Virus record (IMG/VR): IMGVR_UViG_3300044635_002180
Span: 52,216 to 116,215 of that record
Length of the DNA stretch: 64,000 nucleotides
Direction: 5' to 3' (one strand)
Origin: a virus
Both the position numbers and the translations under genes were made by a program. This document shows, in pieces, positions 1 through 64,000 of the stretch (within the stretch, counting starts at the first letter, position 1; the number at the start of each line of letters is the position of its first letter). The notes beneath the pieces were generated by a model. That model made no database searches, was not told the DNA's origin, and saw only the letters and a list, made by a program, of their open reading frames with translations.

Positions 1-50
1 AATGCTGTTGCATCAACAAGTTGAGGGGCTGTTGTTTTAATTAAAATCAT
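1..50 (-). CDS. 5' end of a gene running off the window edge (MILIKTTAPQLVDATA...)
   Basis: ATG at 50-48 overlaps the TGA stop of the preceding gene (ATGA coupling); frame is open to the window edge. Confidence 0.45.
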   Translation of the reverse strand, partial: MILIKTTAPQLVDATA

Positions 51-1483
51 TTTGTTTGTTCAAATTTATATGTTTTAACTGCTTCAATGATGTTGTAGTA
101 ACTGTTGCCCATGAACACATGAGATACGCTGATGATGAACCATCTGCCTATCAAATTATTATCCACACCTGAACCAGCTACATCAGATTCAGTGGCAATG
201 TCTATAAAATGCCCGCTGCGTCTGTGTGTACTGCCTACAGTTCTAAACACAATGTTGTCACCACCGCTAATTATTAAATCCATGAGCATATTGTTGCGAA
301 CATTGTAGTTATAATCAAGCGGCAATGCATTAGTTATAATTTTAGGCTTTAAAAAACTATAATTCTCAATGTCAGCCAACTCAACTGATGGTTTAATGTT
401 GGGTGATTTATTCTTGAATGGATCCACATACAGTTTACTGTAATCTTTCAACACATTCTTAATGCTACCATCTTCACAATTGAAATAAAAATTTCTATCA
501 CCAGGGAAAAATGTGGCAAGCACATTGTTGGTAATGCTGCGAGTAAATTCATTGCCATTGAGTGGTGAAAGTTTATGTTCAAGAATATTACTCATTGTTC
601 GCAGCCTTGTGCCAAGAGTATTGTCTGATGTATTTTCTTTTGCACCAGCACCGCTGCCTACAATGAATGTTTCAAGAACATATTCCTCAGGATTTGTCTT
701 TTGCAATTCAAACAATTTTGCAAACGAAATGTTCTTAAACTTATTGATGGAATAATCATAATAGAACAGGCACGGGTCTCTATCTTTTTCTGATTGATGC
801 AAAGAGTTTACATACATCATGCTTTGAAATGCATTGGATGTGCTTCTGCTGTACCACATGATTTTTGTAGCACCCAAATCAAAATTAGCTACATCAATTA
901 TTTTTTCTTGTTCGCCTTCATCTATACCATAAGTTCGCAAAATAATATCCTTGAGCAATTCACCCGTTAAGATAGAACGCTCTGAGTTGTTCATATCACG
1001 CAAAGCTACATCAGGATTTTTCTTTTGTGCAACTTGTGCAGATGAAAAGAGATCTGAATTTTCAATTGCCATTTGATGCTTGATGTCCCTAAAGTTCATT
1101 ATGTTGATATTAGAAGCATTATCATCACTATCTTGCAGCTCATTGATGCAAAAAACATAAGTCAGCCCAAAAGCTTTTCTCAATTCATCATTATTATAAT
1201 CATTTTTTAAATTGCCAGATACATTGGGCATGATATCTACAGCCAAATAATCTCTATTGTTGCCAGCAAAATTTAATGCTCTTTGTTTATCAACATCAGC
1301 TTGCAATATGTCTCTTGTGTTGTTGATGATGATGGAGCCAGATATAAACGGAATGAATACATTGTCAGTTATGGTGAGATTGCTGATGGTATCGGCAGTA
1401 AGCAATCTCTTGTTCTTTGTTGTTGCATCTCCAATGAAAACATTGTAAGAAAAGAATCTGTTGTCAAATTTTTCAATGTTCAT
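47..1483 (-). CDS. putative baseplate hub / tail protein (T4 gp27-like)
   Basis: 478 aa; N-terminal 'LTITDNVFIPFISGSIII' and C-terminal 'GRWFIISVSHVF..YYNIIEAVK' are typical of hub proteins; baseplate synteny. Confidence 0.6.
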   Translation of the reverse strand: MNIEKFDNRFFSYNVFIGDATTKNKRLLTADTISNLTITDNVFIPFISGSIIINNTRDILQADVDKQRALNFAGNNRDYLAVDIMPNVSGNLKNDYNNDELRKAFGLTYVFCINELQDSDDNASNINIMNFRDIKHQMAIENSDLFSSAQVAQKKNPDVALRDMNNSERSILTGELLKDIILRTYGIDEGEQEKIIDVANFDLGATKIMWYSRSTSNAFQSMMYVNSLHQSEKDRDPCLFYYDYSINKFKNISFAKLFELQKTNPEEYVLETFIVGSGAGAKENTSDNTLGTRLRTMSNILEHKLSPLNGNEFTRSITNNVLATFFPGDRNFYFNCEDGSIKNVLKDYSKLYVDPFKNKSPNIKPSVELADIENYSFLKPKIITNALPLDYNYNVRNNMLMDLIISGGDNIVFRTVGSTHRRSGHFIDIATESDVAGSGVDNNLIGRWFIISVSHVFMGNSYYNIIEAVKTYKFEQTK

Positions 1484-1863
1484 ACTTGTTTGATTGCTTG
1501 TAGAATTGTTTGCAGATATTCACGACGAGGCACTACAAACACTGAGCCTGCTGCTGGAATATTTATTGGATCGAGATTGTTCATGATGGCAATCAACCAC
1601 CACAAGTGCATAGTATTGTATAACCTGTAACTGATTGCTGTCAGTGGCATGTTGCTGTCAATAAAAACATACTCAACATATTGTTCATCTATGTTGGTTA
1701 AATCAACAACGACTTTGTTGCTAATGTTGTAATAGTAATAGTTGCTTGCATCCTGCGTTTGGTATACATTCAAGATATTTTCGTAATACTCACCTGCAAT
1801 TGGCGGTATATCATTTATATTTACTGGTTTTTGTGGAACTTGCATATTAAAAGGATATACCAC
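1480..1863 (-). CDS. baseplate wedge subunit, T4 gp53-like (LysM-like)
   Basis: motif 'LTAISYRLYNTMHLWWLIAIMNNLDP'. Confidence 0.75.
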   Translation of the reverse strand: MVYPFNMQVPQKPVNINDIPPIAGEYYENILNVYQTQDASNYYYYNISNKVVVDLTNIDEQYVEYVFIDSNMPLTAISYRLYNTMHLWWLIAIMNNLDPINIPAAGSVFVVPRREYLQTILQAIKQV

Positions 1864-2989
1864 CTGTATTTGATTGTTTCCACATCTCTAGCAGCATATT
1901 GCTGTTATTAACATTGAGTGATCCAAATGTAATTGATACATCATAAGCATCTGGCATGATTGCTGGTATAGAGGCATTGAGCCCCTTAATGGAAGTTTGT
2001 GGCATGTTTATATTTACATGCCTTCTATTGCCTATGAATTTAATATTCAATGATTCAAGATATCCATATTGTATATAGCAAACACCTGGCACATTAACAG
2101 TGTACATTTTTGGCATCTCAAGCAATGACTTGGTTACTCGTTGCGGGGTGTTTTGAAAAATTAACAACCAAAGAAATTGATAATTTGCACATGCTTGCTC
2201 AAATGTTTGTGTATTAAACAATGGAAAATTAAATGTTACAGATGGGCTGTTGGAATGTGCTGGATCAAACATTCTAGGTTTTTCAATGTATTGACCTGGT
2301 GCGGAAATTTTAGCAAAACCTGCAACTGTATCTTGCATTTGATTTATGCTATTTGATAGAGGATATGAAAGATCAGGCCAAGCATTTGTAATGCTGCTGA
2401 AAGCTTGATCATCTAAATACGGAAGCAAATATTTAAACTTAGTAGGTGCAAGTGAATATAAATTTTTGTAAGGCTGCATCCATAACGAACCAGGGAAGTC
2501 ATATTTAGCATTAATATCTGCTGCTTCTCGTGCACCACTATTGATTGCATTTTGAGTATCTTTTGCTAATTGAGTAGCTCCAGCTAAGCCATCTGATATA
2601 GCTCCAAGTCCTGCTTTTTTAGCTATGGTGGTTAGAAGATTAACAGAAGATTCACCTGCAGCCACTGCAGCTTCAGATGCATAGAGCAGTGCTGCAATAA
2701 CAGATGTATCCTCAACTCTATATTCTGAAATATCTCCGCGGGGAACTAATTTTTTGTTGAATCCAGCATATGCTACTGGTGTAGTAGTCCAGTCAAAATC
2801 ATCGCAAACATTTATATAACTACTTGCACCACTATTTCTAGCCAATGGTCTTGCAGCAACTGTATTGCCATTTGATAATGTTTGAGTGCGCAAAGCAGAA
2901 GAACCACCTGCGGGCATAGCCTTTACATACGGATATGGAGTGTTTCCAAATTTTTCCTGATCAGTAAGGTTGAATAATGATTGCGCCAT
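1847..2989 (-). CDS. putative baseplate tail-tube cap (gp48-like)
   Basis: 380 aa; 'SVTFNFPLFN...YLESLNIKF...DAYDVSITF' tube-like fold; synteny; TAAATA-N5-ATG start. Confidence 0.5.
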   Translation of the reverse strand: MAQSLFNLTDQEKFGNTPYPYVKAMPAGGSSALRTQTLSNGNTVAARPLARNSGASSYINVCDDFDWTTTPVAYAGFNKKLVPRGDISEYRVEDTSVIAALLYASEAAVAAGESSVNLLTTIAKKAGLGAISDGLAGATQLAKDTQNAINSGAREAADINAKYDFPGSLWMQPYKNLYSLAPTKFKYLLPYLDDQAFSSITNAWPDLSYPLSNSINQMQDTVAGFAKISAPGQYIEKPRMFDPAHSNSPSVTFNFPLFNTQTFEQACANYQFLWLLIFQNTPQRVTKSLLEMPKMYTVNVPGVCYIQYGYLESLNIKFIGNRRHVNINMPQTSIKGLNASIPAIMPDAYDVSITFGSLNVNNSNMLLEMWKQSNTGGISF

Positions 2990-3021
2990 GCATATATTTA
3001 TGTATGTAATGCAAAATCATC

Positions 3022-4920
3022 TCATGCATAACCAGCTGCTAACATTTGCTGTCTTACCTGCGTAGCAGTGTATTGCAAAGGAAATACATTATAATCTGTT
3101 GCTTGCATGTCTTTAGTTTGTTTTTGTGCAGCAGAAGAACTAAATCCAATTGAATTTACTGTTTTTTCTATTCTCAGCAATATGTCGTTTGTAATGGTTA
3201 TGGCTCTAATTTGTGCATCTGCTTTAGAATCTTGTGTCTTTTTTAAAGCTTCAAACAGACCTTTTAAGCCTTCATTATTCAATTGTGTAGCAGCTGCAAC
3301 ATTTGTTTTGTCATTAACCTTTAAATTAGGCGCTGTTTCAGCATCAGCAGCATTTGATGCTTGAGTTTCTTCAGTTGTTGAAAAGTAACCTTCAACTGAG
3401 TTCCACATTGATTTGGCCCATTCAACTGGTTTGGATACAATTTTCTTAACAAAAGATTTCATTGCTTCAATTTTAGTTGCAAGTGCGTTTTTGATGGTGC
3501 CGATAAAGTCAAACTTCTCAATTTCAAATTTCTCTGTTGTAATTGGTGTTGCAGCTTCTTGTTCTCCAGAGGTTATTAATGATGTTACCCATTCATACAC
3601 AGATGCAGCAGCATCAAATACAGCCCCTGCAGGTGATAATATGCCTTTGCCAATTAATTTGAGACCATCAACATAGTTTCCATTCTTGATCATTCCAATG
3701 CCATCAATGATGTCATGCACACCTTTGAACAAAGGCATTTTTTTAATTTTCTCCCAAATGCTTGAAAATTTTTCGCCAATATTATCAAAGAAATTAGCAA
3801 GCCCTAAACTTTTATTTTGAGCAGCTTTGTCTTTTTCTGTGTATGTAAAATCTCTGTACAGACTATAGAAGTCAGCAATTATGCCAAACCCTGGTATTGC
3901 ACCAGCTAATTCCAACAAAGTGCCAAGGTAATCGCCCTCCTTAAATTTTTCATATGCAAAATATAAATTTATTATGTCACCCAATCCAGGTACAAGTTTA
4001 AAAAGCTTTAGACCTTTTTTGAGTATATCACCAAACATGCCTCCTAGACTCTTCAAAAAAGTCTTTATAGCATCTGTTCCAGGTATGCTTTTAATTAGAT
4101 CTTTGCCCATATCAAAAACACCAGATAGACTTTTGAAAATTTTATCCTTTGCCTCCACCAATCCTTTTTTAATTGAATCAGGGAGAAGATCAAAAAGCGT
4201 TTCTGGCAATTTAAGAACTGTATCACCCATTGATTTAAGAGCTTTAAAACCTTTGTCAAAAACAAACGATATTAATGATGTTATTTTGCCCAATGTCTTT
4301 TTAACCATTTTTTCACCAAGCTTAACAGCTAATTTTCCTATTTGAGACAGTCCACTTCCTATGTCACTGCCAAAAGCCAGCAAACCTCCACCAAGCAACA
4401 GACCAAGTCCACTTAGCAGAGATGCCCAATCAAATGATTGCTTGTTATCTGCTTTTTTGTTGGAAAAGACATCAACCAAGTCTTTGATAACATCTTTGTC
4501 AATGCCTGCAATATAAACCTTCTTAGCATCATCCCTCTGAGTTAGCCTGTTGATATCTTCTTGTTCTGCTTGTTGTTTTTGTGCTTCTGCAGTCTCGTCT
4601 GAAGATTTTGTCAATACATCAAGCTTATCAAACATTTTTGTGCTTGCATCTTTTTGCTCTTTGCGTTCTTTTTCTTTATCAGATTTAAAAGCATCATTGA
4701 ATTTCTTGATTAAGTTGTCAATGCTCTTGTTGTCTAGTGAAACAATTTCACCTTGTCCTTTGGATTTGTTGTCATTGTCTTGCTGATCATCCCGGCTTAT
4801 GATGCTTGGTGCAGCTTCGTTAACAGCATTTTTTGACTGCTTGACATTGCTAATGTTACGCAGCTCATCTACAACTTCTTTTAGTTGCTTGATAAAATTA
4901 TCCAAAAATACTTGTTCCAC
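3022..4920 (-). CDS. putative tape-measure / gp29-like baseplate hub protein
   Basis: 632 aa; long helical and amphipathic stretches, Gly-rich hydrophobic segment 'LLSGLGLLLGGGLLAFG', 'LVPGLGDIINLYFAYEKF' repeats. Confidence 0.55.
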   Translation of the reverse strand: MEQVFLDNFIKQLKEVVDELRNISNVKQSKNAVNEAAPSIISRDDQQDNDNKSKGQGEIVSLDNKSIDNLIKKFNDAFKSDKEKERKEQKDASTKMFDKLDVLTKSSDETAEAQKQQAEQEDINRLTQRDDAKKVYIAGIDKDVIKDLVDVFSNKKADNKQSFDWASLLSGLGLLLGGGLLAFGSDIGSGLSQIGKLAVKLGEKMVKKTLGKITSLISFVFDKGFKALKSMGDTVLKLPETLFDLLPDSIKKGLVEAKDKIFKSLSGVFDMGKDLIKSIPGTDAIKTFLKSLGGMFGDILKKGLKLFKLVPGLGDIINLYFAYEKFKEGDYLGTLLELAGAIPGFGIIADFYSLYRDFTYTEKDKAAQNKSLGLANFFDNIGEKFSSIWEKIKKMPLFKGVHDIIDGIGMIKNGNYVDGLKLIGKGILSPAGAVFDAAASVYEWVTSLITSGEQEAATPITTEKFEIEKFDFIGTIKNALATKIEAMKSFVKKIVSKPVEWAKSMWNSVEGYFSTTEETQASNAADAETAPNLKVNDKTNVAAATQLNNEGLKGLFEALKKTQDSKADAQIRAITITNDILLRIEKTVNSIGFSSSAAQKQTKDMQATDYNVFPLQYTATQVRQQMLAAGYA

Positions 4921-4945
4921 TCATGTATTTATGGTTTATAAACTG

Positions 4946-5656
4946 TTAGAATAGTGGAGTCTGTATATCAAGATTTTTGCCGTTAAATGCTTGTTCAATT
5001 ACATCTTTTGCTTTTGTAATAAACTTTGCAACAGCATTATTGACTGATGCAGGCATTTGTTCTGCAATCTTTACATAAGAGCCAATGTCAGCAACATCAT
5101 CAAAACACACACTTTCATTTCGGATAGTTAATTTTTTAATGTGTTTAACAATTTCCAATACAAAGTAATCAGATGCAAGCTCTGAAGCACTGCGTGATGC
5201 ATTTTTGTTGCTGTTGATGAACCAATTGTTTATATCAGAATCGCGTTGCAGATCAGGCAGCTGCATCTCTACCATTATAGCTTCACCAAATGTTGCTGTA
5301 GCTTGTTGCAACTTTTCAACATCAATTGTTTTAGCGAAGGCATTTATTTCTTGAATTTGCTCTTTTGTTTCTTCTTCCTCTGCTTTAAGATTCAACAATA
5401 TAAACTCCCGATCAAATGTTGATACATCATTGCTGCTATCATCACAGCAGTTGTCTGTAATGATGCTGTTGAGTGCATTTATAATGCGAATATTATCCAA
5501 AGGGTTGTTGTTGATGTTGCCAATGATTTTTTTCTGCTGGAGCACACTAATGGGTCTGAATTTTTTTGTTTTCTTGGCCATTGGAACGTAGATATCAACA
5601 ATGGATTCATTGTTGATTGCTTCAAGATCTTTAAAAATTGCATCAAACTTATTCAT
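4946..5656 (-). CDS. baseplate hub assembly protein (gp26-like)
   Basis: 'KKFRPISVLQQKKII...STFDREFILLNLKA' matches the gp26 'FRP..VKE.K..L / FD.E..FL.LR' pattern. Confidence 0.6.
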   Translation of the reverse strand: MNKFDAIFKDLEAINNESIVDIYVPMAKKTKKFRPISVLQQKKIIGNINNNPLDNIRIINALNSIITDNCCDDSSNDVSTFDREFILLNLKAEEEETKEQIQEINAFAKTIDVEKLQQATATFGEAIMVEMQLPDLQRDSDINNWFINSNKNASRSASELASDYFVLEIVKHIKKLTIRNESVCFDDVADIGSYVKIAEQMPASVNNAVAKFITKAKDVIEQAFNGKNLDIQTPLF

Positions 5657-6503
5657 GTGTATTAAGCATACTTAGTGCATTGTTGCTGTTTTTCAATGCT
5701 TCGTTTTGTTGTGCTTGCTCCTCATTATAAAATGACATGAAGAGTTTAGCATCTGCTGGAGTTAAATTATTATAATCACTGCATGATAGATGCAGCTTTG
5801 TTAAGCAAAAGTATTTTTGTCTAAAGTAATTGAACAAATCTTCTCTAAAAATAATTTTTAATATTTCAAATATGCTTGAGTTAAAGGGGTTTATGCTGAT
5901 GGCATCAAATCCTAATGAAGTTACTTGTGGTATGAAATTTATTTTAGCATATTTTTGCTGCTCTCTACCAATATAATCAGCAAGTTTACGCAAAATATTG
6001 GCATTCACAATGTTTAACAATTTATCCTTTTGTTGAGCATTGAGATCATTGAGTAACAGCCCATTTATGCCATACAGTGAATTAATGAGTGCATTATCTG
6101 CATTTAAATGCAGCTTTGTTGGTGCATTGAACTCAAAACAAATGTTGTCAATTGTTATTGTTTGTTTTTCCACATCAACTTGATTGAGTTGATCAATTAT
6201 GCTTTCCAAATCAATGTTTATAGCAGAATTTTCTGCATTTACTAGTTTTAGTGTGCTGCTGTAACTTATGCTCTTTATTTTGCACAGTATTGCGAACTTA
6301 TCTATAATTGTCAAGTGGTTGCTTGCTAAATTTTCATTAAAGATGCAGCATTTTTGTATAATGTAATCAAAATACTTTTCTATCTCCTCATTGTTATCTT
6401 CCAACAAGAATTTTTGCAAGTTTTCATGCAATTCATTGGTGATGCTCTTTACAGAAATGATTGTTTTGCAACTTGGCAATGTTATTTTTGATGTAAATGT
6501 CAT
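5649..6503 (-). CDS. baseplate hub assembly protein (gp26/gp51-like paralogue)
   Basis: 'ITLPS...LTIIDKFAILCKIKSISYS'; gp51-like C-terminus 'FNYFRQKYFCLTKLHLS...NLTPADAKLF'. Confidence 0.55.
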   Translation of the reverse strand: MTFTSKITLPSCKTIISVKSITNELHENLQKFLLEDNNEEIEKYFDYIIQKCCIFNENLASNHLTIIDKFAILCKIKSISYSSTLKLVNAENSAINIDLESIIDQLNQVDVEKQTITIDNICFEFNAPTKLHLNADNALINSLYGINGLLLNDLNAQQKDKLLNIVNANILRKLADYIGREQQKYAKINFIPQVTSLGFDAISINPFNSSIFEILKIIFREDLFNYFRQKYFCLTKLHLSCSDYNNLTPADAKLFMSFYNEEQAQQNEALKNSNNALSMLNTHE

Positions 6504-7195
6504 GTATTATTAACATTTACACTATAATTATCAAAACACCACGTGACAGATCGCATTTCAGGTGTTCCTTGATCTTCATTATACGAATATTTTTTGCCAT
6601 CCACACCAAATGGTGCGCAGTTGTAAAAATTATACACCTTTCTAATGGGCCTAAAAGCATTGTTGTCATAAGGTGCAACAGGGGTGTGCTTTTGTCGACC
6701 AAAAGATATCAATTGTATTCTAGGAACTCGTACACGCTCATTTGCATTTTGATAAGCAAAATATCCATTGTAGCTGCTAACAATTACCCAAGGACGAATT
6801 ACAAAATCAACAAAATCAGAATTTGTTTCACGAAAAGTTGTGGCAATGCTCTTGCCTGCAAATGCATCACGTGCTCCAGCAACACCAGGCTTTGTAAAGC
6901 CACCAAAATTATAGTTTCCAGCTGGAGATATATTGTATCTATCATCTGGAAGTGTTACTGAATCTACAAAAAAACATCCAACCTCAGACGTGCTCTGCAA
7001 CTGTTGCTTGGTTAAATCATCATAAGCATCAGAAACCAACCAATCATTTGTTCTTATAGCTTCAAGCTGAGCTATTTGCTGCTTTACAGTTTGAGGAAAG
7101 CCATGTATAATTAATACCCACTGTGAATTGAGTGCTAAATTATACTCGTAACGCTCGAGTAAAGTAAGATAAGATTCTCTAGGTGATTGTGCCAC
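6500..7195 (-). CDS. tail-tube-like baseplate protein (gp54-like tube initiator)
   Basis: 'DSVTLP...TTFRET...YNFYNCAP...VTWCF' tube fold; directly downstream of the tail tube gene. Confidence 0.55.
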   Translation of the reverse strand: MAQSPRESYLTLLERYEYNLALNSQWVLIIHGFPQTVKQQIAQLEAIRTNDWLVSDAYDDLTKQQLQSTSEVGCFFVDSVTLPDDRYNISPAGNYNFGGFTKPGVAGARDAFAGKSIATTFRETNSDFVDFVIRPWVIVSSYNGYFAYQNANERVRVPRIQLISFGRQKHTPVAPYDNNAFRPIRKVYNFYNCAPFGVDGKKYSYNEDQGTPEMRSVTWCFDNYSVNVNNT

Positions 7196-7206
7196 CTAAT
7201 TATTTA

Positions 7207-7755
7207 TTATGCTGGTGCGTTCTCTTCAAAGAAGTGATAAGATATAGTCGCATCAAAGAATACTGGCTGACCTGTACCTTCTGCCATGTTGTATTGAATT
7301 TGACCCACTTGGCGAATACCTGTACCAACTAATTTAAATGTTGATATTGGCTCAAGAGCTTTGTTGAGCTGCACCAATGTAATGGTGTTGGCACGAGAAG
7401 CAATGTTGTAATCACCTGTGCTTGTTGCATCATCAAAAACGCGACGAGATTCAGCTAAAAACTTATTTCTAAGTTGGGAATCTGCATCACAATAAAAATT
7501 GAGCGTATAACCTTCAGCACCAGGGTATGTTGCTACACCTGCAATGTTGAACGGCAAACCCATGAATTTAGTCTGCACATTGGTAATGCCACGTGCAGGT
7601 AGTGTTGCTGTTCTTGCGTAAATTAATTCACTTTCATCAAAAATAGCGCCACCAGCAAATGTAATGTTGATCACACGAAAGAGGAAGTCGCGTGAAAATT
7701 CTCTTGCAAGTGCGCGATCATAAAAATTACCAATGGTTTGATTAGTCTGTGCCAT
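7207..7755 (-). CDS. gp19: tail tube protein
   Basis: 182 aa; 'RTATLPARGI...FMG...AG...YTLNFYCD...GQIQYN..FDATISY' gp19 pattern. Confidence 0.8.
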   Translation of the reverse strand: MAQTNQTIGNFYDRALAREFSRDFLFRVINITFAGGAIFDESELIYARTATLPARGITNVQTKFMGLPFNIAGVATYPGAEGYTLNFYCDADSQLRNKFLAESRRVFDDATSTGDYNIASRANTITLVQLNKALEPISTFKLVGTGIRQVGQIQYNMAEGTGQPVFFDATISYHFFEENAPA

Positions 7756-7791
7756 GCATTTATTTATTCATCACCGATGCAAATAGTTGAT

Positions 7792-8646
7792 TTATTTTGT
7801 TGCTTGCTTAGCAATATTTTGGGCATTGCGATACATTCTCATGGCAACGCCCTTGTCTTGTGCTTTGGGTTTGCTGGCTGCAATGTAATCATCATTGTCA
7901 AGATATTCCTTTGCTGCTTGCTTGTAAAGACCTTTGTTAATCAATTCAATTGTTTTTGGTGAGCCAGACAAATCACCTCTAAAAATACCATTGAGAATAG
8001 TAATTTTAAAATCATCACTGTATTCTTTAAACTTAGGAAATAAACGCTGAGCTATTTGCACTTTGCTGTTGATATCTACATCAAGCAAGTCATTTATTTC
8101 TTTGTCTGACAATGTTTTGCCTTTATACTTTTTTAATTCGCTTTTTGATTTAATCAAATGCCCATATCCAATGGTCCATTTGCCTTTGGTATCTTTGTAT
8201 AGTCGTGATTTTTTTCCTTCATCTTGTTTGAGCATTTGTCTTGCTTTGTTGTAAAACTCCTGACTCAATTGTTTGTTGGCTGCATTAGGAACCTGTTGTT
8301 TTTTTGCAGCTGCATCAGCATAGGATTGTTTTTCTTTTGCTGTGGGTGGCTTCGGCCTATAGTTTTTCCAAGCAGCATTAATTTTAGATGCAATGTTTTG
8401 CACCTTTGGAGCATTTTGTTGCTGCACAGCACTGTTCTCAATTTGCTCCACCTGTTCAGGCGTTTTTTGCTGTAGGATCTGCTCAACTTTTTGTTTAATT
8501 TCATTCAATTTGGGTACAATGTAACCTACATCAACGATGCCAAGCATTAATGCAGTAGCAATCAAAGCTTTTGGCGAATTAATGATGTTTTTTATTGATT
8601 CACTTACAAGTTGTTGTGAGCATGCTTCATTGAATGGGGACTTCAT
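7792..8646 (-). CDS. GH24 (T4-type) lysozyme with N-terminal hydrophobic segment and linker
   Basis: catalytic E-x8-D-x5-T triad in 'QDEGKKSRLYKDTKGKWTIGYGHLI'. Confidence 0.85.
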   Translation of the reverse strand: MKSPFNEACSQQLVSESIKNIINSPKALIATALMLGIVDVGYIVPKLNEIKQKVEQILQQKTPEQVEQIENSAVQQQNAPKVQNIASKINAAWKNYRPKPPTAKEKQSYADAAAKKQQVPNAANKQLSQEFYNKARQMLKQDEGKKSRLYKDTKGKWTIGYGHLIKSKSELKKYKGKTLSDKEINDLLDVDINSKVQIAQRLFPKFKEYSDDFKITILNGIFRGDLSGSPKTIELINKGLYKQAAKEYLDNDDYIAASKPKAQDKGVAMRMYRNAQNIAKQATK

Positions 8647-8654
8647 CTTGTTAT

Positions 8655-9098
8655 TTATGGCAAATGCTTTTCAGTGATGATGAGAAACTCATAACCAATG
8701 CTTTGTGCATACTTTTTTGCAGCTTCCCACTTGCTATTGTTGATGAGCCACGTTGCATTCTCATACAAAATGGTTGATTCCTTTTTGTTGCCATGCTTTG
8801 AAGGTGGTTTTGTTTGACATTCTGGCTTTATTTCAACCAAATATTTTTTTATTGCATCACCTTCTTTAATTACAACAACATTGTCAATGAAATACCTGTG
8901 CATTTTGCGATCAATGGGGCTCATGTATGGAACAACAACAGACTCACTACTCCATTTGAGTACATTGGGATTTTTATCACACCACCTCATGAATCGCAAC
9001 TCCATGCCTGATCTATAAAAAGGCATGCCATTGCCAATGTACTTTTGTGCATTAACAGGTTTGTAGAAATTTTGCTTGTATTGTTGCTTGGCTTTCAT
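8655..9098 (-). CDS. gp4: head completion nuclease (T4 gp4 / TnsA-like)
   Basis: 'YRSGMELRFMRWCDKNPNVLKWSSE..VPY...HRYFID...LVEIKP..QT...KWEAA...ITEKHL'. Confidence 0.9.
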   Translation of the reverse strand: MKAKQQYKQNFYKPVNAQKYIGNGMPFYRSGMELRFMRWCDKNPNVLKWSSESVVVPYMSPIDRKMHRYFIDNVVVIKEGDAIKKYLVEIKPECQTKPPSKHGNKKESTILYENATWLINNSKWEAAKKYAQSIGYEFLIITEKHLP

Positions 9099-10872
9099 TG
9101 TGTGTATTTATATACTCAAATACCATGTGTCCGCAGTCCCAGATTCTTCTCCAACCCCGCTGCATCATAATCTGCAATTCAGTTAATTTAGCATCATAGC
9201 CCTGTTTTACAAGTTTATGTTTTTGGAAATTAGATCTGTGCATCACTGTTTTTGTATCAGTGTACCAATAAGCAGCATTTGTCGTCTTAATATGTTTAAA
9301 TCCTAATGTGGTGTAAAACGAACCATCTTTGCAGTATCTTAAATCAGCATATGTTGTTACTTTTTCAACATTGTAATTTCTTAAAAAATGTTTGAACAGT
9401 TTAGATGCTCCACCAATTACAATTGTGTTGAGTTTGCAGCAAAATCTTATGAGCTCAAATGTTTTATTTCTTGTTATTTTGCGGTTACCAAACGTCATCA
9501 TTGCAACCATTTCTCCGTTATGCATTAAAGCTAGGGCAATCTGCGAATTATCATTGCCTTGAATGTGATTTGCATTTAAAAAATCTTTTTTTTGCATTTT
9601 TGTTGCTATTATTACTTTGCAGTTGCGTGCATATATTCTACTCTGCAATGCATTTAATCTACTTCGCAACATTGACTTAACAATTTCTTGCTTGTTTACC
9701 CATTCATTTTCAAAAATTTGAACTAAGTGTATATTATTTTGCATGCATAGCTTGCGCTTATTCAAATGCTTACATTTATTGTGTTGCTCCTCGTCAATGT
9801 TGTTGGGAAAATTGGAACCAAAGCTATGCCACAACAACCCATGAAATTCAATGCCCACATTTTTTTGTGGTATAAACACATCAATTTCTAATTTCTTGCT
9901 ACTTGTTAAACCTTTGTAAGAATTGACAACTTCTAAACTACAATCTTGCTGCAAAAAGTTCGCTACTTCTATTTCCAGCCTTGATGTACCTGTAGCTACA
10001 TTGTTGCATTTAGCACAAAAAACATCTTTCCAACGAGCATTTGTTAAGCGACGAAGCAGTATTGATCCACAGGCATTACATTTGAGGTGATACTCCTGTT
10101 GCTGATGGCTATTTACATCATTTAAAACAGAAAAATTTTGTTGCTCAACAGCATTTTTTATAATTTTTAATTTTGCTTTGTTTTTGTGCTGTTGTGAGCT
10201 TGAAGCATTATATCCCCTCAAAAAATTACAGTACTTTGCTTTTATGCTTGCATCATAACAACAAACAGCTGGTTGAGTGTTGTGATATAGCAAGTAGAAG
10301 CGTTCACTCCAATTAATGCTATCAATGTCTTCGTATAAAAGGTGGTGCTGTGTGTGTTGTAGTATGCTGCAGCAGACATCAACATTTTCTTTTAATATAG
10401 CAGTGTTAATAAACGCATGCAGTCTTCCATAATTTGTCTTTATTAATCTATCCTGTATAAATTCAAAACACTCACCACACTGCTTCAATATATATTCTTT
10501 GTTTTTGTAGATGTTAATGAAGTTTTGTTTGATACTATTTTTGGAAGCTTTTAGTTTTGCTGATAATTTATGTGCGTCAACTGTTTTTAGTCTTGCCCCA
10601 TTTTGCTTGCCTGATGCAATTGCAAATCTGTGCTTATTATTTAGCCATGACAGCGGCAGATTTGTTATTGGACAAATGGGTTGTTGTGTGATGTTGTTGG
10701 TGATGCAATATATGCGCGCAGCAATGCAGGCTCTATCATCTAAAAAATTTGTTGCTTTGATTATATCATTATATAGTTGTGATTTTTTGAACCACCCCTG
10801 CCTTATTACAGCAGCATTTAATTTACCACTTTTGTTGTAGAGCTGTGTCTTAATTTCGTCACATATTTGCAT
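9052..10872 (-). CDS. free-standing homing endonuclease (Hef/Vsr-like PD-(D/E)XK) with Zn ribbon and C-terminal GNAT-like domain
   Basis: 'SRLEIEVANFL..LEIDVFIP..GIEFHGLLWHS..QIFENEW'; CxxC pairs; 'ELIRFC..GGASKLF..TYADLRY..YTTLGF'; start refined to ATG 10872 by TAAATA-N5. Confidence 0.75.
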   Translation of the reverse strand: MQICDEIKTQLYNKSGKLNAAVIRQGWFKKSQLYNDIIKATNFLDDRACIAARIYCITNNITQQPICPITNLPLSWLNNKHRFAIASGKQNGARLKTVDAHKLSAKLKASKNSIKQNFINIYKNKEYILKQCGECFEFIQDRLIKTNYGRLHAFINTAILKENVDVCCSILQHTQHHLLYEDIDSINWSERFYLLYHNTQPAVCCYDASIKAKYCNFLRGYNASSSQQHKNKAKLKIIKNAVEQQNFSVLNDVNSHQQQEYHLKCNACGSILLRRLTNARWKDVFCAKCNNVATGTSRLEIEVANFLQQDCSLEVVNSYKGLTSSKKLEIDVFIPQKNVGIEFHGLLWHSFGSNFPNNIDEEQHNKCKHLNKRKLCMQNNIHLVQIFENEWVNKQEIVKSMLRSRLNALQSRIYARNCKVIIATKMQKKDFLNANHIQGNDNSQIALALMHNGEMVAMMTFGNRKITRNKTFELIRFCCKLNTIVIGGASKLFKHFLRNYNVEKVTTYADLRYCKDGSFYTTLGFKHIKTTNAAYWYTDTKTVMHRSNFQKHKLVKQGYDAKLTELQIMMQRGWRRIWDCGHMVFEYINTHNESQATIQAKFLQTC

Positions 10873-10914
10873 ATTACTATTTATCACATATTATAAAGAA
10901 ATCATAACGAAAGC

Positions 10915-10954
10915 AAAAAAAAAGGAGGAGTAGCGCAACGCTACTCCCCCTTTT
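10915..10954 (-). terminator. intrinsic terminator after the tail sheath gene
   Basis: 9-bp stem GGAGTAGCG/CGCTACTCC followed on the minus strand by T9. Confidence 0.85.
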
Positions 10955-10961
10955 AAGTAGC

Positions 10962-13370
10962 TTATCGCAATATTTCTTGGAAATTAGCACTAGTGCGCGT
11001 AGCATGGAAGTTTACCAAGATGAACTCTGCGGTGCGCACTGGCTTGATATATATATCAATAACCAATTCATTTGCATCAATGACAGAGGGCGGATTATTA
11101 CGGTCATCGCAAATCAACAAGTAATCATAAATGCCTTGATTGACTGTATTGGCTTTTGCAGCTTCAAATATTGGTGTTAAATCATCCACAACACGGGTGC
11201 GTGTGTACAATGAATTTGGCTCAAACACATAATAGCGTGCAATTGCTTTGGTTTGCTTCTCAAGCAAGATGAACAATCTACGAACATTCACTCGATCAAA
11301 AGCACTTGGAGTGCGCTGCATGGTTTTTTGACCATAAATTACAATGCCTTCTCTTACAAATTGCGCAATTGGATTTAGATTAAACTTATACAAGTCATCA
11401 CGCTGCTTTTGATTAGGCGCAATTGCAATGTCGTCAACGCCTTGCACCAAACCACGAGTGAAACCAGCAGGTGCAGACCAATAAGCAAAGTTTCTATCAG
11501 AACGTGCATAATCTGCTGCTACAATGCCAGAGAATGGCACCCACACATTGGTTTGTGAATAAGCATCATTAACACGAGCCCAGTTTGCATATGCTGCAGC
11601 ATAGCTTGTGTTAGCAAGCTCAAATTGATGGCGCAGTGGTGAGAACACGTGCTCAGACCAGCTCTTGGTTGAATCGCTGAGTGTTTTGGTGTTGTTGCCT
11701 GTTACAAGAATATGACGAATTGGATCAGCAATGAAGATGTGGTCCATTCTATCTTTTGCAAATTCAGCAAACAAGCTAAACACTGTGTTGTAGTTGCCTC
11801 TCAAGTCATATTTAGAATCACTTGGTGCAGTATAATTGAGAGTAGTTTGGAGATATCCAAGAGCAGTACTCAAATTGCTGTTCATGAGTGTATCATCATA
11901 ATATGCAACTCCTGCTGCGCACAATGTAGCATGAATTGTACCCAATCCTGCTTCAACAGTAACATCAAGATCATACAACTCATCATTTTCAACCAATTCA
12001 AGTGCACGTGTTATTTTGCCAGGAATGCTGCCAATGGTTTTGGTAGTTGGTGTAGGATCAATGTATGCACCAGCAGCCATGAGTACGTCAGCTGTACCGC
12101 TGAAGTTTGCAGCAAGAGCTGTTTGTGCAGCAGCATATGCACCATTGTTGAGCCCAATTGTTCCAGAGATTTGCTGAAACGTAGCAAGTGTGCTCAATTG
12201 TTTGGAAAGCTCATCTGTAAGCAATCTGATGCTCTTGGAAGGAATGCCATTTGCATCAAGCCATGTTGATGAGGTGCGGTTGGAGATGTAATCATTCACC
12301 ATCACTTTGATGTTGCGTGATGAATTTTCCACTTCTGTACCAATGAATGCAGAAACAATTGGACCACCATTCTCTGGAGTGCGCTGACGGTAGAAATCTA
12401 CGCTGCTTGCATATTTTTCTTCAAGAACATAATCAAGCATTGTTGTTTCTGGTGAGTAAATGCTTTGACGAAGCTTGAATACACCAAGTGTAAGATAATC
12501 ATTGAACTGATTTGTACCAATGTTGAATGATGCAGCATTTTCAAGCACTTGAGAAAGTGTTCCATTGGATGCTGCAGTTCCAGACAGTGCAAAGTTGAGT
12601 CTTGCAAGAGGGATTGTGGTGAGTACATCTGCACTTCCAGCTGTTCCTGCTGTGTTGACTGTAGCAGCAGTGATGATGCCATCAAAATCAGTGGCTGGAT
12701 TTGCATTGGAGTTGTCAATGACGCCAACATAATAGCCTTCATATCTATCATTGATGGTGGTTTGAGCATCATTAAAAATAACGATGCCGGCTTTGCCGAA
12801 ATCGCTAATGCTTGTAATGCTAGCAGCAGCACTACCAGTCATTGATGTTGTTGACCAGTTGAATGCCTCGCCATTGATGCATGAAAGATATTGTGCTTTG
12901 GTGAGTGTAAAATGCTTTGGCTTGCCAAGAACATATGCGTCAACACCAGATGCAGCAAGTGTATTTACAATGCCGCCTGTGCCAGAGATTGCAGAGGATG
13001 AAGATCCTGCAGCAGCAATGGTTACAGGATTGCCAGATACAGCAACCACGGGATAAACAACTGCGCTGTATTGAGAACCAAATCCATCACCATTGCCAGC
13101 ACCATATGGCAAGCGGTTTACTAAAATGCTTGCACCTGTTCCAATGAGTGGTTTTACAGAATAGTAAAAATAACGCTCTGCAGCATTGGTTGGTGTGCCG
13201 TAAATTTGTTCAAATTCAGAAAGTGAAGAGATGGAGATTACTTCATCAGTTGGACCTTTGCTAGCAAAGCCAGTGATGAATACATCAGTTCCAAAAACAT
13301 TTGCCTGAATTGCTGATTCATCGATTTCATTGATTTGTACCCCAGGGGAGTTGATAATTCTTGATGCCAT
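10962..13370 (-). CDS. gp18: tail sheath protein
   Basis: N-terminal 'SPGVQINEID..GFASKGP'; C-terminal 'WSAPAGFTRG..GQKT..SAFDRVNVRRLF..IKPVRTAEFI'. Confidence 0.95.
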   Translation of the reverse strand: MASRIINSPGVQINEIDESAIQANVFGTDVFITGFASKGPTDEVISISSLSEFEQIYGTPTNAAERYFYYSVKPLIGTGASILVNRLPYGAGNGDGFGSQYSAVVYPVVAVSGNPVTIAAAGSSSSAISGTGGIVNTLAASGVDAYVLGKPKHFTLTKAQYLSCINGEAFNWSTTSMTGSAAASITSISDFGKAGIVIFNDAQTTINDRYEGYYVGVIDNSNANPATDFDGIITAATVNTAGTAGSADVLTTIPLARLNFALSGTAASNGTLSQVLENAASFNIGTNQFNDYLTLGVFKLRQSIYSPETTMLDYVLEEKYASSVDFYRQRTPENGGPIVSAFIGTEVENSSRNIKVMVNDYISNRTSSTWLDANGIPSKSIRLLTDELSKQLSTLATFQQISGTIGLNNGAYAAAQTALAANFSGTADVLMAAGAYIDPTPTTKTIGSIPGKITRALELVENDELYDLDVTVEAGLGTIHATLCAAGVAYYDDTLMNSNLSTALGYLQTTLNYTAPSDSKYDLRGNYNTVFSLFAEFAKDRMDHIFIADPIRHILVTGNNTKTLSDSTKSWSEHVFSPLRHQFELANTSYAAAYANWARVNDAYSQTNVWVPFSGIVAADYARSDRNFAYWSAPAGFTRGLVQGVDDIAIAPNQKQRDDLYKFNLNPIAQFVREGIVIYGQKTMQRTPSAFDRVNVRRLFILLEKQTKAIARYYVFEPNSLYTRTRVVDDLTPIFEAAKANTVNQGIYDYLLICDDRNNPPSVIDANELVIDIYIKPVRTAEFILVNFHATRTSANFQEILR

Positions 13371-13375
13371 GCTTG

Positions 13376-13381
13376 TATTTA
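13376..13381 (-). promoter_or_regulatory. T4-type late promoter (TATAAATA) 5 nt before the sheath ATG; example of about 25 such sites
   Basis: CTATAAATAcaagcATG. Confidence 0.8.
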
Positions 13382-13401
13382 TAGAAAATCCAGCACCATT
13401 T

Positions 13402-13986
13402 TTATACTAGCGTGCATGTTATATTGGAAAAAACGAATTCAAAAGAGCTAGTTATTTCTTTGCTGTCTTGATAATTCCAATTTATGCTGCCTAATTTTGT
13501 TGGAAATGCATTGTGGTAATTAAATTTTACAATGTTGTTGTTGAATTCATCTTTTGCATACAATGTAAAAATTGTTGCATATTCATCAAGCACAGCGCCA
13601 TCTTTGGCCAGATTTCTTGCATTGATAATTTCGCCGGTGGCACCTTCTTTTTCATCTCTCATGGCATTAAGCCATTGATAAATCACCCAATAATTTGAAA
13701 ATTGATTATCAATGGTGAAATTTAATGTTGATGCTGGAAAAGAAGATCTGTTGTGTGAAGATACATAAATTGTGCTGCCTGCATAGCGCGTTTCAATGGC
13801 CGGCACTGTAATTTCAGGCACAACAACACCAAAAACAGAAAACTGCATGGATTCCAGGTTGATGGTGCGATTGTTGCGATTAAACTTATCATTGATGCTT
13901 TTTAGAGCAGGTGGCAAATTCAACACCATGGTGAATTTGTCAATGCGTGATTTGTTAAAGGGGGCTTGTTTGTTATCAATGCTCAT
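13402..13986 (-). CDS. tail completion / tube terminator (T4 gp3-like)
   Basis: 'LNFTIDNQFSNYWVIYQWL...FNYHNAFPTKLGSINW'; start refined to ATG 13986 by TAAATA-N5. Confidence 0.7.
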   Translation of the reverse strand: MSIDNKQAPFNKSRIDKFTMVLNLPPALKSINDKFNRNNRTINLESMQFSVFGVVVPEITVPAIETRYAGSTIYVSSHNRSSFPASTLNFTIDNQFSNYWVIYQWLNAMRDEKEGATGEIINARNLAKDGAVLDEYATIFTLYAKDEFNNNIVKFNYHNAFPTKLGSINWNYQDSKEITSSFEFVFSNITCTLV

Positions 13987-13994
13987 GTTGCTAT

Positions 13995-16763
13995 TTATAA
14001 GATTTCCCAACCTTGCAGTTCCATATCAGCTAAATCATCATCTTTGCTTGTTGTGGCGCCAAACGCAATGGGCAGCGTTGCTGAATCTTTGTAACGCTCT
14101 GCTGTCATCATTTCAAGCCATGCCCCTGGTGAATTTATGAGGCGGTCTTTTTTTGTAAAGTATGTGAGGCCAAAATCCATGGGTTTGAGCTTGCTGGGCT
14201 TGCCATTATCATCCGTTTCTTCCACTTCAAAGTATTGATTGCATATGCCAAATTGCTTGTCATTGTCTAAAATTACCAATGCCCACACCAATGCCATGAC
14301 ACAGTCATCTGTACCATTGCCACGAGCACTCCATGTGCCATTGGGTTTGCGTACAAAATCTTTGAGTTCTATGAGTGTGCTCATGTCATTGAATTTAACA
14401 CATTTGAGAACATTCACCCAATATCTCATGTTGAGCACACCACGTTGTTTGGTGTTGGTATGCGCAATTACACCCAAGAATTCTTTTTTGCGGCCAGCTA
14501 ATTCAGCACCATAACTCACAATGTTTTCGTAATTGTGATTGGCTCTCAAGTTTTCCACCACAATTTGTCCACAACTGTTGCGCTCAACCAACACAAGTGG
14601 TTTACCCCATTGCGTTAATACTTCATTTAACTTGACTGTAAACTGAGCTGGTGCAATTGCATTGTCTCTGTAGATGGCCACCTGTTCAATGTTGGTCAAA
14701 TCAGTTACATCCAAAATTTGTATCACTGAATAGTTTTGTCCTACACCCTCTGCCACATCAACACCGGCTATGTATATGCGATCTTCTTCTGGACTTCTCC
14801 AAATCTTGTATGATTCACCATCCAGCATAATTTCTGGATCGCTGCAATATTTTTTGAGTTTTTCAAAAGTTTCAATGTCAATGGATGATTCACCTTTGTG
14901 ATGAAAAGTGCAATTATATTCCTGCTCAAACGCTTCAATGCTGCCAATTTGTTTGATTTGACTTTGTTTCCACTTTTCATCTCGGCCTGGCACAGCATCC
15001 CATTTAATGGTCATGGTGCTGAAGTCATTTTGGCTTTTTATTGCTCCATCATACAGTTGATAGAACAAATTGTCTGTTCCATTGGGAGTAGATGCAATCA
15101 ATACTTTGGATGTTTTGGAGCGAGAAATTGTGGGCCACACAGAACGCCAAAAATCTTCCATGATGGATGGAGGATCAATGAAAGCCAACTCATCCAGCAG
15201 CAAAACGTTGAGGGATTGACCACGTGCAGCAGATCCGGTGGTGGTGGAAATACCAACACGAGATCCATTGTCTAATGTCATGCTGGTTTTTCCATATTCT
15301 TGCACACCAGGTTTGAGCCAGTTGGGCAACTGCTCGTATGCAAGTCGTACTCTTCTGAATATTTCAATGGCTGTGCTTTCTTTGTTTGCAACAATGAGAA
15401 TATTTTGATCTTGATTGAAGCTTGCTACCCACAATGCATATATGCAAAGTAGTGTTGTGTTGTGAGTGGGTATGTATTGCTTGCCGCAAAGGTATAGACT
15501 ATCCGGACTGTCCACAGTTATGCAGCGAACAGGCACTGATTCTATAACTTCCACACTTTTAATATAATGCCATTGCGATCTATATTTTGATTGAACAACT
15601 TGTGGTTTACATTTTATGCGCTGTTTCTTAAACGGTAAATTACAGACATATTCAATTGGCTTAAACGTAATACTCTTACACTCAGAGCATTTCACACCAT
15701 CTAATGTAGGGGTGTATTGTTTCGTTGTTACTTTATAACCAAGACTTTCAACTAACTCCTTAACTTGATCAACCAGCTTTAGATTAGTATTGTAAAACTG
15801 GCAAGTGCCATCAGGCATTATATATCCATCACTATCTACTAATCCCATGAGTAGTCTCAATCTTTGAGATCTAGAACTTCTCATATAAACTGCAGGTATG
15901 TGTTTATTATCTGTTAAGTTTTCCTTTTTAAGAATTGATGTTAGACTTTTTGTGTGTGGTGAATCATTTGAAGAAATTCTCAATGAAAAAACATCAGTAT
16001 TGTACTCATTAACAGTAAGTTTATCAAACTGTGCTTGATCGGCATTAAGTATTTTAACTATATCTTCTAAATCTCTCTTGCCTACAGTGATGTATCCTCC
16101 TGAGCTAGCACCATCGCCTAACCAAAGCCCCAAAACATATGGATCAATAGGCAGCATTTTTTCTTCACAATCAATTCCAGCTATGCACGTTGGAATTCTA
16201 TGGTTAGGCTCATTCCACTTTGTTTGTGTATTGAATATTTCTTGCGTTGTTTTAATAGATCCAGCAATCTTACCTCTTTCATTTTTTGCTTGTGTAAACC
16301 AAAGGTGATCTGCATCAGCAATAATAATTTCACCATTATCAAATGTTAATTTGAAGCATTTTCTATTGTATAATATATCATGTGCCATGGTGACATTACA
16401 TGTTTTTCCGTCTAAACCATAAACTTTATCACCGACTTTCAGTTCTCCCATAGTTGTCCATCCTGTTGGTGTAGGAATTGGTGTATCTAATGCAAGTGCC
16501 TTGCCCAACTGTCTAGATGTCAGCAGAATATTGTAGCGATTGTCTCGCAGCATTCTTAGTGCATCTTTTTGGTATTTGTACAACTCAATTATGACCCGCC
16601 CTTTGTCTGGATCAATGATGTAAAAATAATTTTCAGCAAAAAACAATAAATTCTGTGCGCACTTTTTTAAATCACGCACCATTTGCGGTGTATATTCATA
16701 TTCTGCTGTGCTGGTGGGCAGATTTGGGTTGTTGAGATAAAACTCTCTACTTTTTGATGGCAT
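13995..16763 (-). CDS. gp17: terminase large subunit with intein
   Basis: Walker A 'SRQLGK/TT' split by the intein; Walker B 'LLLDELAF'; 'ASTPNG'; nuclease motifs 'GVDVAEG' and 'DDCVMA'. Confidence 0.97.
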   Translation of the reverse strand: MPSKSREFYLNNPNLPTSTAEYEYTPQMVRDLKKCAQNLLFFAENYFYIIDPDKGRVIIELYKYQKDALRMLRDNRYNILLTSRQLGKALALDTPIPTPTGWTTMGELKVGDKVYGLDGKTCNVTMAHDILYNRKCFKLTFDNGEIIIADADHLWFTQAKNERGKIAGSIKTTQEIFNTQTKWNEPNHRIPTCIAGIDCEEKMLPIDPYVLGLWLGDGASSGGYITVGKRDLEDIVKILNADQAQFDKLTVNEYNTDVFSLRISSNDSPHTKSLTSILKKENLTDNKHIPAVYMRSSRSQRLRLLMGLVDSDGYIMPDGTCQFYNTNLKLVDQVKELVESLGYKVTTKQYTPTLDGVKCSECKSITFKPIEYVCNLPFKKQRIKCKPQVVQSKYRSQWHYIKSVEVIESVPVRCITVDSPDSLYLCGKQYIPTHNTTLLCIYALWVASFNQDQNILIVANKESTAIEIFRRVRLAYEQLPNWLKPGVQEYGKTSMTLDNGSRVGISTTTGSAARGQSLNVLLLDELAFIDPPSIMEDFWRSVWPTISRSKTSKVLIASTPNGTDNLFYQLYDGAIKSQNDFSTMTIKWDAVPGRDEKWKQSQIKQIGSIEAFEQEYNCTFHHKGESSIDIETFEKLKKYCSDPEIMLDGESYKIWRSPEEDRIYIAGVDVAEGVGQNYSVIQILDVTDLTNIEQVAIYRDNAIAPAQFTVKLNEVLTQWGKPLVLVERNSCGQIVVENLRANHNYENIVSYGAELAGRKKEFLGVIAHTNTKQRGVLNMRYWVNVLKCVKFNDMSTLIELKDFVRKPNGTWSARGNGTDDCVMALVWALVILDNDKQFGICNQYFEVEETDDNGKPSKLKPMDFGLTYFTKKDRLINSPGAWLEMMTAERYKDSATLPIAFGATTSKDDDLADMELQGWEIL
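15459..16499 (-). mobile_element. class 3 intein (347 aa) with LAGLIDADG homing endonuclease, inserted in the TerL Walker A motif
   Basis: starts 'ALALDTPIPTPTGW', ends 'IPTHN|T'; WCT signature (HLW, VRCITVD, THN); endonuclease motifs 'LGLWLGDG' and 'LMGLVDSDG'. Confidence 0.93.
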
Positions 16764-16798
16764 GCATGTTTATTTACATGATGTACATAAATAATCGC

Positions 16799-17593
16799 AT
16801 GCAACACAAAAAAGCTAAAAAGCCTATGATGGGTAACAAGCGCGGCAAAGGTGCACAAAATTTGCCACTCATGAAATCAAAAAAACCACTTGCCTCAACA
16901 GAAGCAATGGCATTTGACAAGCGCGGAGGTCCTGAACATGTGCAAGGCCTGAACAAAGCAATTGAGCCAACCAGCAAAAAAAATCTTTATTCTCCTGAAA
17001 AATTTTCTTTAGGAGTTGAAAAAGCTAATATCACAGCACTAAATAGAAGTATGACTAACAAATCTGCTTTTGATACTCTTTACGAAGAAGTTATGGACAA
17101 TCCCGCTGATCTCGGCGCCGAACATGAAGATCTTGATGCTCTTGATGTTGATACAGACTCACCTGATGATGACATGGGTGGAGACGAAATTACCATCACA
17201 TTGTCACGCGAACTTGCTCAACAACTTCATGATGCCATCATGGGTCAACTTGAGAGTGGCATGGAAGATGAAATGTCAGATGAAGAACTTGGTGCAGAAG
17301 ATCTTGGCGCAGACATGGGCGATGAAGGTGATGATGAAGATACATTCCCTGAAAGTGTAACTGTTGAGCCAGAACCAAAGCCACTTGGCAACAGAGGCCA
17401 TAAGCTCATGAGCAAAGGCAGCATGAAGGCTGGTGGTACAGTAACTGGCAAATCTGGTGGCAAGCCTGCTACAACTGGAGCCAAAATTACTCTTCAGTCA
17501 GAGCCCAAGGAGCTCAAGCACACAGTCAATGACGGCAAAGGCGGCAAAATGAAAGTCGGTAATTTGCAGCAAGGCAAGAGCCTTTTTGATTGA
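16799..17593 (+). CDS. low-complexity protein with basic ends and acidic middle, possible internal head/core protein
   Basis: TAAATA-N5-ATG at 16799, second in-frame TAAATA-N5-ATG at 17051; ends at a terminator. Confidence 0.6.
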   Translation: MQHKKAKKPMMGNKRGKGAQNLPLMKSKKPLASTEAMAFDKRGGPEHVQGLNKAIEPTSKKNLYSPEKFSLGVEKANITALNRSMTNKSAFDTLYEEVMDNPADLGAEHEDLDALDVDTDSPDDDMGGDEITITLSRELAQQLHDAIMGQLESGMEDEMSDEELGAEDLGADMGDEGDDEDTFPESVTVEPEPKPLGNRGHKLMSKGSMKAGGTVTGKSGGKPATTGAKITLQSEPKELKHTVNDGKGGKMKVGNLQQGKSLFD

Positions 17594-17610
17594 TCAATTA
17601 AACAATAAAT

Positions 17611-17644
17611 AAAAAAAAGCGGAGATTTTTCTCCGCTTTTTTTT
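17611..17644. terminator. bidirectional intrinsic terminator
   Basis: A8-GCGGAGA-TTTT-TCTCCGC-T8 between convergent genes. Confidence 0.9.
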
Positions 17645-17660
17645 GTGTTTTTTTTATTTT

Positions 17661-18089
17661 TTAAATTGATAGCGTTGAGCTGCTATAATAATCATCCTCT
17701 GATGGAAGACTGCGCAGAAAATTATTAGCCACATCAACAGCGTTGATTTCGCTGATCAAATACTGAGGAGATTTAAAATGCTCTTCATAGTTGATTTTAC
17801 CACCGCCAATTACATTGCTAGCAGCACACTCTACATCATACAAATTATATGTTTTAGTGTCATCCTGAATATGCTGCCAGTTCTTAAACTCATTTACAAG
17901 ATTAAGAGCATAAAATGTTGCTATGCGCTTGTTGATATCAGCAGATCTTGGTGACATCTGCATCATGAGGTCACCTTTAACTACTGGGGCATCCTGACGC
18001 TCAGGCCAATTGATGCTATCTATTACTCTCCAAAATTCGTTGATCTGATCTTTGGAGAAACGACTTGCGGCGCTACTATGTATTTGCAT
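17661..18089 (-). CDS. hypothetical protein
   Basis: 142 aa ORF overlapping the upstream exonuclease stop. Confidence 0.6.
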   Translation of the reverse strand: MQIHSSAASRFSKDQINEFWRVIDSINWPERQDAPVVKGDLMMQMSPRSADINKRIATFYALNLVNEFKNWQHIQDDTKTYNLYDVECAASNVIGGGKINYEEHFKSPQYLISEINAVDVANNFLRSLPSEDDYYSSSTLSI

Positions 18090-18786
18090 TTTGTATTTGT
18101 GTTTTTCTTAGTTGAAAGAGTTTTTCAATGGTATCTTTGCAGTAAATGATGGGAATTTCCCGCCAATATTTAGTATTGTTGTAAGAATTTGTTGTCAAAT
18201 AAAGGATCTTCATGCCTTTGCAATGTTTGCCTGTTGCTTGCTGCATCATGTATGCATAAGTGGATAATTGCAATGTGTAGATGTTGTATTCACAATAATC
18301 TAAGAAGTTGAGAGGTTCAAGTAATTTTTCTCCAAAATCATTACTAAACTTGAACTTTTTGTTGGTTTTAAAATCCATCACAAAAAATTCAGCATCATTT
18401 TCAAGAATTAAATCTGCTGTGCCTGCAATGCGAGCACCATCATTCCAAAGCAAACACTCTGCTTTCTTTTGCTTGCTTTTAAAGCCTTCACCTGCTTTAT
18501 TGAGACTTTTGATGAGGTCATTATATTCCTCAGCCACTTCACCGTATTTGATGTAGTCTTCCATGGCTTTGTGATAATTTTTGCCTTTTTCTTGTGCTTC
18601 AACTGTTATGGTCTTCCACAAGTTTTTGATGGCCTCTGGGGTGGTATCGTTCTTTTCAGCAACTCTTGCTGCATGTGCATCAGTATCAAATGGCTTTTTA
18701 AATGTGTTTAAAAAAGTCGTTACACTGATGTACTCCACATCAAATGCATTATAGTATTTGTGATTGACCTCGTCAAATTTGATCAT
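18076..18786 (-). CDS. PD-(D/E)XK exonuclease (Cas4/RecB-like phage exonuclease)
   Basis: 'SVTTFL..GKNYH..IAGTADLI..MDFKTN..LQLSTYAYM'; start refined to ATG 18786. Confidence 0.85.
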   Translation of the reverse strand: MIKFDEVNHKYYNAFDVEYISVTTFLNTFKKPFDTDAHAARVAEKNDTTPEAIKNLWKTITVEAQEKGKNYHKAMEDYIKYGEVAEEYNDLIKSLNKAGEGFKSKQKKAECLLWNDGARIAGTADLILENDAEFFVMDFKTNKKFKFSNDFGEKLLEPLNFLDYCEYNIYTLQLSTYAYMMQQATGKHCKGMKILYLTTNSYNNTKYWREIPIIYCKDTIEKLFQLRKTQIQNANT

Positions 18787-18815
18787 TTGTAAATGTAAAT
18801 GATGATCTTTAAAAA

Positions 18816-19625
18816 TCAAGACTGATCGTAACCATATTCTCCATAAACATTTGTATTGACAGCTCTTTGATCATAAACTTTATTGATGCTGTCTGTGCTT
18901 GCATCACCTGGATATGATTTTGGTTGAGATTGTTGCTGCATTCCACCTGACAATATGCCATTGAATGCATTGTCAAACACCTGAGCAGATCCTTTTTCAC
19001 CAGAAAGACCCGGCTCAAAGCTGTAATCAAGACGACGTGCACGAATTTTCCACAAATAGTGCCCACCCAACATGTTGATGCCTTCACTCACGCTTTGATC
19101 CAAACGTTCTGTTATTTCAAAGAACTTGCCATTGCGATCTCCAGGGCGTGTTGATCCATATTGAGTGAGTTGAAACACATCACCAGCTTTGGGTTCAACA
19201 GCTTGACTGAGCGCCGGGTATACAGACAATGGTGAGAATGTTGCGTAAAAAGAACTAATGTGAATAAATGCAGTGATGTTATCATCTCCATCAAAACCAA
19301 AACGTCTGAGCACAGTATTGTCTTCAGTCAATTGAATGTACATCAAGATGTTGGTTGGGCCAAAGAATACACTGGTTGGATCTTCGCCATAAATGTTGTC
19401 TGCATTGGAAACATTGTAAGTATTTACATAATATGCAACTGTGCTGCCATATCTATTAATAATTTCCTGTACACCACTAGAGATCAATTGTTGCTCACCA
19501 CTGTTGAGGGCACTTTCATTGACATTTACTTGACATTCCAAATTGCCATTGTTGGCACCTGTATAAAAAGCATTGCCGCAGGTGTTTGGTGTGGGATATG
19601 TTCTGACTTGGTAATAGGAGCTCAT
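18816..19625 (-). CDS. gp14: neck / head-closure protein (T4 gp14-like)
   Basis: 'EQQLI..EIINRYG..YY..DNIYGEDPTSVF..FG..D..EPKAGD..FFEIT'. Confidence 0.75.
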   Translation of the reverse strand: MSSYYQVRTYPTPNTCGNAFYTGANNGNLECQVNVNESALNSGEQQLISSGVQEIINRYGSTVAYYVNTYNVSNADNIYGEDPTSVFFGPTNILMYIQLTEDNTVLRRFGFDGDDNITAFIHISSFYATFSPLSVYPALSQAVEPKAGDVFQLTQYGSTRPGDRNGKFFEITERLDQSVSEGINMLGGHYLWKIRARRLDYSFEPGLSGEKGSAQVFDNAFNGILSGGMQQQSQPKSYPGDASTDSINKVYDQRAVNTNVYGEYGYDQS

Positions 19626-20080
19626 TGAATTGGCTTGTAATGCATGATCTTGTACACAGGCTTGCCTGTTGCATCCATGTTTCTTACCACTGCTGCATTT
19701 ACTTTTGAGTTGATTTGCAGCGGTTGATTGTCTTGCATGTTGTTCAAGTCAATGCCATGTGTGTTTTGTATCTCTTGCAAATCTGCATCACCAAGAACTT
19801 CTTGCATTGATGGGTTTTGAGTCACCTTATCAATTTTATTCTTGGTCATTGATTGTGTATTGATGTTGCTTTGAGCGACTGTATTGGTAGCACCTGGATT
19901 ATTTTTTGTTCCAGTGCGCAAACCGGTTGCATTTGCACCACCTGCAACGCGATTGTCTCTAATATTTGAAGATTTATTGTACCCTGGTCCATTGGCAAGC
20001 TTAATTGCATTTGGATCTGCAGCAGTGTTTTCAAAAAAAGTCTCAAATGTAACAAATGGCATTGAGGTAAGGATATTCAT
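19622..20080 (-). CDS. hypothetical late protein
   Basis: ORF with TAAATA at 20088-20093; coupled to gp14. Confidence 0.6.
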   Translation of the reverse strand: MNILTSMPFVTFETFFENTAADPNAIKLANGPGYNKSSNIRDNRVAGGANATGLRTGTKNNPGATNTVAQSNINTQSMTKNKIDKVTQNPSMQEVLGDADLQEIQNTHGIDLNNMQDNQPLQINSKVNAAVVRNMDATGKPVYKIMHYKPIQ

Positions 20081-20112
20081 TGTTAAATATTTATGCGTGT
20101 TGTGCAAAAGCT

Positions 20113-20583
20113 ATGAGAATATTTAACTTTTATCCCATTGGACAGGCCAAAAAAGCATTTGCAGCATGGAATTTTGACTGCAATGCTTTTAGTACAGCAT
20201 TTACAAGCTTCTATAATCATCATTTTTTTGACAATGTAGAATCAACTAGACATTACAACATTGGATTGCGCATTGATAACAAGGATGAAGAGGCGTTTGG
20301 ATTGTATGAACTTGGTGGCAGCATATTTATATGCAATCAAAACATGAGCATTTTGCCAGAAAAACAATTTGAAATACAATTGTTTAAAACACTTTTGCAT
20401 GAAATCATGCATTGGATACAGTACACTTTTTACAAGTGGTCTGATGAAGAAATAGTCAAGGGCGATGAGGATCAAAAATGTGCAGCAGAACTCATGTGCA
20501 AAAAATTTGAAAAACAGTATCGACATGTATTAAAAATATACAGAGCTTTGCTGCGTGTAAAGAAACATGAGTATAGATGTTAA
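20113..20583 (+). CDS. small zincin-like metallopeptidase domain protein
   Basis: HExxH motif 'TLLHEIMHWIQ' with a downstream Glu. Confidence 0.65.
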   Translation: MRIFNFYPIGQAKKAFAAWNFDCNAFSTAFTSFYNHHFFDNVESTRHYNIGLRIDNKDEEAFGLYELGGSIFICNQNMSILPEKQFEIQLFKTLLHEIMHWIQYTFYKWSDEEIVKGDEDQKCAAELMCKKFEKQYRHVLKIYRALLRVKKHEYRC

Positions 20584-20591
20584 ATACAGTT

Positions 20592-20741
20592 ATGAAATTT
20601 AATGAAATTGTGGAGTTCTTTCTGGAAAAGAATGGCAACAAGCACCGGCGCAAAAGAAAAAAAGCAAAAGATGAAAATGTTGAGCAATATGATCACGCTA
20701 TAACACTGGAGCATGCGCACAAACAAAAGAGAAGCACCTAA
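20592..20741 (+). CDS. 49-aa basic protein missing from the ORF track (MKFNEIVEFFLEKNGNKHRRKRKKAK...)
   Basis: TAAATA 20581-20586 + 5 nt + ATG; its stop overlaps the next TAAATA. Confidence 0.7.
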   Translation: MKFNEIVEFFLEKNGNKHRRKRKKAKDENVEQYDHAITLEHAHKQKRST

Positions 20742-20750
20742 ATAACAACA

Positions 20751-23720
20751 ATGGCAAGCAATGTTTTTAGTGTTGGTACCACCAATGTACGTTTTTCAAT
20801 AACAAATTCAAATGTGGATCTGACTGATTCACAAGATAATTTCCAGCCATTTTCATTTTTTGAGTATTTAAAAAATACTCAACAGCTCAACACACCAGAG
20901 CTGTTTACGCAAGGGTACAATGACTATTTGCATGTTTGGTATTCAACTAAGAATGTGGAACAAACAGTGCAGCGTGATGAAATTCGTCAACGCTACATTG
21001 ATTTGCTCAAAGACATTGCGTACAACTACACCACATCAGAAGAAAAGCGATTTTTGGCCAACTTGGATTATGATGATGCATCAGATTTATCCATAGCAAT
21101 TCCTTTTTACGCTCAGAAACTCAAAGAAATTTGCTTGTTTTATGCTAACAAGCGTGAGGCATTCAAATTCAGAATTGAAGAAGTAAAGATCAAAGGATCA
21201 CCTCTTTCCATTGAAAAAGCTATTTTCAAGAGCATCATTGATTATCTCTCAACAGATGATGCAATTGCAGCAGCCACAGTAACTGCTGTAGCAAGAGATC
21301 TGCAGATCAACATTACAGAATATGTTGATGTATACAGTTCTTATTTCGATTTAGATCCAGATGCAACAGCAAGTGATCTGCAAATCACAAATGAGCTGCG
21401 CGCCAAATATCTAACAAGCAACACCAATGCTATATCTGCAAGTTTATTTTTAAATTTGCGAGATACAATAGCAAATGAAGTGCTTAGTACACCCATTTAT
21501 TTGAAAGAAATTGGACAGGGGTTGCTGATAAATCCACAACTTCTTATTCAACAAGCATTGAAGCAGACAGCATGCGAACAGATATTAGCACAATTGCTCA
21601 ATACTTCTGTGGATGCATTATCTGGTTTATATAATCTCAAGCGAAAGCTCATAGAAAAGTACATTGGAACAGATTTTTATTATCTGTCAACCAATTCACT
21701 CACAAATTTTGTTTCAGGTGAGTTATTCAAAGCTGCCAATGCAAGTGGAAATTTAATAAACAAGCGCTTTGCAACCACTGCTTCTGTTGCTGAAGATGAT
21801 TTGATATCATTGCAGCAACTAGGCTTGTTTTTCAAGCCTGACAAAATGGGTGTTGTGCAGTTTGCAGCTCCAAGCAAGCGATTCTATGTAGATGCAACTA
21901 AACTTGAGTCAAATAAAATTTATATTTTTCCAGATCCACAAGTGTATGGCAATGTGGATAATTTTCTTTACAGCAATTTGGATTATCCACTGTTGTATGT
22001 AATTGATAATTCTACAAATGTCAAAGGTTTGGATCAAGGAGTTGCTCAAGGCAAAATTAAAAGTAGTGAATATTTGCAGAACTTTTATGCATACTTTTCT
22101 GAACCAGTTTACATCAATTCCAGCAACATAAATGTTTCATCATTTGATGCAAACATGTTGAGAGTTTTCAACCAGGGTTCGTTTGCTTCATATGCACAGG
22201 ATGTATATGGCAATGAATATGGTGTTATAAAGAAAGTAGATAGATACAATGAGCAACAGACAGATGAAGCAAATGCTTTGGGTCAATGCATAACAATTGA
22301 TGGCTATGCATTTTATGATGATGAAGTGGGATATGCATTCAATTATGCACTCACTGGCACAAACTTTGATGGATCCATACGCACTGGATTGACAGCACAA
22401 ACAGTTAATGGATTCCCACCAGCAGGAGGCAGCTTTTCAACAGGATATACTGCGCCAAGTGCAGGTATGTTCTATTTGTCAGGCAACAAATATACATTAT
22501 ATTTTAGAGAATTTTCACCATTCATTGATTGCAACACAACAGACAACATCACTTGTGCAGTAAGAGATGGTGGCTTCTTTGCACCATCAGATGATGAAAC
22601 ATATCCAGATGTTTCATCCGATTCAATTGCATGGAGCACCAACTCGCGTGTTTATTATTCTACATTGTGTGATGCTGGCATTAGTGCAACCAATTCAATG
22701 ACACCTGGTCTAACTTCTGCAACATTTACTGCAACCATCAGTGCACCAGCATTATTGAGCCCGCTTTATGAATCTTTTGATTGCAGATTATTCCCCAATA
22801 ATGCATGTGAATTAAATCCAGATTACAATTATGCTGGATATACTATTTCGTATTTTAATGATGTCAATCCAGAATGCATTTCACAGTTGCAAGCAGGGCA
22901 GCAGCTTGGTGATGAAACACTTAATGACATTAGCAGCATGGCCGGTGTTTTGCTGGTAAAAAATATTGCAACAAATCAAATGTATCCATTGTCATCTGCA
23001 TTGTCAGCGACATTTTCAAAATACAATGATGCAGTAAAACAGGAATTATACAACAACAAGGTTCAACACATAAACATTTATTATGATTCCATTGTAGTAA
23101 GAACCGATAATTATTTAATTTTTGATAAAATTAAAGTTGCCAATGATGGTACTTTTGAAAAACCAGGCACAGCAAACAATTACATTGCCATTGGCATGGA
23201 TGAATATTCATCACTGTCAAATACATTTTATCTTGAAAAAACAAATGAAACGTGGGTATGCAAAACTACACTATTGAATGTTGCATCTGGTGGCAATGAA
23301 AAAATCATCTACCCACAAATTTACAAATACTCTGTGGATGATAATAAACTGCAAAGAAAATATCCAGGATTGTTTGTCACAAACCAAACATTGAGTGGTT
23401 TGTTTGCAAATGCTCTTTCATCAATCAACATTATAAAATCAATGGATGCAACATTAACATATGCTGCATTCAATGACAAGTTTAATTTGACATGGACTGT
23501 TGTTGATTTGAATGGCTTGAGCTATTTGTTTAGTGCATGGTTCAACTATAAAGATGATGCAATTATTTTTGACGCAGATCAAATAGCAGTCTACAAAACA
23601 TCTACACAAGCCAATACACTAAATTTCTACTACAATATAAATGAGCTTACCAACGTTGATGTAGCTTCAGCTGCCAATGCATCTTTTGCATCACAAAACA
23701 ACATACTATATTTCAACTAA
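20751..23720 (+). CDS. large virion structural protein (probable baseplate wedge)
   Basis: 989 aa; late promoter; first gene of the fibre cluster. Confidence 0.55.
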   Translation: MASNVFSVGTTNVRFSITNSNVDLTDSQDNFQPFSFFEYLKNTQQLNTPELFTQGYNDYLHVWYSTKNVEQTVQRDEIRQRYIDLLKDIAYNYTTSEEKRFLANLDYDDASDLSIAIPFYAQKLKEICLFYANKREAFKFRIEEVKIKGSPLSIEKAIFKSIIDYLSTDDAIAAATVTAVARDLQINITEYVDVYSSYFDLDPDATASDLQITNELRAKYLTSNTNAISASLFLNLRDTIANEVLSTPIYLKEIGQGLLINPQLLIQQALKQTACEQILAQLLNTSVDALSGLYNLKRKLIEKYIGTDFYYLSTNSLTNFVSGELFKAANASGNLINKRFATTASVAEDDLISLQQLGLFFKPDKMGVVQFAAPSKRFYVDATKLESNKIYIFPDPQVYGNVDNFLYSNLDYPLLYVIDNSTNVKGLDQGVAQGKIKSSEYLQNFYAYFSEPVYINSSNINVSSFDANMLRVFNQGSFASYAQDVYGNEYGVIKKVDRYNEQQTDEANALGQCITIDGYAFYDDEVGYAFNYALTGTNFDGSIRTGLTAQTVNGFPPAGGSFSTGYTAPSAGMFYLSGNKYTLYFREFSPFIDCNTTDNITCAVRDGGFFAPSDDETYPDVSSDSIAWSTNSRVYYSTLCDAGISATNSMTPGLTSATFTATISAPALLSPLYESFDCRLFPNNACELNPDYNYAGYTISYFNDVNPECISQLQAGQQLGDETLNDISSMAGVLLVKNIATNQMYPLSSALSATFSKYNDAVKQELYNNKVQHINIYYDSIVVRTDNYLIFDKIKVANDGTFEKPGTANNYIAIGMDEYSSLSNTFYLEKTNETWVCKTTLLNVASGGNEKIIYPQIYKYSVDDNKLQRKYPGLFVTNQTLSGLFANALSSINIIKSMDATLTYAAFNDKFNLTWTVVDLNGLSYLFSAWFNYKDDAIIFDADQIAVYKTSTQANTLNFYYNINELTNVDVASAANASFASQNNILYFN

Positions 23721-24370
23721 TGAGCACAACAACAGTTTATTTAACAGGCAACGCATTATCTGCAGATTATGTTAATTTTTATGGCCCCTTTTTAATCAAG
23801 GGCACTTCAACTGTAGGTTTTAATTTGTATGGCATCAATGAAGAAACAAATCCAGTTGCAAACATTCATGGTTATTTTGGGGATGGTGCAGAGTATAAAG
23901 ATGTTTTAAACTTGCACATTGATTTATCTTCTTTGGATACCATTGAGATTGCTGAATCTGGAAAAATTCGCTGCATCGCACAAAATTTTGAGCACACTTA
24001 TGAAAAAAATCAAACCACTTTTGTGGATTATTTGACTGCTTCATTTGTTCTCACATACACCTCTCAGCGACGCGGCATACACAATGTTAAACTAATTCAT
24101 GTAAAAAATTCATATTATGATGACGTTAAACAGATACATTTAAATGCAACGCAAATGCTGCCTATTTCTTCAAATGATTTGGTAGCTGTTGCTTCAGATG
24201 ATTCTGGCAATGTGTTTCACATGTACATCAGTAGAACACAGCTGGAATCAGCTGATGTTACACTAACTACTCCTACAACAGGCGTATTCTTAGGCCCACG
24301 CACCATAAAAAACTGCTATATACTTCAAGCACAGCAAGGTGGTGTTATTGTTCCTTTACTGTCTGCATAA
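23720..24370 (+). CDS. structural protein with PKD/Ig-like segment
   Basis: 'YFGDG...FEHTY' PKD-like motif; translationally coupled. Confidence 0.5.
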   Translation: MSTTTVYLTGNALSADYVNFYGPFLIKGTSTVGFNLYGINEETNPVANIHGYFGDGAEYKDVLNLHIDLSSLDTIEIAESGKIRCIAQNFEHTYEKNQTTFVDYLTASFVLTYTSQRRGIHNVKLIHVKNSYYDDVKQIHLNATQMLPISSNDLVAVASDDSGNVFHMYISRTQLESADVTLTTPTTGVFLGPRTIKNCYILQAQQGGVIVPLLSA

Positions 24371-24379
24371 ATAACACAT

Positions 24380-25720
24380 ATGCCTGATATTAAATTATCC
24401 ATTGATGATCTCCCACCAGCAACAACTGTATACAATGCAGATGTTTTTGTCATTGATCAGTTGGGAAGCGATGGGTATTCAAAAAAGCTTACCTATCAAA
24501 TTTTAAAGAATACTTTGGCAACTGATGCATTTGTATTGCGTGCTGGTGATACAATGACAGGTGCATTAATTTTAAATACAAGTACACCATCTTTGTCACT
24601 TCAAGCTGCTCCAAAAGCATATGTTGATACATTCTTGTCAAAAGCTGGTGGCACAATGACGGGTAATTTAATTCTTAATACAAATGCACCAACAAATGCT
24701 CTTCAAGCAACTTCTAGAGCATATGTACAGAATAATTTCCTGCCCATTAGCGGCATAGGCACTGGTGAGCAAAACACTGGCATGACAGGTTTCTTGACTC
24801 TCTGTGCTCATCCAATTAGTGCGTTTCATGCTGCAACTAAATTTTATGTAGATACTCTCAACCGTCCTGGTGATGGCTCCCCAGTTGGCAGCATTGTTTA
24901 TTTTGCTGCAAGTGCAGCACCAGTAGGCTGGTTTGAATGCAATGGTGCAGTGTTGAATAAAACAATTTATGTTGATTTATTCAATGTAATTGGTTATTCC
25001 TTTGGTGGCTCTGGCAACCAATTCTTATTGCCTGATTTGCGTGGTGAATTTCTTCGTGGCTGGGACAATGGTAGAGGCGTTGATTCTGGTCGTGCATTTG
25101 GCAATGCACAAACTGATGCTATGAGGCGGTTGGTTGGTGAAGCGCCAATGTTTGCAGTTGGTGGATATGGTAATGGCAGTGGAGTATTTTCACAGTTGCC
25201 ACAAAATGCACTAGGCAATGGCACATTCCCAGCTCAATATCCAAATTATGGTGTGAGGTTTGACTCACAAGCAGCACTGCCAAATAATACAGCTAGTGAA
25301 TTTAGACCGCGCAACGTTGCATTCTTGCCTTGCATAAAATATGCAACTGATGCAGCAGTAAATTACCTTGGATTGAGTGCACAATCGCTCTTGAATTATA
25401 TCAATAGCTTGGATGATGGTTTTGCTAAAGCATGGGTAACCTTTAGCGGGCAGACAGGAACAGCAGTAGTGTCAGCATCATATAATGTATCTACTGTTGC
25501 TAGAATAAGTGCAGGTGATTATCAAATTAACTTTACTACAAACATGGCTAATTCTGTTTATGGTATTTTTATCAATGATAATTATGAAGGCATAGGTGCG
25601 GTAAATAGATTTGTTGTATCACAGGCTGTAACTGGTGCGCGTATTAAGTTTAAAGACACTGGTGTGGGGGGCAATGTTTATGACCCAGTTCTTGCATATA
25701 TAAATATTTTTGGTAATTAA
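24380..25720 (+). CDS. tail fibre protein with phage tail collar domain
   Basis: three 'GDTMTGxL..AAxKxYVD' repeats; collar 'PVGSIVYFA..APVGWFECNG..LPDLRGEFLRGWD..RPRNVA'. Confidence 0.85.
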   Translation: MPDIKLSIDDLPPATTVYNADVFVIDQLGSDGYSKKLTYQILKNTLATDAFVLRAGDTMTGALILNTSTPSLSLQAAPKAYVDTFLSKAGGTMTGNLILNTNAPTNALQATSRAYVQNNFLPISGIGTGEQNTGMTGFLTLCAHPISAFHAATKFYVDTLNRPGDGSPVGSIVYFAASAAPVGWFECNGAVLNKTIYVDLFNVIGYSFGGSGNQFLLPDLRGEFLRGWDNGRGVDSGRAFGNAQTDAMRRLVGEAPMFAVGGYGNGSGVFSQLPQNALGNGTFPAQYPNYGVRFDSQAALPNNTASEFRPRNVAFLPCIKYATDAAVNYLGLSAQSLLNYINSLDDGFAKAWVTFSGQTGTAVVSASYNVSTVARISAGDYQINFTTNMANSVYGIFINDNYEGIGAVNRFVVSQAVTGARIKFKDTGVGGNVYDPVLAYINIFGN

Positions 25721-25779
25721 CCTGCAACTCTTGTTGCAGTTGATGATGCAGTTGCATTGAATGATGCTTAAATATAAGC

Positions 25780-28700
25780 ATGCAGGTTTATAATTTTGCA
25801 ACACATACTCGCAGCTTGAGCTGCACATACCAAACTGATGTAAATTTTTCCCTCAAAGGCAGCAAAAATACAAATCAGCAAGGCATCAACATCTTTCAAC
25901 ATGACGCATTAAAAAACGCAAGAGATGCTCGCATCAACAATTATAGCTCTCTAGTTTTAAGCAATGATGTGCTTGCATCAGATTCATTTGAATTGCAATC
26001 CATTGAAACGCCAGTAAAGCGCATTTTATCAACATATTTGGCTGTTTCCATCACCAATGAATTGAATGAAAAGACACGCTATTTGTATTTCAACAATGAA
26101 AGAGAAACAACTTCTGACAAGTTTAATGAATATACCTCTCATCAAATGCTGCCGCTGGCAGACATAGTTGAAGAATCACAGCGCTTTTTCAATGTTGAGC
26201 TCATTGATGATCAATTTGCTCGCATCAATTACAAATACGATAACAGAAATTATTATTTAGCATCAAATGCAAATCATGATTTATTGTTTGCAAGCAATGC
26301 ATTGTACAAAGATTTTGCAAATTTAAATTTTAACTTTGTTGATGAAACAACATTCTTTTATGTGCTAGATGAGCCTTCAAATACATTGTTTTTGCTCAAG
26401 CCTTTGCCGAACAATGTAACAAATGGCTTGGGATTATCTGCTGCTGATTCAACTAAATTACAGCTTTTGAGTGCAGTAAATTCTGCCAATTATTATGCAT
26501 TCAATACTTTTAATTTTAAAATTAGAGACAACATTGACTTGATTGCAAAGAAACTCAACACATCACAAGCAACATATAATGTTGAAAACATTGATGACTT
26601 GGATGTATTGGATACAACACAAGACTTAACCAACAATATTCTCTTTGCATCACAATATAATGCTGCATCAACAAGAGACATTCCTACAAAACCGCTGATA
26701 TTAAAAAATCAACATTCATTGATGTCTCATGTTGATGAGTGCAGTTACACAAACCTACTAAATGGATTGCCTGGACCACAATTGCGGGATTATACAACCA
26801 TCATCACCGGCAATGAGCAAGAAAAAGGCAATGATTCAATTGCCATCAATTATGTAGTATATGCTAATGATTATGTGGCAAAACCAGATGCATATACAAT
26901 ATTCAAAACCTCAAGTGATTTGTACCCATATCATCAGCTCAACATCAATGACTCAACACTGGTGAGAGATGGATCTCTGGGCGGTAATAATCCGTATACA
27001 TCTGATCAACTGTTTATGCAGAAAAATACTGCGCAAGGAATGGATGGTCAATATCTATGCACGTGGCTTTCTGGCAGCAATTGGGTTGATAGGTACTACA
27101 ACAACAATAAAATGTCTCCCATGGATGCAGCAAAAGCAGTCAATGCTGTATATGGTACATATGAGAGTTATGTTGAGCAATTGCTTGAATCAAATGATGT
27201 AAACTATGACTTTTTTGATAAAAAAAGTGATTTTGTATTTGAGCCCAACAAAGAGTATTTTTATTATAGAATGGGCAGCAAAAGAGTTGATGAACAAATC
27301 AACAACTACAGCAATCACTTGCTTCTTAGTTCATTGCAGTGGAAGACAAGCAACAATCAAAATATTGCAGCATCTAATGATTACAAATGTGATGGCAATT
27401 CATTTGCGGTCTTTAAACAGTATGAAACTATAAATGATGCAAGTCAAATGACCATTTCATTCTGGCTTGACAGTCTTGATTGGTCTAAAATTAATGCTCA
27501 TGAAATAGTTGGCAATGTTACAAATGCTGGATTTGGCATCATCAAAGATCCACTTGTGACACCCCTCATCATGGTGCAGAGCTCATCAGCAATTCATATT
27601 CTCAACAGCGATTTTGTTGAAATAACAAAAACAGCTGTTTCTGGTGCTTCTTTTTTAACAAGATCTGATGCATTGGATGCTTTTCAAGGCATTTCAAACA
27701 ATGGAACAGTTTATAAGCTTCAAGCAGATGGTACTTTGTATGATAAAAAGAATTTTAATGAAAGCATCATTGCAACTACATACGCAAATGATGTAATTTA
27801 TAAATTGCATGGCAATGGCTATGATGTAAGTGCATTTAATACCATTACAGAGCAGACATCCACATATACTGTTGATTTTAACTCACAAAGCATACTATAC
27901 GTTGATGGTGCTTTGCGCGGCTTTGCTGGAACTAAGACTCTTGCATATGATGATAATGCAGTTATGTTTTTATACAATCAAAATCAGTTGGTGTATAAAA
28001 ATTATGCAACAAATGATCAATATGTAGCATTTAAAACGCTGTCTTCATCCACTGATGTTGGCTTCATTGCTGACTTTGCTTTAGATGATGAAAGAAATCT
28101 ATATGTGCTGCACAACAATTACAAAATATCTAAATTTGATGCTGATCGCGTGCTGCAATACACAATTTCTATGCAAAGCTTGCTATCCAGTGCAAGTGCC
28201 ACAAACATTGCAATTGATTTGTGCTATGAGTATAAAGATGATGTTAAAAATAAAAGTCTCATTGTTGTGGCCAATGATTCAAAACAAAAATTATCATTTG
28301 CAAAAATAGCAACTACTGGTGCAATTCAAACATTTGTACAAACAAACATAACAAAGTCTGCAGCTGGTGTTTTCAACCTCACCAATGCACAATATTTGCA
28401 ACAGATTTATGCTGATAGAAGAGATGCTTTTGATTTTGTATTAAAATTGCCAAATTATTACAATAGCCACGATTTTACATCAGTAAAATATACTTTCAAT
28501 GCTTCTGATTTTAACTCTGGAATGCATCATTTTGCACTTAGAATTGATGCAAAGCAGGGAAATGCATCTTTCTTTGTGGATGGCATCTTAAAACAAAATG
28601 TTTATATTCAAGCTGCTAAATTTATGCATTTGCCCTTGCTGCAAAGCAGCATTTGCTTTGGTGCAACACATTTTAGCAACGGCAATACTCTTGCAAACTT

Positions 28701-29058
28701 CTTGCAGCAGCAAAGAGTCTATTTTGCAAGCAATGTCACAATAAGTTATCCGCGAATTTATAGTGCAGCATTGCAAGATAATGATATTAAATTGCTTTGC
28801 ATGCAAAAAACCAAAGTACAAGATTTAAATTTTCACTTGCCTTGTGGACAACGCAATAATTTAGATAAAATTAAGCAGATGTTTGCATGGGGAACACCTG
28901 GCTTCAAGAGCAGCAACATAAAAATAACTGTCAAAAACAGCAGCATAACATCTGATGCTACTAAACAAGCATTAAAAACTCAAATTTTGCAGGAAATTAC
29001 TGATGTGCTGCCCATCAATACAAATGTAATTGATATTGAATTTGCAGAATTTGATTAA
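25780..29058 (+). CDS. large structural protein with LamG/concanavalin-like and beta-propeller segments
   Basis: 1092 aa; 'MTISFWL' and 'HHFALRID..SFFVDG..PRIYSAAL' LamG elements flank propeller-like repeats. Confidence 0.55.
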   Translation: MQVYNFATHTRSLSCTYQTDVNFSLKGSKNTNQQGINIFQHDALKNARDARINNYSSLVLSNDVLASDSFELQSIETPVKRILSTYLAVSITNELNEKTRYLYFNNERETTSDKFNEYTSHQMLPLADIVEESQRFFNVELIDDQFARINYKYDNRNYYLASNANHDLLFASNALYKDFANLNFNFVDETTFFYVLDEPSNTLFLLKPLPNNVTNGLGLSAADSTKLQLLSAVNSANYYAFNTFNFKIRDNIDLIAKKLNTSQATYNVENIDDLDVLDTTQDLTNNILFASQYNAASTRDIPTKPLILKNQHSLMSHVDECSYTNLLNGLPGPQLRDYTTIITGNEQEKGNDSIAINYVVYANDYVAKPDAYTIFKTSSDLYPYHQLNINDSTLVRDGSLGGNNPYTSDQLFMQKNTAQGMDGQYLCTWLSGSNWVDRYYNNNKMSPMDAAKAVNAVYGTYESYVEQLLESNDVNYDFFDKKSDFVFEPNKEYFYYRMGSKRVDEQINNYSNHLLLSSLQWKTSNNQNIAASNDYKCDGNSFAVFKQYETINDASQMTISFWLDSLDWSKINAHEIVGNVTNAGFGIIKDPLVTPLIMVQSSSAIHILNSDFVEITKTAVSGASFLTRSDALDAFQGISNNGTVYKLQADGTLYDKKNFNESIIATTYANDVIYKLHGNGYDVSAFNTITEQTSTYTVDFNSQSILYVDGALRGFAGTKTLAYDDNAVMFLYNQNQLVYKNYATNDQYVAFKTLSSSTDVGFIADFALDDERNLYVLHNNYKISKFDADRVLQYTISMQSLLSSASATNIAIDLCYEYKDDVKNKSLIVVANDSKQKLSFAKIATTGAIQTFVQTNITKSAAGVFNLTNAQYLQQIYADRRDAFDFVLKLPNYYNSHDFTSVKYTFNASDFNSGMHHFALRIDAKQGNASFFVDGILKQNVYIQAAKFMHLPLLQSSICFGATHFSNGNTLANFLQQQRVYFASNVTISYPRIYSAALQDNDIKLLCMQKTKVQDLNFHLPCGQRNNLDKIKQMFAWGTPGFKSSNIKITVKNSSITSDATKQALKTQILQEITDVLPINTNVIDIEFAEFD

Positions 29059-29066
29059 ATAGTTGA

Positions 29067-30956
29067 GTGATAAATTATTCAAAAACAAAGGTAGGTTTTA
29101 CTAATGGTGCAGATTTTGTACTTTCAGCAAATAGCTATGTTGGTTATTATCATGTAATTGATGGTAGTGCTTATCAAGGTGCTAATATTTTAGATATTAG
29201 TCTGCCGCTTGAGGCTAAAAATAATATTTCAGCAGATGCTTTGCTATCTGAATTTTTGTATGATAGAATAATTGATGATGCTGTCTCTCTGCCATATTCA
29301 TTGAATGATATACTTGTAGCACCCAATGAAACCTGCAATGCTCGTGTGTTCAATGATAGGCTTGAAAAACTCTACACCAATGCAATTTACCTGTATAACA
29401 ATTTATTTTTAGCTAGCAACAATATACCCAATGGGTATGACAGAGCTGCAGGAGTTTCCAAAGCAACTAATACTTTGTCATGGTCTCAAGAAAGTGCACA
29501 ATCTGGTGCTTCTTTTGCTCCATTTGCATCAGCAGGATATGCAGTTGTAGATGATGCAATACAATTTACTACAGTAAAAACATACAACAACGATTATGTA
29601 TTTTTTGGTATAACACCTACGCACTTTGTTGCTCTTTCATCAAACAAAGAGTTGACAGCATTTGATGTTGCAACAACCAATGAGTATGTTGCAGAAAATA
29701 ATGATTTGAAATTTACACAGCTTGCAAGCTTTAGTGTGGCAGGCAAATATGCGTTTTTATGTGATGCTGCGCAAAATACAATTTATAAATATGATGTTTC
29801 TGGTTATTTTTCAGGAGATGCAACCATCTACAATCGTCGCATTTTAATAGACAGCATTGGTGGATTTGGCAGTGCATTATCAAAGACCAAATTTGATTCA
29901 CCAAACATTGTATTTGCTGTTGAACCTTTGAATCGCTTGTATGTAAATGATAGCAACAACCGATGCATAAAAATATTTGATACTAGCTTTTCATATGTTG
30001 CAACAAAAACTTTTGCAGCAGGTTCTAATACTATTGTAAAGTGCTTTGGATATAATCCTATTTTGCAACGCATTTACTATGTAACAAAAAATGCTGTTAC
30101 GCAGGAACATACTATACAAATATGTGATGCTGATTTAAATGCAGAAGAGACTTATGACTTGCCAGATGCATTGGAGCAAAATGAAGACTATGCTGGTTTT
30201 GTTTTTTCAAAGAATGATTCTAATATTTTTTACTTGTTCACCAATCAAAATGTGTTTAAGAAATTTGTTAATAAGCCAAATAAAACCATAGGCAAATGGC
30301 TGCTATACAAAAGTGGAATAACAGCAACACACATTTGGAATCTAGAGAATTCATTGTATAATTTGGCACAATGGAATTGGAATGAAGGTGAAATATCAAT
30401 AAGAACAGCTCTCAGCATTAACGGCATGTCTTCTTTCTTTATTTCTGACATTGATGAAAGAGAAGAAATATTTTTGTTTGTAGGCGCCAACGACAAATCC
30501 TTTAACAGAATATTGCATTATACAGAAACAAATATTTTCAATACTGCATTGGGTGCTACTGTAATTAATGCTTACAACATCTCTCAAGCCACAGTGGATG
30601 ATAATGAATTTGTAAATGCCATGGTCATAAACAAAGAGTTGTATAAAATTGCTTATAACATTTTAAACATCATAAGATTCATCACAAGCAGATATGCAGC
30701 AGAATATGATTTCTTAAATAATCTTGTATTCAAGAATACCATCGCTTTAAGTAATGAGGAATTTGCTTTGATAAATTTTGTTAATTTAAAAAATCTATAT
30801 GTGCATGAAAATGAAATCATGAATAGCATTGGACCAATCAATAGATGCTTCAAAGAGTTGTGCAATTTGCAAAATAACGCATTGCAAATTGTACGCACAC
30901 GCATCAATAACTTCGTTTCAACGCTTTCTGGCACACAAACAATTATTTTAAACTAA
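29067..30956 (+). CDS. structural protein with NHL/beta-propeller repeats
   Basis: 'IGGFG..KFDSP..LYVNDSNNRCIKIFD' NHL motif; GTG start with TAAATA-N5. Confidence 0.6.
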   Translation: MINYSKTKVGFTNGADFVLSANSYVGYYHVIDGSAYQGANILDISLPLEAKNNISADALLSEFLYDRIIDDAVSLPYSLNDILVAPNETCNARVFNDRLEKLYTNAIYLYNNLFLASNNIPNGYDRAAGVSKATNTLSWSQESAQSGASFAPFASAGYAVVDDAIQFTTVKTYNNDYVFFGITPTHFVALSSNKELTAFDVATTNEYVAENNDLKFTQLASFSVAGKYAFLCDAAQNTIYKYDVSGYFSGDATIYNRRILIDSIGGFGSALSKTKFDSPNIVFAVEPLNRLYVNDSNNRCIKIFDTSFSYVATKTFAAGSNTIVKCFGYNPILQRIYYVTKNAVTQEHTIQICDADLNAEETYDLPDALEQNEDYAGFVFSKNDSNIFYLFTNQNVFKKFVNKPNKTIGKWLLYKSGITATHIWNLENSLYNLAQWNWNEGEISIRTALSINGMSSFFISDIDEREEIFLFVGANDKSFNRILHYTETNIFNTALGATVINAYNISQATVDDNEFVNAMVINKELYKIAYNILNIIRFITSRYAAEYDFLNNLVFKNTIALSNEEFALINFVNLKNLYVHENEIMNSIGPINRCFKELCNLQNNALQIVRTRINNFVSTLSGTQTIILN

Positions 30957-30977
30957 CTCATGTTATAAATAACTACA

Positions 30978-32549
30978 ATGGCATCACAAACACTAACAGA
31001 CCAAACAGTAGCTTCAACATATCAAGGCGTTTTGCATGCCAATGGAGAAGCATTGCCAGCCGTTTCTACAGCAATAATTTATGATGGCAGCGGACAAATT
31101 TCTTCTCTGAAATTGGGTGTTTCAGGTCAAGGAGCTGCTGTTGCAGGGGGGTTTTCATGCTCACAACAGCTGACAGCAGGTGAAATAAGATATACCACAG
31201 TAGATTCTGCATCTGGTGCCAACTTTCCGCTGGTTTCTGATGGAAACAAAACAGCAGTGTTTGGTCAAATGACATCAAATGCTCTTCTTGATCTCACACC
31301 AAGCCCTGCAGGAGAATATGGCAATATTCAATATTTAGCTGTTAACAGCAAGGGCTTAGTGACCAACGTTGTAGGTGGTCCTGCAACATCAAATGCTTGG
31401 GTTACTTTTGATGGCAAAGATGTATCTTTTACATATCTCATTAACAACTTGACAGTAACATGCACATCCATTGGGCATTCTTTGGTAACAGGCAATATAA
31501 TAACTGTAAAAAATGCAACAAACACTAGCCTCAATGGATCTTTTGTTGTTCAGTCTTCTGATATTCTCAATAATACGTTTACATTTGCTAATCCAACAGG
31601 AGCAACTACAGGTTCAGGTTCAGGCATTGTAGATGTAACAATTAAATCCAGCTACAATGTAAGCTCTGTTGTTCGTGAATCTGTAGGCATATACAAAGTA
31701 AATTTTGCTACAGAATTTAAGAACAAAGATTATGTTACGGTGTGTGGTGCAAAATATCCCAACGTTGCACGTACTGATTTGGAAAATTTGCAAGCAAATT
31801 CTGTGCTTGCACAAAAAGGCTATGTCAAAATAAGAAGCTTTTATATAACCAGTGGCGATCAAGTAATAGAATATGATGATGGTTACATCAGTGTTTATTG
31901 TTTAGGTAGCACAGTTGAGGATAATTCTCCAACTCCAGTATCTTTTGATAGTTTTATAAACACAAATGCTCATTGGTCTGAAGCAGCAGCACCTGCTGGC
32001 TCCACTATAACAGCAAGCATAACACCCGCTGTTATGTCAACCAACAAATGGAACATGGTCATCATTGGTGCATATGAGTCATTTAGTTGTGTCTCTGGCT
32101 GTCAAGGCATTGAGAGCAGAGTTGTTGTAAACGGTGCAACAACCTCGCAAATGAACCAGGGGTCATGCGGCAACTCTGGTGCTGAAACAGCTATATATCA
32201 TGTATTCATTTACACTAACAATGAATTAAAATATGCAAATTTTCATTGGACCAATTCTGGATGGAGCCCATATGTAACCAATGCATGGGATAGGCCCAAT
32301 AAAAATGCTGCTTTGGCTGCTTTCAATGGACTATATTCACAAGGTGCAATTGTTAATAATCAAATTGTCAATGTACAACAGAGTTCACCAGGAACATGGG
32401 TTACAAACTTTTTAAACTCATATGGTAGTGAATTTACAATAATACAATCAGCTGATGTAACATTTTACACTGTTGCTGGAAGAGCAAATCGATGCAATGG
32501 TGGATATGTTGTGTGGCAAAATTATATTAGATACTTTACCCCACAATAA
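30978..32549 (+). CDS. tail fibre / adhesin-like protein
   Basis: 'VNSKGLVT' fibre motif; 'AWVTFDG..SYNVSSVVR..GIYKVNF' domain shared with the 24380 gene. Confidence 0.65.
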   Translation: MASQTLTDQTVASTYQGVLHANGEALPAVSTAIIYDGSGQISSLKLGVSGQGAAVAGGFSCSQQLTAGEIRYTTVDSASGANFPLVSDGNKTAVFGQMTSNALLDLTPSPAGEYGNIQYLAVNSKGLVTNVVGGPATSNAWVTFDGKDVSFTYLINNLTVTCTSIGHSLVTGNIITVKNATNTSLNGSFVVQSSDILNNTFTFANPTGATTGSGSGIVDVTIKSSYNVSSVVRESVGIYKVNFATEFKNKDYVTVCGAKYPNVARTDLENLQANSVLAQKGYVKIRSFYITSGDQVIEYDDGYISVYCLGSTVEDNSPTPVSFDSFINTNAHWSEAAAPAGSTITASITPAVMSTNKWNMVIIGAYESFSCVSGCQGIESRVVVNGATTSQMNQGSCGNSGAETAIYHVFIYTNNELKYANFHWTNSGWSPYVTNAWDRPNKNAALAAFNGLYSQGAIVNNQIVNVQQSSPGTWVTNFLNSYGSEFTIIQSADVTFYTVAGRANRCNGGYVVWQNYIRYFTPQ

Positions 32550-32554
32550 TTTTT

Positions 32555-33880
32555 ATGCCTGATATTAAAATAGTTAAATTAAAACTACGCCGTGGTACTG
32601 AAACTCAACGCAAATTGGTTGTTTTGGATCAAGGTGAACTTGGTTATGTGACTGATACCAAAAGAACATTTGTTGGGGATGGCAGCACTTTGGGAGGAAC
32701 TATAATTGGAACAAAAATCTTTACACCCATTGCAAGCAATAAAACAGGTTTAAATGCCTATACCGGTGATGTAGTTGTTGAAAATAATTTGATGTATCAA
32801 TTGACTGGCTCAAATGCTGGGCAACTTTCTGCATGGAAATTGATTAGCCCCATTGTTGACAATTCTACCATCAATTTTGATCCATCAAATGTCTTGCGCA
32901 TCAAACCTGATGGTGTGGGCATTGCTCAACTTGGCAATATTACTTACAATCTAGGCGGTATAGTAATGAACAACACTCAGGGACTGAGTGCAAATGTTGA
33001 TAAAACCACCATCATTGTTAATACATCTAATCAGCTTGCCATCAGCACTGTTTACGCCAGCAGCATCATTGGGCAAATCAACAACACTCAAATTAATACT
33101 GCCACTCTTGCTGGCAGTGCATTGCAGAGTACAGGAAATAAACTAGATGTTCAAGTGGATAATTCCACAATTGTAATATCTTCCAATCAATTGACAGTAG
33201 GAACGCTTGATGCTAGCAAGATCTCAACCGGAACCTTTGGTGCAACTCGCATTGATGCTTCTGTTGTAGGTCAGGGACTGCAGGGTGGTGCTGGTGTTGC
33301 AATTTCAACCAGCCTTGATCTCAACTCATTAGCATATAACAACAGCAACCAAATTGTACTCAACACACTTTATAAAGCTGCGCGCATTCCGCTCAGCTCA
33401 AATGACGTTAATTTTGGCGGCTTTACAACTAGCTATGCAACGGCTTCTGCATTAGCAACTATCAACAGTGCTTTGAGCACAGTAAGCACCATGATAATTA
33501 TTGGTACAGGCACAGGCTATACATCTACTCCATCCATCTCTGTTCAGCCACCATCAGCTGCACCAGGCTTCTTTCCTGCATCAGCAAGTGCTGTAGTTTA
33601 TAATGGGATGCTTTCTGCAATTACTATAACTAATGCAGGTTCGGGATATAATTTTGTACCGCAGATAATAATTGATCCACCACCTCATAGAGAGACATTG
33701 TATCAGGTGGTTACTGCAACTACTACAGGTGGTGTTATACCTGGGTCTCAAACATATCAATTATCATCTGCAGGCTTTGTCATGATGCATTTTGGCAGCG
33801 AGTTGGGAATTTTAGCCGTTCCTGTGTTTAAAGTGCCTACAGCATTGCAAAATTTAACAGTTGCTACTGTAACAGTGTAA
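32555..33880 (+). CDS. fibre protein with Mtd-N / hyaluronidase-like N-terminal domain
   Basis: 'KLRRGT..VLDQGELGYVTDTKRTFVGDG'; 'VDNSTI' repeats; 'GTGYT/AGSGY' repeats. Confidence 0.7.
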   Translation: MPDIKIVKLKLRRGTETQRKLVVLDQGELGYVTDTKRTFVGDGSTLGGTIIGTKIFTPIASNKTGLNAYTGDVVVENNLMYQLTGSNAGQLSAWKLISPIVDNSTINFDPSNVLRIKPDGVGIAQLGNITYNLGGIVMNNTQGLSANVDKTTIIVNTSNQLAISTVYASSIIGQINNTQINTATLAGSALQSTGNKLDVQVDNSTIVISSNQLTVGTLDASKISTGTFGATRIDASVVGQGLQGGAGVAISTSLDLNSLAYNNSNQIVLNTLYKAARIPLSSNDVNFGGFTTSYATASALATINSALSTVSTMIIIGTGTGYTSTPSISVQPPSAAPGFFPASASAVVYNGMLSAITITNAGSGYNFVPQIIIDPPPHRETLYQVVTATTTGGVIPGSQTYQLSSAGFVMMHFGSELGILAVPVFKVPTALQNLTVATVTV

Positions 33881-33907
33881 ATTTAGCTGCATGCATTAAA
33901 TACAGGC

Positions 33908-36493
33908 ATGAGTAGCGGTGCTAATAAAATTGAAATTACACAATCAACCCTTTTAAAACTTCTTGTTCGTCGTGGCTCCAATGAAGAGCGCAAAAACATA
34001 GTTTTATCAGAAGGTGAATTGGGGTATGCAGTTGATACAAAAAAACTTTTCGTTGGCGATGGTGCAACTGTGGGTGGTGTGCCTGTTACAACACAGGTTT
34101 ATTATGGTGCTACTCCACCAATTGCTTATAATGCAGCAACCACGGGTGATTTTGCTTATGATTCTACAGAAGGTGCTTTGTATGTATTAACAGGTGATGA
34201 TCCAACCATCATCGGCGATTGGGGAATTGTTGCTAATGATGTGCGTGTTGATGATGCAACAATGCAGTTGATAACATACAATGGTGTTCCAAATACTCTT
34301 GCTGTTAAGACTGTTAGCGCAGCACAGCTTGACCCAAATTTGCCTGGAACTGGTTTGGAATACAGTGGTGTGCCCATCAGAACAATTCAAACCACTGCAG
34401 ATCAAGCTTTTGATAGCATCAGTTTGCGCTCTGCTGCAGCATTGCAAATACCTACCACCTTACAATTCGGTACAGCTGGTGGAGCAACTCAATATTCAAT
34501 GCCACCCTTTGATGGTCCCAATGGATACTCATTAGTCACAAATGGTAATGGTGTTCTTGAATGGAAGCCTGGCAATTCTGTTACGGAGTATTTGGTTCTG
34601 ACTGGCAACCAAATACCAGTTGGCACAATATTACAGTTTGGATCTGGTGGCAACTTCCAACGAGCTGTTTCTAGTTATGATGTGCCTTATGGATATTTTT
34701 TATGTGATGGTAGAACGCTTTCAGGAACTCAGTATCAAGCTCTCTGTGAAGCAATTGGAACGTTTTATGGAACTGCATCTGCTGGAACATTCAAAATTCC
34801 ATCTTTGACTGCGTCTAATTACGTTTATCTCATCAAATACCTCGAGGATCAATACATTGAGCCTGTTACAATTTCTCTTGAAAACAGCCTCACTGGCTTA
34901 AACGTTACTGCATCAACATCGGTTTCATCTTTTGAAATTCCACAAAGTTCTGCTGTTGAAATTCGCTTGGGTGTTCCTGACTATGTTAGCAAGACTTATG
35001 TTGATTCTATTTTCTCCTCTTTGGTGGTTCAAAATACTGTTTACAAGCTAGCAAAAATGTCTGAACCTAATTGCAGCAATGGTATAAATGCTCTGGGCTT
35101 TACAGCATTCATAGACAAGCGTACCAAGGCATTGAGATTCAGCGGCTTGGATAGAAGTGGTACTGCCGGTATTAGCAACATACAAGGTAACTGCACTCCC
35201 ATCCTCATTGATTCACCCATAGAATATGGTGATGCATATGAGTGTGCAGAAGAGATATATGGTGCAGAAGCCACTACATTTGTAGTCACCAACAGTGGCA
35301 ATGTGTATGCAGCTGGTGATAATAATTATGGTATAAATGGCACAAACAATTCCGCCACAGGTGGTATAAATGCTGCAAATTCTAGATATACCAAACTTAC
35401 ATTCCCTGCGGGTGCAGGCAAGGTTACAAAAATAAGCATTGGTGGTGCTTGGTGGTATAGTGAAACATATTCTGTACGACATGCTTTTGCATTGACAGAA
35501 TCTGGCAGCGCATTTGCATGGGGTTATAATGGATATGGACAAACAGGCATTAATTCTTCGACAAATCAAGTAACATCACCAACTTCAACTCACACAGGTT
35601 CTCTTTCTGACAAATTAGTAAGCAAGATATATTCATTCTGTGGCAATACCTATGGTTATTCTTTTGCCATTGATACATCTGGTGGTGTGCATGCTTGTGG
35701 TTATGGTGGTAGTTATAATTTCGGCAACAACTCAACAGCAAATATAGATACAGGGTGGAGAAGCTTAAATAGAACTGCAGATGAAATTTATGCTGCAGTT
35801 GGTTCTCCCTACCACACCACATACTTGCTCTCTGGTGGCAGGTTGTGGGGTTGTGGATATAACTATGGATACCAAATTGGCAGAGCAACCGGTGAAACAT
35901 ACATTACCACTTTTGTGCCAGTTAGCTCCAGCAGCACAAGCTTTACACAGCTTACTGGTGTATCTGCTCTCTCCATAAGTGATAATTATGGTGGATCCTG
36001 CACAATAATTGCTTTGATGCAAGATCAGACCATAAGAACATGGGGATATAATAACAGTGGGCAGTGCGGAACGGGTACCACATCTGAGTATATAACAGCT
36101 CCTGCTTCTAACATATCTTCCGGTGGTGGATTTGCAAATGCAGGCATAGTTAAAATAAAAGCTCATGGATATTATCCGTATAGTTCAGTTTTTGTTATGA
36201 ATTCTGCTGGGCAAATTTGGAGCACTGGATACAATGGCTATGGTCAATTGGGCAATGCCAACACAGGATCAAATTCTAGCTTCTTTACCAGAGTAAAACA
36301 GCCGCGTGGAGTAACTTACAAAGATTTCAACATCTATGCTGAATATAATGTAATTGAATCCTACACTGTACTTGCAGTAGATGCAAATGATAATTTATAT
36401 GCTTGGGGTGGAAACTTTTACTCACAGTGTGGGTTTGCCAACTACCCAAATTTGAATTATTACGGAACTCCACTAAAAATTAACTTCAATTAA
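33908..36493 (+). CDS. fibre protein: Mtd-N domain + tail collar + RCC1-like beta-propeller
   Basis: 'RRGSNEE..GELGYAVDTKKLFVGDG'; collar 'PVGTI..GYFLCDG'; several 'WGYNGYGQ.G' RCC1 repeats. Confidence 0.8.
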   Translation: MSSGANKIEITQSTLLKLLVRRGSNEERKNIVLSEGELGYAVDTKKLFVGDGATVGGVPVTTQVYYGATPPIAYNAATTGDFAYDSTEGALYVLTGDDPTIIGDWGIVANDVRVDDATMQLITYNGVPNTLAVKTVSAAQLDPNLPGTGLEYSGVPIRTIQTTADQAFDSISLRSAAALQIPTTLQFGTAGGATQYSMPPFDGPNGYSLVTNGNGVLEWKPGNSVTEYLVLTGNQIPVGTILQFGSGGNFQRAVSSYDVPYGYFLCDGRTLSGTQYQALCEAIGTFYGTASAGTFKIPSLTASNYVYLIKYLEDQYIEPVTISLENSLTGLNVTASTSVSSFEIPQSSAVEIRLGVPDYVSKTYVDSIFSSLVVQNTVYKLAKMSEPNCSNGINALGFTAFIDKRTKALRFSGLDRSGTAGISNIQGNCTPILIDSPIEYGDAYECAEEIYGAEATTFVVTNSGNVYAAGDNNYGINGTNNSATGGINAANSRYTKLTFPAGAGKVTKISIGGAWWYSETYSVRHAFALTESGSAFAWGYNGYGQTGINSSTNQVTSPTSTHTGSLSDKLVSKIYSFCGNTYGYSFAIDTSGGVHACGYGGSYNFGNNSTANIDTGWRSLNRTADEIYAAVGSPYHTTYLLSGGRLWGCGYNYGYQIGRATGETYITTFVPVSSSSTSFTQLTGVSALSISDNYGGSCTIIALMQDQTIRTWGYNNSGQCGTGTTSEYITAPASNISSGGGFANAGIVKIKAHGYYPYSSVFVMNSAGQIWSTGYNGYGQLGNANTGSNSSFFTRVKQPRGVTYKDFNIYAEYNVIESYTVLAVDANDNLYAWGGNFYSQCGFANYPNLNYYGTPLKINFN

Positions 36494-38721
36494 TGTCTAG
36501 CACAGTCATATCAACATCAGCAGCTGCAGCAAGCATTGCATTTGCGCAAGCATACAATGCATATCAGGACATCACATGGTCTTTGCAATACACTCTCTGT
36601 GGTGATGCAAATGCACAAGGTGGTTTTTGTGCTTTTTTGTATGGTGCTCCTGATTTGACGCCAGGTGGCATTGGCAAGTCTTTGGGGTTTGCGCCATCTC
36701 AAAATTATACTGGATTCACCAATGTATCCGGCATTAGTGGTGCAATTGTTGGCATAGGATTGGATAGCCTTGGCTTGTTTGCTGTTTCTGGAAATGGCAT
36801 GTCAACTGGCATTGATGCTTCTCAAGCTATTCGCAATGCTATAACCATCAGAACCGGAACTAATTTTACCTTTTTAACTACATTTGCAGCCACTGCTTTT
36901 GATTCCACATTTACAGTTGTTCAATCATCTGCAGCATTGCAGCAGTTGCGATTCAGACTTACAGAAGCAAGCAATGCTATAGAAATAGCACAATGGAATG
37001 GTGATGCATATGATGTTTGGTGCAATGTTCCTGTTTCGTTGAACTTGCCTGCATCTGCTTTTTGCAGAGCAGGCTTTTCATTTGCTGCACCTCTCTGTGG
37101 AAATGTTGCTGCAGCTAAGTTTGGCATTGCAAATGCACATTTTGAGGGATCATTGCAGCAACCAACTCAGCAAATTGTAGAACCACCACTGCAATGCAAA
37201 TTGCCTGTTGTATCAAATATCAATGTTGCAACACCAAATTCAATAACAATACACCCCAACATTGAAACACTGGGTGGAGCTTATGCACCCATTGAACCAC
37301 CAACACCATTGCCTGATCCATGTGATGCTCAACCTACTGCTACAGTCAAATGCGGTGAAAATATTTCTTATGTTGGTGAACGCGGCACCTTTTATTATTA
37401 CATTGATGCTGGTGAAGCAACAGGCGAATTTACCATTGCATATGATGCTTATACCATCCCAGATAGATTTACACTTACATGGAACAATCAAGTAGCTACA
37501 TCATGCTTTGTTGGTGATTCAAGCTTTAATGCTGAATTATCTGCACTTGGCTATGGACCTGTTGCTTCAACAGGCAGAGGGTTGCTTAAAATTAACAAAA
37601 CTTTGAGCAATCCACGAATTGTGGAATTGCGCGTTGATGGTCCGTTGGAGGGAACTGCATGGGAAGTTCAGGTATTGTGCATACCAACACCACAGCCACA
37701 ATTGTTGCTTTATAGGGGCACAAATACATCTCCAGCTAACCTCATTAATAATTTTGACAGCATCAACTTTGGTACATTTAATTTGGGACAATCTGCTCAA
37801 CAGATTTTCACCATTAAAAACAATGGTGATGCAAATTTAAATTCTTTTAGCTTGGTGCAGCTGCTCACTGCATCATTTTCGCAATACAAAGTTGGCATTC
37901 CAATTACTTCAGCTGCAGTTGCACCAAATGGTTCAACTACTTTTGCCATTAATTTTACTCCAACATTAACAGGAAACAACAACAGTCGATTTGATCTGTA
38001 TAGTAATGATGCAAAAAGTCCCATTACTTTTAATCTTAGTGCCATTGTTCTTAGTGATGCTATTCCATTGTGTGCATGCAATTCAGAAATTGATTATAGT
38101 GGAGATCAAGGTGTATTTACATACAACATAGATTATGGTTCTGATGTTGGTGACATCAACATCGAATACAATTCATTTAGCATCCCAGATAGATTTACAC
38201 TCAACTGGAATGGCATAAGTGCAACTACAGGTTTTGTTGGAGATGCTACATACAATAGTCAGTTGACTGCCTTGGGTTATCCGCCTGTTTCTTCAACAAC
38301 AAGCAGTGGCATTTTATCTGTTGCTAAAACATCAGCAGAACCTCAGTATGCTACATTAACAGTTGAAGGACCGCTTGTGGGAACAGCATGGTATATTGAA
38401 TCAAGTTGTATAGCAGCTCCTACAACAACAACTACCACAACACCACCTCCAACAACACCACCTCCAACAACGCCACCACCTACCACAACAACTACCACAA
38501 CAACTACAACAACAACTACAACAACAACTACAACAACAACTACAACAACAACTACCAGCACAACTACCAGCACAACTACCAGCACAACTACCAGCACAAC
38601 TACCAGCACAACTACCAGCACAACTACCAGCACAACAACCAGCACAACAACCAGCACAACTACCAGCACAACTACCAGCACAACTACCAGCACAACAACA
38701 AGTACAACAACACTACCGTAA
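36493..38721 (+). CDS. adhesin-like virion protein: L-type lectin-like domain, duplicated ~110-aa domain, Ig-like domain, Pro/Thr/Ser mucin-like tail
   Basis: 'GGFCAFL..SLGF..VGIGLDSLG'; two 'IPDRFTLxWN' domains; 'FGTFNLG..FTIKNNGDANL..FTPT' Ig-like segment; C-terminal T/S run. Confidence 0.7.
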   Translation: MSSTVISTSAAAASIAFAQAYNAYQDITWSLQYTLCGDANAQGGFCAFLYGAPDLTPGGIGKSLGFAPSQNYTGFTNVSGISGAIVGIGLDSLGLFAVSGNGMSTGIDASQAIRNAITIRTGTNFTFLTTFAATAFDSTFTVVQSSAALQQLRFRLTEASNAIEIAQWNGDAYDVWCNVPVSLNLPASAFCRAGFSFAAPLCGNVAAAKFGIANAHFEGSLQQPTQQIVEPPLQCKLPVVSNINVATPNSITIHPNIETLGGAYAPIEPPTPLPDPCDAQPTATVKCGENISYVGERGTFYYYIDAGEATGEFTIAYDAYTIPDRFTLTWNNQVATSCFVGDSSFNAELSALGYGPVASTGRGLLKINKTLSNPRIVELRVDGPLEGTAWEVQVLCIPTPQPQLLLYRGTNTSPANLINNFDSINFGTFNLGQSAQQIFTIKNNGDANLNSFSLVQLLTASFSQYKVGIPITSAAVAPNGSTTFAINFTPTLTGNNNSRFDLYSNDAKSPITFNLSAIVLSDAIPLCACNSEIDYSGDQGVFTYNIDYGSDVGDINIEYNSFSIPDRFTLNWNGISATTGFVGDATYNSQLTALGYPPVSSTTSSGILSVAKTSAEPQYATLTVEGPLVGTAWYIESSCIAAPTTTTTTTPPPTTPPPTTPPPTTTTTTTTTTTTTTTTTTTTTTTTTSTTTSTTTSTTTSTTTSTTTSTTTSTTTSTTTSTTTSTTTSTTTSTTTSTTTLP
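38421..38715 (+). repeat. coding tandem repeat: TTPPP and poly-T codons, then about 13 x 12-bp ACCAGCACAACT (TSTT)
   Basis: read directly from the sequence. Confidence 0.95.
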
Positions 38722-38762
38722 TATATTGTTGAAAGTAGAAATGCTTTAGGTAAATATTTTAA

Positions 38763-39602
38763 ATGAAGAAGCTAACCATTGGAATGTCAACTTATGATGA
38801 TTATGATGGTGTATATTTTTCTATACAGTCGTTAAAGATGTATCAACTTGATTTTTTAAATAATGACTATGAAATAATAGTTTTAGATAATAATCCAAAT
38901 TCACAGCATGGTAGAGAGGTTAAAAATTTCGTTCAAAACTGGGCTAAAGGTATGTATATTCCATATACAGAAAAAATAAGTACGTTTACAAAATATGAAA
39001 TTTTTAAATACGCACGGGGTGAATATACATTATGTCTTGATTCACACGTGTTATTACAACCTAATGGTGTTAAAAATTTAATGGAGTATTATTCAAAAAA
39101 TCCTAATACGAAAAATCTAATACAGGGACCATTATGGTATGATGATTTAAATAGTATATCCACACATTTCGATCCGGTGTGGCGTGGAACTATGTACGGA
39201 ACATGGGGAACGAATAAAGATTTATATGAAAAGCAGGATCCATTTGAAATTTCTCTTATGGGAATGGGCATGTTTTCTTGCAAGACATCCGAGTGGCCGG
39301 GTATAAATCAAAATTTTATAGGCTTTGGAGGAGAGGAAGGATATGTACATGAGAAGTTTCGTGAAGCAGGTGGCAAGTGCATTTGTCTTCCTACAGTAAA
39401 ATGGAACCACAGGTTTGGTAGACCTAATGGAGTTCCATATCCTAATGTACTTGAGGATAGAATTTGGAACTACTTTGTCGGGTGGTTAGAAATATTAAAA
39501 GATCCTGGAGATCCTTTTTTTCAATCAATTTTTGATGCCTTTAAGGATGCAGTACCGCATAAAGTCATAAGTAATTTATTTGAAAAAGCTAAACAACTAT
39601 GA
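38763..39602 (+). CDS. GT-A / family 2 glycosyltransferase
   Basis: 'LTIGMSTYDD..EIIVLDNNP..YTLCLDSHV..GFGGEE'. Confidence 0.8.
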   Translation: MKKLTIGMSTYDDYDGVYFSIQSLKMYQLDFLNNDYEIIVLDNNPNSQHGREVKNFVQNWAKGMYIPYTEKISTFTKYEIFKYARGEYTLCLDSHVLLQPNGVKNLMEYYSKNPNTKNLIQGPLWYDDLNSISTHFDPVWRGTMYGTWGTNKDLYEKQDPFEISLMGMGMFSCKTSEWPGINQNFIGFGGEEGYVHEKFREAGGKCICLPTVKWNHRFGRPNGVPYPNVLEDRIWNYFVGWLEILKDPGDPFFQSIFDAFKDAVPHKVISNLFEKAKQL

Positions 39603-40258
39603 ATGTTTTGTATATAGGTAGTGGTAATTCTGCAAAATACGTGCATCAACTAGATCATACTAAATACATAACTGTGTGTGTAAATAACGCATGGCGGTTA
39701 TTTACAGATAATAAAGTTTTTGATTATTGGTTACATTCAGGTGATTTTCCGCACGAAAATTATCCTAATAAAAAAAATTTTAAATATGAAATTTCGAATG
39801 AGGAATATGAAGCATCTATTAAAAATTTAGTTTATAATAAATTAAAGTTAAAAGAATCATCACCATGTCATTATGTTGGCTATACTATTTTTTTTATAGG
39901 GTTGCATTGGATAATGCATGAAATATCACCTGCAAATATATTCTTATTAGGATTTGATCATGATTATAATCGGAATAAAACGCAAAAATGGCTTAATAAC
40001 GGACAACCCAACCCTCAAAACCAATATCTAAAAGATACATCAAAAAGTATAAAAGAGTGGTCTGATAATTTTTTTTATGAATTTGAACATGATTTTTTTT
40101 ACGGGCATGGTACACCTGATCCAATGAGATTGGGTGAAAATTACATAAAAGAAAAATTTTTTCAGGCTGCTAATACTGCAAGACAGTTAAATGTAAATAT
40201 TTTTAATGCTTCTTTAGCAGATGGGAGTTTAAATATATTTCCGAAAATTAAAATATGA
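39599..40258 (+). CDS. DUF115/Maf-like glycosyltransferase-related protein
   Basis: 'VLYIGSGNSA..ITVCVNNAW..IFLLGFDHDY..IFNAS..FPKI'. Confidence 0.6.
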   Translation: MNVLYIGSGNSAKYVHQLDHTKYITVCVNNAWRLFTDNKVFDYWLHSGDFPHENYPNKKNFKYEISNEEYEASIKNLVYNKLKLKESSPCHYVGYTIFFIGLHWIMHEISPANIFLLGFDHDYNRNKTQKWLNNGQPNPQNQYLKDTSKSIKEWSDNFFYEFEHDFFYGHGTPDPMRLGENYIKEKFFQAANTARQLNVNIFNASLADGSLNIFPKIKI

Positions 40259-40458
40259 AACTAGAACAAGGCAAAATTGTAAAGTGGGAAAATTCTTCTA
40301 AACAGCAAATTGTTTGGATGGTGTGTGATGATGCTGCATCTGGTGTTGTTGTACACTCTGATCATTTGATGCGCATTGGCACTATCACACGCAACTTGCA
40401 AGAATATAATGTTAAACCATTTGTTGGCACAGTAAACATTAGTTCAGCAGCAAATTAA
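40255..40458 (+). CDS. hypothetical protein
   Basis: 67 aa, ATGA-coupled. Confidence 0.6.
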   Translation: MKLEQGKIVKWENSSKQQIVWMVCDDAASGVVVHSDHLMRIGTITRNLQEYNVKPFVGTVNISSAAN

Positions 40459-40715
40459 TTGCTTTTGAAAAATAGATCTTCTTCTGTCTCTTGTTCAACG
40501 CCATTTTTCATTTCATAAACAATGTCATGTTTCATTGAATGAAAACGTTCTTCAATGTACCTTTCAATGGCAATGGGCTTCACCCAATCGAATTTTTCTG
40601 GATCAATGCCGTGTTGAATCATTTGTGCATCAGCAACTGAAATTGCTTCTACCAAGCAGCTCCAGCGTACGATTTCATCCAGAGACATATCTTTTGTTGT
40701 TTTATTATTTTCCAT
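40455..40715 (-). CDS. hypothetical protein
   Basis: 86 aa; TTGAAG-17-TATAGT-5-ATG promoter. Confidence 0.7.
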   Translation of the reverse strand: MENNKTTKDMSLDEIVRWSCLVEAISVADAQMIQHGIDPEKFDWVKPIAIERYIEERFHSMKHDIVYEMKNGVEQETEEDLFFKSN

Positions 40716-40745
40716 AGTTCACTATACGTGACTTTTTGAAAAACT

Positions 40746-41213
40746 TCAACCGTTATTTTCAGAAAAAACAGAATAAGCATATCCAAGAACCAAAGCTATA
40801 AAAATATTTTTGTCATCTGGAGACAACATCTTTATGCATTCTTGTGTGTTTACAATGTTTTTTGATAGCTTATCAACAATTGTGCCGTCTTTTGCTTTGC
40901 TGCACTTTTTAAAATATTCCAACAAGCAATGCACAAGCGTTTCTGTTTCACAATTCTTTCCATACAATTGTGATATTTTATACATGTTCATCACATCATG
41001 ATATTTGCCTTCTCCTTTGAAGGCAATTTTATCAATGCATGCATCAAATGCTCTTTTGATATCAGCATCTGAAACAATTGGCTTCTGCAAAGCTGCAGTT
41101 ACAGAAGATGGAATCTGCGGCATTTGTTGTACAAAATCATTATTCATCAGCAGTTGTGTTTGGCAGGCTTGACATGGCTTGAACCATTTGATTGTGTGTT
41201 GCATCAACATCAA
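40746..41213 (-). CDS. hypothetical protein (true start probably near 41147)
   Basis: ORF track; overlap with the upstream gene suggests a later Met. Confidence 0.55.
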   Translation of the reverse strand: MMLMQHTIKWFKPCQACQTQLLMNNDFVQQMPQIPSSVTAALQKPIVSDADIKRAFDACIDKIAFKGEGKYHDVMNMYKISQLYGKNCETETLVHCLLEYFKKCSKAKDGTIVDKLSKNIVNTQECIKMLSPDDKNIFIALVLGYAYSVFSENNG

Positions 41214-41580
41214 TGATGTCAGTCATGAGTGCTGTTTTTGCTGTCAATCCAACATTGATGTTTTTTTCACAATTGATGCATTTGTAAAAATTGGGTTGAT
41301 CCAATCGAATGGGTATAATTTGCTCCACCATGTTGGTGCAAGGACACTTTAATTTGAGTGTTTGTTTTGCAGCATCTTCAATGCGCTTGGTGAGCTGCTT
41401 TTCCATTTCCAAGGATGTTTTGACTTGCAACCATTGATTCATTGCTGCACCAATGATGAACTGAACAACAAGTGCTAATGCAAAACCAGCAAAAAAATTC
41501 ATCCATTGCATCAAAATAAATCCACAAATGATGCTTATTGCCAATGCTATTATAATGGGTATCCAGGGCTTATTTTGCAT
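41140..41580 (-). CDS. membrane protein with two TM helices and a Cys-rich (CPC..CxxC) C-terminal domain
   Basis: hydrophobic residues ~5-48, coiled segment, 'KCPC...KCINC'. Confidence 0.65.
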   Translation of the reverse strand: MQNKPWIPIIIALAISIICGFILMQWMNFFAGFALALVVQFIIGAAMNQWLQVKTSLEMEKQLTKRIEDAAKQTLKLKCPCTNMVEQIIPIRLDQPNFYKCINCEKNINVGLTAKTALMTDIIDVDATHNQMVQAMSSLPNTTADE

Positions 41581-41583
41581 GCA

Positions 41584-41994
41584 TTATCTTAGCTTCTTTG
41601 TCTTGGAAGGCAAGAAAGCTCCGCTTAATTTCATTCCGCTCTTGAATACTTTTTGAGCCAGTGGTCGCAAATCATTGATTATTTCAATCAAGTTTTCTTT
41701 TTGGTGGGCTTTGATGCTTGGATTATCCAGACTCTTGTAAATTTCACTTATGATGTTTTGCAAGCTGTAAACAACACTGCCAATTTTTTGCACCATCTGA
41801 GTCATTTCAAATGGCGTGAGCGGTTCAGCAACAGGCTTGTTTTCAACTGTTGGACCAGAAGTGGGTGCAATTTTCATGAGTGGCTGTGTAGACCCCTCAC
41901 CAGTAGCTCCAGAGCGACCCTTGTTAGCACCAGATGTGTTTGCGCCACCTCCTGAGAAGCTGCGACTAGAATTGCTCATAATACCATTTTCCAT
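41584..41994 (-). CDS. hypothetical late protein
   Basis: TAAATA-N6-ATG. Confidence 0.65.
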   Translation of the reverse strand: MENGIMSNSSRSFSGGGANTSGANKGRSGATGEGSTQPLMKIAPTSGPTVENKPVAEPLTPFEMTQMVQKIGSVVYSLQNIISEIYKSLDNPSIKAHQKENLIEIINDLRPLAQKVFKSGMKLSGAFLPSKTKKLR

Positions 41995-42028
41995 TGTAAT
42001 TATTTAATGTTGGAGCATAAATAAAAGC

Positions 42029-42523
42029 ATGGTTAACAATACTTTTGCCAAAGCTTTCAATGTAATTCTTGAACAAGATGCTCCAACTGCGCCAGAAGCT
42101 GCAGGAAACGTAGCACCACCATCACCACAAGCTGGTATGGAAGGTGAAGCTGATGCATTAGGATCCTCTGGTATAGATCCAGCAGATGCTCAGATTTTAA
42201 AACATGCAGCAGCGCGTGAGCTCAAAATGATTGAGTCTCTCAATGGTTGGATTACAGAGCTTGATAAAATGGTGGATTATCTCAATGGCACAGATGCAAA
42301 CTCCATTCAAATACAGCTCAAGAAAGCTGTGCCAGATACCATCTTTGATAAGATGCGCACTTCTGAAGCAAAGAAGATTGCTCGTGTAGCCAAAGAAATT
42401 TCTGCTCTTGCAGAAACATTCAAAGGTTATGCTGCAACCGCTGATAATCCTGCATACCGTTTCGTAGCTTGGTTTATTGGTGGCATACTGCCAATAGCTG
42501 CTAGCCTACACAGCCTTGTATAA
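42029..42523 (+). CDS. hypothetical late protein, possible head-associated
   Basis: TAAATA-N5-ATG; N-terminal 'FAKAFNVILE'. Confidence 0.65.
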   Translation: MVNNTFAKAFNVILEQDAPTAPEAAGNVAPPSPQAGMEGEADALGSSGIDPADAQILKHAAARELKMIESLNGWITELDKMVDYLNGTDANSIQIQLKKAVPDTIFDKMRTSEAKKIARVAKEISALAETFKGYAATADNPAYRFVAWFIGGILPIAASLHSLV

Positions 42524-42569
42524 GTGCCAATCCAACATATATATTTAAAGGTTGGGTATAAATATGTAT

Positions 42570-43421
42570 ATGACGATCATATACAGAACAAAGTGTCCTA
42601 CTCTAGCTGGTCTTAATAAAGAAGAAGAAATCATTAAAGCATATCAAGATGGACTACCTATGCTCCAGCTTGAAAAGTTATATAATACACATCGACAAGC
42701 TTTAAAACGAATACTCACACGGAATGGCATTGAGCTAAAAACGCGCAAAGAGATTAGAAACTCAAAACATTATACTGACAATTTTAAGCAGCGCAAATAT
42801 AAAATATGTGATCTTAAAACTCAAGAGGATATCATAAAGATGTATTTGGATTATGACTCACCAGAAATTATAGCAAAAAAATATAATGTCACTCCAAAAG
42901 CTATTAGATCACATCTCAAAAAGCATGGCATATCTCTTAGAACATCATCAGAATCTGCTCAACATGAAAAAACAAAAAAGCGCAAAGAGCAAACATGCAT
43001 GGATCGTTTTGGTGTTCGTAATCCTTTGCAAGATGCAGATATACATGCAAAAATGTTAGAGTCTGCCCATAGATATAAAACACATACTATACAAGGTGTT
43101 GTTTTCGATAATGTACAGGGTTATGAGCCATATGCTTTAGATCACTTGGTATATGAAATGAATATGGACCCTAGTAATATTATAGCAGGCAGAATAGGGA
43201 AAGTACCTGTTATACATTATTCTCTCGATGGTACTAATCGTGTATATTTTCCAGATATATACGTTGAGCAGCAAAATTTGCTTATAGAAGTAAAAAGTGA
43301 ATATACTTTTAATATGAGCCGGGAAAAAAATTTAAAAAAACAAGAAGCTGCAAAAGGTGCTGGTTATGAACATAAAATATTCATATTTGAAAACACGGGC
43401 AAGCTCGTAAGTATTATCTAA
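42570..43421 (+). CDS. putative free-standing homing endonuclease (two HTH repeats + PD-(D/E)XK)
   Basis: 'VQGYE..YFPDIY..LIEVKSEYT'; 'KEQTCMDRFGVRNPLQ'; own TAAATA-N5-ATG. Confidence 0.7.
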   Translation: MTIIYRTKCPTLAGLNKEEEIIKAYQDGLPMLQLEKLYNTHRQALKRILTRNGIELKTRKEIRNSKHYTDNFKQRKYKICDLKTQEDIIKMYLDYDSPEIIAKKYNVTPKAIRSHLKKHGISLRTSSESAQHEKTKKRKEQTCMDRFGVRNPLQDADIHAKMLESAHRYKTHTIQGVVFDNVQGYEPYALDHLVYEMNMDPSNIIAGRIGKVPVIHYSLDGTNRVYFPDIYVEQQNLLIEVKSEYTFNMSREKNLKKQEAAKGAGYEHKIFIFENTGKLVSII

Positions 43422-44448
43422 ACTGCGGCCTAATTTGGTTAAATTTAATCTGGGCCTGCAAACCATTGTATGAGTTGTTGATGATGAATTTTGCATCAAT
43501 CTCATTTATATCCAGATGCATCACAACATCATTGAAGTCTTTAAATTTGGCTCCAATGAGTTCAGGCCAAATGAATACAGTCTGATTCATCTGCATCAAC
43601 TTTTGTGTCTTTTTGTAGCTTGCTTCATCCAACCATTGTGAGTCCAACACCCACACAATTTTGAAGAATTTGCAAAGCAGTTCCATTTGCTCATGTTGCT
43701 TGTTGGAGAACAGCTGCAAACTATTCTCTTGAATGCCACCAACTGCAATTGAATTCTTTGTAAAAAAGGCATTGATGGGACCTTCAAACACAAAAATATG
43801 CTCACAATCTTGGTTAATTTTGTTTGCATTGAACAATGTGCGCTCACTGCAGCTCTTTGAAAGATACTTTGCCTTGGCATCACTGCTCAAAAAGCTGCGC
43901 GATTGATAAAATGTGATTTTATTTTTATCATCAAAAAACGGAATTATGATGCGTTTGTCATGCACCTGATTGTGATCAAAGCACATGTATAAAGTATCAG
44001 GTTTGTTGATGCCAACATCCATCTTTCTTTGCTTGATGTAATGCAATGCTTTTTGAACAACTTCATTGTCTTTATAGAATGCTGTTTGTGCTTCACTGTA
44101 CAGATTAATGCAATCGCCTGGCAATGTTGGCACTTCAATGGGTTGAGACACCGGGATACACTTGTTTACATCAATGGTATCATAATTGAGGCTGTCAAGC
44201 ATGATTTCATTGAAAGAAAGTCCGGACACTTCTTTGATCCATTTGTATGGGGTGCCTTTCCAACCGCAATTATGACAAAAAATGCTGTTGTGTTGCGGTA
44301 TATAGTACAAGCGTCGTTTTTTTAACCAGCTTTTGCCTTCACGGCAAATTGGACACGACGCTTGATAATTTTTTGTAAACCTATTGTATTTTGGTGAACC
44401 AGCAAATTGGTAAAATTTATTTACAATGTATGGTTCTGGCAATTGCAT
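43414..44448 (-). CDS. gp61: DNA primase
   Basis: Zn finger 'CPIC..CHNCG'; 'RIIIPF..QSR..KYL'; TOPRIM 'FEGPINA'; 'KDFND'. Confidence 0.9.
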   Translation of the reverse strand: MQLPEPYIVNKFYQFAGSPKYNRFTKNYQASCPICREGKSWLKKRRLYYIPQHNSIFCHNCGWKGTPYKWIKEVSGLSFNEIMLDSLNYDTIDVNKCIPVSQPIEVPTLPGDCINLYSEAQTAFYKDNEVVQKALHYIKQRKMDVGINKPDTLYMCFDHNQVHDKRIIIPFFDDKNKITFYQSRSFLSSDAKAKYLSKSCSERTLFNANKINQDCEHIFVFEGPINAFFTKNSIAVGGIQENSLQLFSNKQHEQMELLCKFFKIVWVLDSQWLDEASYKKTQKLMQMNQTVFIWPELIGAKFKDFNDVVMHLDINEIDAKFIINNSYNGLQAQIKFNQIRPQFR

Positions 44449-44453
44449 GCCAC

Positions 44454-44482
44454 AATATACAATGAATTTTACTGTTTTTCAA
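44454..44482 (-). promoter_or_regulatory. sigma70-like promoter 5 nt before the primase ATG
   Basis: TTGAAA-17 nt-TATATT-gtggc-ATG. Confidence 0.7.
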
Positions 44483-44645
44483 CTTCTTTTACTTCAACAG
44501 TTCCTCTGTGAAAAAATGTGCCATTGTTTGGATCATACCAATGCGCCTCAACATAGATTTTATCACCAATGCGTTTTTCAACAATGCGGGGATTAGCCAT
44601 GGCTCCAGATGGAGATGCCATTCTAACAGGACGTACTAAATTCAT
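44469..44645 (-). CDS. 58-aa protein missing from the ORF track (MNLVRPVRMASPSGAMANPRIVEKRIGDKIYVEAHWYDPNNGTFFHRGTVEVKEVEKQ)
   Basis: TAAATA 44652-44657 + 6 nt + ATG; fills the rnh-primase gap. Confidence 0.75.
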   Translation of the reverse strand: MNLVRPVRMASPSGAMANPRIVEKRIGDKIYVEAHWYDPNNGTFFHRGTVEVKEVEKQ

Positions 44646-44654
44646 ATACAGTAT

Positions 44655-45536
44655 TTAGTCTCCCCGGAGCAAATTAACTATATCAATCATTTTGTTGCGA
44701 CTAAAAAACCCTTGCTGCCATTCATCCTTTTTATCAGCAATGGATGTCATGTTGTATTTGCCGCACAATTTTAAAAATTCATTAAAATTGCTTGATGCAT
44801 TCAATTGTTTGAAATATTCATGCATTTGATCCAGTTCGCCTTGTTGATGGCTGTAAGAGTCTTTTAAATCAGTGAGCGTGTAGTTGAGGCTATATTGTTG
44901 TTGTTGCTGCTCATTGAGTTGCAATGCATTGCTTATCACCTTTTTAGCTTTGGCAGGTGAGCAAATTCTTGGAATGTTATCAGCGGGATCTCCAATGAGA
45001 CATTTGTATTGAACATAATTGCTCAAAGAAACATCTGCAAATTGCTCAAAATTCATTGCATCAATGATGGCTTTTTTATTAACATCATAGAAACTCACAT
45101 CACTGTTGATGAGCTGCAGCAAATCCTTGTCAGAACTAATTATGAGCTTTTTGCCCACAAGATTTTTACACAAAAAAGCAATTACATCATCACCTTCCAA
45201 TGAAAATGGAAATACATTGTAGCACCCAAGAGCATTTATGAAAGACTCTACTACTTCATACTCTGCATACACTTCTTTGCTCTTGTCTTTATCCCTATTT
45301 GTTTTGTATGTATCTGCAGCAATTACTTTGCGAAAACATGGAACATGTGGCTGCTGCTTTTTATCCCAAACACAATATATTTTGTGTGGTTTAAATTTAT
45401 CATTGTAACTCTTGAGTGATTTGAGAAAGATATAAGCATGAAAATTTCCAATTTCATTATCATCACCTGCTGTCATTTTGCTGGCCATCCAAAATGAACG
45501 GTGATAGATGTTGCTTGCGTCAATTATTAGATTCAT
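44655..45536 (-). CDS. rnh: RNase H / 5'-3' flap exonuclease
   Basis: 'LIIDASN..VWD..YKTNR..LEGDDVIA..SSDKDLLQL..GDPADNI'. Confidence 0.92.
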   Translation of the reverse strand: MNLIIDASNIYHRSFWMASKMTAGDDNEIGNFHAYIFLKSLKSYNDKFKPHKIYCVWDKKQQPHVPCFRKVIAADTYKTNRDKDKSKEVYAEYEVVESFINALGCYNVFPFSLEGDDVIAFLCKNLVGKKLIISSDKDLLQLINSDVSFYDVNKKAIIDAMNFEQFADVSLSNYVQYKCLIGDPADNIPRICSPAKAKKVISNALQLNEQQQQQYSLNYTLTDLKDSYSHQQGELDQMHEYFKQLNASSNFNEFLKLCGKYNMTSIADKKDEWQQGFFSRNKMIDIVNLLRGD

Positions 45537-45810
45537 TTTTTTCGAATTGTTTTATAGTTACAATGTATACGTCTGCAGGAGTCTTCTCTACAAATTGTAG
45601 TATACCATTTTGTATTCCAAAATCAAATTTTTCTTTTGGAATAATTCTATTCACATTGTTGGGAATAGATAGAAACATGTACAGGTCTCCTTGCTGTTTG
45701 ATGAACACAAACATCTCACCAACATAAGCACCTTGTGTTACTGCATAAATGCATCGATGGTGCTTATGTTTTTTAAAAGATTTTATCCAATTTTTAACTG
45801 CATTTAGCAT
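45520..45810 (-). CDS. hypothetical protein
   Basis: 96 aa in the replication operon. Confidence 0.65.
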   Translation of the reverse strand: MLNAVKNWIKSFKKHKHHRCIYAVTQGAYVGEMFVFIKQQGDLYMFLSIPNNVNRIIPKEKFDFGIQNGILQFVEKTPADVYIVTIKQFEKNESNN

Positions 45811-46173
45811 TTATTCTACACTGTTTACATGAAGATTTATCATACATTTTTGCATTGCAGAAACCAATGCATCTGCTTCTAATCCATTGTGGGCATTAAT
45901 TATTTTGATTGGAGTGCCTTCAAAGTCATATCCAATCAAAATATAAGTTCTTAAAAATTCTGCTAATACTGAAATTACAGCTTTTGCACAATCTTCCTTG
46001 TACATTTTTTCTTTGCTTTCAAGTACAACAGCTTCCAGAGCATCTTTGATCAAGTTGTTGATCACTGTTGCTTCAAGCATTTGCTGCGAAGTCAAAGTTT
46101 TATCTTTTTTTCTCTTGGGAGCATTACTGCCTGATGGGCTGCATGTGTTAGTTTCCATGATGTGTGAGTGCAC
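45811..46173 (-). CDS. hypothetical protein
   Basis: 120 aa in the replication operon. Confidence 0.65.
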   Translation of the reverse strand: MHSHIMETNTCSPSGSNAPKRKKDKTLTSQQMLEATVINNLIKDALEAVVLESKEKMYKEDCAKAVISVLAEFLRTYILIGYDFEGTPIKIINAHNGLEADALVSAMQKCMINLHVNSVE

Positions 46174-46480
46174 TAGGCTGTATGCCGCGTTCCAACAAAT
46201 GTGTAATAATTACTTCAATTGAATCTGTTTTTATTGAATAATTTTTAGGAAACGCATTTCCTCCATCATTAAATTCAAACATAACATCATTTGCAAAATC
46301 TTTATTTTCGTAGCATGTGATGTACACACTTGCTTTGCCTGGCTCTACAAGAATAGTCCATCGTCTGGGATCACTCAATGCATAGTCACTAAAAATCCTG
46401 TAAGTAATGAACTTGTTGTCTTTGAGACGCTTGAGAAAGTAACTTGGTGTGCTTATTTTATTTTTCTTGCTTCTGTTCAT
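46148..46480 (-). CDS. hypothetical protein
   Basis: 110 aa, ATGA-coupled to the clamp gene. Confidence 0.65.
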   Translation of the reverse strand: MNRSKKNKISTPSYFLKRLKDNKFITYRIFSDYALSDPRRWTILVEPGKASVYITCYENKDFANDVMFEFNDGGNAFPKNYSIKTDSIEVIITHLLERGIQPSALTHHGN

Positions 46481-47190
46481 GATGTGTAGGAAGTTGTAAT
46501 ATACTTTAATTTATAAGCAGGGTTGCTAATATCAATTGATACAACACCCATTTGAGTGTTGATTCCAATGTTGATGCTGCTATTGTTGCTAAAGCTCAAA
46601 CTTCTAAAGAAATCCACATTCAATGAAACAGCATCAAATGGAGTTGCACACTCCCCAAATTCAAATTCAAAGCTATCTACATTGTCCCTTGCTTTGTCAG
46701 TTAATTCTGCAAGTACTTTGAAACCATCACTTGATAGGTAAATCTTATTGCTATCGCTGCTAAAACTACTAAACTTGACGATGCTTGTAAACTTCTCAGC
46801 GGAAACTTTGAAGTTGACATTGAATGCAAATTCTAACACCTTTTTAATGTTGATGGCAGGTTGGCTTATGATGCCATTTTCCAGCAAGTGATATTTGAAT
46901 CGCAGAGATGGTGATTTATATTCAATGTAATTGTTGGTCACATTGACATTGTAGCTTTCTTCATTTATTTGCTCTAATGCTTTCAAGAGCTTTGAAATGC
47001 TTGAGATGTTTAAAAAACCTTTGAAATTAGTTACACAAGGCAGTATGCCATATGTCACTGTTACATTGTCTGGTGTACCAACCAGACTCGTCATCTGATT
47101 TTCATCAACTACAATTATTGCAGTATCATTAATTTTGAGCAAACTTTTTAAGAAAGCTATACAGTCTCTGTTAAGAGTTATTTGTTGCAT
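46477..47190 (-). CDS. gp45: sliding clamp (gp45/PCNA fold)
   Basis: 237 aa; 'FLKSLLKIN...LNISSISKLLKAL' PCNA-like pattern; replication synteny. Confidence 0.7.
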   Translation of the reverse strand: MQQITLNRDCIAFLKSLLKINDTAIIVVDENQMTSLVGTPDNVTVTYGILPCVTNFKGFLNISSISKLLKALEQINEESYNVNVTNNYIEYKSPSLRFKYHLLENGIISQPAINIKKVLEFAFNVNFKVSAEKFTSIVKFSSFSSDSNKIYLSSDGFKVLAELTDKARDNVDSFEFEFGECATPFDAVSLNVDFFRSLSFSNNSSINIGINTQMGVVSIDISNPAYKLKYITTSYTS

Positions 47191-47196
47191 TACAAA

Positions 47197-47760
47197 TTAT
47201 AACTGCTTGTTGACCGTATTCCACTTTAATTTTACAAGTTGCTCCGTTGCATCTTGTTCAGAATTTTTGCACCCAGTGCATTTCAATTCAATGATATTTT
47301 CTGCTGTTTTGGATATTTTCGGTTGAGATCCACACAAGCAGCAATTCACATATTTTTTAACCTTTTTGTTTTTTTCTTTGAAATTGTTTTGCGATTCAAT
47401 CAGCAGCTTCTTAATGTCATACAGAACATTGTAGATGTCATTTAAAATTGACTTTTCATCATTTTTGAACATTAGTTCCATCTGCTGCTCAGTTGCAGCA
47501 GTCTTTTGCACTGGGGCCAATACTATTGGCGCCAATGGCTGCGGTATTTCCTGCACAGTAATTTGCTGTTGAGGCAAAAATTGAGGTTGTGGATGCACTG
47601 TTGGCGCTTCCACAACCTCTTTTAGAACGTTTTGGAGTTCAATGCTCCTATTACCGAATTTTGCATTGCTGCCAGTAGCAGCAATATGGTTATCGATTTC
47701 TTTCATTTGGCCGTATACATTGCCAATGAAATTTATAAGAGCATTTTTGTCATCCATCAT
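47197..47760 (-). CDS. hypothetical protein with C-terminal Zn ribbon
   Basis: 'CCLCG...CTGC...KWN'. Confidence 0.6.
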   Translation of the reverse strand: MMDDKNALINFIGNVYGQMKEIDNHIAATGSNAKFGNRSIELQNVLKEVVEAPTVHPQPQFLPQQQITVQEIPQPLAPIVLAPVQKTAATEQQMELMFKNDEKSILNDIYNVLYDIKKLLIESQNNFKEKNKKVKKYVNCCLCGSQPKISKTAENIIELKCTGCKNSEQDATEQLVKLKWNTVNKQL

Positions 47761-48611
47761 AGTGAGCTAATCAATTTACGCATCTTTTCATCTTCATCAA
47801 CATCTAATTCACTAGAAACATCAAAAGGTGTTCCTTCTGAATCATTGGAAGTAGTTGCATGAGCAACATTGCTGTGTGTTGCAATGCTGTGTGTTGCAAC
47901 GGATTCACTGCCTTTGCAGTAATAATGCTCATCAAAAAGCTTTTTGAGATCATCATAAGCGCGGCAGGTGTATACAGTTTCAAGATTGCCACCTTGATTG
48001 TATACTTCTTCAATTTGCTGCTCAGTAAGCTTCAAATCAGTTGGTGATGTGAAACGACTTTCTGTGTAGTTGGTATAGCCACCTTGCTCTGTAACTTTGA
48101 TTTTGAAGTTGACACCGCTTGGGCCAAGATCAAACACACGTGCACCAAATTCATCAGAATCTTCTCCGCTAATAGCGTTGTTGATGATGTTGAACAGCTG
48201 CTTGCCAAAGCGAATGAGTTTGACTTTGCCATTGTTTTCTGGATTGGTAGGATCAGCAATGACATACACCTTCATGAGCCAGCGCTCACTACGACGCACA
48301 CTTTTGATCTTTTCCTTGTCTGCATCTGTACCTGTGCGGTAAATCTTGATGCGTTCTTCAGCAATGGGATCACGCTCACCCCAGCTAATGGGTGAAATAG
48401 CAGAAGTGTATTGACCAGTTGCGAAACTGTTCCATGCAAATGTCTGATATTTGAACCAGGTCTTTTCTGGATCCTTCATGTTGGGCAGTAGTCGGATGAC
48501 ATATGTATTGCCCTTTTCAAAGGACATAATGTCACGAGAACCGCTTGATTGTGTTTGCTGTTTGTTAAGAGCATCTTTGATGCTGTCGAACATGCTTAGG
48601 TTGTATTTCAT
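47757..48611 (-). CDS. gp32: single-stranded DNA-binding protein
   Basis: 'YVIRLLP..VYVIADPTNPENNGKVKLIRFGKQL..FD..GVNFKIKV..GYTNYTESRF'; acidic tail. Confidence 0.92.
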   Translation of the reverse strand: MKYNLSMFDSIKDALNKQQTQSSGSRDIMSFEKGNTYVIRLLPNMKDPEKTWFKYQTFAWNSFATGQYTSAISPISWGERDPIAEERIKIYRTGTDADKEKIKSVRRSERWLMKVYVIADPTNPENNGKVKLIRFGKQLFNIINNAISGEDSDEFGARVFDLGPSGVNFKIKVTEQGGYTNYTESRFTSPTDLKLTEQQIEEVYNQGGNLETVYTCRAYDDLKKLFDEHYYCKGSESVATHSIATHSNVAHATTSNDSEGTPFDVSSELDVDEDEKMRKLISSL

Positions 48612-48619
48612 ATTTTGTT

Positions 48620-49258
48620 TTAGTTGTTTGTTTTGTTTTGTTTGTTTATTAGTTCTAACCCTTGTCGGGCTATGTTTTTACACCTTTTGGATGCAAAAAA
48701 GTTCGTTCGATGCTTTGGCACTTCGCGCAGAAAATCATCTCCAAGAATTTGCTGAGCATCTGTACTACACTGTAATAATTTAGTCTCAAACCCTTGAAAT
48801 GCAAGTAAGGCAAATATGCATATTTTTAAATCTTTCAAGTGCACAATGAACCAAGGAAAACCTGCTGGAGCATTGACATTTAAATAATCTTTCAATGCAA
48901 TGTTGTTGTTTTTGCAAAATGAGTAGATGAACATCATTGATGATTTAACAAAATCAATGGTCCAATCTTCATCAACTTTGTTGAGTTGATCAGCTATATA
49001 CAAATTATACAGCTTGATGGCTTTCATTGTTTTAAAAAACTCCAATGTTTGAAAATCAGAATCTACAAATCCTGCATTGAAGAAATCTCTTGGCTTTACA
49101 TTGCTTAAAGATGTAAAAAAGGATGCAAGCTGTTTGAGCGCTACAACATGCTGCTCTTTCAAATCATCAAATTGCTTTCTTGGTGTAAACGGCTTTCCTT
49201 TGCGCTGTGCTCTCAAATATTCATTGTATATGTTTTTTTCAAAATCACTTAAGTGCAT
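48620..49258 (-). CDS. hypothetical protein, possibly gp59-like helicase loader
   Basis: 212 aa helical protein directly upstream of SSB, as in the T4 59-32 order; no motif confirmed. Confidence 0.4.
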   Translation of the reverse strand: MHLSDFEKNIYNEYLRAQRKGKPFTPRKQFDDLKEQHVVALKQLASFFTSLSNVKPRDFFNAGFVDSDFQTLEFFKTMKAIKLYNLYIADQLNKVDEDWTIDFVKSSMMFIYSFCKNNNIALKDYLNVNAPAGFPWFIVHLKDLKICIFALLAFQGFETKLLQCSTDAQQILGDDFLREVPKHRTNFFASKRCKNIARQGLELINKQNKTNN

Positions 49259-49520
49259 TTTTATTCTTGTTGAGGTATTTGCTTATATACTTGCTTTTGT
49301 AGAGCGTTGGATCGTAATCAATGAACATTTTAAAAAGATAAAAATCATTGTCTATGTCTAGCATAGCTTTGATAAGATCTCTATAATTTTTATTTTTCAA
49401 GAGCAACAAGAATATATTTGGAAGATTTAGCTTTTTACCACTTATGATGGTAAGAAAGCTGCAAAATGTCAGCATTCGAAATTCTTGTTCATATTCAGAT
49501 GAAACAGTCATAATGTGCAC
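49245..49520 (-). CDS. hypothetical protein
   Basis: 91 aa, overlapping neighbours in the operon. Confidence 0.6.
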   Translation of the reverse strand: MHIMTVSSEYEQEFRMLTFCSFLTIISGKKLNLPNIFLLLLKNKNYRDLIKAMLDIDNDFYLFKMFIDYDPTLYKSKYISKYLNKNKNALK

Positions 49521-50398
49521 GGTTTGAGTGTTTTTGTAAACAGCAGAAAATTTTCAGTAATTTTGCCGCCAGCAGCAGATTCATGACCACCGCCATCGCA
49601 CAACTTTGCTGCAATTGAAGATAAATCTACAGCGCATGTTGGTGACTTTCTAAATGAAACTGTTTTAGCATCTTGATTGACTAATATAACAATTTGCGCA
49701 TCACAGCTGCTGATCAAATGATCTGCTACATCATTGTGAGCTGTCTTGCAGAATGTGCTTATTACCTTGTGACCATTTATATCTCCACAAAATGTATGCA
49801 GATTGTCAATCACTTCTTTGGCTTTTTTGTTATAAAGAGCAATTGCGTTCTCCTGCATTTGTGTAAAACCACTAAAACCACCCTTAAAAGCATTTGCAAA
49901 GGTTTCTACCCTATTGCCATTGAAAGTCCAATACAAGCAATTGAGTTTCTTGGATGCTTTTAATGCAAGCTTGTAGCTATCATAATCACTAACATGCAAA
50001 ATTAACTTTTTCTGATCACTGGTGATGAAAGGCTCATATTTGCTTTTGAATGTCTCATACAACAATTGTGCTGTAGAATCACATTCTTTGACATGAGCAT
50101 TTGCGCAAGTGTATTTTATATTTTTTGCAATGTGTGAAGCATGATGATCCACAATGGTCACATTTTTAGAGTCAATGAGATCACTAATGATTGATGCATC
50201 CAGATCAAGAATAAATATTTTGTCAAAATCACTAACTTTGTTGTGCTCCAACCATTTAACAAATTCAGAACGAAGCTTTGAAGAATTGCATGTAAATAGA
50301 GAGGTTTTGTAGCTACCTTTTTCCAGGAGCCATTTTAAAACCAAATAAGATGCGGCACCATCTAAATCTACATCTGTCCAGATCGCTACTTTCAGCAT
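49508..50398 (-). CDS. DHH-family phosphoesterase
   Basis: 'DVDLDG..ILDL..VDHH..DYD..SFR..GGGHESAAG'. Confidence 0.9.
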   Translation of the reverse strand: MLKVAIWTDVDLDGAASYLVLKWLLEKGSYKTSLFTCNSSKLRSEFVKWLEHNKVSDFDKIFILDLDASIISDLIDSKNVTIVDHHASHIAKNIKYTCANAHVKECDSTAQLLYETFKSKYEPFITSDQKKLILHVSDYDSYKLALKASKKLNCLYWTFNGNRVETFANAFKGGFSGFTQMQENAIALYNKKAKEVIDNLHTFCGDINGHKVISTFCKTAHNDVADHLISSCDAQIVILVNQDAKTVSFRKSPTCAVDLSSIAAKLCDGGGHESAAGGKITENFLLFTKTLKPCTL

Positions 50399-50426
50399 TT
50401 TTTTATTTATTTTGATGCATTCAAAG

Positions 50427-51749
50427 TCAACTGCCGCTCAACATTAACAATGATCTTGCAACATCTTCTGTAGCATCTGTCATGTTGTTGAGTGATGCAT
50501 CTTCAGAAATTGTAAGAGTTGAATAATCAATTTTGAATGCATTTGTTCCAGTATTGGCGCCAAAGCGGTTTTTGAGCATTGTTGTCCTCATGATGCCCAA
50601 TGCATTATCACCATCTCCCTGCCAGAGACTGCCAATGAAATCGGCAGTGGCTCCAAGTGCATAACTCTCACTCAAAGATGTCAAGCCTGGTTCATTGACT
50701 GAATAGCCAGAACGATTGAGCTGTGTAACAGTTATTAATGGACATTTGAATGCATATGTGAGTGCACGAGTTTCTTCGCTGATGTACTTGACTCGTTCGT
50801 ATGAATCCTTGCCTTTGCTTGATGTTAGCAAATTGATATAATCCAAAACAATTGCATCAATTTTAATGTTGGATTTGGTGAGCTTTTTAATGTAACTCTG
50901 TATATCTCTTGGAGTCATGCAACTCGGCGGAAACTCTTTGATGATGATTCGACCATTGGTTGCATCTTTGAAATTATTCATTTTTGCACTAACCACATCA
51001 ATATTATCGCCAAGTGATTTGGTTGCTGTTTTAGCAATGCAAGCTGTGAGACGTTTTGCATAAACAAGTTCTGACATCTCAAGAGTTATCACCAGCACAG
51101 TTTTGCTTTGCCGCGCAATGTTTACTGCTAAATTGCCCAAAATAATGCTTTTTCCGATGTTTGTTTCACCAGCAAAAATATACATTGCTCGTCCATCTTG
51201 CATAAAGCCACCACCCAATTTTTCATCGAGCCATTTGTAGCCAGATGATATAACAGGATCTGTGCGTTTTAAATCTGATTCAACTTTGTGAAAATCATTT
51301 AACAAATCCAATCCAATGTCATGAATTAAGGTGACGTTGCACGTCTTTTCAAATGAATCTAAAATTTTGCTTGTATCAATGTTGCCATTGCCTACTTCTT
51401 TTGCAACAGTCATCATTGTTTGATAAACACCACGTTCTTTTATGAAGCGTTCTGTATTATCATACAATTCATCTTTGTTGATTTTTTTATCAACACTTTC
51501 AATGGTTTTGAGAGCTTGCTTGAATGCTTCTTTTTTATCAGATGTATCAAGATAAGCTTTGATCTCAGTATGCGTTGGCAGTGATTTGCGTCTGTTGTAA
51601 AAATCACATACAATATCAAAAATGAGACTCAAGTTAGCATCATTAAAAAGCTGCGGCTTGATGTGATCAATGATTGTGAGCAGATACTCTTCATCAACAA
51701 GTGACTTGTAAGTCACAATTTTTTCCATCCAGTCTAAGTCTAATTTCAT
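50427..51749 (-). CDS. gp41: replicative DnaB-like helicase
   Basis: Walker A 'GETNIGKS'; 'ITLEM'; 'VLDYINL'; 'TQLNRSG'; 'KNRFG'. Confidence 0.95.
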   Translation of the reverse strand: MKLDLDWMEKIVTYKSLVDEEYLLTIIDHIKPQLFNDANLSLIFDIVCDFYNRRKSLPTHTEIKAYLDTSDKKEAFKQALKTIESVDKKINKDELYDNTERFIKERGVYQTMMTVAKEVGNGNIDTSKILDSFEKTCNVTLIHDIGLDLLNDFHKVESDLKRTDPVISSGYKWLDEKLGGGFMQDGRAMYIFAGETNIGKSIILGNLAVNIARQSKTVLVITLEMSELVYAKRLTACIAKTATKSLGDNIDVVSAKMNNFKDATNGRIIIKEFPPSCMTPRDIQSYIKKLTKSNIKIDAIVLDYINLLTSSKGKDSYERVKYISEETRALTYAFKCPLITVTQLNRSGYSVNEPGLTSLSESYALGATADFIGSLWQGDGDNALGIMRTTMLKNRFGANTGTNAFKIDYSTLTISEDASLNNMTDATEDVARSLLMLSGS

Positions 51750-52420
51750 TAGGAATAAATTTGCAGAAACTCCTGATTGCTCTTGCTCCACTGTGCATCA
51801 TCTAGCGATCTCAATCCAGGTGATTCGTGAAATACATTTATGGGCCACACACCGATGCGCATCCCTTTAACATTTGCATCTATGCAGCTTGCAATGTCGT
51901 AATGATGAAAGTCAAAATTTTCATTCCATCTCCAATTCGTTTCAAGTGCCCGCGCAACATTTACTGCAACAAACAAGCCATCAACAATGGCTACTCGATC
52001 TGGCGTTGGTCCAAAACCAGTCATAACTTTGTGTTTGTCAAAAATGTGACCAGCATATCCTCTATGATCCTGTCTTTCACCCATGATGTGCCACAATGCT
52101 GGGTGCTGAATGCGCGGATTGCGCGTACCAGCCAATCCAACAATGTCATATTTTGATTCGCCGTACATTGCTTCATTGAGCTTAACATTGATCATTGCAT
52201 CATCAATGTATACATCATCATGCACAAACACAATGCGATCGTGTTCCTTGGCTATTTTTTCGTTCAAAAACTGGTTATAAACCTTGCTCAAGCCAATTTT
52301 ATTGTTGGTAATAATGTGCAGCACATCATCTTCACACTGCCAATTAACAGCACTTTTAAATAGCATTGTATCTTCTTCATCTGCCTTTTGTGTGCAGCTC
52401 ACATATAAAGTAGTTTTCAT
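51749..52420 (-). CDS. GT-A / family 2-like glycosyltransferase
   Basis: 'YN..VFVHDDV..VGLAG..VDGLF..FHHYDIASC..HESPG'; start refined to MKTTLYV at 52420. Confidence 0.8.
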   Translation of the reverse strand: MKTTLYVSCTQKADEEDTMLFKSAVNWQCEDDVLHIITNNKIGLSKVYNQFLNEKIAKEHDRIVFVHDDVYIDDAMINVKLNEAMYGESKYDIVGLAGTRNPRIQHPALWHIMGERQDHRGYAGHIFDKHKVMTGFGPTPDRVAIVDGLFVAVNVARALETNWRWNENFDFHHYDIASCIDANVKGMRIGVWPINVFHESPGLRSLDDAQWSKSNQEFLQIYS

Positions 52421-52421
52421 A

Positions 52422-52730
52422 TCACCGATCATCCATTTCTTGTTTGTTTTTCTCCATCCACATTGCGCATAAAATATTCCAAACTGCAGCAGCAGCATGA
52501 TCTTCTGATGCATCTTTCATAAACCAAGCCATCAAATGGCGCTGAGCACTGTTGTATAATTCTGATAATTGCATGCCGCATTTCCAATTATGTGCTCCAA
52601 ACTTAGCTGCACCATCTCTGTATCTATCTAATACTCGTAGCAATTCATCATGCGGAATTAATGCCATTTGAGGTTTACCAGCATCATCATTTCTTACAGC
52701 CCCAGTTGCAAATTTGCGTATTTCGTTCAT
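52422..52730 (-). CDS. dATP/dGTP diphosphohydrolase (DUF5664-like)
   Basis: 'RKFATGAVR..GKP..LIP..GAAKFGAHNWKCG..SAQRHLMAW..EDHAAAAVWN'. Confidence 0.8.
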   Translation of the reverse strand: MNEIRKFATGAVRNDDAGKPQMALIPHDELLRVLDRYRDGAAKFGAHNWKCGMQLSELYNSAQRHLMAWFMKDASEDHAAAAVWNILCAMWMEKNKQEMDDR

Positions 52731-52740
52731 AAATAGATGT

Positions 52741-53094
52741 ATGTCTAGAATTATAGCCCAACTAATGTATTTGCAAATGCAAATTCGCATCTTTCACTGG
52801 CAAACCAAGAAATATTCACGCCACAAAGCATTTGGCAAGTTTTATGATGCAATGGATGGATTGTTGGACAAATTTGTTGAAGTATACCAGGGGCAGGTGG
52901 GTCGGGTTGCATTTAACCAAACTTTGGATTTAAAAAACATGGATGAATCTGTTGATCTTGATGAAGCACTTGTTCGTGCAATCAACATGCTGACCAATGA
53001 AATTGAAGAAGGAACTACATCAGATCTGCTCAATATTCGTGATGAAATTTTAGGTGAGATCAATCGCTTGAGATACTTGCTCACCCTGGAATAA
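52741..53094 (+). CDS. ferritin/Dps-like four-helix protein
   Basis: 'HWQT..RHKAFGKFYD..DKFVEVYQG..NIRDEI..YLLTLE'; TAAATA-N5-ATG. Confidence 0.75.
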   Translation: MSRIIAQLMYLQMQIRIFHWQTKKYSRHKAFGKFYDAMDGLLDKFVEVYQGQVGRVAFNQTLDLKNMDESVDLDEALVRAINMLTNEIEEGTTSDLLNIRDEILGEINRLRYLLTLE

Positions 53095-53773
53095 ACATAA
53101 AAGGTGAGTTGTTGCTCTCAATTTTCGATACTATAGCAACAGCCTTTTTCTTTAAATCAATTTCATACACATATCCTTCAATGGCTTTCATCCAGCCACT
53201 GCTTTTGCATTCAACAGAGCTGAAACTACCTGTTTTACTGTTTAGGAACAATGTGCTGCCTTGACGAGCAATGAAGCACCTTTTTGTATTAGTGTTGATT
53301 ATCCACACAGCAAAGGTACCGCATATTTTTTCCAATGCTAACTTGACTGCAACTTCATTGGGCACCTGTGCATCAGAAGCATCTGTATCAAAATGAGTGA
53401 GCAGCATTGGAATAATGTTGCTATCTACAATTATTTTTGAATCAGGTGCATATTTTAGTTGCAATTCTTCTACATTGGTTATTACGCCATTGTGAGCTAC
53501 AATCCAATTGCCATGCTCAAATGGATGACTTGTTTCTGCTTTCCACTTTCTAGCAGAACTAGTTGGTGCTTGATAATGTCCGCAATAAAAAATATTGCTA
53601 TCAAGGTTTTTTACATCATCTGGACTAATGATTTTATCAAATTTATTGACATGAAAAGGTGTATTATTTTTGCCGTAAATGCAGTGACTATAGGCAAAAT
53701 TGCCTCTGGCTGCATTTGCAAGCATTAATACATCATACATACTTTTGTCAAAACTAGCGAAAATTGCGCAAAT
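53081..53773 (-). CDS. class II (Ntn) glutamine amidotransferase, apparent ATT start
   Basis: frame extends upstream of the tracked ATG to 'ATT TGC GCA ATT TTC' (CAIF); 'HPF..VAHNGVI..VDS..GTFA'. Confidence 0.75.
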   Translation of the reverse strand: MCAIFASFDKSMYDVLMLANAARGNFAYSHCIYGKNNTPFHVNKFDKIISPDDVKNLDSNIFYCGHYQAPTSSARKWKAETSHPFEHGNWIVAHNGVITNVEELQLKYAPDSKIIVDSNIIPMLLTHFDTDASDAQVPNEVAVKLALEKICGTFAVWIINTNTKRCFIARQGSTLFLNSKTGSFSSVECKSSGWMKAIEGYVYEIDLKKKAVAIVSKIESNNSPFMFIPG

Positions 53774-53816
53774 AATCTTAAAGCCCCCTCCTCTGAGTAT
53801 AAATAATTTTATTCAT

Positions 53817-54537
53817 ATGTTTTATTGTATCTACAAATTAACAAATATCAATACACAAAAAAAATATATTGGATCACATCAAACAAATAATCTTGAAGAT
53901 GGCTATTTTGGCTCTGGTATATACTTAAAAAAGCAATTGCTAAACACGGCAAGGATTCATTTAAAAAAGAAATTTTAAAGTTTTGCTCTTCCAAAGAAGA
54001 AATGCATAATAGAGAAACAGAAATATTAAAGCAAATGCAAGAAGAAGATCTCTATAATCTCAAATATGCAGCTTTAGGGGCAATACACGTGCTAGTTATA
54101 CACCAGAGGAAAAAGCTACATATATAAAAAAATTAATTGATAATCCAGATAGTCCTATTGGCAAAAAAGGCGATAAGGCGTTTAATTTTGGCCAAAAGTT
54201 ATCACCAGAGTTGAAGAAAAGAATGAAAGAGAGTAGGCAGCATTATCTTAATACAGTCAGTGAGGAGGAGATAAAGCAGTGGAAAACTAATGTAATTAAT
54301 AAAGCAAAGCCGCGCTGCAAACTTATGGCTGAAATTAATAGTATGCCTGTTATTATAACATGCAAATCTACCAATAAATCTATAAATTTCAGCACAAAAT
54401 CAGACTGCGCTATATATTTAGGTGTAAGTATTCAAGCATTGACTCGCTACATTAATAATAACTTTAAACGTATTACACCTCATATACAGACACTACTGCT
54501 GTATAATATAAGATACATAAATAAAGCTATGTGTTAG
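53817..54537 (+). pseudogene. GIY-YIG homing endonuclease (Seg-like) with two -1 frameshifts
   Basis: 'CIYKLTN..KKYIGSH..DGYFGSG..LKK' continues in the -1 frame as 'AIAKHGKDSFKKEIL..E..YNL', then in -1 again into the 54211 ORF with a NUMOD1-like end. Confidence 0.8.
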
Positions 54538-54551
54538 CAATAAATATTAGC

Positions 54552-55559
54552 ATGAGCAGCATTTTAAAAAGACCCGGTTGGACAAATTATCAAGTAGTTG
54601 AAGAAAAAGTTAAAATTGGAGACATTGAACGTGTCATTCCTGGGTGGGGCGTTGGCAAAGAGGCTAAAAGATATTTTGCAGGAAAAATTGGTGAAGAAGT
54701 ACCAACTGGTAGATATGGTGCTTTGCGTAAAGTTGGCGGCACTTCTTACCGAGAAGCAGAATTAGCTTTTTCTCGATATCTTGCACAATCGCTCGAAATA
54801 GCAGAAAACGTAATTGCTACCAAAGAGGTAAAGGAAATTTTAAGAGGCGTTACTGAAGATTTGCTTCAAGACAAAGGCTTTGATGATGTTGACGATTGGC
54901 TCAATCAGTGGGTGACATATGCACAAGATAATTTTGGTCTTGATTTAACAAATGTAGCTGTGCGCCGTGCAGTTAGAGCCATTGCAGCTGATGCTGAAGA
55001 TCAAATTGAGCAGAATGATGGAGCAGTTGAGCCGGCTGCGGAACTAGAAGCAGAGCCAGTGGCTGCAGCTAAACAAGAACAAGAGTTAACTCAAGATGTA
55101 AAACAAGAAATTGCTTCAATTCCTATGAATGTCCAATTTGCAGATCAATCTGAAGATGGCTCAATGTATGAAAGCATTTCTTTCATGGGTCAGCAGGAGG
55201 GCAAAATTACTTACATTAGATTGAAAGATGTGCCAAAGGATGCACAGCACAAAAACGCTCTTAAAAATGTTGATGATGGTAGCAGCATCTTGAATAACAA
55301 TTTGCTTAAAAATTATGTTTCTCAAATTGAAGTTGAGCAGAATGGCAGCAGCACATTTTACAAGACTAATTCACCTGCTGCCCCAGAAACTGCACCTGCT
55401 GCAGCTGTTGAGCCAGAAGATCAAGGAGAAGACGAATTTACATTTGATTTGGGTGAATCTGCCAAACTCAATGCTAAGCAGCAAAACATATTAACAGAAC
55501 AAATGCGAATTGCCCGTAAACAGCACATGCAACGCATTGAAGAGCGTTATTTGTTTTGA
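54552..55559 (+). CDS. hypothetical acidic late protein
   Basis: TAAATA 54541-54546 + 5 nt + ATG. Confidence 0.65.
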   Translation: MSSILKRPGWTNYQVVEEKVKIGDIERVIPGWGVGKEAKRYFAGKIGEEVPTGRYGALRKVGGTSYREAELAFSRYLAQSLEIAENVIATKEVKEILRGVTEDLLQDKGFDDVDDWLNQWVTYAQDNFGLDLTNVAVRRAVRAIAADAEDQIEQNDGAVEPAAELEAEPVAAAKQEQELTQDVKQEIASIPMNVQFADQSEDGSMYESISFMGQQEGKITYIRLKDVPKDAQHKNALKNVDDGSSILNNNLLKNYVSQIEVEQNGSSTFYKTNSPAAPETAPAAAVEPEDQGEDEFTFDLGESAKLNAKQQNILTEQMRIARKQHMQRIEERYLF

Positions 55560-56290
55560 GCTATGTCTTTGCAATTATTTGCTGCATAAACATCATCTAA
55601 GAAAGCTTGTTGCTTGTATTTTACTGGGTCTTTGTAGCCAGCATCAATGAATCCTTTGATTCTCAAGCTGCTGCTCGCTGAAGTTGCATCTGATAATTCT
55701 TCACCAGAATAACAGGTGTATGTGTGCTCAAATGGTACATTCAATTCAACACCCATGTTAACAATTGCACACTTGTCACTGTTGATCAAAGGAGTCATTA
55801 CAGCAATTCTGTGCTCTCTATTAAGATCACACAAGTTGTTGAGAGTTGGCATAAATTCATCAGATGCATCCCAATACCCGGCAAGAGAATCAACTGCAGT
55901 AGCTCCATGCCACACTTCCACTGCACCAACTGCTTCTGCATGAGACAAGGCAATGCTTAAAAATATAAGATTGCGAAATGGAACGTAACTCTTGGGCTGT
56001 GCTTCACCAGCAATTTTTCTCACATCAGGAGTTTCAATTGCATCATTTGTTAATGATGAAGTGGGTGCAAGTTGTCTGATAAATGATGCATCAACAACTT
56101 TATAGAAAATGTTTTTATTAATTTTCTTTGCATCATTGCAGAGATATTTGGCACATTCAATCTCTCTGCTGTGTCGTTGATTGTAATCAAAAATCAAACA
56201 ATGAACTTCATCAAAGCATTTTGCAGCCTGGTACAGCAAAACTGCACTATCCATTCCACCACTAACAGGTACAACTACTCTAGATTTCAT
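55547..56290 (-). CDS. queC: QueC-like PP-loop ATPase (7-cyano-7-deazaguanine synthase homologue)
   Basis: 'VSGGMDS', 'FDYNQRH..E', 'YVPFRNLIF', 'TYTCY'. Confidence 0.85.
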   Translation of the reverse strand: MKSRVVVPVSGGMDSAVLLYQAAKCFDEVHCLIFDYNQRHSREIECAKYLCNDAKKINKNIFYKVVDASFIRQLAPTSSLTNDAIETPDVRKIAGEAQPKSYVPFRNLIFLSIALSHAEAVGAVEVWHGATAVDSLAGYWDASDEFMPTLNNLCDLNREHRIAVMTPLINSDKCAIVNMGVELNVPFEHTYTCYSGEELSDATSASSSLRIKGFIDAGYKDPVKYKQQAFLDDVYAANNCKDIAQNK

Positions 56291-56291
56291 G

Positions 56292-56564
56292 CTAGAATGT
56301 AATGTCTTCTAAAGACTGTTCAAGCATTTTTTTGCTTTTTACACCAGATAAACGAGCTTCTTCATTTCCATTCTTCAAGAATACAATGGTAGGAACTGCA
56401 TTGATGTGTAGATGGTTGTAGCTTTCTGCATCTTGCTCCAAATCAATGTATTTGACTTGAATCTCTGGTTGTTCATTGACAAACTGCTGAAAAACAGGCT
56501 TGAACATTTTGCATGGACCACACCATGATGTTGAAAAATATAATACTTCAATATTCTGTTTCAT
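56292..56564 (-). CDS. trxA: thioredoxin
   Basis: 'FSTSWCGPCK..AVPTIVFLKNG'. Confidence 0.92.
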   Translation of the reverse strand: MKQNIEVLYFSTSWCGPCKMFKPVFQQFVNEQPEIQVKYIDLEQDAESYNHLHINAVPTIVFLKNGNEEARLSGVKSKKMLEQSLEDITF

Positions 56565-57657
56565 CTTGTACACCCTCCTCTGGAATCATTTCATTGTTGT
56601 TGTTTCCATACGCCCATTCAGCTTTCATTTTGCTTTCAAGACCAGGAATTATTGTCTTCTCCCACAGCTGTTCATCGTTTCTCCAGTTTTTCGCGTACCC
56701 AAGTTTCGTGCCATCAGCAAGAGCATAAGTAGCACCATTTTGCACAACAATGCCCATGCCAACAGCAAGATCCAATAAACCGTAATAGCGGTCAAGACCT
56801 GAAGAAAATGACAAATACATTTCACCTTCAAGATACTGTTTAATAAACCTGTTTTTGCGCGTGAGAGCGCGAATAATAATGCCTGCATAACTTTTTTGTC
56901 CAACAGCAAGAGTGCTGTTGGATACAGTTTTTTCTCCATCATCTTTCAAAGGCTTGCGAGCCAATTGAACAGTGACTGATGGTAAATAAGCCACAGCTTT
57001 GCCGCCTGGCATGTTTTTTTCAATGCTTGGATACATTGCAGAAGGATCGTCATATACGTGGTTGGTTATTACAAATGTTGTTTGAGTGATTGCACCAAGA
57101 TTAGTACAGGTTTGCAACAAAGACTTGATGGCGCGAGCTTTTGTGCCCATGTCAACGCTAGTACTTTCTTTGTCCATCCGAGCCAATTCCAACTCAGATT
57201 GCAAATTGCCAAGTGAGTCAATGGCAATGATGAATTTGCCTTCAAGCTTTTTTTCTCTAATGCTGTTGAGAAACTTAAACACTGCGTTTCTTGTTTGCTC
57301 AATGCTGACACATGGCACATATTTTACTTTGCTAATATCAAGACCTAGTCGAGTTGCTCCTTCTGGATCAATGGCTGATTCAGTATCGAAAATAACAGGA
57401 AATAATCCCTTCTTTTGTGCATTGGCTAAAATCTTCTGAACAAACAAACTTTTGCCTGTCATAGACTCTCCAGCAATCATTGTAACTCGCCCTTTGGGAA
57501 TACCACCATGGCAGCTGCCAGAGATGAGACTATTGAGCACATATGAGCCTGTATCAATCCATTCTTTTACAGTGCTGAGTGTGTCATTATTAAGATAAGT
57601 AGCATACGGATTTATTTCGTTAATGCTATCCAACGCATCTTGAATGTCTTTGGTCAT
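56548..57657 (-). CDS. uvsX: UvsX/RecA-like recombinase
   Basis: 'IDTGSYVLN..GGIP..AGESMTGKS..FDTE..IDSLGNL..TNHVY..GG'. Confidence 0.93.
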   Translation of the reverse strand: MTKDIQDALDSINEINPYATYLNNDTLSTVKEWIDTGSYVLNSLISGSCHGGIPKGRVTMIAGESMTGKSLFVQKILANAQKKGLFPVIFDTESAIDPEGATRLGLDISKVKYVPCVSIEQTRNAVFKFLNSIREKKLEGKFIIAIDSLGNLQSELELARMDKESTSVDMGTKARAIKSLLQTCTNLGAITQTTFVITNHVYDDPSAMYPSIEKNMPGGKAVAYLPSVTVQLARKPLKDDGEKTVSNSTLAVGQKSYAGIIIRALTRKNRFIKQYLEGEMYLSFSSGLDRYYGLLDLAVGMGIVVQNGATYALADGTKLGYAKNWRNDEQLWEKTIIPGLESKMKAEWAYGNNNNEMIPEEGVQDETEY

Positions 57658-57704
57658 GACATTATATATCTCAAAACTGCTAAAAATCAATTGAAACTCT
57701 ACAC

Positions 57705-57733
57705 AAAAAAAGGGCTGCTTACGCAGCCCTTTT
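57705..57733 (-). terminator. intrinsic terminator upstream of uvsX
   Basis: GGGCTGC-GTAA-GCAGCCC followed by T7 on the minus strand. Confidence 0.85.
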
Positions 57734-57752
57734 AATTTAATTGTTCAATAAA

Positions 57753-58100
57753 TTAATCATCAAACAGCTTGATAACCTTGGAGGAATCAGCTGGTGTAAT
57801 GATTTTGCTTGGATTAAAAATCCGTGTGTATTGTTCAATGAGTTTTGTATCAAGCTTGATATTTTCACTCACACCGCAACCAGATGTATTAAACTCCCAG
57901 ACTGTTCCCTGTTCGCGCTCAGAAGTTTCAATGAGTTCACCAAAAAAGAGTGGAAAAAGCTGCACAGACAGCTGACCAGAATTAGATGGTTGAATAAAGA
58001 GTGCAGCTGGATTTTTAATTCGCACACTTGTTTCTGTTTTGCTGATGAGATCACCAACAATGGTTTTACTTGCTGTTTCAATTACAATGAGTTCGTTCAT
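57753..58100 (-). CDS. small Sm-like-fold protein
   Basis: 'KTIVGDL..SVRIKNPA..LIEQYTRIF..SKIITP'. Confidence 0.6.
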   Translation of the reverse strand: MNELIVIETASKTIVGDLISKTETSVRIKNPAALFIQPSNSGQLSVQLFPLFFGELIETSEREQGTVWEFNTSGCGVSENIKLDTKLIEQYTRIFNPSKIITPADSSKVIKLFDD

Positions 58101-58129
58101 ATGGAAATTTATACTACAGTTATACATTT

Positions 58130-59127
58130 TCAACCAAAAAGATCAAATAAATCGGAATACATCTGTTCTGTTGGTTTATGTGCAGGCCACTTAACTGCAG
58201 TATAAAATCTTTCCACCACGGAGAATACAATCTTTTCAAACATTTTCTCGTATGCAGGCTTGAATATGCCATGAAATTCAGTTGGGTAGTAGTATTTAAA
58301 TGCAATGGTCTCTACACCATACTTGTTGGGTGTAGCAATGTACATCCATCTGATTTTATCACCTGACTGAATAGCTTCATATTTTGATATGATGTCAAGC
58401 TTTTTGAGCAATACATTATAGTTGTGAGCAGACTTCACATGCACCGGAGCACCTTTGGGCAATGAAAACTCTTTGGCCTTGCTTGCATGCTTGTCAAGAT
58501 CTTTGATGCCCATGACATATGCTACTTCTTCTGGCTTGAGTGCTTTGAACACATCATATGCTTCATTAACAACAGCATTGGTTTTGATTCTATCGCGTGT
58601 ATCAAGCATTGTTTCAATGATTTTTTTAACGTATGGTTTGATGGCTTTTGGCATAGAAGTTCTCACCACCTCCACACCAACATACTTCCACTTATCACAC
58701 TCAATTCCTTCATCATCCACCACATGTGCAACATATCGCTTCTTTTCTAAAAATAAGCCTTTGTCAATGATGGACTCTCTCTTGAAGACAATTCTAGGAT
58801 CAAGTGAGTTTAGCTCATCTTTGAGCTTGGTATTAATTTGATTGTTTATATAAACATTTAGACCGTCAATAATTTCATGCACCTTGCCATTGACTTTGTT
58901 ATTAATCAACAAAGGTTCATTGTATTTTTTGAGCAGTGGCTCAATGCACAAATACACCGAATCGGTATCACCTGCTACAGCAATATCAGGAAAATTATTA
59001 GTACCTAAAACAGAAGCAGTATATTCTCTTGCTTGAGTTCGAGCAGTCTTAATGATGTACTGACCAGTCAGTGTGATGGATGATGCAATATCATCATCAC
59101 CCAGCGGCGCATTTTTATTGCCCATGT
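58130..59127 (-). CDS. gp43: DNA polymerase B, fragment C exon 2 (palm motif C and thumb)
   Basis: 'ITLTGQ..AGDTDSVY..FKRE..KKRY..GVEVVRTS'. Confidence 0.95.
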
Positions 59128-59367
59128 CATTTATCTTCTACTTTGCTCGCTAGACAAAATACGCTTTTACGCTGCTATACATCGCTGTATAGATGAGACT
59201 ATATCATCACTAAAAGTGTGCCCCGTTTCGGTATGCTTATACCTACCTGCTTGCGCAGTAGTCGTTGAACGTTCGCAAATTATGCGCTTCGCTGCTGATT
59301 GTCTCAGTGAGAGTTTCCAGCAATTAGAGGCATTTGCTTGCTTTTTACAGCAAGGGGCTAAGAGTCA
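59128..59367 (-). ncRNA. group I intron (240 nt, no ORF) in PolB motif B
   Basis: P1 GGGU|UGA..UUAGCCC with U.G at the 5' splice site; P AATTGCTGGAAA, Q AATCAGCAG, R GTTCAACGACTA, S GATATAGTCT; terminal G; splicing restores NSVYG-Y-MGNKNAP. Confidence 0.93.
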
Positions 59368-59479
59368 ACCCGTATACAGAATTAATAAAAATTTTAATGC
59401 ATAATTGCTTTGCATTTAACTGGGTTATTTTGTCTCTCAGATAGCGTGCTCGCTCCTGTAGTTGTTGTTTGTTTATCAT
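59368..59479 (-). CDS. gp43: DNA polymerase B, fragment C exon 1 (MINKQQLQERARYLRDKITQLNAKQLCIKIFINSVYG), not in the ORF track
   Basis: contains motif B KxxxNSxYG; has its own ATG and an upstream TTGATT box. Confidence 0.9.
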
Positions 59480-59543
59480 AAAAATTTATATAGATTAATA
59501 CCTAAAATATAAAAATCAACCACTATAACCATAAATACAGTAT

Positions 59544-59819
59544 ATGGTCAAGACATTTGAAGTTTAAGCATCTTATAGACGGGCACAATATTATGTTACT
59601 CTGCTTGATTGTGATACGGGGAGTGAGCATTCTAAATTTCTTATAGAATGGATAAAAAAATATAGCTACGCGAAAGATGGTATTATGGATAGAATCCGCT
59701 CAGCTGATTTTAAAACTCCGGTAAGCATGCGAAAATGCAAGAAGAATATTGTCGTTTTAAAAGCTGTAAAGAGGAAGCCTACTGAAGAAGAGTATCTGCA
59801 ATTACTATCACTATTTTAA
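59544..59819 (+). pseudogene. antisense 92-codon frame with in-frame TAA at codon 8, between PolB fragments B and C
   Basis: TAAATA-N6-ATG GTC AAG ACA TTT GAA GTT TAA; the same frame then stays open for 83 more codons. Confidence 0.6.
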
Positions 59820-61073
59820 CTGATCTTCAATATTCTTCAATTCCTTTTTAAGCTTCATCATTTCCTTGCGAACAGCAACACGCTCTTTGTAATATTCATC
59901 TACAATCTCTGGTAGAATTCCTTTGACTTTTTGGCTAAACAAAACCTTGGCTTTGGTTATGGCAATTTTTTCCTGATTTACAAATTGTGCAAACTTAGCC
60001 AGTGGCAAGTTAAAAACCTGACCATTGATGTGTTTGATGGTTACACTTTTATCATCTGTATCAATGATGTTACCTACCTTTGTCTCTGGAGACAAATTGA
60101 GACTAATCATGATGTTGGGGTACAGTGAATTAGCATCAAAAGATACAACATTGCTTTGAAAGCCCTCCATGGGCTCTGCAACAAATGCACCCGGATTTTT
60201 ATCACCTTCACCATCACGAACAAATGTAGGCAAGAATTGTGATCTTTGACGAGCACGAATGGCAGCAGTTCCTGTGATTGTAGACAAGGTGCTCATTGCA
60301 TTTTCCATGGTGGTCAGGCCCATGTAAGCCAACATTCTCAGCAGTGGTACATACTGCAATTTTAAATCCATCTTCACAAGCAGTGCAACGTCTTGCAAGT
60401 TATAATCTACAAACAATTGCCAATCTTCTTTTGCTAAGCTTGCAAGATTGGTATTGCCATAATCAACCTTTCTCTCACCCAGTTCAAGTTCTGCAATGTA
60501 ATCGAGTTTATAGCTCTCGCGGTTTGTAAAGCTAAAACGCTTGTAAATATCAATGTAATCAACGCATGAAACTCCGTCAATGTACCAGCGGATTTGCGGC
60601 TTGCCAAATATGCCGCTGTTGAGAGTTCTACAATACACTCTACCAACAGGTGAAAGCTTTGATGAATACTCTTCACTCAAAATATTATTGATTCTGTTGA
60701 TGATGTATGGAATATCAAACCCTGCACTATTCCAACCTGTCAACAAGTCACATTCCAAGCTGCTGAAGAACTCTATAAAATTCACCAACAGTTGGCGCTC
60801 TGTTGCACAATGAACAAACTTCAAGTCACTTCTGTTGTGTTTATAATCAGTTGTACCCCAAGAGAAAAACTGATTGGTCAAACTGTCATGAATGGTAATA
60901 ATGTTGATGGGATGCTTAGCATATTCAGCTGCAGGAAACTCTGTTTGCTGAACATAACAACTGTTATCATAATTAACCCACTGCTGTTTCTCCTCATCCC
61001 ACACTTCATATTCTTCTCGCATATTTTTATTACACGCGAAATCACCCAATTTGATATACTGATACTGTTCCAT
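59811..61073 (-). CDS. gp43: DNA polymerase B, fragment B (exonuclease II/III, palm motif A, first fingers helix)
   Basis: 'TGWNSAGFDIPY', 'SYKLD', 'YNLQDV', 'SFDANSLYP'; ends in coiled coil 'RKEMMKLKKELK'. Confidence 0.93.
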   Translation of the reverse strand: MEQYQYIKLGDFACNKNMREEYEVWDEEKQQWVNYDNSCYVQQTEFPAAEYAKHPINIITIHDSLTNQFFSWGTTDYKHNRSDLKFVHCATERQLLVNFIEFFSSLECDLLTGWNSAGFDIPYIINRINNILSEEYSSKLSPVGRVYCRTLNSGIFGKPQIRWYIDGVSCVDYIDIYKRFSFTNRESYKLDYIAELELGERKVDYGNTNLASLAKEDWQLFVDYNLQDVALLVKMDLKLQYVPLLRMLAYMGLTTMENAMSTLSTITGTAAIRARQRSQFLPTFVRDGEGDKNPGAFVAEPMEGFQSNVVSFDANSLYPNIMISLNLSPETKVGNIIDTDDKSVTIKHINGQVFNLPLAKFAQFVNQEKIAITKAKVLFSQKVKGILPEIVDEYYKERVAVRKEMMKLKKELKNIEDQLK

Positions 61074-61075
61074 AG

Positions 61076-61888
61076 TTATTTGTTGCGCAGGTTTAAAATT
61101 CTTGTTCGTACTTTTGATGATTTTGAATTAATATAGTTTTCAAACTCTTGATCAGACATACACTTAATACGAACTTTCATAATTGACTGTTGCCGTGTCG
61201 CTTTTCCCTTTTTATTATTTGATATATTAATACTTCTCACGGCATGATCAACACATGTTGAATGTAAACTCTTGTTAAGTCGTTGTTGCTTTTCAGCAAC
61301 ATCTAATCCGTTTATATATTCTTTTATTTTTTTAGATCGTTTTAAATTAGATTCTTCACTTTGAATACATCCGCGCCTTGATTGAAAAAAACATTCACGA
61401 CTACACATTGTAGCATATCTTGTTTTCACACGCCTACCACAGTTGTTTCCACATAAAGGCATAGTCATTAATCTCTGCATCTTATTGTGACTGCCACGGA
61501 TTTTTAATTTTTCTGATACTACAGTTTTAATATAATCACTTTTCATAGGGTGATTTTTTGAAAACAACTCTCTAGCACACTTGAATAGCTTTGCATTTAT
61601 TTTTCGCTTATCACTATTATGTGTACACATTCTATTAAATGCAGCTGATAATTTCATAGCTCTTGCAGTGTAAGTAACATCCGCTTCTGCAAGTTTTTGA
61701 TAACCCACTGCTAGGAGGTGATGTAAAACAAAATGCTCTTTTGCTGTAACTTTAACAATATTATCAGCTATATCATTACCACCAAGACACTTGGGTAATA
61801 CATGGTGTCTCTCACAATAGATGCTTTCATCTAAGCATCTGTTTTGGCAATTTATAATAATTTTATCATATACTTTTAAGTAGTTCAT
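61076..61888 (-). CDS. HNH homing endonuclease (MobE-like) inserted between PolB fragments
   Basis: 'YCERHHVLPKCLGGND..NIVKVTAKEHFVLHHLL'; own TAAATA-N5-ATG. Confidence 0.88.
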   Translation of the reverse strand: MNYLKVYDKIIINCQNRCLDESIYCERHHVLPKCLGGNDIADNIVKVTAKEHFVLHHLLAVGYQKLAEADVTYTARAMKLSAAFNRMCTHNSDKRKINAKLFKCARELFSKNHPMKSDYIKTVVSEKLKIRGSHNKMQRLMTMPLCGNNCGRRVKTRYATMCSRECFFQSRRGCIQSEESNLKRSKKIKEYINGLDVAEKQQRLNKSLHSTCVDHAVRSINISNNKKGKATRQQSIMKVRIKCMSDQEFENYINSKSSKVRTRILNLRNK

Positions 61889-61902
61889 AGGAGTATTTAT
61901 CT

Positions 61903-62310
61903 CTATGTCGACCTTTTTTTGCGTATTTTAATCTGATTATCATTTTTATACTTGCTTGTATCCACCTCAATGTCAATCGTAACAACACGCACCGGAAATT
62001 TAGCAAAATCCTCATCCTGGTTGTGTTGCCAAAACATATCAATGAGGTGTTGCTGCACTGGATTAATATTTTCAAACAATCTCTTGCTTCCACACTCTTT
62101 GACAAATCTGCTGCGATCAAATTGTGTCTTGAACGTACGTTTGCGCAATTTGGTATTAAAGATGCTCACATCTTTGCCAGACATATCCTCAAGCATGAGA
62201 TAAGGCTGGTAAGAACTCATGTACGAAATTCTATTACCATTCTCATCCCATGAATATATCTTCATACATTCATCCTGCGGAATATAAACTGCATTTCTGT
62301 ATCCTATCAT
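61903..62310 (-). CDS. gp43: DNA polymerase B, fragment A (N-terminal domain up to the Exo I motif)
   Basis: 'YRN..SWDENGNR..YQPYL..RVVTIDIEV' followed by a non-polymerase tail; start refined to ATG 62310. Confidence 0.88.
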   Translation of the reverse strand: MIGYRNAVYIPQDECMKIYSWDENGNRISYMSSYQPYLMLEDMSGKDVSIFNTKLRKRTFKTQFDRSRFVKECGSKRLFENINPVQQHLIDMFWQHNQDEDFAKFPVRVVTIDIEVDTSKYKNDNQIKIRKKRST

Positions 62311-62341
62311 ATAAGACAAGATAATGTATCAAGAAGCATAA

Positions 62342-63544
62342 TCAAATGTTAGAATTGAACCTACCAATATTTTTTCTATCAGGGCTGCCATATGGCGTGG
62401 AAAACAATTCAACATAGCAATCATGATTTTCAGGCAATTCTAAAAATCTCTTGTCTGCAATTTTTCTGTAATGATGACTTCTATCCTTGTAAGTGTTAGT
62501 GCGCTTGAGTGTTTCTTCAATCAATTGCATCATCTCTTCTCCTGTTTTGAACTTAATTGTAGCATCCTTATACGTAACAATGTCTTGACATGCAATGGGC
62601 AAACCGTAGCAACATGCTTCAATGAATTTAATGTCACTCTTGCAACGATTAAATTCATTATCCTGCAAGGGAGCCACCAGCATCTGAACTTCCAGATCAT
62701 CAATTTTTTGTGGATAATCGTATAAATTTTGCCAAGGGTGGAATTCTATCTCACCGCTCTTAATATACGGCACCAACGATAGAGGTGCTGCACCCATGAA
62801 TATCCAGGTGTATTTGTGACGAGAATCAATGATGTGCTTCACGATGTCTTCAAAATCATCTTTGCCGCTCACCTTGTTATCAACATCAAAATGTGCACCA
62901 GAACCAGCATACAGAATGCGTGGCTTCTTCTTATGCTTGATCAAGCGATCATAATTTTTCTGTGGATTAAAATATTGACCCATCCACCACTTGGGCACAA
63001 AATTTGGAATTGTAGTAATTTCTTTTTTGCCGGTCTTGCGTCTGAAATAATCTCTCATGTACTCATTTGTGACAGTGATCTCATCACAAAGAGACATGAT
63101 TTGTAAAATATTGTTGCGAATTTCTTCTGATTCAAAAGCAAACTTAAACTTGTTATAGTCTGGAATATCTTCATGAAATACTACATCATCAATTTCGTAA
63201 ATCAGTCTAAACCCAAATTTAGATTGCAGTTGTTTCATGTATCTCACAAAGTCAAGCTGCGGACCTGTTGCTTGTCTTTGAATTCTAACTACTTTTAATG
63301 GAGCATAGAATGCTTCACTGTTGTTCATAATAGTAGTAGTTGTACTAATTATTTTTTGATTAGCATTTAAAATATGCTCTGGCCATATCATTCTCCAGAA
63401 TCCACACCCGGACATATCTGCAGCATATTGCAGCACACGCGGCGCATCAGCTTGAGGAGGCTGCTGCTGTTTTTGCTCTACAACAGCTGGCTGTGCAGCA
63501 AATGGCGGTTTGAAAGGTGCTCGAAAAGGAGAATTATTAAACAT
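62342..63544 (-). CDS. GT-B (family 4-like) glycosyltransferase
   Basis: 'DMSGCGFWRMIWP..YEIDD..IPNF..APLQDNEFNRCKSDIKFIE'. Confidence 0.8.
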   Translation of the reverse strand: MFNNSPFRAPFKPPFAAQPAVVEQKQQQPPQADAPRVLQYAADMSGCGFWRMIWPEHILNANQKIISTTTTIMNNSEAFYAPLKVVRIQRQATGPQLDFVRYMKQLQSKFGFRLIYEIDDVVFHEDIPDYNKFKFAFESEEIRNNILQIMSLCDEITVTNEYMRDYFRRKTGKKEITTIPNFVPKWWMGQYFNPQKNYDRLIKHKKKPRILYAGSGAHFDVDNKVSGKDDFEDIVKHIIDSRHKYTWIFMGAAPLSLVPYIKSGEIEFHPWQNLYDYPQKIDDLEVQMLVAPLQDNEFNRCKSDIKFIEACCYGLPIACQDIVTYKDATIKFKTGEEMMQLIEETLKRTNTYKDRSHHYRKIADKRFLELPENHDCYVELFSTPYGSPDRKNIGRFNSNI

Positions 63545-63569
63545 GCAGTTATATATGAAATACTACACA

Positions 63570-64000
63570 TTACTCAACCCGCTTAGTTATACCATTTTCT
63601 TTGACCAGCTGAATAACGTTGCTGGTTGCAAAGAAGTTACTGCTTTTGCGGTGGGTAATTATGTATGCACATTCACTGTTGAGCTTGGCCCTATCAGCAA
63701 TTATTTGATATGCCAACTCAACGCCTTTTTCATCCAAGCTAGAATCAAACAATTCATCATAAAACATGATGTTGTAAGATACATTGCCTTGCATTCTGCG
63801 AACATCAATGAACGCAAACAAGCATGCTAAATCTATGCTTTTGCGCTCGGCACCAGAAAAATTAAAATAGGAACACAATTTGCCGCGATCATTATGAATT
63901 TCTTCTTCAAAATATTCATTAAATTTGCAACTGCAATTGAACCCAATTTTTTTGAGATAAATTTGAATTTTGCTGTTGAGAATCTGCAAGATTTTTTTGG
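63570..64000 (-). CDS. gp46: recombination ATPase SbcC/Rad50-like (T4 gp46), 3' part
   Basis: signature 'FSGAERKSIDLA', Walker B/D-loop 'FYDELFDSSLD', 'ITHR'. Confidence 0.92.
   Translation of the reverse strand, partial: KKILQILNSKIQIYLKKIGFNCSCKFNEYFEEEIHNDRGKLCSYFNFSGAERKSIDLACLFAFIDVRRMQGNVSYNIMFYDELFDSSLDEKGVELAYQIIADRAKLNSECAYIITHRKSSNFFATSNVIQLVKENGITKRVE

Follow-up and report, generated by a model that had tools for sequence, protein, structure and literature searches.

The systems closest to the locus described here are phage genes divided by endonuclease genes, the products of which may nonetheless remain functional. MobA elements, represented in the topoisomerase II large-subunit gene of T4 by the arrangement gene 39/mobA/gene 60, add conserved terminal extensions to the ORFs that they separate and leave fused scars (bioRxiv 10.1101/2022.08.31.505936). 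The split NrdA of Aeromonas phage Aeh1 is active, and the tails that its fragments owe to the insertion are essential (Friedrich 2007; Crona 2011, PMC3045599), serving higher-order assembly and not being needed for formation of the heterodimer (PMC3045599). In the Aeromonas phages 25 and 44RR, gene 43 consists of 43A, an intercistronic region with or without the GIY-YIG endonuclease gene seg43(25), and 43B, which is interrupted by a group IA2 intron without an ORF (Petrov, Ratnayaka & Karam 2010, summarized in PMC2988022 and PMC2993671); the split gp43 subunits of phage 25 co-purify and are active (PMC2988022).

The polB gene of an uncultured T4-like phage, found on the minus strand of a 64 000-nucleotide stretch of a viral contig (IMGVR_UViG_3300044635_002180:52216-116215; hereafter the window), occupies positions 58130-62310 and is present as four coding pieces with three breaks: an HNH cassette after Exo I, a split at the tip of the fingers and a group I intron after motif B. 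The presence of three selfish elements in the gene means that the polymerase is encoded as three separate proteins. We consider it likely that this is a single essential gp43-type PolB gene which has received three independent selfish elements and still yields a working enzyme from three polypeptides, the translation, assembly and activity of which are inferred.

Anatomy of the interrupted polymerase gene

Fragment A (61903-62310, minus strand) encodes 135 amino acids and matches the phrog_262 DNA polymerase family. Its polymerase-derived residues 1-116 (61963-62310) comprise the first part of the N-terminal domain and the first strand of the exonuclease domain with the D-I-E of Exo I at positions 113-115 (Asp113, 61972-61974; Glu115, 61966-61968), and the stop codon lies 19 codons further on. 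Fragment B (59811-61073, minus strand; 420 amino acids) contains matches to Pfam PF03104 and PF00136. Its polymerase-derived part (59811-60941) completes the exonuclease domain and adds the second segment of the N-terminal domain, motif A in the palm and the first fingers helix, in which it ends, the last ten residues (ELKNIEDQLK) forming a tail on this helix; the motif residues are Asp120 of Exo II, Tyr224 and Asp228 of Exo III and Asp313 of motif A. Fragment C is assembled from two exons on the same strand, both of which match PF00136. Exon 1 (59368-59479), 37 codons plus one nucleotide long and also matching homologues L003-L012, contains a 15-residue head (MINKQQLQERARYLR), the second fingers helix and motif B (KIFINSVYG), in this order, while exon 2 (58130-59127) encodes motif C (DTD), the KKRY region and the thumb, the motif C aspartates being Asp53 and Asp55 of a 331-residue ORF (58961-58969). 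After splicing, fragment C would comprise 369 residues. Exo I, II and III and motifs A, B and C thus occur in order across A, B and C, satisfying the definition of a T4/RB69 gp43-type PolB adopted here (DxE, NxxxFD, YxxxD, DxxSLYPS, KxxxNSxYG and DTDS, in order), and, among proteins of solved structure, RB69 gp43 is the closest both by sequence (fragment B, 3e-47) and, for an uninterrupted relative, by fold.

An earlier note on this DNA had described a polymerase with its motifs in order but thrice interrupted, in which fragment A stops just past the Exo I DIE and is followed by an HNH gene, fragment B carries Exo II/III and motif A and ends at the fingers tip before a decayed antisense gene, and an unannotated 37-codon exon holds motif B ahead of a group I intron within fragment C; each of these pieces was recovered in its place. 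Its account of the break after A can be refined in one respect: fragment B is no simple resumption of the polymerase, because the last 19 residues of A and the first 44 of B (63 in total) are insertion-borne, non-polymerase sequence.

The class and boundaries of the intron (59128-59367, minus strand; 240 nucleotides, ORF-less), one codon after motif B, are well established. It matches the Rfam group I model RF00028 over its full length (model positions 1-253) with 81.6 bits, above the gathering score of 50; the 5' splice site follows U59368, the last intron base is G59128, and the joined exons are in frame and read NSVYGYMGNKNAPLG, exactly as in the uninterrupted homologues L003-L012. Self-splicing, which would generate fragment C, is inferred, with indirect support from a core that is nearly invariant between the window and relatives L004 and L006 and from seven base pairs, six of them in a 3' hairpin, that RNAalifold found to be kept through two-sided changes.

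The fingers split coincides in position with that of phage 25 and with the boundary between the annotated subunits A and B of S-CREM2, and many representatives of a '43A type' of about 500 residues were found. Over the region of intron and split, 715 nucleotides (59128-59842) replace 93 nucleotides of relative L003. In the spacer between B and C (59480-59810) lies what is left of an antisense homing-endonuclease gene (59544-59819, plus strand), which is dead: its ATG at 59544 is followed by a TAA at codon 8, and a 602-nucleotide deletion near 59570, relative to the intact 293-residue ORFs of L004 (7123-8004) and L006 (7120-8001), has removed the catalytic part and left the C-terminal 84 codons. 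The antisense ORF has no Pfam match and no solved relative; the L006 copy resembles the TIGR01453 group I intron endonucleases (GIY-YIG type) with an E-value of 7e-6, under the curated cut-off, and the only tblastn matches of the L004 copy, a NUMOD3 protein and a 'group I intron endonuclease', are weak. The cut at the fingers tip would be the same as in phage 25, leaving a helical extension on each half, so that the two long fingers helices could pair as a coiled coil, and the endonuclease gene that presumably accompanied this split is no longer alive in the window.

The HNH cassette and the divided mini-domain

The cassette downstream of Exo I (60942-61956) is 1015 nucleotides long, stands in for six nucleotides of L003 and contains an HNH gene, a 19-residue tail on A and a 44-residue head on B. 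The HNH gene (61076-61888, minus strand; 270 amino acids) matches the phrog_655 homing endonucleases at 1e-31. Neither Pfam nor NCBIfam returned a match for its product, the ExHHxLPKxxGG...N...H motif of which aligns to HNH domains of the En domain of group II maturases and of McrA. With tblastn, the gene finds genes of T4-like phages annotated as mobE or Mob-like HNH, some of them adjoining nrdA or a topoisomerase gene, with 30-50% identity over the N-terminal part of the protein; the HNH motif and this kinship to the Mob genes of T4 qualify it as Mob-type. It is free-standing, with 12 nucleotides between the stop codon of A and the HNH gene and two between the HNH stop and the ATG of B. A, HNH and B are closely packed separate cistrons, the translation of each being inferred. 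The element is also mobile by the test of presence and absence, as L003, 99% identical to the window, lacks it; by analogy with other Mob-type elements, its product may cleave alleles without the cassette at a specific site, and the element may home during mixed infection. A TAAATA box (61894-61899, minus strand) five nucleotides upstream of the HNH ATG resembles a late promoter and is inferred to act as a leaderless-type start signal. The same box lies no more than 16 nucleotides from the ATG in 18 of the 49 window ORFs of at least 150 residues. No Shine-Dalgarno motif was found on any of the polymerase cistrons; since such motifs are rare throughout this phage (two of the same 49 ORFs), the initiation signals of these cistrons cannot be read.

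The tail of A (61903-61962, minus strand), DTSKYKNDNQIKIRKKRST followed by a TAG stop, has no counterpart in L003-L012, which read DIEVYSPDEFP at this point, and the head of B (60942-61073, minus strand) is absent from L003. Both are conserved elsewhere. The tail recurs in P0002 (71% identity) and in L021 and L025, the polymerases of which are only about 30% identical, and the head begins the B-type proteins of 12 cluster representatives (50% clusters) as well as those of L021 and L025. The break lies at a fixed site with homologous extensions in all of these proteins. L021 and L025 also share the order A tail, HNH gene and B head, with the start of B overlapping the HNH stop in both. Tail and head are contiguous within 14 uninterrupted PolBs, the tail aligning to the first strand of the module in these proteins. 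By this alignment and by structure prediction, the two extensions are the halves of one conserved mini-domain of about 55 residues, cut at a β-hairpin turn: the tail corresponds to β1 and the head to β2, a helix and β3-β4 (YEVWDE...W). For the uninterrupted protein P0021, AF2 predicts a module consisting of a hairpin (125-130 and 133-138), a helix and a second hairpin (151-154 and 159-162), with pLDDT 76-93, and the split point maps to the turn of the first hairpin. In the model of B alone, the head is predicted with pLDDT 73-89, and β2 is unformed. Conservation of tail and head at the protein level includes an arginine encoded by CGC in one case and AGA in another.

The mini-domain is split in at least 15 lineages, with an HNH gene between the halves wherever the DNA of the locus was examined, and is found without interruption in no fewer than 14 further lineages, which are dispersed across the PolB tree. 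On a tree of 152 rows the module requires 23 state changes, and the minimum among 200 label shuffles was also 23. Such a patchy distribution is what would be expected of a mobile element the endonuclease gene of which can be lost in a 'hit-and-run' manner. An intein or split intein, for which an N-terminal Cys or Ser, a C-terminal HN with a following nucleophile and at least about 130 residues were required, was considered for the tail and head and rejected: they total 63 residues, no intein domain (Intein_splicing) was found in fragment A or B by domain search, and the module is retained in uninterrupted proteins.

We propose that the HNH cassette and the mini-domain were inserted together, in a hairpin just past the Exo I strand, and that the mini-domain is cut at the β1-β2 turn, so that A would end with β1 and B begin with the remainder. 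The two fragments would most likely re-associate in two ways, by the mini-domain re-forming and by the Exo I strand of A entering the exonuclease-domain sheet of B. As a consequence of such re-association, the proofreading site would span two chains; its formation in trans is inferred, direct evidence being absent for expression, splicing, assembly and activity alike. The mini-domain probably clips A and B together, a role that is inferred from alignment and single-chain models only and against which it counts that the tails of split NrdA are unneeded for heterodimer formation.

Relatives, selection and other readings of the locus

L003 has one uninterrupted polB, to which the polymerase part of A is collinear and 99% identical, residues 45-410 of B are 99.7% identical and exon 2 is 98.8% identical. 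In L004 (95%) and L006 (77%) the HNH cassette is missing, but both the intron and the fingers split are present, the latter with an undamaged antisense endonuclease gene. L006 has, in addition, a true split intein in motif C. Purifying selection on the gene is evident from the comparison with L003, as 64 of the 71 substitutions are synonymous and dN/dS is 0.012, 0.023 and 0.031 for the fragments, A having the lowest value. With only seven nonsynonymous changes, however, the split could be recent, in which case these ratios say little about selection after it; the argument for function therefore rests on the many diverged lineages in which the gene is split. In these, D-I-E is invariant in all A fragments (alignment A5), which are mutually only 18-21% identical, and the Exo II, Exo III and motif A residues are invariant in all B fragments, even across very distant lineages. 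The locus is also the only one of its kind that was seen: no other PF00136 match occurs in the 116 kb contig, and each complete genome of a relative contains a single polB locus. An intact second polB, which the earlier note had named, together with relaxed selection on the fragments, as a possible refutation, has accordingly not come to light; as the contig is 55% complete, such a gene elsewhere in this genome is not strictly excluded.

The intact catalytic motifs had been taken to argue against a pseudogene, and the retained and invariant residues and the low dN/dS agree with this. A gene recently inactivated in a defective or parasitic phage, complemented by co-infecting relatives of the L003 type and spread by homing endonucleases despite its cost, would nevertheless be compatible with the existence in nature of an intact, 99% identical allele, with a divergence so low that decay may not yet be visible, with the incompleteness of the contig and with the suggestion by Manning and Atkins that carrying a Mob element could be slightly harmful (bioRxiv 10.1101/2022.08.31.505936). 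We regard it as unlikely, given that the Exo I split persists, with every catalytic residue invariant, in at least 15 lineages the polymerases of which are as little as about 30% identical, that most substitutions are synonymous, that tail and head are conserved as protein despite the arginine codon swap, and that the A fragment is so widespread. Indeed, clustering at 90% groups 11 members of the 135-residue type with this tail, and the A fragment is present on at least 25 contigs (JGI, ENA, Logan and NCBI), one of them of 228 kb, which shows that the breaks are not assembly errors. Although the source record is a metagenomic contig, an assembly artefact, genotype chimera or sequencing error is thus hardly credible: the same architecture recurs in independent assemblies from these four sources, the fingers and intron block is found independently in L004 and L006, and the HNH block in L021 and L025.

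Fragments B and C alone might also form the enzyme, which would then lack the first segment of the N-terminal domain and Exo I and be a proofreading-deficient mutator. In T4, mutations in Exo I of gp43 give viable mutators, and the model of B by itself is a confident one (mean pLDDT 87), but the preservation of A with its invariant D-I-E and its dN/dS of 0.012 make its dispensability improbable, and the invariance of Exo II and III in all split B proteins would not be expected had proofreading been lost. It is very doubtful that the cassette is skipped, by an unrecognized intron or by ribosomal bypassing, to give A and B as one chain of a two-subunit enzyme. Some introns lie outside the Rfam models, and the bypass cassette of T4 gene 60 is associated with Mob elements (bioRxiv 10.1101/2022.08.31.505936); the gap here, however, exceeds 800 nucleotides, compared with 50 in gene 60, no RNA family was detected in 60942-61956 at E-values up to 1, the approximately 200 nucleotides outside the HNH ORF are all conserved coding sequence that is translated within uninterrupted polymerases elsewhere, and the start of B abuts or overlaps the HNH stop in three of three loci. 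An enzyme made of three chains, with splicing of the mRNA for one of these, as had been proposed, fits all of the evidence, namely the separate cistrons, the exact intron junctions, the intact residues, the low dN/dS and the single polB locus.

Comparison with known split genes

The HNH element resembles MobA, also a free-standing Mob-family HNH gene at one fixed site in an essential replication gene, with a recent and patchy distribution. In both, a metal-binding active site is divided between two ORFs that bear conserved C- and N-terminal extensions, and the endonuclease can be lost with re-fusion of the ORFs, the extensions being retained in frame ('hit-and-run'). While MobA targets a Toprim domain, the element of the window lies in PolB just after Exo I, has no translational bypass cassette and carries extensions that demonstrably make up, one half each, a single small domain with a predicted fold, the cut falling in the turn of a hairpin. 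In the nrdA-a/mobE/nrdA-b arrangement of phage Aeh1, an HNH gene of Mob type likewise divides the active site of an essential enzyme and leaves insertion-derived tails on both fragments; the host gene there is nrdA instead of polB, and function in the window is inferred. Fractured genes with split inteins (Dassa et al. 2009, PMC2677866), of which the motif C intein of L006 is a genuine case, also have a free-standing endonuclease gene between the halves of an inserted module that re-associates the fragments of the host protein, as is inferred here. The module of the window, in contrast, is about 55 residues long, without intein motifs or splicing residues, and since an uninterrupted module remains part of the mature protein, re-association would be non-covalent.

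The fingers split of Aeromonas phages, rightly named before as a precedent, is a closer one than had been supposed, because phage 25 (NC_008208) also has, at almost this position, an endonuclease gene together with an ORF-less intron. Both polymerase genes are divided within the fingers, past motif A and before motif B, with an endonuclease gene in the gap and an ORF-less group I intron directly past motif B. The endonuclease gene of the window differs in being antisense, unrelated in sequence to seg43(25) and deleted, the polymerase intron of the window follows NSVYG plus one nucleotide instead of NSLYGAL and measures 240 nucleotides compared with about 330, and the Exo I break is absent from phage 25. 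Each type of element is already known, from MobA and topoisomerase, from MobE and NrdA or from gene 43 of phage 25, whereas the Exo I target and the combination of all three in a single gene appear to be new.

Anatomy of the gene and its derived insertions

The window derives from a 116-kb IMG/VR viral contig, judged to be 55% complete, with a T4-like gene content (gp46-like, UvsX and polB), and the nearest named relatives of its polymerase are those of Kyanoviridae phages of OM43, SAR11 and Synechococcus (∼33% identity). The polB gene occupies positions 58130–62310 of the minus strand. Fragment A (61903–62310, 135 residues) covers the initial part of the N-terminal domain as well as the Exo I strand ...VVTIDIEV, followed by 19 more residues and a TAG stop codon; an HNH open reading frame of 270 residues (61076–61888) begins 12 nt past it. 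Fragment B (59811–61073, 420 residues), which starts 2 nt beyond the TAA of the HNH frame, contains Exo II, Exo III and motif A, and its C terminus falls within the first long fingers helix. After a spacer of 331 nt, motif B (KIFINSVYG) is found in a frame of 44 codons (59348–59479), a full-length Rfam match to a group I intron covers positions 59175–59377 (81.6 bits against a gathering score of 50), and a frame of 331 residues (58130–59125) encodes motif C together with the thumb. Between uvsX and a small gene downstream of polB, at 57708–57733, lies a strong hairpin of 11 pairs, six of them G–C, that resembles a bidirectional terminator.

The insertions were defined against ten related loci in IMG/VR. 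One of these, L003, contains a single uninterrupted 849-residue gene, the product of which is 99–100% identical to that of the window. In place of 6 and 93 nt of L003, the window has 1015 nt (60942–61956) and 715 nt (59128–59842), respectively. At the protein level, DIEV-YSPD-EFP at the Exo I site of L003 becomes DIEV, a 19-residue tail and stop, the HNH gene and a 44-residue head leading into EFP, while at the tip of the fingers the loop AKSDDGDVQ gives way to a ten-residue helical tail on B and a 15-residue helical head on C. In L004 (95% identical) and L006 (77%) A and B are fused, with the fingers split, the same intron present and an intact 293-residue frame on the opposite strand in the fingers gap; in L005 and L007–L012 polB is uninterrupted. 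The claim of the earlier note that three different insertions break the gene is borne out by these alignments, from which it follows that each of the three interruptions is a derived insertion separate from the others. Synonymous divergence from L003 across positions 57000–63600 is a mosaic, with dS values of 0.28 for A, 0.05 for B and 0.21 for exon 2 of fragment C; the B segment sits between the two insertion sites, and the pattern suggests recombination breakpoints at the mobile elements.

With a 5' splice site after U59368 and a 3' splice site after G59128, the intron is 240 nt long and spliced fragment C has 369 residues. The predicted ligated junction is ...TACGGGT/ACATGGGC..., splicing itself being inferred, and the protein reads NSVYGYMGNKNAPLGDDD across it, identical to every uninterrupted homologue. 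The intron core is almost invariant among the window, L004 and L006, the flanking exons of which are merely 71–88% identical, and RNAalifold identified seven pairs maintained despite changes on both sides, six of these pairs lying in the L006 3' hairpin.

The HNH cassette and its split mini-domain

The HNH frame matches the 'homing endonuclease' family phrog_655 (1e-31), its ExHH...N...H motif aligns with HNH domains, and it also matches T4-like phage genes annotated as mobE or Mob-like, some adjoining nrdA and a topoisomerase gene. Scans of viral and metagenome contigs for close relatives gave solely relatives at 34–53% identity, and a megablast search with the region gave no match in a set of isolate phages from which records close to the window may be missing. 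A TAAATA box lies 5 nt 5' of the HNH ATG. The same box is found no more than 16 nt from the ATG, most often 5 nt before it, in 18 of the 49 window frames of at least 150 residues, a Shine–Dalgarno-like motif preceding just two of the 49, which suggests late promoters that give rise to leaderless or near-leaderless mRNAs and a host not reliant on Shine–Dalgarno pairing. Matches in a sigma-70 promoter scan were no more numerous than in shuffled sequence. The endonuclease gene of the cassette probably has a late, leaderless-type start of its own.

The tail of A and the head of B recur well beyond the window. The 135-residue A fragment with its tail forms an 11-member cluster present on at least 25 contigs, and the P0002 lineage (71% identical) has the same tail. 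The order of A fragment, HNH homologue and B fragment is repeated in L021 and L025, despite polymerases that are merely ∼30% identical; their A fragments end in ...KIKIRKKQ or ...MIRIRQK, their B fragments begin with ...DYEVYDE...W or ...NYEYYNE...W, and in both the start of B overlaps the HNH stop. A full HMMER search with B retrieved 12 further 50%-cluster representatives starting with the head, together with 14 uninterrupted polymerases in which tail and head are contiguous, P0039 being a fifteenth. In these, the module is an insert of ∼55–60 residues that separates Exo I from the (G)FP motif, and in the alignments a single turn coincides with the stop of every A fragment and the start of every B fragment. 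In the AlphaFold2 model of the uninterrupted P0021 (mean pLDDT 84.7) the insert is a hairpin, a short helix and a second hairpin (pLDDT 76–93), with the break point at the turn of the first hairpin; a model of window B alone forms the helix and the second hairpin but not the orphan β2. Tail and head each represent half of a single conserved mini-domain.

Other accounts of these segments were dropped. Weak phmmer and BLAST alignments had raised the idea that the head represents a degenerate copy of the Exo I region, but the profile–profile comparison returned a probability of 0.2 and the head aligns instead to the uninterrupted module. Likewise, an intron or intein within the HNH cassette found no support, as Rfam detected no RNA family there, even at E values of up to 1, and no intein domains were found. 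The identity of the mini-domain was not revealed by an ESM Atlas search, the scores of which were uninformative (<0.9), or by Foldseek, which with the whole model returned RB69 and T4 polymerases only; a tblastn search of 50 697 isolate phage records with the head (70 residues) gave no match, although its low sensitivity means that absence is not proven.

Inferred function of the three-piece polymerase

That all catalytic motifs are intact, as had been noted earlier, holds true for the window. D-I-E is invariant in all aligned A fragments and uninterrupted proteins, and the residues of Exo II, Exo III and motif A do not vary in any B protein, the 15 split ones included. Relative to L003 there are 64 synonymous and seven nonsynonymous differences, with dN/dS values of 0.012 for A, 0.023 for B and 0.031 for exon 2. 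No second PolB match was detected elsewhere in the contig, which is 55% complete, and a single polB locus is present in each of two relatives with complete or near-complete sequences. Each type of split has an experimental precedent (PMC2988022, PMC3045599). Taken together, these observations make it likely that the locus encodes a working three-subunit polymerase, with expression, splicing, binding and activity all inferred. Since L003 is so close, post-split selection in the window's own lineage is not measurable, and the case for function therefore rests on the many older split lineages. A clasp role for the mini-domain is less certain, with about even chances in the absence of binding evidence.

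Tentatively, and with slightly less than an even chance of holding as a whole, a mechanism may be proposed in which a Mob-type endonuclease would travel with its own self-complementing mini-domain of ∼55 residues, a hairpin–helix–hairpin unit interrupted at a hairpin turn. This mini-domain would act as a non-covalent protein staple between the two fragments, so that the exonuclease active site could be assembled from two chains; once the endonuclease gene is lost, the staple would persist in frame as a 'scar domain', and such scars would now be dispersed among environmental T4-like polymerases. If true, such a staple would join introns and inteins as a third general means by which a selfish element neutralizes the damage done by splitting an essential gene. 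Replicative polymerases are usually single chains, and a three-chain form with a proofreading site common to two of them would test the tolerance of an essential enzyme to fragmentation. The mini-domain also offers a specific candidate, open to testing, for a natural tag that re-associates split proteins, and annotation pipelines will label such polymerases as broken or overlook the 37-codon exon. The comparison set is unusually complete, encompassing a 99%-identical uninterrupted allele, intermediates carrying one or two of the elements, split as well as re-fused module forms distributed over a deep tree and relatives in which inteins occupy two further sites, and shows the life cycle of homing elements in one gene, from invasion through endonuclease decay to 'hit-and-run' scars.

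Mobility and comparison with known systems

In a FastTree phylogeny of the polymerase core (152 rows), the module-bearing rows require 23 state changes, against a minimum of also 23 and a mean of 26.9 in 200 label shuffles, and split and uninterrupted states are interleaved (ten changes among 29 rows). These counts are rough because the tree is built from 50%-cluster representatives, the branches of which are long; with this reservation, the distribution of the module is that of a mobile element. Many related polymerases (P0018, P0023, P0028, P0033, P0039, P0042–P0044, P0048, P0052 and P0055) contain an insertion of ∼450–500 residues at the Exo II region, near residues 107–114 of B, with Pfam Intein_splicing or LAGLIDADG matches in the two examined. 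At motif C of L006 (8417–10925; 77% identical) an N-terminal intein half follows DTDS and a C-terminal half ends in ...VHN/S, the two being separated by an independent 332-residue endonuclease frame with REase_MTES_1575 and DUF559 (Vsr-like) C-terminal matches and a match to phrog_22677. This is a genuine 'fractured gene', arranged as described by Dassa et al. (2009). Together with the Exo I cassette, the fingers split and the motif B intron, these bring the family to at least five mobile-element sites.

The fingers-gap gene of the window is a plus-strand remnant with an ATG at 59544, a TAA at codon 8 and its last 84 codons kept, 602 nt having been lost relative to L004. The L006 copy gives a sub-threshold match to TIGR01453, a GIY-YIG-type 'group I intron endonuclease' family, other searches being weak. 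By analogy, the gap gene is best read as the putative dead partner endonuclease of the ORF-less intron, a role proposed for seg43(25) in the split gene 43 of phage 25 (PMC2988022, PMC2993671). However, the window gene lies on the other strand and is not closely related to seg43(25). The ORF-less group I intron of phage 25 is two codons further on, after NSLYGAL. The isolate cyanophage Synechococcus phage S-CREM2 (L001, 3638–6581) has its polymerase split at the same fingers position, with annotated DNA polymerase subunits A (487 residues) and B (366 residues) and a 98-residue hypothetical gene between them. Dozens of ∼500-residue '43A-type' cluster representatives among the polymerases matched by the B search show that the fingers split is common in environmental T4-like phages.

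Full-text literature searches uncovered no account of PolB being split at Exo I, nor of a gp43 in three pieces. The principle has already been published for topoisomerase II and NrdA, as has a fingers split plus intron for phage 25. The pattern of the module in PolB matches the description of MobA in topoisomerase genes, where terminal extensions are conserved, insertions are recent and patchy, and re-fusion is of the 'hit-and-run' kind (Manning and Atkins, bioRxiv 10.1101/2022.08.31.505936).

Follow-up and report, generated by a model that had tools for sequence, protein, structure and literature searches.

A T4-like DNA polymerase gene (polB) in the viral DNA analysed here is interrupted in its Exo I site by a free-standing HNH homing-endonuclease gene, and the break is bordered by two add-on peptides, of 19 and 43 residues, which profile searches and structure prediction identify as the halves of one conserved module of about 60 aa. 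We consider it fairly probable that the interruption is a homing-endonuclease cassette that carries this module as a split mini-domain, and that the mini-domain rejoins the polymerase fragments without splicing. The DNA is a stretch of 64,000 nt (the window), positions 52,216 to 116,215 of the IMG/VR virus record IMGVR_UViG_3300044635_002180, and the coordinates below are those of the window.

Organization of the interrupted polB locus

Three minus-strand ORFs, each in a different reading frame, encode the first polymerase piece (fragment A), the HNH protein and the second piece (fragment B) (Table 1). The first-pass annotation had reported that fragment A continues past its DIEV motif and that fragment B begins with extra residues before EFP, and the ORF layout confirms both extensions, at 19 and 43 residues, respectively. 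The tail of fragment A, with a GC content of 0.28, ends in the motif IKIRKK followed by three residues and a TAG stop (61903-61905), and it aligns to the N-terminal part of the module found in one piece (contiguous) in other polymerases. The ATG that opens the head of fragment B lies 2 nt past the HNH stop. Just upstream of the HNH gene, GATAAATA matches the T4 late-promoter box at seven of eight positions in a motif scan, a match to the consensus only.

Table 1. Features of the polB locus, with window coordinates in nt
Feature	Position	Strand	Evidence or remark
polB fragment A, whole ORF	62319..61903	-	138 aa: DIEV, 19-aa tail, TAG stop
polB fragment A core, N-terminal domain to Exo I motif DIEV, 119 aa	61963..62319	-	
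A tail, 19 residues, net charge +5, predicted module strand β-1	61906..61962	-	Without counterpart in L004
Spacer, 14 nt, just 5' of the HNH start codon	61889..61902	-	Contains GATAAATA
Mob-type free-standing HNH homing-endonuclease gene, 270 aa	61076..61888	-	PHROG 655, E 1e-31
polB fragment B, whole ORF	61073..59811	-	420 aa: 43 extra residues, then T-EFP
B head, 43 residues, net charge -5	60945..61073	-	Module profile E 1e-20; not in L004
Co-conversion tract, 3' side of the cassette	60912..60941	-	Mismatches to L004
polB fragment B core, exonuclease remainder (Exo II, III), motif A, first fingers helix	59811..60944	-	
Second break, fingers tip: decayed antisense GIY-YIG endonuclease gene, not in the cassette	59480..59810	+	
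polB fragment C, motifs B and C, palm, thumb	58130..59479	-	Pfam; collinear with L004
polB fragment C exons	exon 1 59479..59368; exon 2 59127..58130	-	
Group I intron in motif B, fragment C	59128..59367	-	Rfam RF00028, 81.6 bits, E 2e-20

The HNH protein matches PHROG 655, 'homing endonuclease', as well as PHROG 10088 and 12434, and carries an HNH-type motif within its first 60 residues. It is 25–33% identical to T4-like phage genes annotated as MobD-like or homing endonuclease, and a tblastn search with it retrieved genes annotated in this way in more than 1000 phage records. Relatives at 86–87% identity are equal in length, and the gene is apparently intact. A single-protein scan of IMG/VR for HNH relatives returned 2 loci. 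We infer that the enzyme would home to this site, and two indirect signs, the empty allele and the co-conversion tract, point to its presumed cleavage specificity.

The empty allele and the gain of the cassette

The polymerase of the window has an uninterrupted metagenomic allele, L004, which is 99–100% identical to it in protein and 95–99% in DNA. The halves are collinear with the L004 polB, and the joined reading of the fragments is the uninterrupted 852-aa L004 protein. The core of fragment A aligns with L004 positions 1706-2062 at 99% protein identity, with 18 nucleotide differences and only 1 amino-acid change, and that of fragment B, which matches Pfam DNA_pol_B_exo1 and DNA_pol_B, is 100% identical in protein over 366 aa; both cores taken together differ from L004 by 30 nucleotides and 2 amino acids. 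Where the window has 19 aa, the HNH gene and 43 aa, L004 has four residues (DIEV-YSPD-EFP). As had been stated, DIE and FP normally lie no more than a few residues apart; an insert is missing from 106 of the 120 nearest relatives.

Since this near-identical allele is uninterrupted at the site, the alignment identifies window 60942-61962 as one cassette, acquired recently by a T4-like lake phage in exchange for four codons (YSPD). Nucleotide homology to L004 ends at 61957 and returns at 60941, in agreement with the boundaries of 60940-61960 proposed earlier. On the downstream side, 4 of the 12 mismatches to L004 fall within 30 nt of the junction, in the co-conversion tract, against 8 over the next 1069 nt. 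The GC content of the cassette (0.28–0.36) is below that of the polB core (0.38–0.39). Contigs from other lake-water metagenomes span both cassette junctions without differences, and the locus is therefore not an assembly artefact.

That the two peptides and the HNH gene travel as one mobile cassette, as had been suggested, is supported by their absence as a whole from an allele 99–100% identical and by the co-conversion tract at the junction. The same layout of tail, HNH gene and head also occurs in polymerases merely 40–58% identical to that of the window: a tail with the same basic motif, a 40% identical HNH and a head are present in L007/L008 (polB ~58% identical) and L086 (~43%), with the HNH relatives of L007 and L086 in the same position. 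L096, whose polB is ~31% identical, is split at the same point and has no endonuclease gene.

A conserved module confined to one site of T4-like polymerases

A profile of the module matched 62 of 1.84 billion representative proteins, 57 of them polB (E <= 1e-3), in which it lies at about residues 115–190 or at the N-terminus of a split fragment. Because their profile finds 57 polB proteins, the add-on peptides are not chance sequence. In all, 47 split and 29 contiguous examples were recovered (n=76), in host polymerases down to 25–33% identity. Throughout this search of 1.84 billion representatives the module was restricted to T4-like polB and to this one site. Peptide pairs around endonucleases in unrelated host genes, which the first-pass annotation had named as support for its proposal, were not found: the search returned no module in an unrelated host gene, its 5 non-polB matches being repeat or Kelch-like proteins, and there was none outside polB among 230 pattern matches in IMG/VR. 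The 116-kb record of the window itself holds no second copy. Neither tblastn with a contiguous module and with the head of the window nor megablast with the whole locus gave a match in deposited phage genomes; since no cultured phage in the searched collection has the module, it has so far been unstudied.

The tail and the head differ in net charge, +5 in fragment A against -5 in fragment B. Charge complementarity, claimed for the window, is real there and is kept in all four split lineages with readable DNA, the window included, in which the tails carry +4 or +5 and the heads -5 to -10.

Predicted fold and likeness to inteins

AlphaFold2 models of two independent contiguous modules have the same topology (pLDDT 78 and 88, pTM 0.58 and 0.70), and the module is confidently predicted (pLDDT 88) to be a β-β-α-β-β mini-domain. 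Both peptides are placed in one fold by these models, which bears out the proposal that they are the halves of one small domain. On the models, the head would contribute β-2, the helix, β-3 (YEVWDEE) and β-4, and the split site with the HNH gene would lie in the β-1/β-2 turn, i.e. the first hairpin turn.

The peptides had been likened to the N-terminal strands of a Hint domain. This likeness is recurrent, since inteins and Hint domains make up about 14 of the first model's top 31 Foldseek rows and about 20 of its 50 VIA rows, and about 7 Foldseek and 12 VIA rows of the second; it is statistically weak (Z <= 4.2) and lacks support at the level of sequence. The intein matches have Z of 2–4.2 and Foldseek E of about 1–5, none of them significant and none at Z 5, and according to the guidance of the search tool a structural Z below 8 may reflect merely a common arrangement. 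A Pfam scan of the module returned nothing at E <= 10, neither Hint nor intein; a comparison by hhalign with 39 N-fragments of inteins in the same polB family reached a probability of 0.14%, and a search of the ESM Atlas with the module gave no usable match. A Kelch-blade-like match to the β-3/β-4 hairpin, from a profile search of PDB sequences, was judged a motif-level resemblance.

It is conceivable, if doubtful, that the module descends from an intein split in an atypical way (a short N-fragment, the endonuclease gene and a C-fragment), which lost blocks B, F and G, and with them the ability to splice, and kept its strand-complementation affinity. The recurrent, weak likeness is to the first 30–50 residues of the Hint fold, and the matches are co-linear from the first residue of the intein, including the Npu DnaE N-fragment (model 3-52 against chain -1..46) and the 33-aa N-fragment of an atypically split intein, which superimposes at 1.5–1.8 Å over 30–32 residues. 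In nature, the N-fragments of atypically split inteins, AceL-TerL among them, measure about 25 aa (PMC11766414), compared with the 19-aa tail of the window, and relatives of the polB of the window carry split inteins at another site. Fractured genes are known in which an endonuclease gene lies between the two parts of a split intein (Dassa et al. 2009, PMC2677866); their arrangement, a host N-part with a short peptide, the endonuclease gene, and a peptide with the host C-part, is that of the window. The same idea was raised for the NrdA tails of phage Aeh1 by Crona et al., who speculated on their intein origin (PMC3045599).

Against such a descent, BRK and GYF domains match as well or better, and provide the best single match to the better model (Z 4.2, rmsd 2.4 Å, 47 residues). 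These eukaryotic protein-interaction domains have a small β-β-α-β(-β) arrangement in common with the module and neither sequence similarity nor a contextual link to it, so that the likeness is probably that of a common small fold. The module also totals about 60 aa, whereas mini-inteins have a minimum of about 120. The earlier remark that residues for splicing are lacking was sustained: the column of intein residue 1 is not conserved and holds C, S, L, H, T, R, G, M, K, N, P and E in a 29-row alignment, whereas split inteins have a nucleophile there, and neither the block B TxxH nor a C-terminal His-Asn occurs in 21 contiguous modules, the end of which is variable before S/T/G/N-x-FP. Descent from an intein is a matter of origin, and is compatible with a clasp mechanism.

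Patchy distribution of split and contiguous modules

A further reading, which we regard as unlikely, is that the module is an older, lineage-specific surface-loop insertion in the exonuclease domain and that the HNH gene merely landed in a tolerant turn. The two halves would then be only co-copied heterology, and re-association would be the work of the native polB interface, a view to which we likewise give little credence. Contiguous modules do occur in many very divergent polymerases (20 of the 57 profile matches and 29 of the 76 examples overall), and they are more variable than the split forms in the basic strand and linker. Because they exist at this frequency and vary more, the module may be older than the endonuclease and not a device that the endonuclease carried. 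In Aeh1, moreover, the tails are not needed for heterodimer formation, the NrdA halves binding each other without them (PMC3045599), and the large core interface between fragments A and B alone might suffice.

However, contiguous modules are as patchy as split ones. As read from a core tree of 120 polymerases, on which 14 module-bearing tips need 13 changes, the distribution of the module is maximally patchy. P0028, with its contiguous module, and the module-less P0055 are 95% identical, with the same boundaries and the same four-residue replacement, unlike an old, vertically inherited loop. In a tree of the module (only about 46 residues), the split or contiguous state needs 15 changes, against 23 with shuffled labels. 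The same insert as an ordinary loop in uninterrupted homologues, unconnected with endonucleases, was what the first-pass annotation would have taken as evidence against it. Uninterrupted polymerases do carry the contiguous 60-aa insert, but these inserts are not ordinary loops unlinked to the endonuclease, because they are as patchy and as recently gained or lost as the split form.

The basic end of the tail is invariant in 10 split-A proteins and variable in the contiguous forms; this invariance and the kept charge contrast, specific to the split forms, also speak against a mere older loop. The same holds for conservation, since the module is often better conserved than its host polymerase: the head of the window is 65% identical to that of L086, though the host polymerases are ~43% identical, and in another case a head 78% identical to that of the window belongs to a polymerase 31% identical.

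Integrity of the polymerase

Across the pieces, Exo I–III and polymerase motifs A, B and C are all intact, present and collinear. Joining the exons of fragment C across the group I intron restores the L004 reading. At the second break, L095 has an intact antisense ORF of 296 aa, and the window keeps both ends of an ORF of this type, at 86% and 93% nucleotide identity, and has lost ~600 nt between them. The same polB allele is present in several lake metagenomes, and it encodes the sole polymerase in the 116-kb record, which is only 55% complete, so that the phage may have a second one. From its sequence, the polymerase looks functional.

It is very improbable that polB is no more than a pseudogene, disrupted in a genome that is defective or mis-assembled, and that the peptides are meaningless read-through into inserted DNA. 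Three interruptions in one gene and a record that is an incomplete metagenomic contig could suggest as much, but the pieces are all open with every catalytic motif intact, nearly all substitutions relative to L004 are synonymous, conservation of the add-on peptides extends to polymerases of 25–33% identity, the junctions recur in independent lake metagenomes, and the record has no other polymerase. That the head is a decayed copy of the segment of polB just upstream of Exo I, left by an imprecise insertion (target duplication), is scarcely credible and was rejected: MAFFT and tblastn repeatedly put the head on this segment of insert-less polymerases, but contiguous forms show the head continuing the tail as one domain, and a profile-profile test of 21 modules against 116 pre-Exo I segments gave a probability of 0.4% over 5 columns.

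How the polymerase may be rejoined

The cassette has three parts, a 19-codon basic tail with its stop, the HNH gene, and an acidic head of 43 codons with its own start. Under the preferred reading of a homing cassette with a split mini-domain, the endonuclease would cut empty polB alleles in co-infections, and repair would copy the whole heterology, the module halves included. Fragments A and B would be translated separately, with translation of B probably coupled to HNH termination, and the basic strand that ends A would join the acidic β-2/helix/β-3/β-4 piece that starts B. The mini-domain rebuilt in this way would tether the DIE strand to the next core strand, and the working polymerase would be a non-covalent complex of A, B and C, formed with neither RNA nor protein splicing. 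If the endonuclease gene were lost later, a split lacking it would remain, or else a module contiguous and in frame.

Rfam detected no intron within the cassette, that of fragment C (59128-59367) being the sole one. No contig joints skipping the cassette were present in the four runs examined, in which cover was low and patchy, and RNA hairpins that would mask the start of HNH or of fragment B had energies no better than those of shuffled sequences (z -0.48 and +1.27). By any known mechanism the module should be unable to splice, and its halves would therefore stay non-covalently joined; we infer that they bind each other and that the enzyme they hold together is active.

Comparison with known systems and implications

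The first-pass annotation had presented the locus as a candidate for an undescribed system. This cannot be maintained for the principle of charged tails, which was already established with NrdA-a/MobE/NrdA-b of Aeh1, where insertion-derived tails of opposite charge are essential for activity (Crona et al. 2011, PMC3045599). In Aeh1 (Friedrich et al. 2007; PMC3045599), as in the window, a Mob-type free-standing HNH gene is inserted into an essential gene related to replication, at a point between two neighbouring β-strands close to active-site residues. In both, the add-on of the upstream product is C-terminal and basic and that of the downstream product N-terminal and acidic, uninterrupted homologues lack the two tails, the endonuclease gene lies directly against the downstream fragment or overlaps it, and the insert is lower in GC. 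The Aeh1 halves are joined by neither RNA nor protein splicing, and the same is expected for the window.

What is new is a conserved, foldable and mobile module together with before and after alleles. The host gene is polB instead of nrdA, and near-identical alleles with and without the insertion are available for the polB of the window, unlike the case of Aeh1. The Aeh1 tails are unique to one phage, and their origin could therefore not be studied, whereas those of the window are the halves of a conserved, foldable 60-aa module which is present in dozens of divergent polymerases, also uninterrupted or split without an endonuclease. Tail function, in turn, was shown biochemically for Aeh1, and in the window it is the presumed role of the two peptides.

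Gene 43 is reportedly split (43A/43B) in the T4-related Aeromonas phages 25, 31 and 44RR, which Petrov et al. (2006, 2010; cited in PMC2677866) are said to have described. In that case, as in the window, a T4-type polB is translated as separate pieces, in association with a free-standing endonuclease gene as well as a group I intron. The second break of the window, with its decayed GIY-YIG gene at the fingers tip and its motif B intron, is of the same type as the split gene 43. The break at Exo I differs from it in lying in the exonuclease domain, in having an HNH instead of a GIY-YIG gene, and in its conserved split mini-domain.

So far, nrdA of Aeh1 is the one endonuclease-split gene with a demonstrated dependence on insertion-derived tails; that further cases would be found was predicted by Crona et al. 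(2011, PMC3045599). The alleles described here represent stages of the homing cycle in natural populations: empty (L004), split with an endonuclease (the window, L007 and L086), split without an endonuclease gene (L096), and an in-frame contiguous scar (P0028 and P0004). A natural complementing pair of 19 and 43 aa could also serve as a small, non-covalent split tag. How a free-standing endonuclease invades the catalytic core of an essential gene without killing that gene is now testable, as is the descent of such tails from inteins. If the module were indeed an intein relic, retained because the residual strand complementation of its pieces holds the two polymerase fragments together, the homing cassette would carry an intein stub that can no longer splice and acts as a portable clasp between proteins, without a covalent bond, and this would be direct evidence for a route from intein to tail on which Crona et al. 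could only speculate.

Organization of the polB locus

A T4-type family B DNA polymerase (PolB) is encoded in several pieces on the minus strand of the window, as listed in the table below. What the first-pass annotation had said about the sequence at the first break, just after the Exo I motif DIEV, was correct throughout. Fragment A extends 19 residues past this motif before its stop, and fragment B has a 43-residue head before T-EFP. Removal of the group I intron from fragment C restores the reading of L004, an unbroken relative from IMG/VR.

Features of the polB locus (window coordinates)
Feature	Position	Strand	Remarks
polB fragment A	62319..61903	-	runs past DIEV into the tail, then stop
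Putative late-promoter box	61894-61901	-	GATAAATA
HNH gene	61888..61076	-	between fragments A and B
polB fragment B	61073..59811	-	extra residues ahead of T-EFP
Add-on peptide ending fragment B	59811-59842		10 residues
Gap between fragments B and C	59810..59480		331 nt
Decayed GIY-YIG gene	59480-59810	+	antisense, in the gap
Add-on peptide opening fragment C	59423-59479		~19 residues
polB fragment C, exon 1	59479..59368	-
Group I intron	59128-59367		240 nt, ORF-less, inside polymerase motif B; Rfam RF00028, 81.6 bits
polB fragment C, exon 2	59127..58130	-

The 270-aa HNH ORF matches PHROG 655 'homing endonuclease' (E 1e-31) and shares 25-33% identity with genes that carry MobD-like or homing-endonuclease annotations in over 1000 T4-like phage records. 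Its close relatives comprise 13 proteins only, two of which are of equal length and 86-87% identical. The gene looks intact from its sequence. The box 5 nt ahead of its start codon matches the T4 late-promoter consensus at 7 of 8 positions.

A recent insertion at the Exo I site

An IMG/VR scan based on aligned relatives of fragment B yielded 80 loci. Among them, L004 encodes an uninterrupted 852-aa PolB whose protein sequence is 99-100% identical to the pieces in the window. In the nucleotide alignment, homology between the two ends at 61957 and restarts at 60941, and where the window has tail, HNH gene and head, L004 has twelve bases coding YSPD. Since the break at the fingers tip, between fragments B and C, and the intron are also missing from L004, the window's lineage has acquired all three interruptions recently. 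L095, a locus 92-95% identical, has an empty Exo I site yet carries the fingers break and the intron, and the Exo I cassette thus moves independently of both. Downstream of the cassette, 12 mismatches to L004 occur in 1.1 kb, four of them in the first 30 nt, as expected for a co-conversion tract, and GC content is 0.28-0.36 in the cassette against 0.38-0.39 in the polB core. Together with the L095 pattern, these features are consistent with acquisition of the cassette from a foreign donor through recombinational repair. Both cassette junctions are bridged, without differences, by contigs from other lake-water metagenomes.

A conserved module, split or contiguous

In the alignment of relatives, some PolBs with an unbroken Exo I site have an insert of ~60 aa in one piece between DIE and FP. 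The first third of this insert aligns with the A tail of the window and the remainder with the B head, while further relatives are split-B proteins opening with the same head. At the sequence level, tail and head are the halves of one conserved module. Profile-profile comparison ruled out that the head is a duplicate of PolB's own segment ahead of Exo I, an idea raised by an early alignment.

A module profile searched against 1.84 billion representative proteins (E <= 1e-3) returned 62 matches, 57 of them T4-like PolBs, with the module at residues 115-190 in ~20 and at the N-terminus of a split fragment in ~36; the remaining five are repeat or Kelch-like proteins. No other host gene with the module emerged from this search, the deposited phage genomes searched gave no match to it, and no second copy was found elsewhere in the window's record. 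Over all proteins gathered, 47 forms are split and 29 contiguous.

The DNA context of split forms was read for four lineages, namely the window and the relative loci L007/L008, L086 and L096, whose host PolBs are ~58%, ~43% and ~31% identical to the window's and whose heads are 44%, 65% and 78% (over 23 aa) identical, respectively. The window, L007/L008 and L086 are built alike, with tail, HNH gene and head in matching relative frames and HNH genes that belong to one family (40% identical). In L096 (3113-3413), the break in a cyanophage/pelagiphage-like polB beside clamp-loader genes falls in the same turn of the module, where ~90 nt separate stop from start codon and an endonuclease gene is absent.

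Patchy distribution and a possible homing cycle

The module is missing from 106 of the 120 nearest relatives of fragment B; it is contiguous in 5 and split in 9. On a polB core tree from which the module columns were excluded, these 14 module-bearing tips require 13 state changes, and nearly all have a nearest neighbour without the module. The proteins P0028 (contiguous module) and P0055 (no module) are 95% identical, the module standing in place of four residues with the same boundaries as in the window versus L004. Tree patchiness and this pair indicate that the split and contiguous forms are both recent presence/absence polymorphisms. In a module-only tree, based on ~46 residues, 15 split/contiguous changes are counted versus 23 with shuffled labels.

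The pattern fits a homing cycle in which the cassette would invade an empty site and the endonuclease gene would then decay or be deleted, so that a split lacking the endonuclease, or else an in-frame scar, would stay behind; eventually, the entire element may be lost. The opposite order, in which the module came first and an endonuclease settled later in its loop, is an alternative. The decay step of the homing cycle is exemplified within the window by the second break, whose gap is a GIY-YIG homing-endonuclease gene with an internal deletion of ~600 nt. Both its ends are kept, with 86% and 93% nucleotide identity to L095, where the gene is intact (4623-5513, 296 aa).

Predicted fold and the intein question

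AlphaFold2 was run on two contiguous modules, each folded alone: L087 (model 1; 13 aligned rows, pLDDT 78, pTM 0.58) and L098 (model 2; 29 rows, pLDDT 88, pTM 0.70). Both models consist of strand, strand, short helix, strand and strand, and the endonuclease gene position corresponds to the turn between strands 1 and 2, where linker length differs among contiguous modules. Split fragment A would thus end in basic strand 1 (IKIRKK motif), and fragment B would open with strand 2, the helix, acidic strand 3 (YEVWDEE) and strand 4. In each of the four split lineages the tail has a net charge of +4/+5 and the head one of -5 to -10. The basic end does not vary in ten split-A proteins but does so in contiguous forms. 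The halves are proposed to rebuild the domain via strand addition, which would tether the DIE strand to the core strand that follows it. When the module profile (alignment A6) is compared with PDB sequences, the beta-3/beta-4 hairpin (YEVWDEE...W) shows a motif-level match to the Kelch-repeat blade consensus, probably through convergence of a tight hairpin.

The first-pass interpretation holds in part: a cassette with insertion-derived tails as a split mini-domain is retained, and the binding role of the halves and the target of the endonuclease are inferred. The evidence does not support counting the module among the inteins. Searches of known structures with the models gave nothing significant, all Foldseek E values being 0.9 or higher and every VIA Z under 5. 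Inteins and the Hedgehog Hint domain are strikingly frequent among the weak matches; for model 1 they take ~14 of the best 31 Foldseek rows and ~20 of 50 VIA rows, and for model 2 ~7 and ~12 rows. The intein matches are co-linear from intein residue 1. One of them, the N-fragment (33 residues) of an atypically split intein, superimposes on the module at 1.5-1.8 A over 30-32 residues, and the ~25-aa N-fragments of natural atypical split inteins (PMC11766414) are close in length to the window's 19-aa tail. An origin as an intein relic, which these likenesses favour, nevertheless appears doubtful, given that BRK and GYF domains match equally or better (Z 4.2), that no sequence method used found a relation, that the residue-1 column is unconserved and that blocks B and G are absent. 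It is very unlikely that this polB is a broken pseudogene, as its frames are open and motifs intact, substitutions relative to L004 are nearly all synonymous, no second polymerase was found in the window's record and conservation of the peptides extends to very divergent hosts.

Other interruptions in the family

The add-on peptides at the second break stand in for 13 residues of the unbroken L004 protein. They look helical and would extend both finger helices, so they may form a second clasp of a different kind. Just downstream of the intron, ~23 mismatches to L004 in 210 nt (58865-59075) are consistent with co-conversion.

The relative PolBs P0064, P0069, P0106, P0091, P0044, P0082, P0100 and ~30 more end, right after the DTDS motif, in an intein N-fragment (Pfam Intein_splicing) that does not begin with Cys (alignment A4), which suggests that this family trans-splices at motif C and is broken without splicing at other sites. 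In some proteins the Exo I head and the motif C split intein occur together. Two module-bearing PolBs, P0166 (residues ~241-643) and P0176 (~40-573), contain an extra 400-460-aa insertion ~70 residues past FP that is probably a complete intein, endonuclease domain included, at one more site of the gene.

Relation to known systems

The closest precedent for the first break is nrdA of phage Aeh1, split by the HNH endonuclease gene mobE, where the basic tail of NrdA-a and the acidic tail of NrdA-b arose with the insertion and are essential for activity; its authors foresaw further cases and speculated on an intein origin of the tails (PMC3045599). Fractured genes with split inteins (PMC2677866) have the gene order of the first break, but they splice. 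The split gene 43 of Aeromonas phages, as cited in PMC2677866, corresponds to the second break and not to the first. The polB case is an endonuclease cassette with insertion-derived tails, a kind already known. What is new is that the tails make a conserved, mobile and foldable split mini-domain at a new polB site, for which natural before/after alleles exist.
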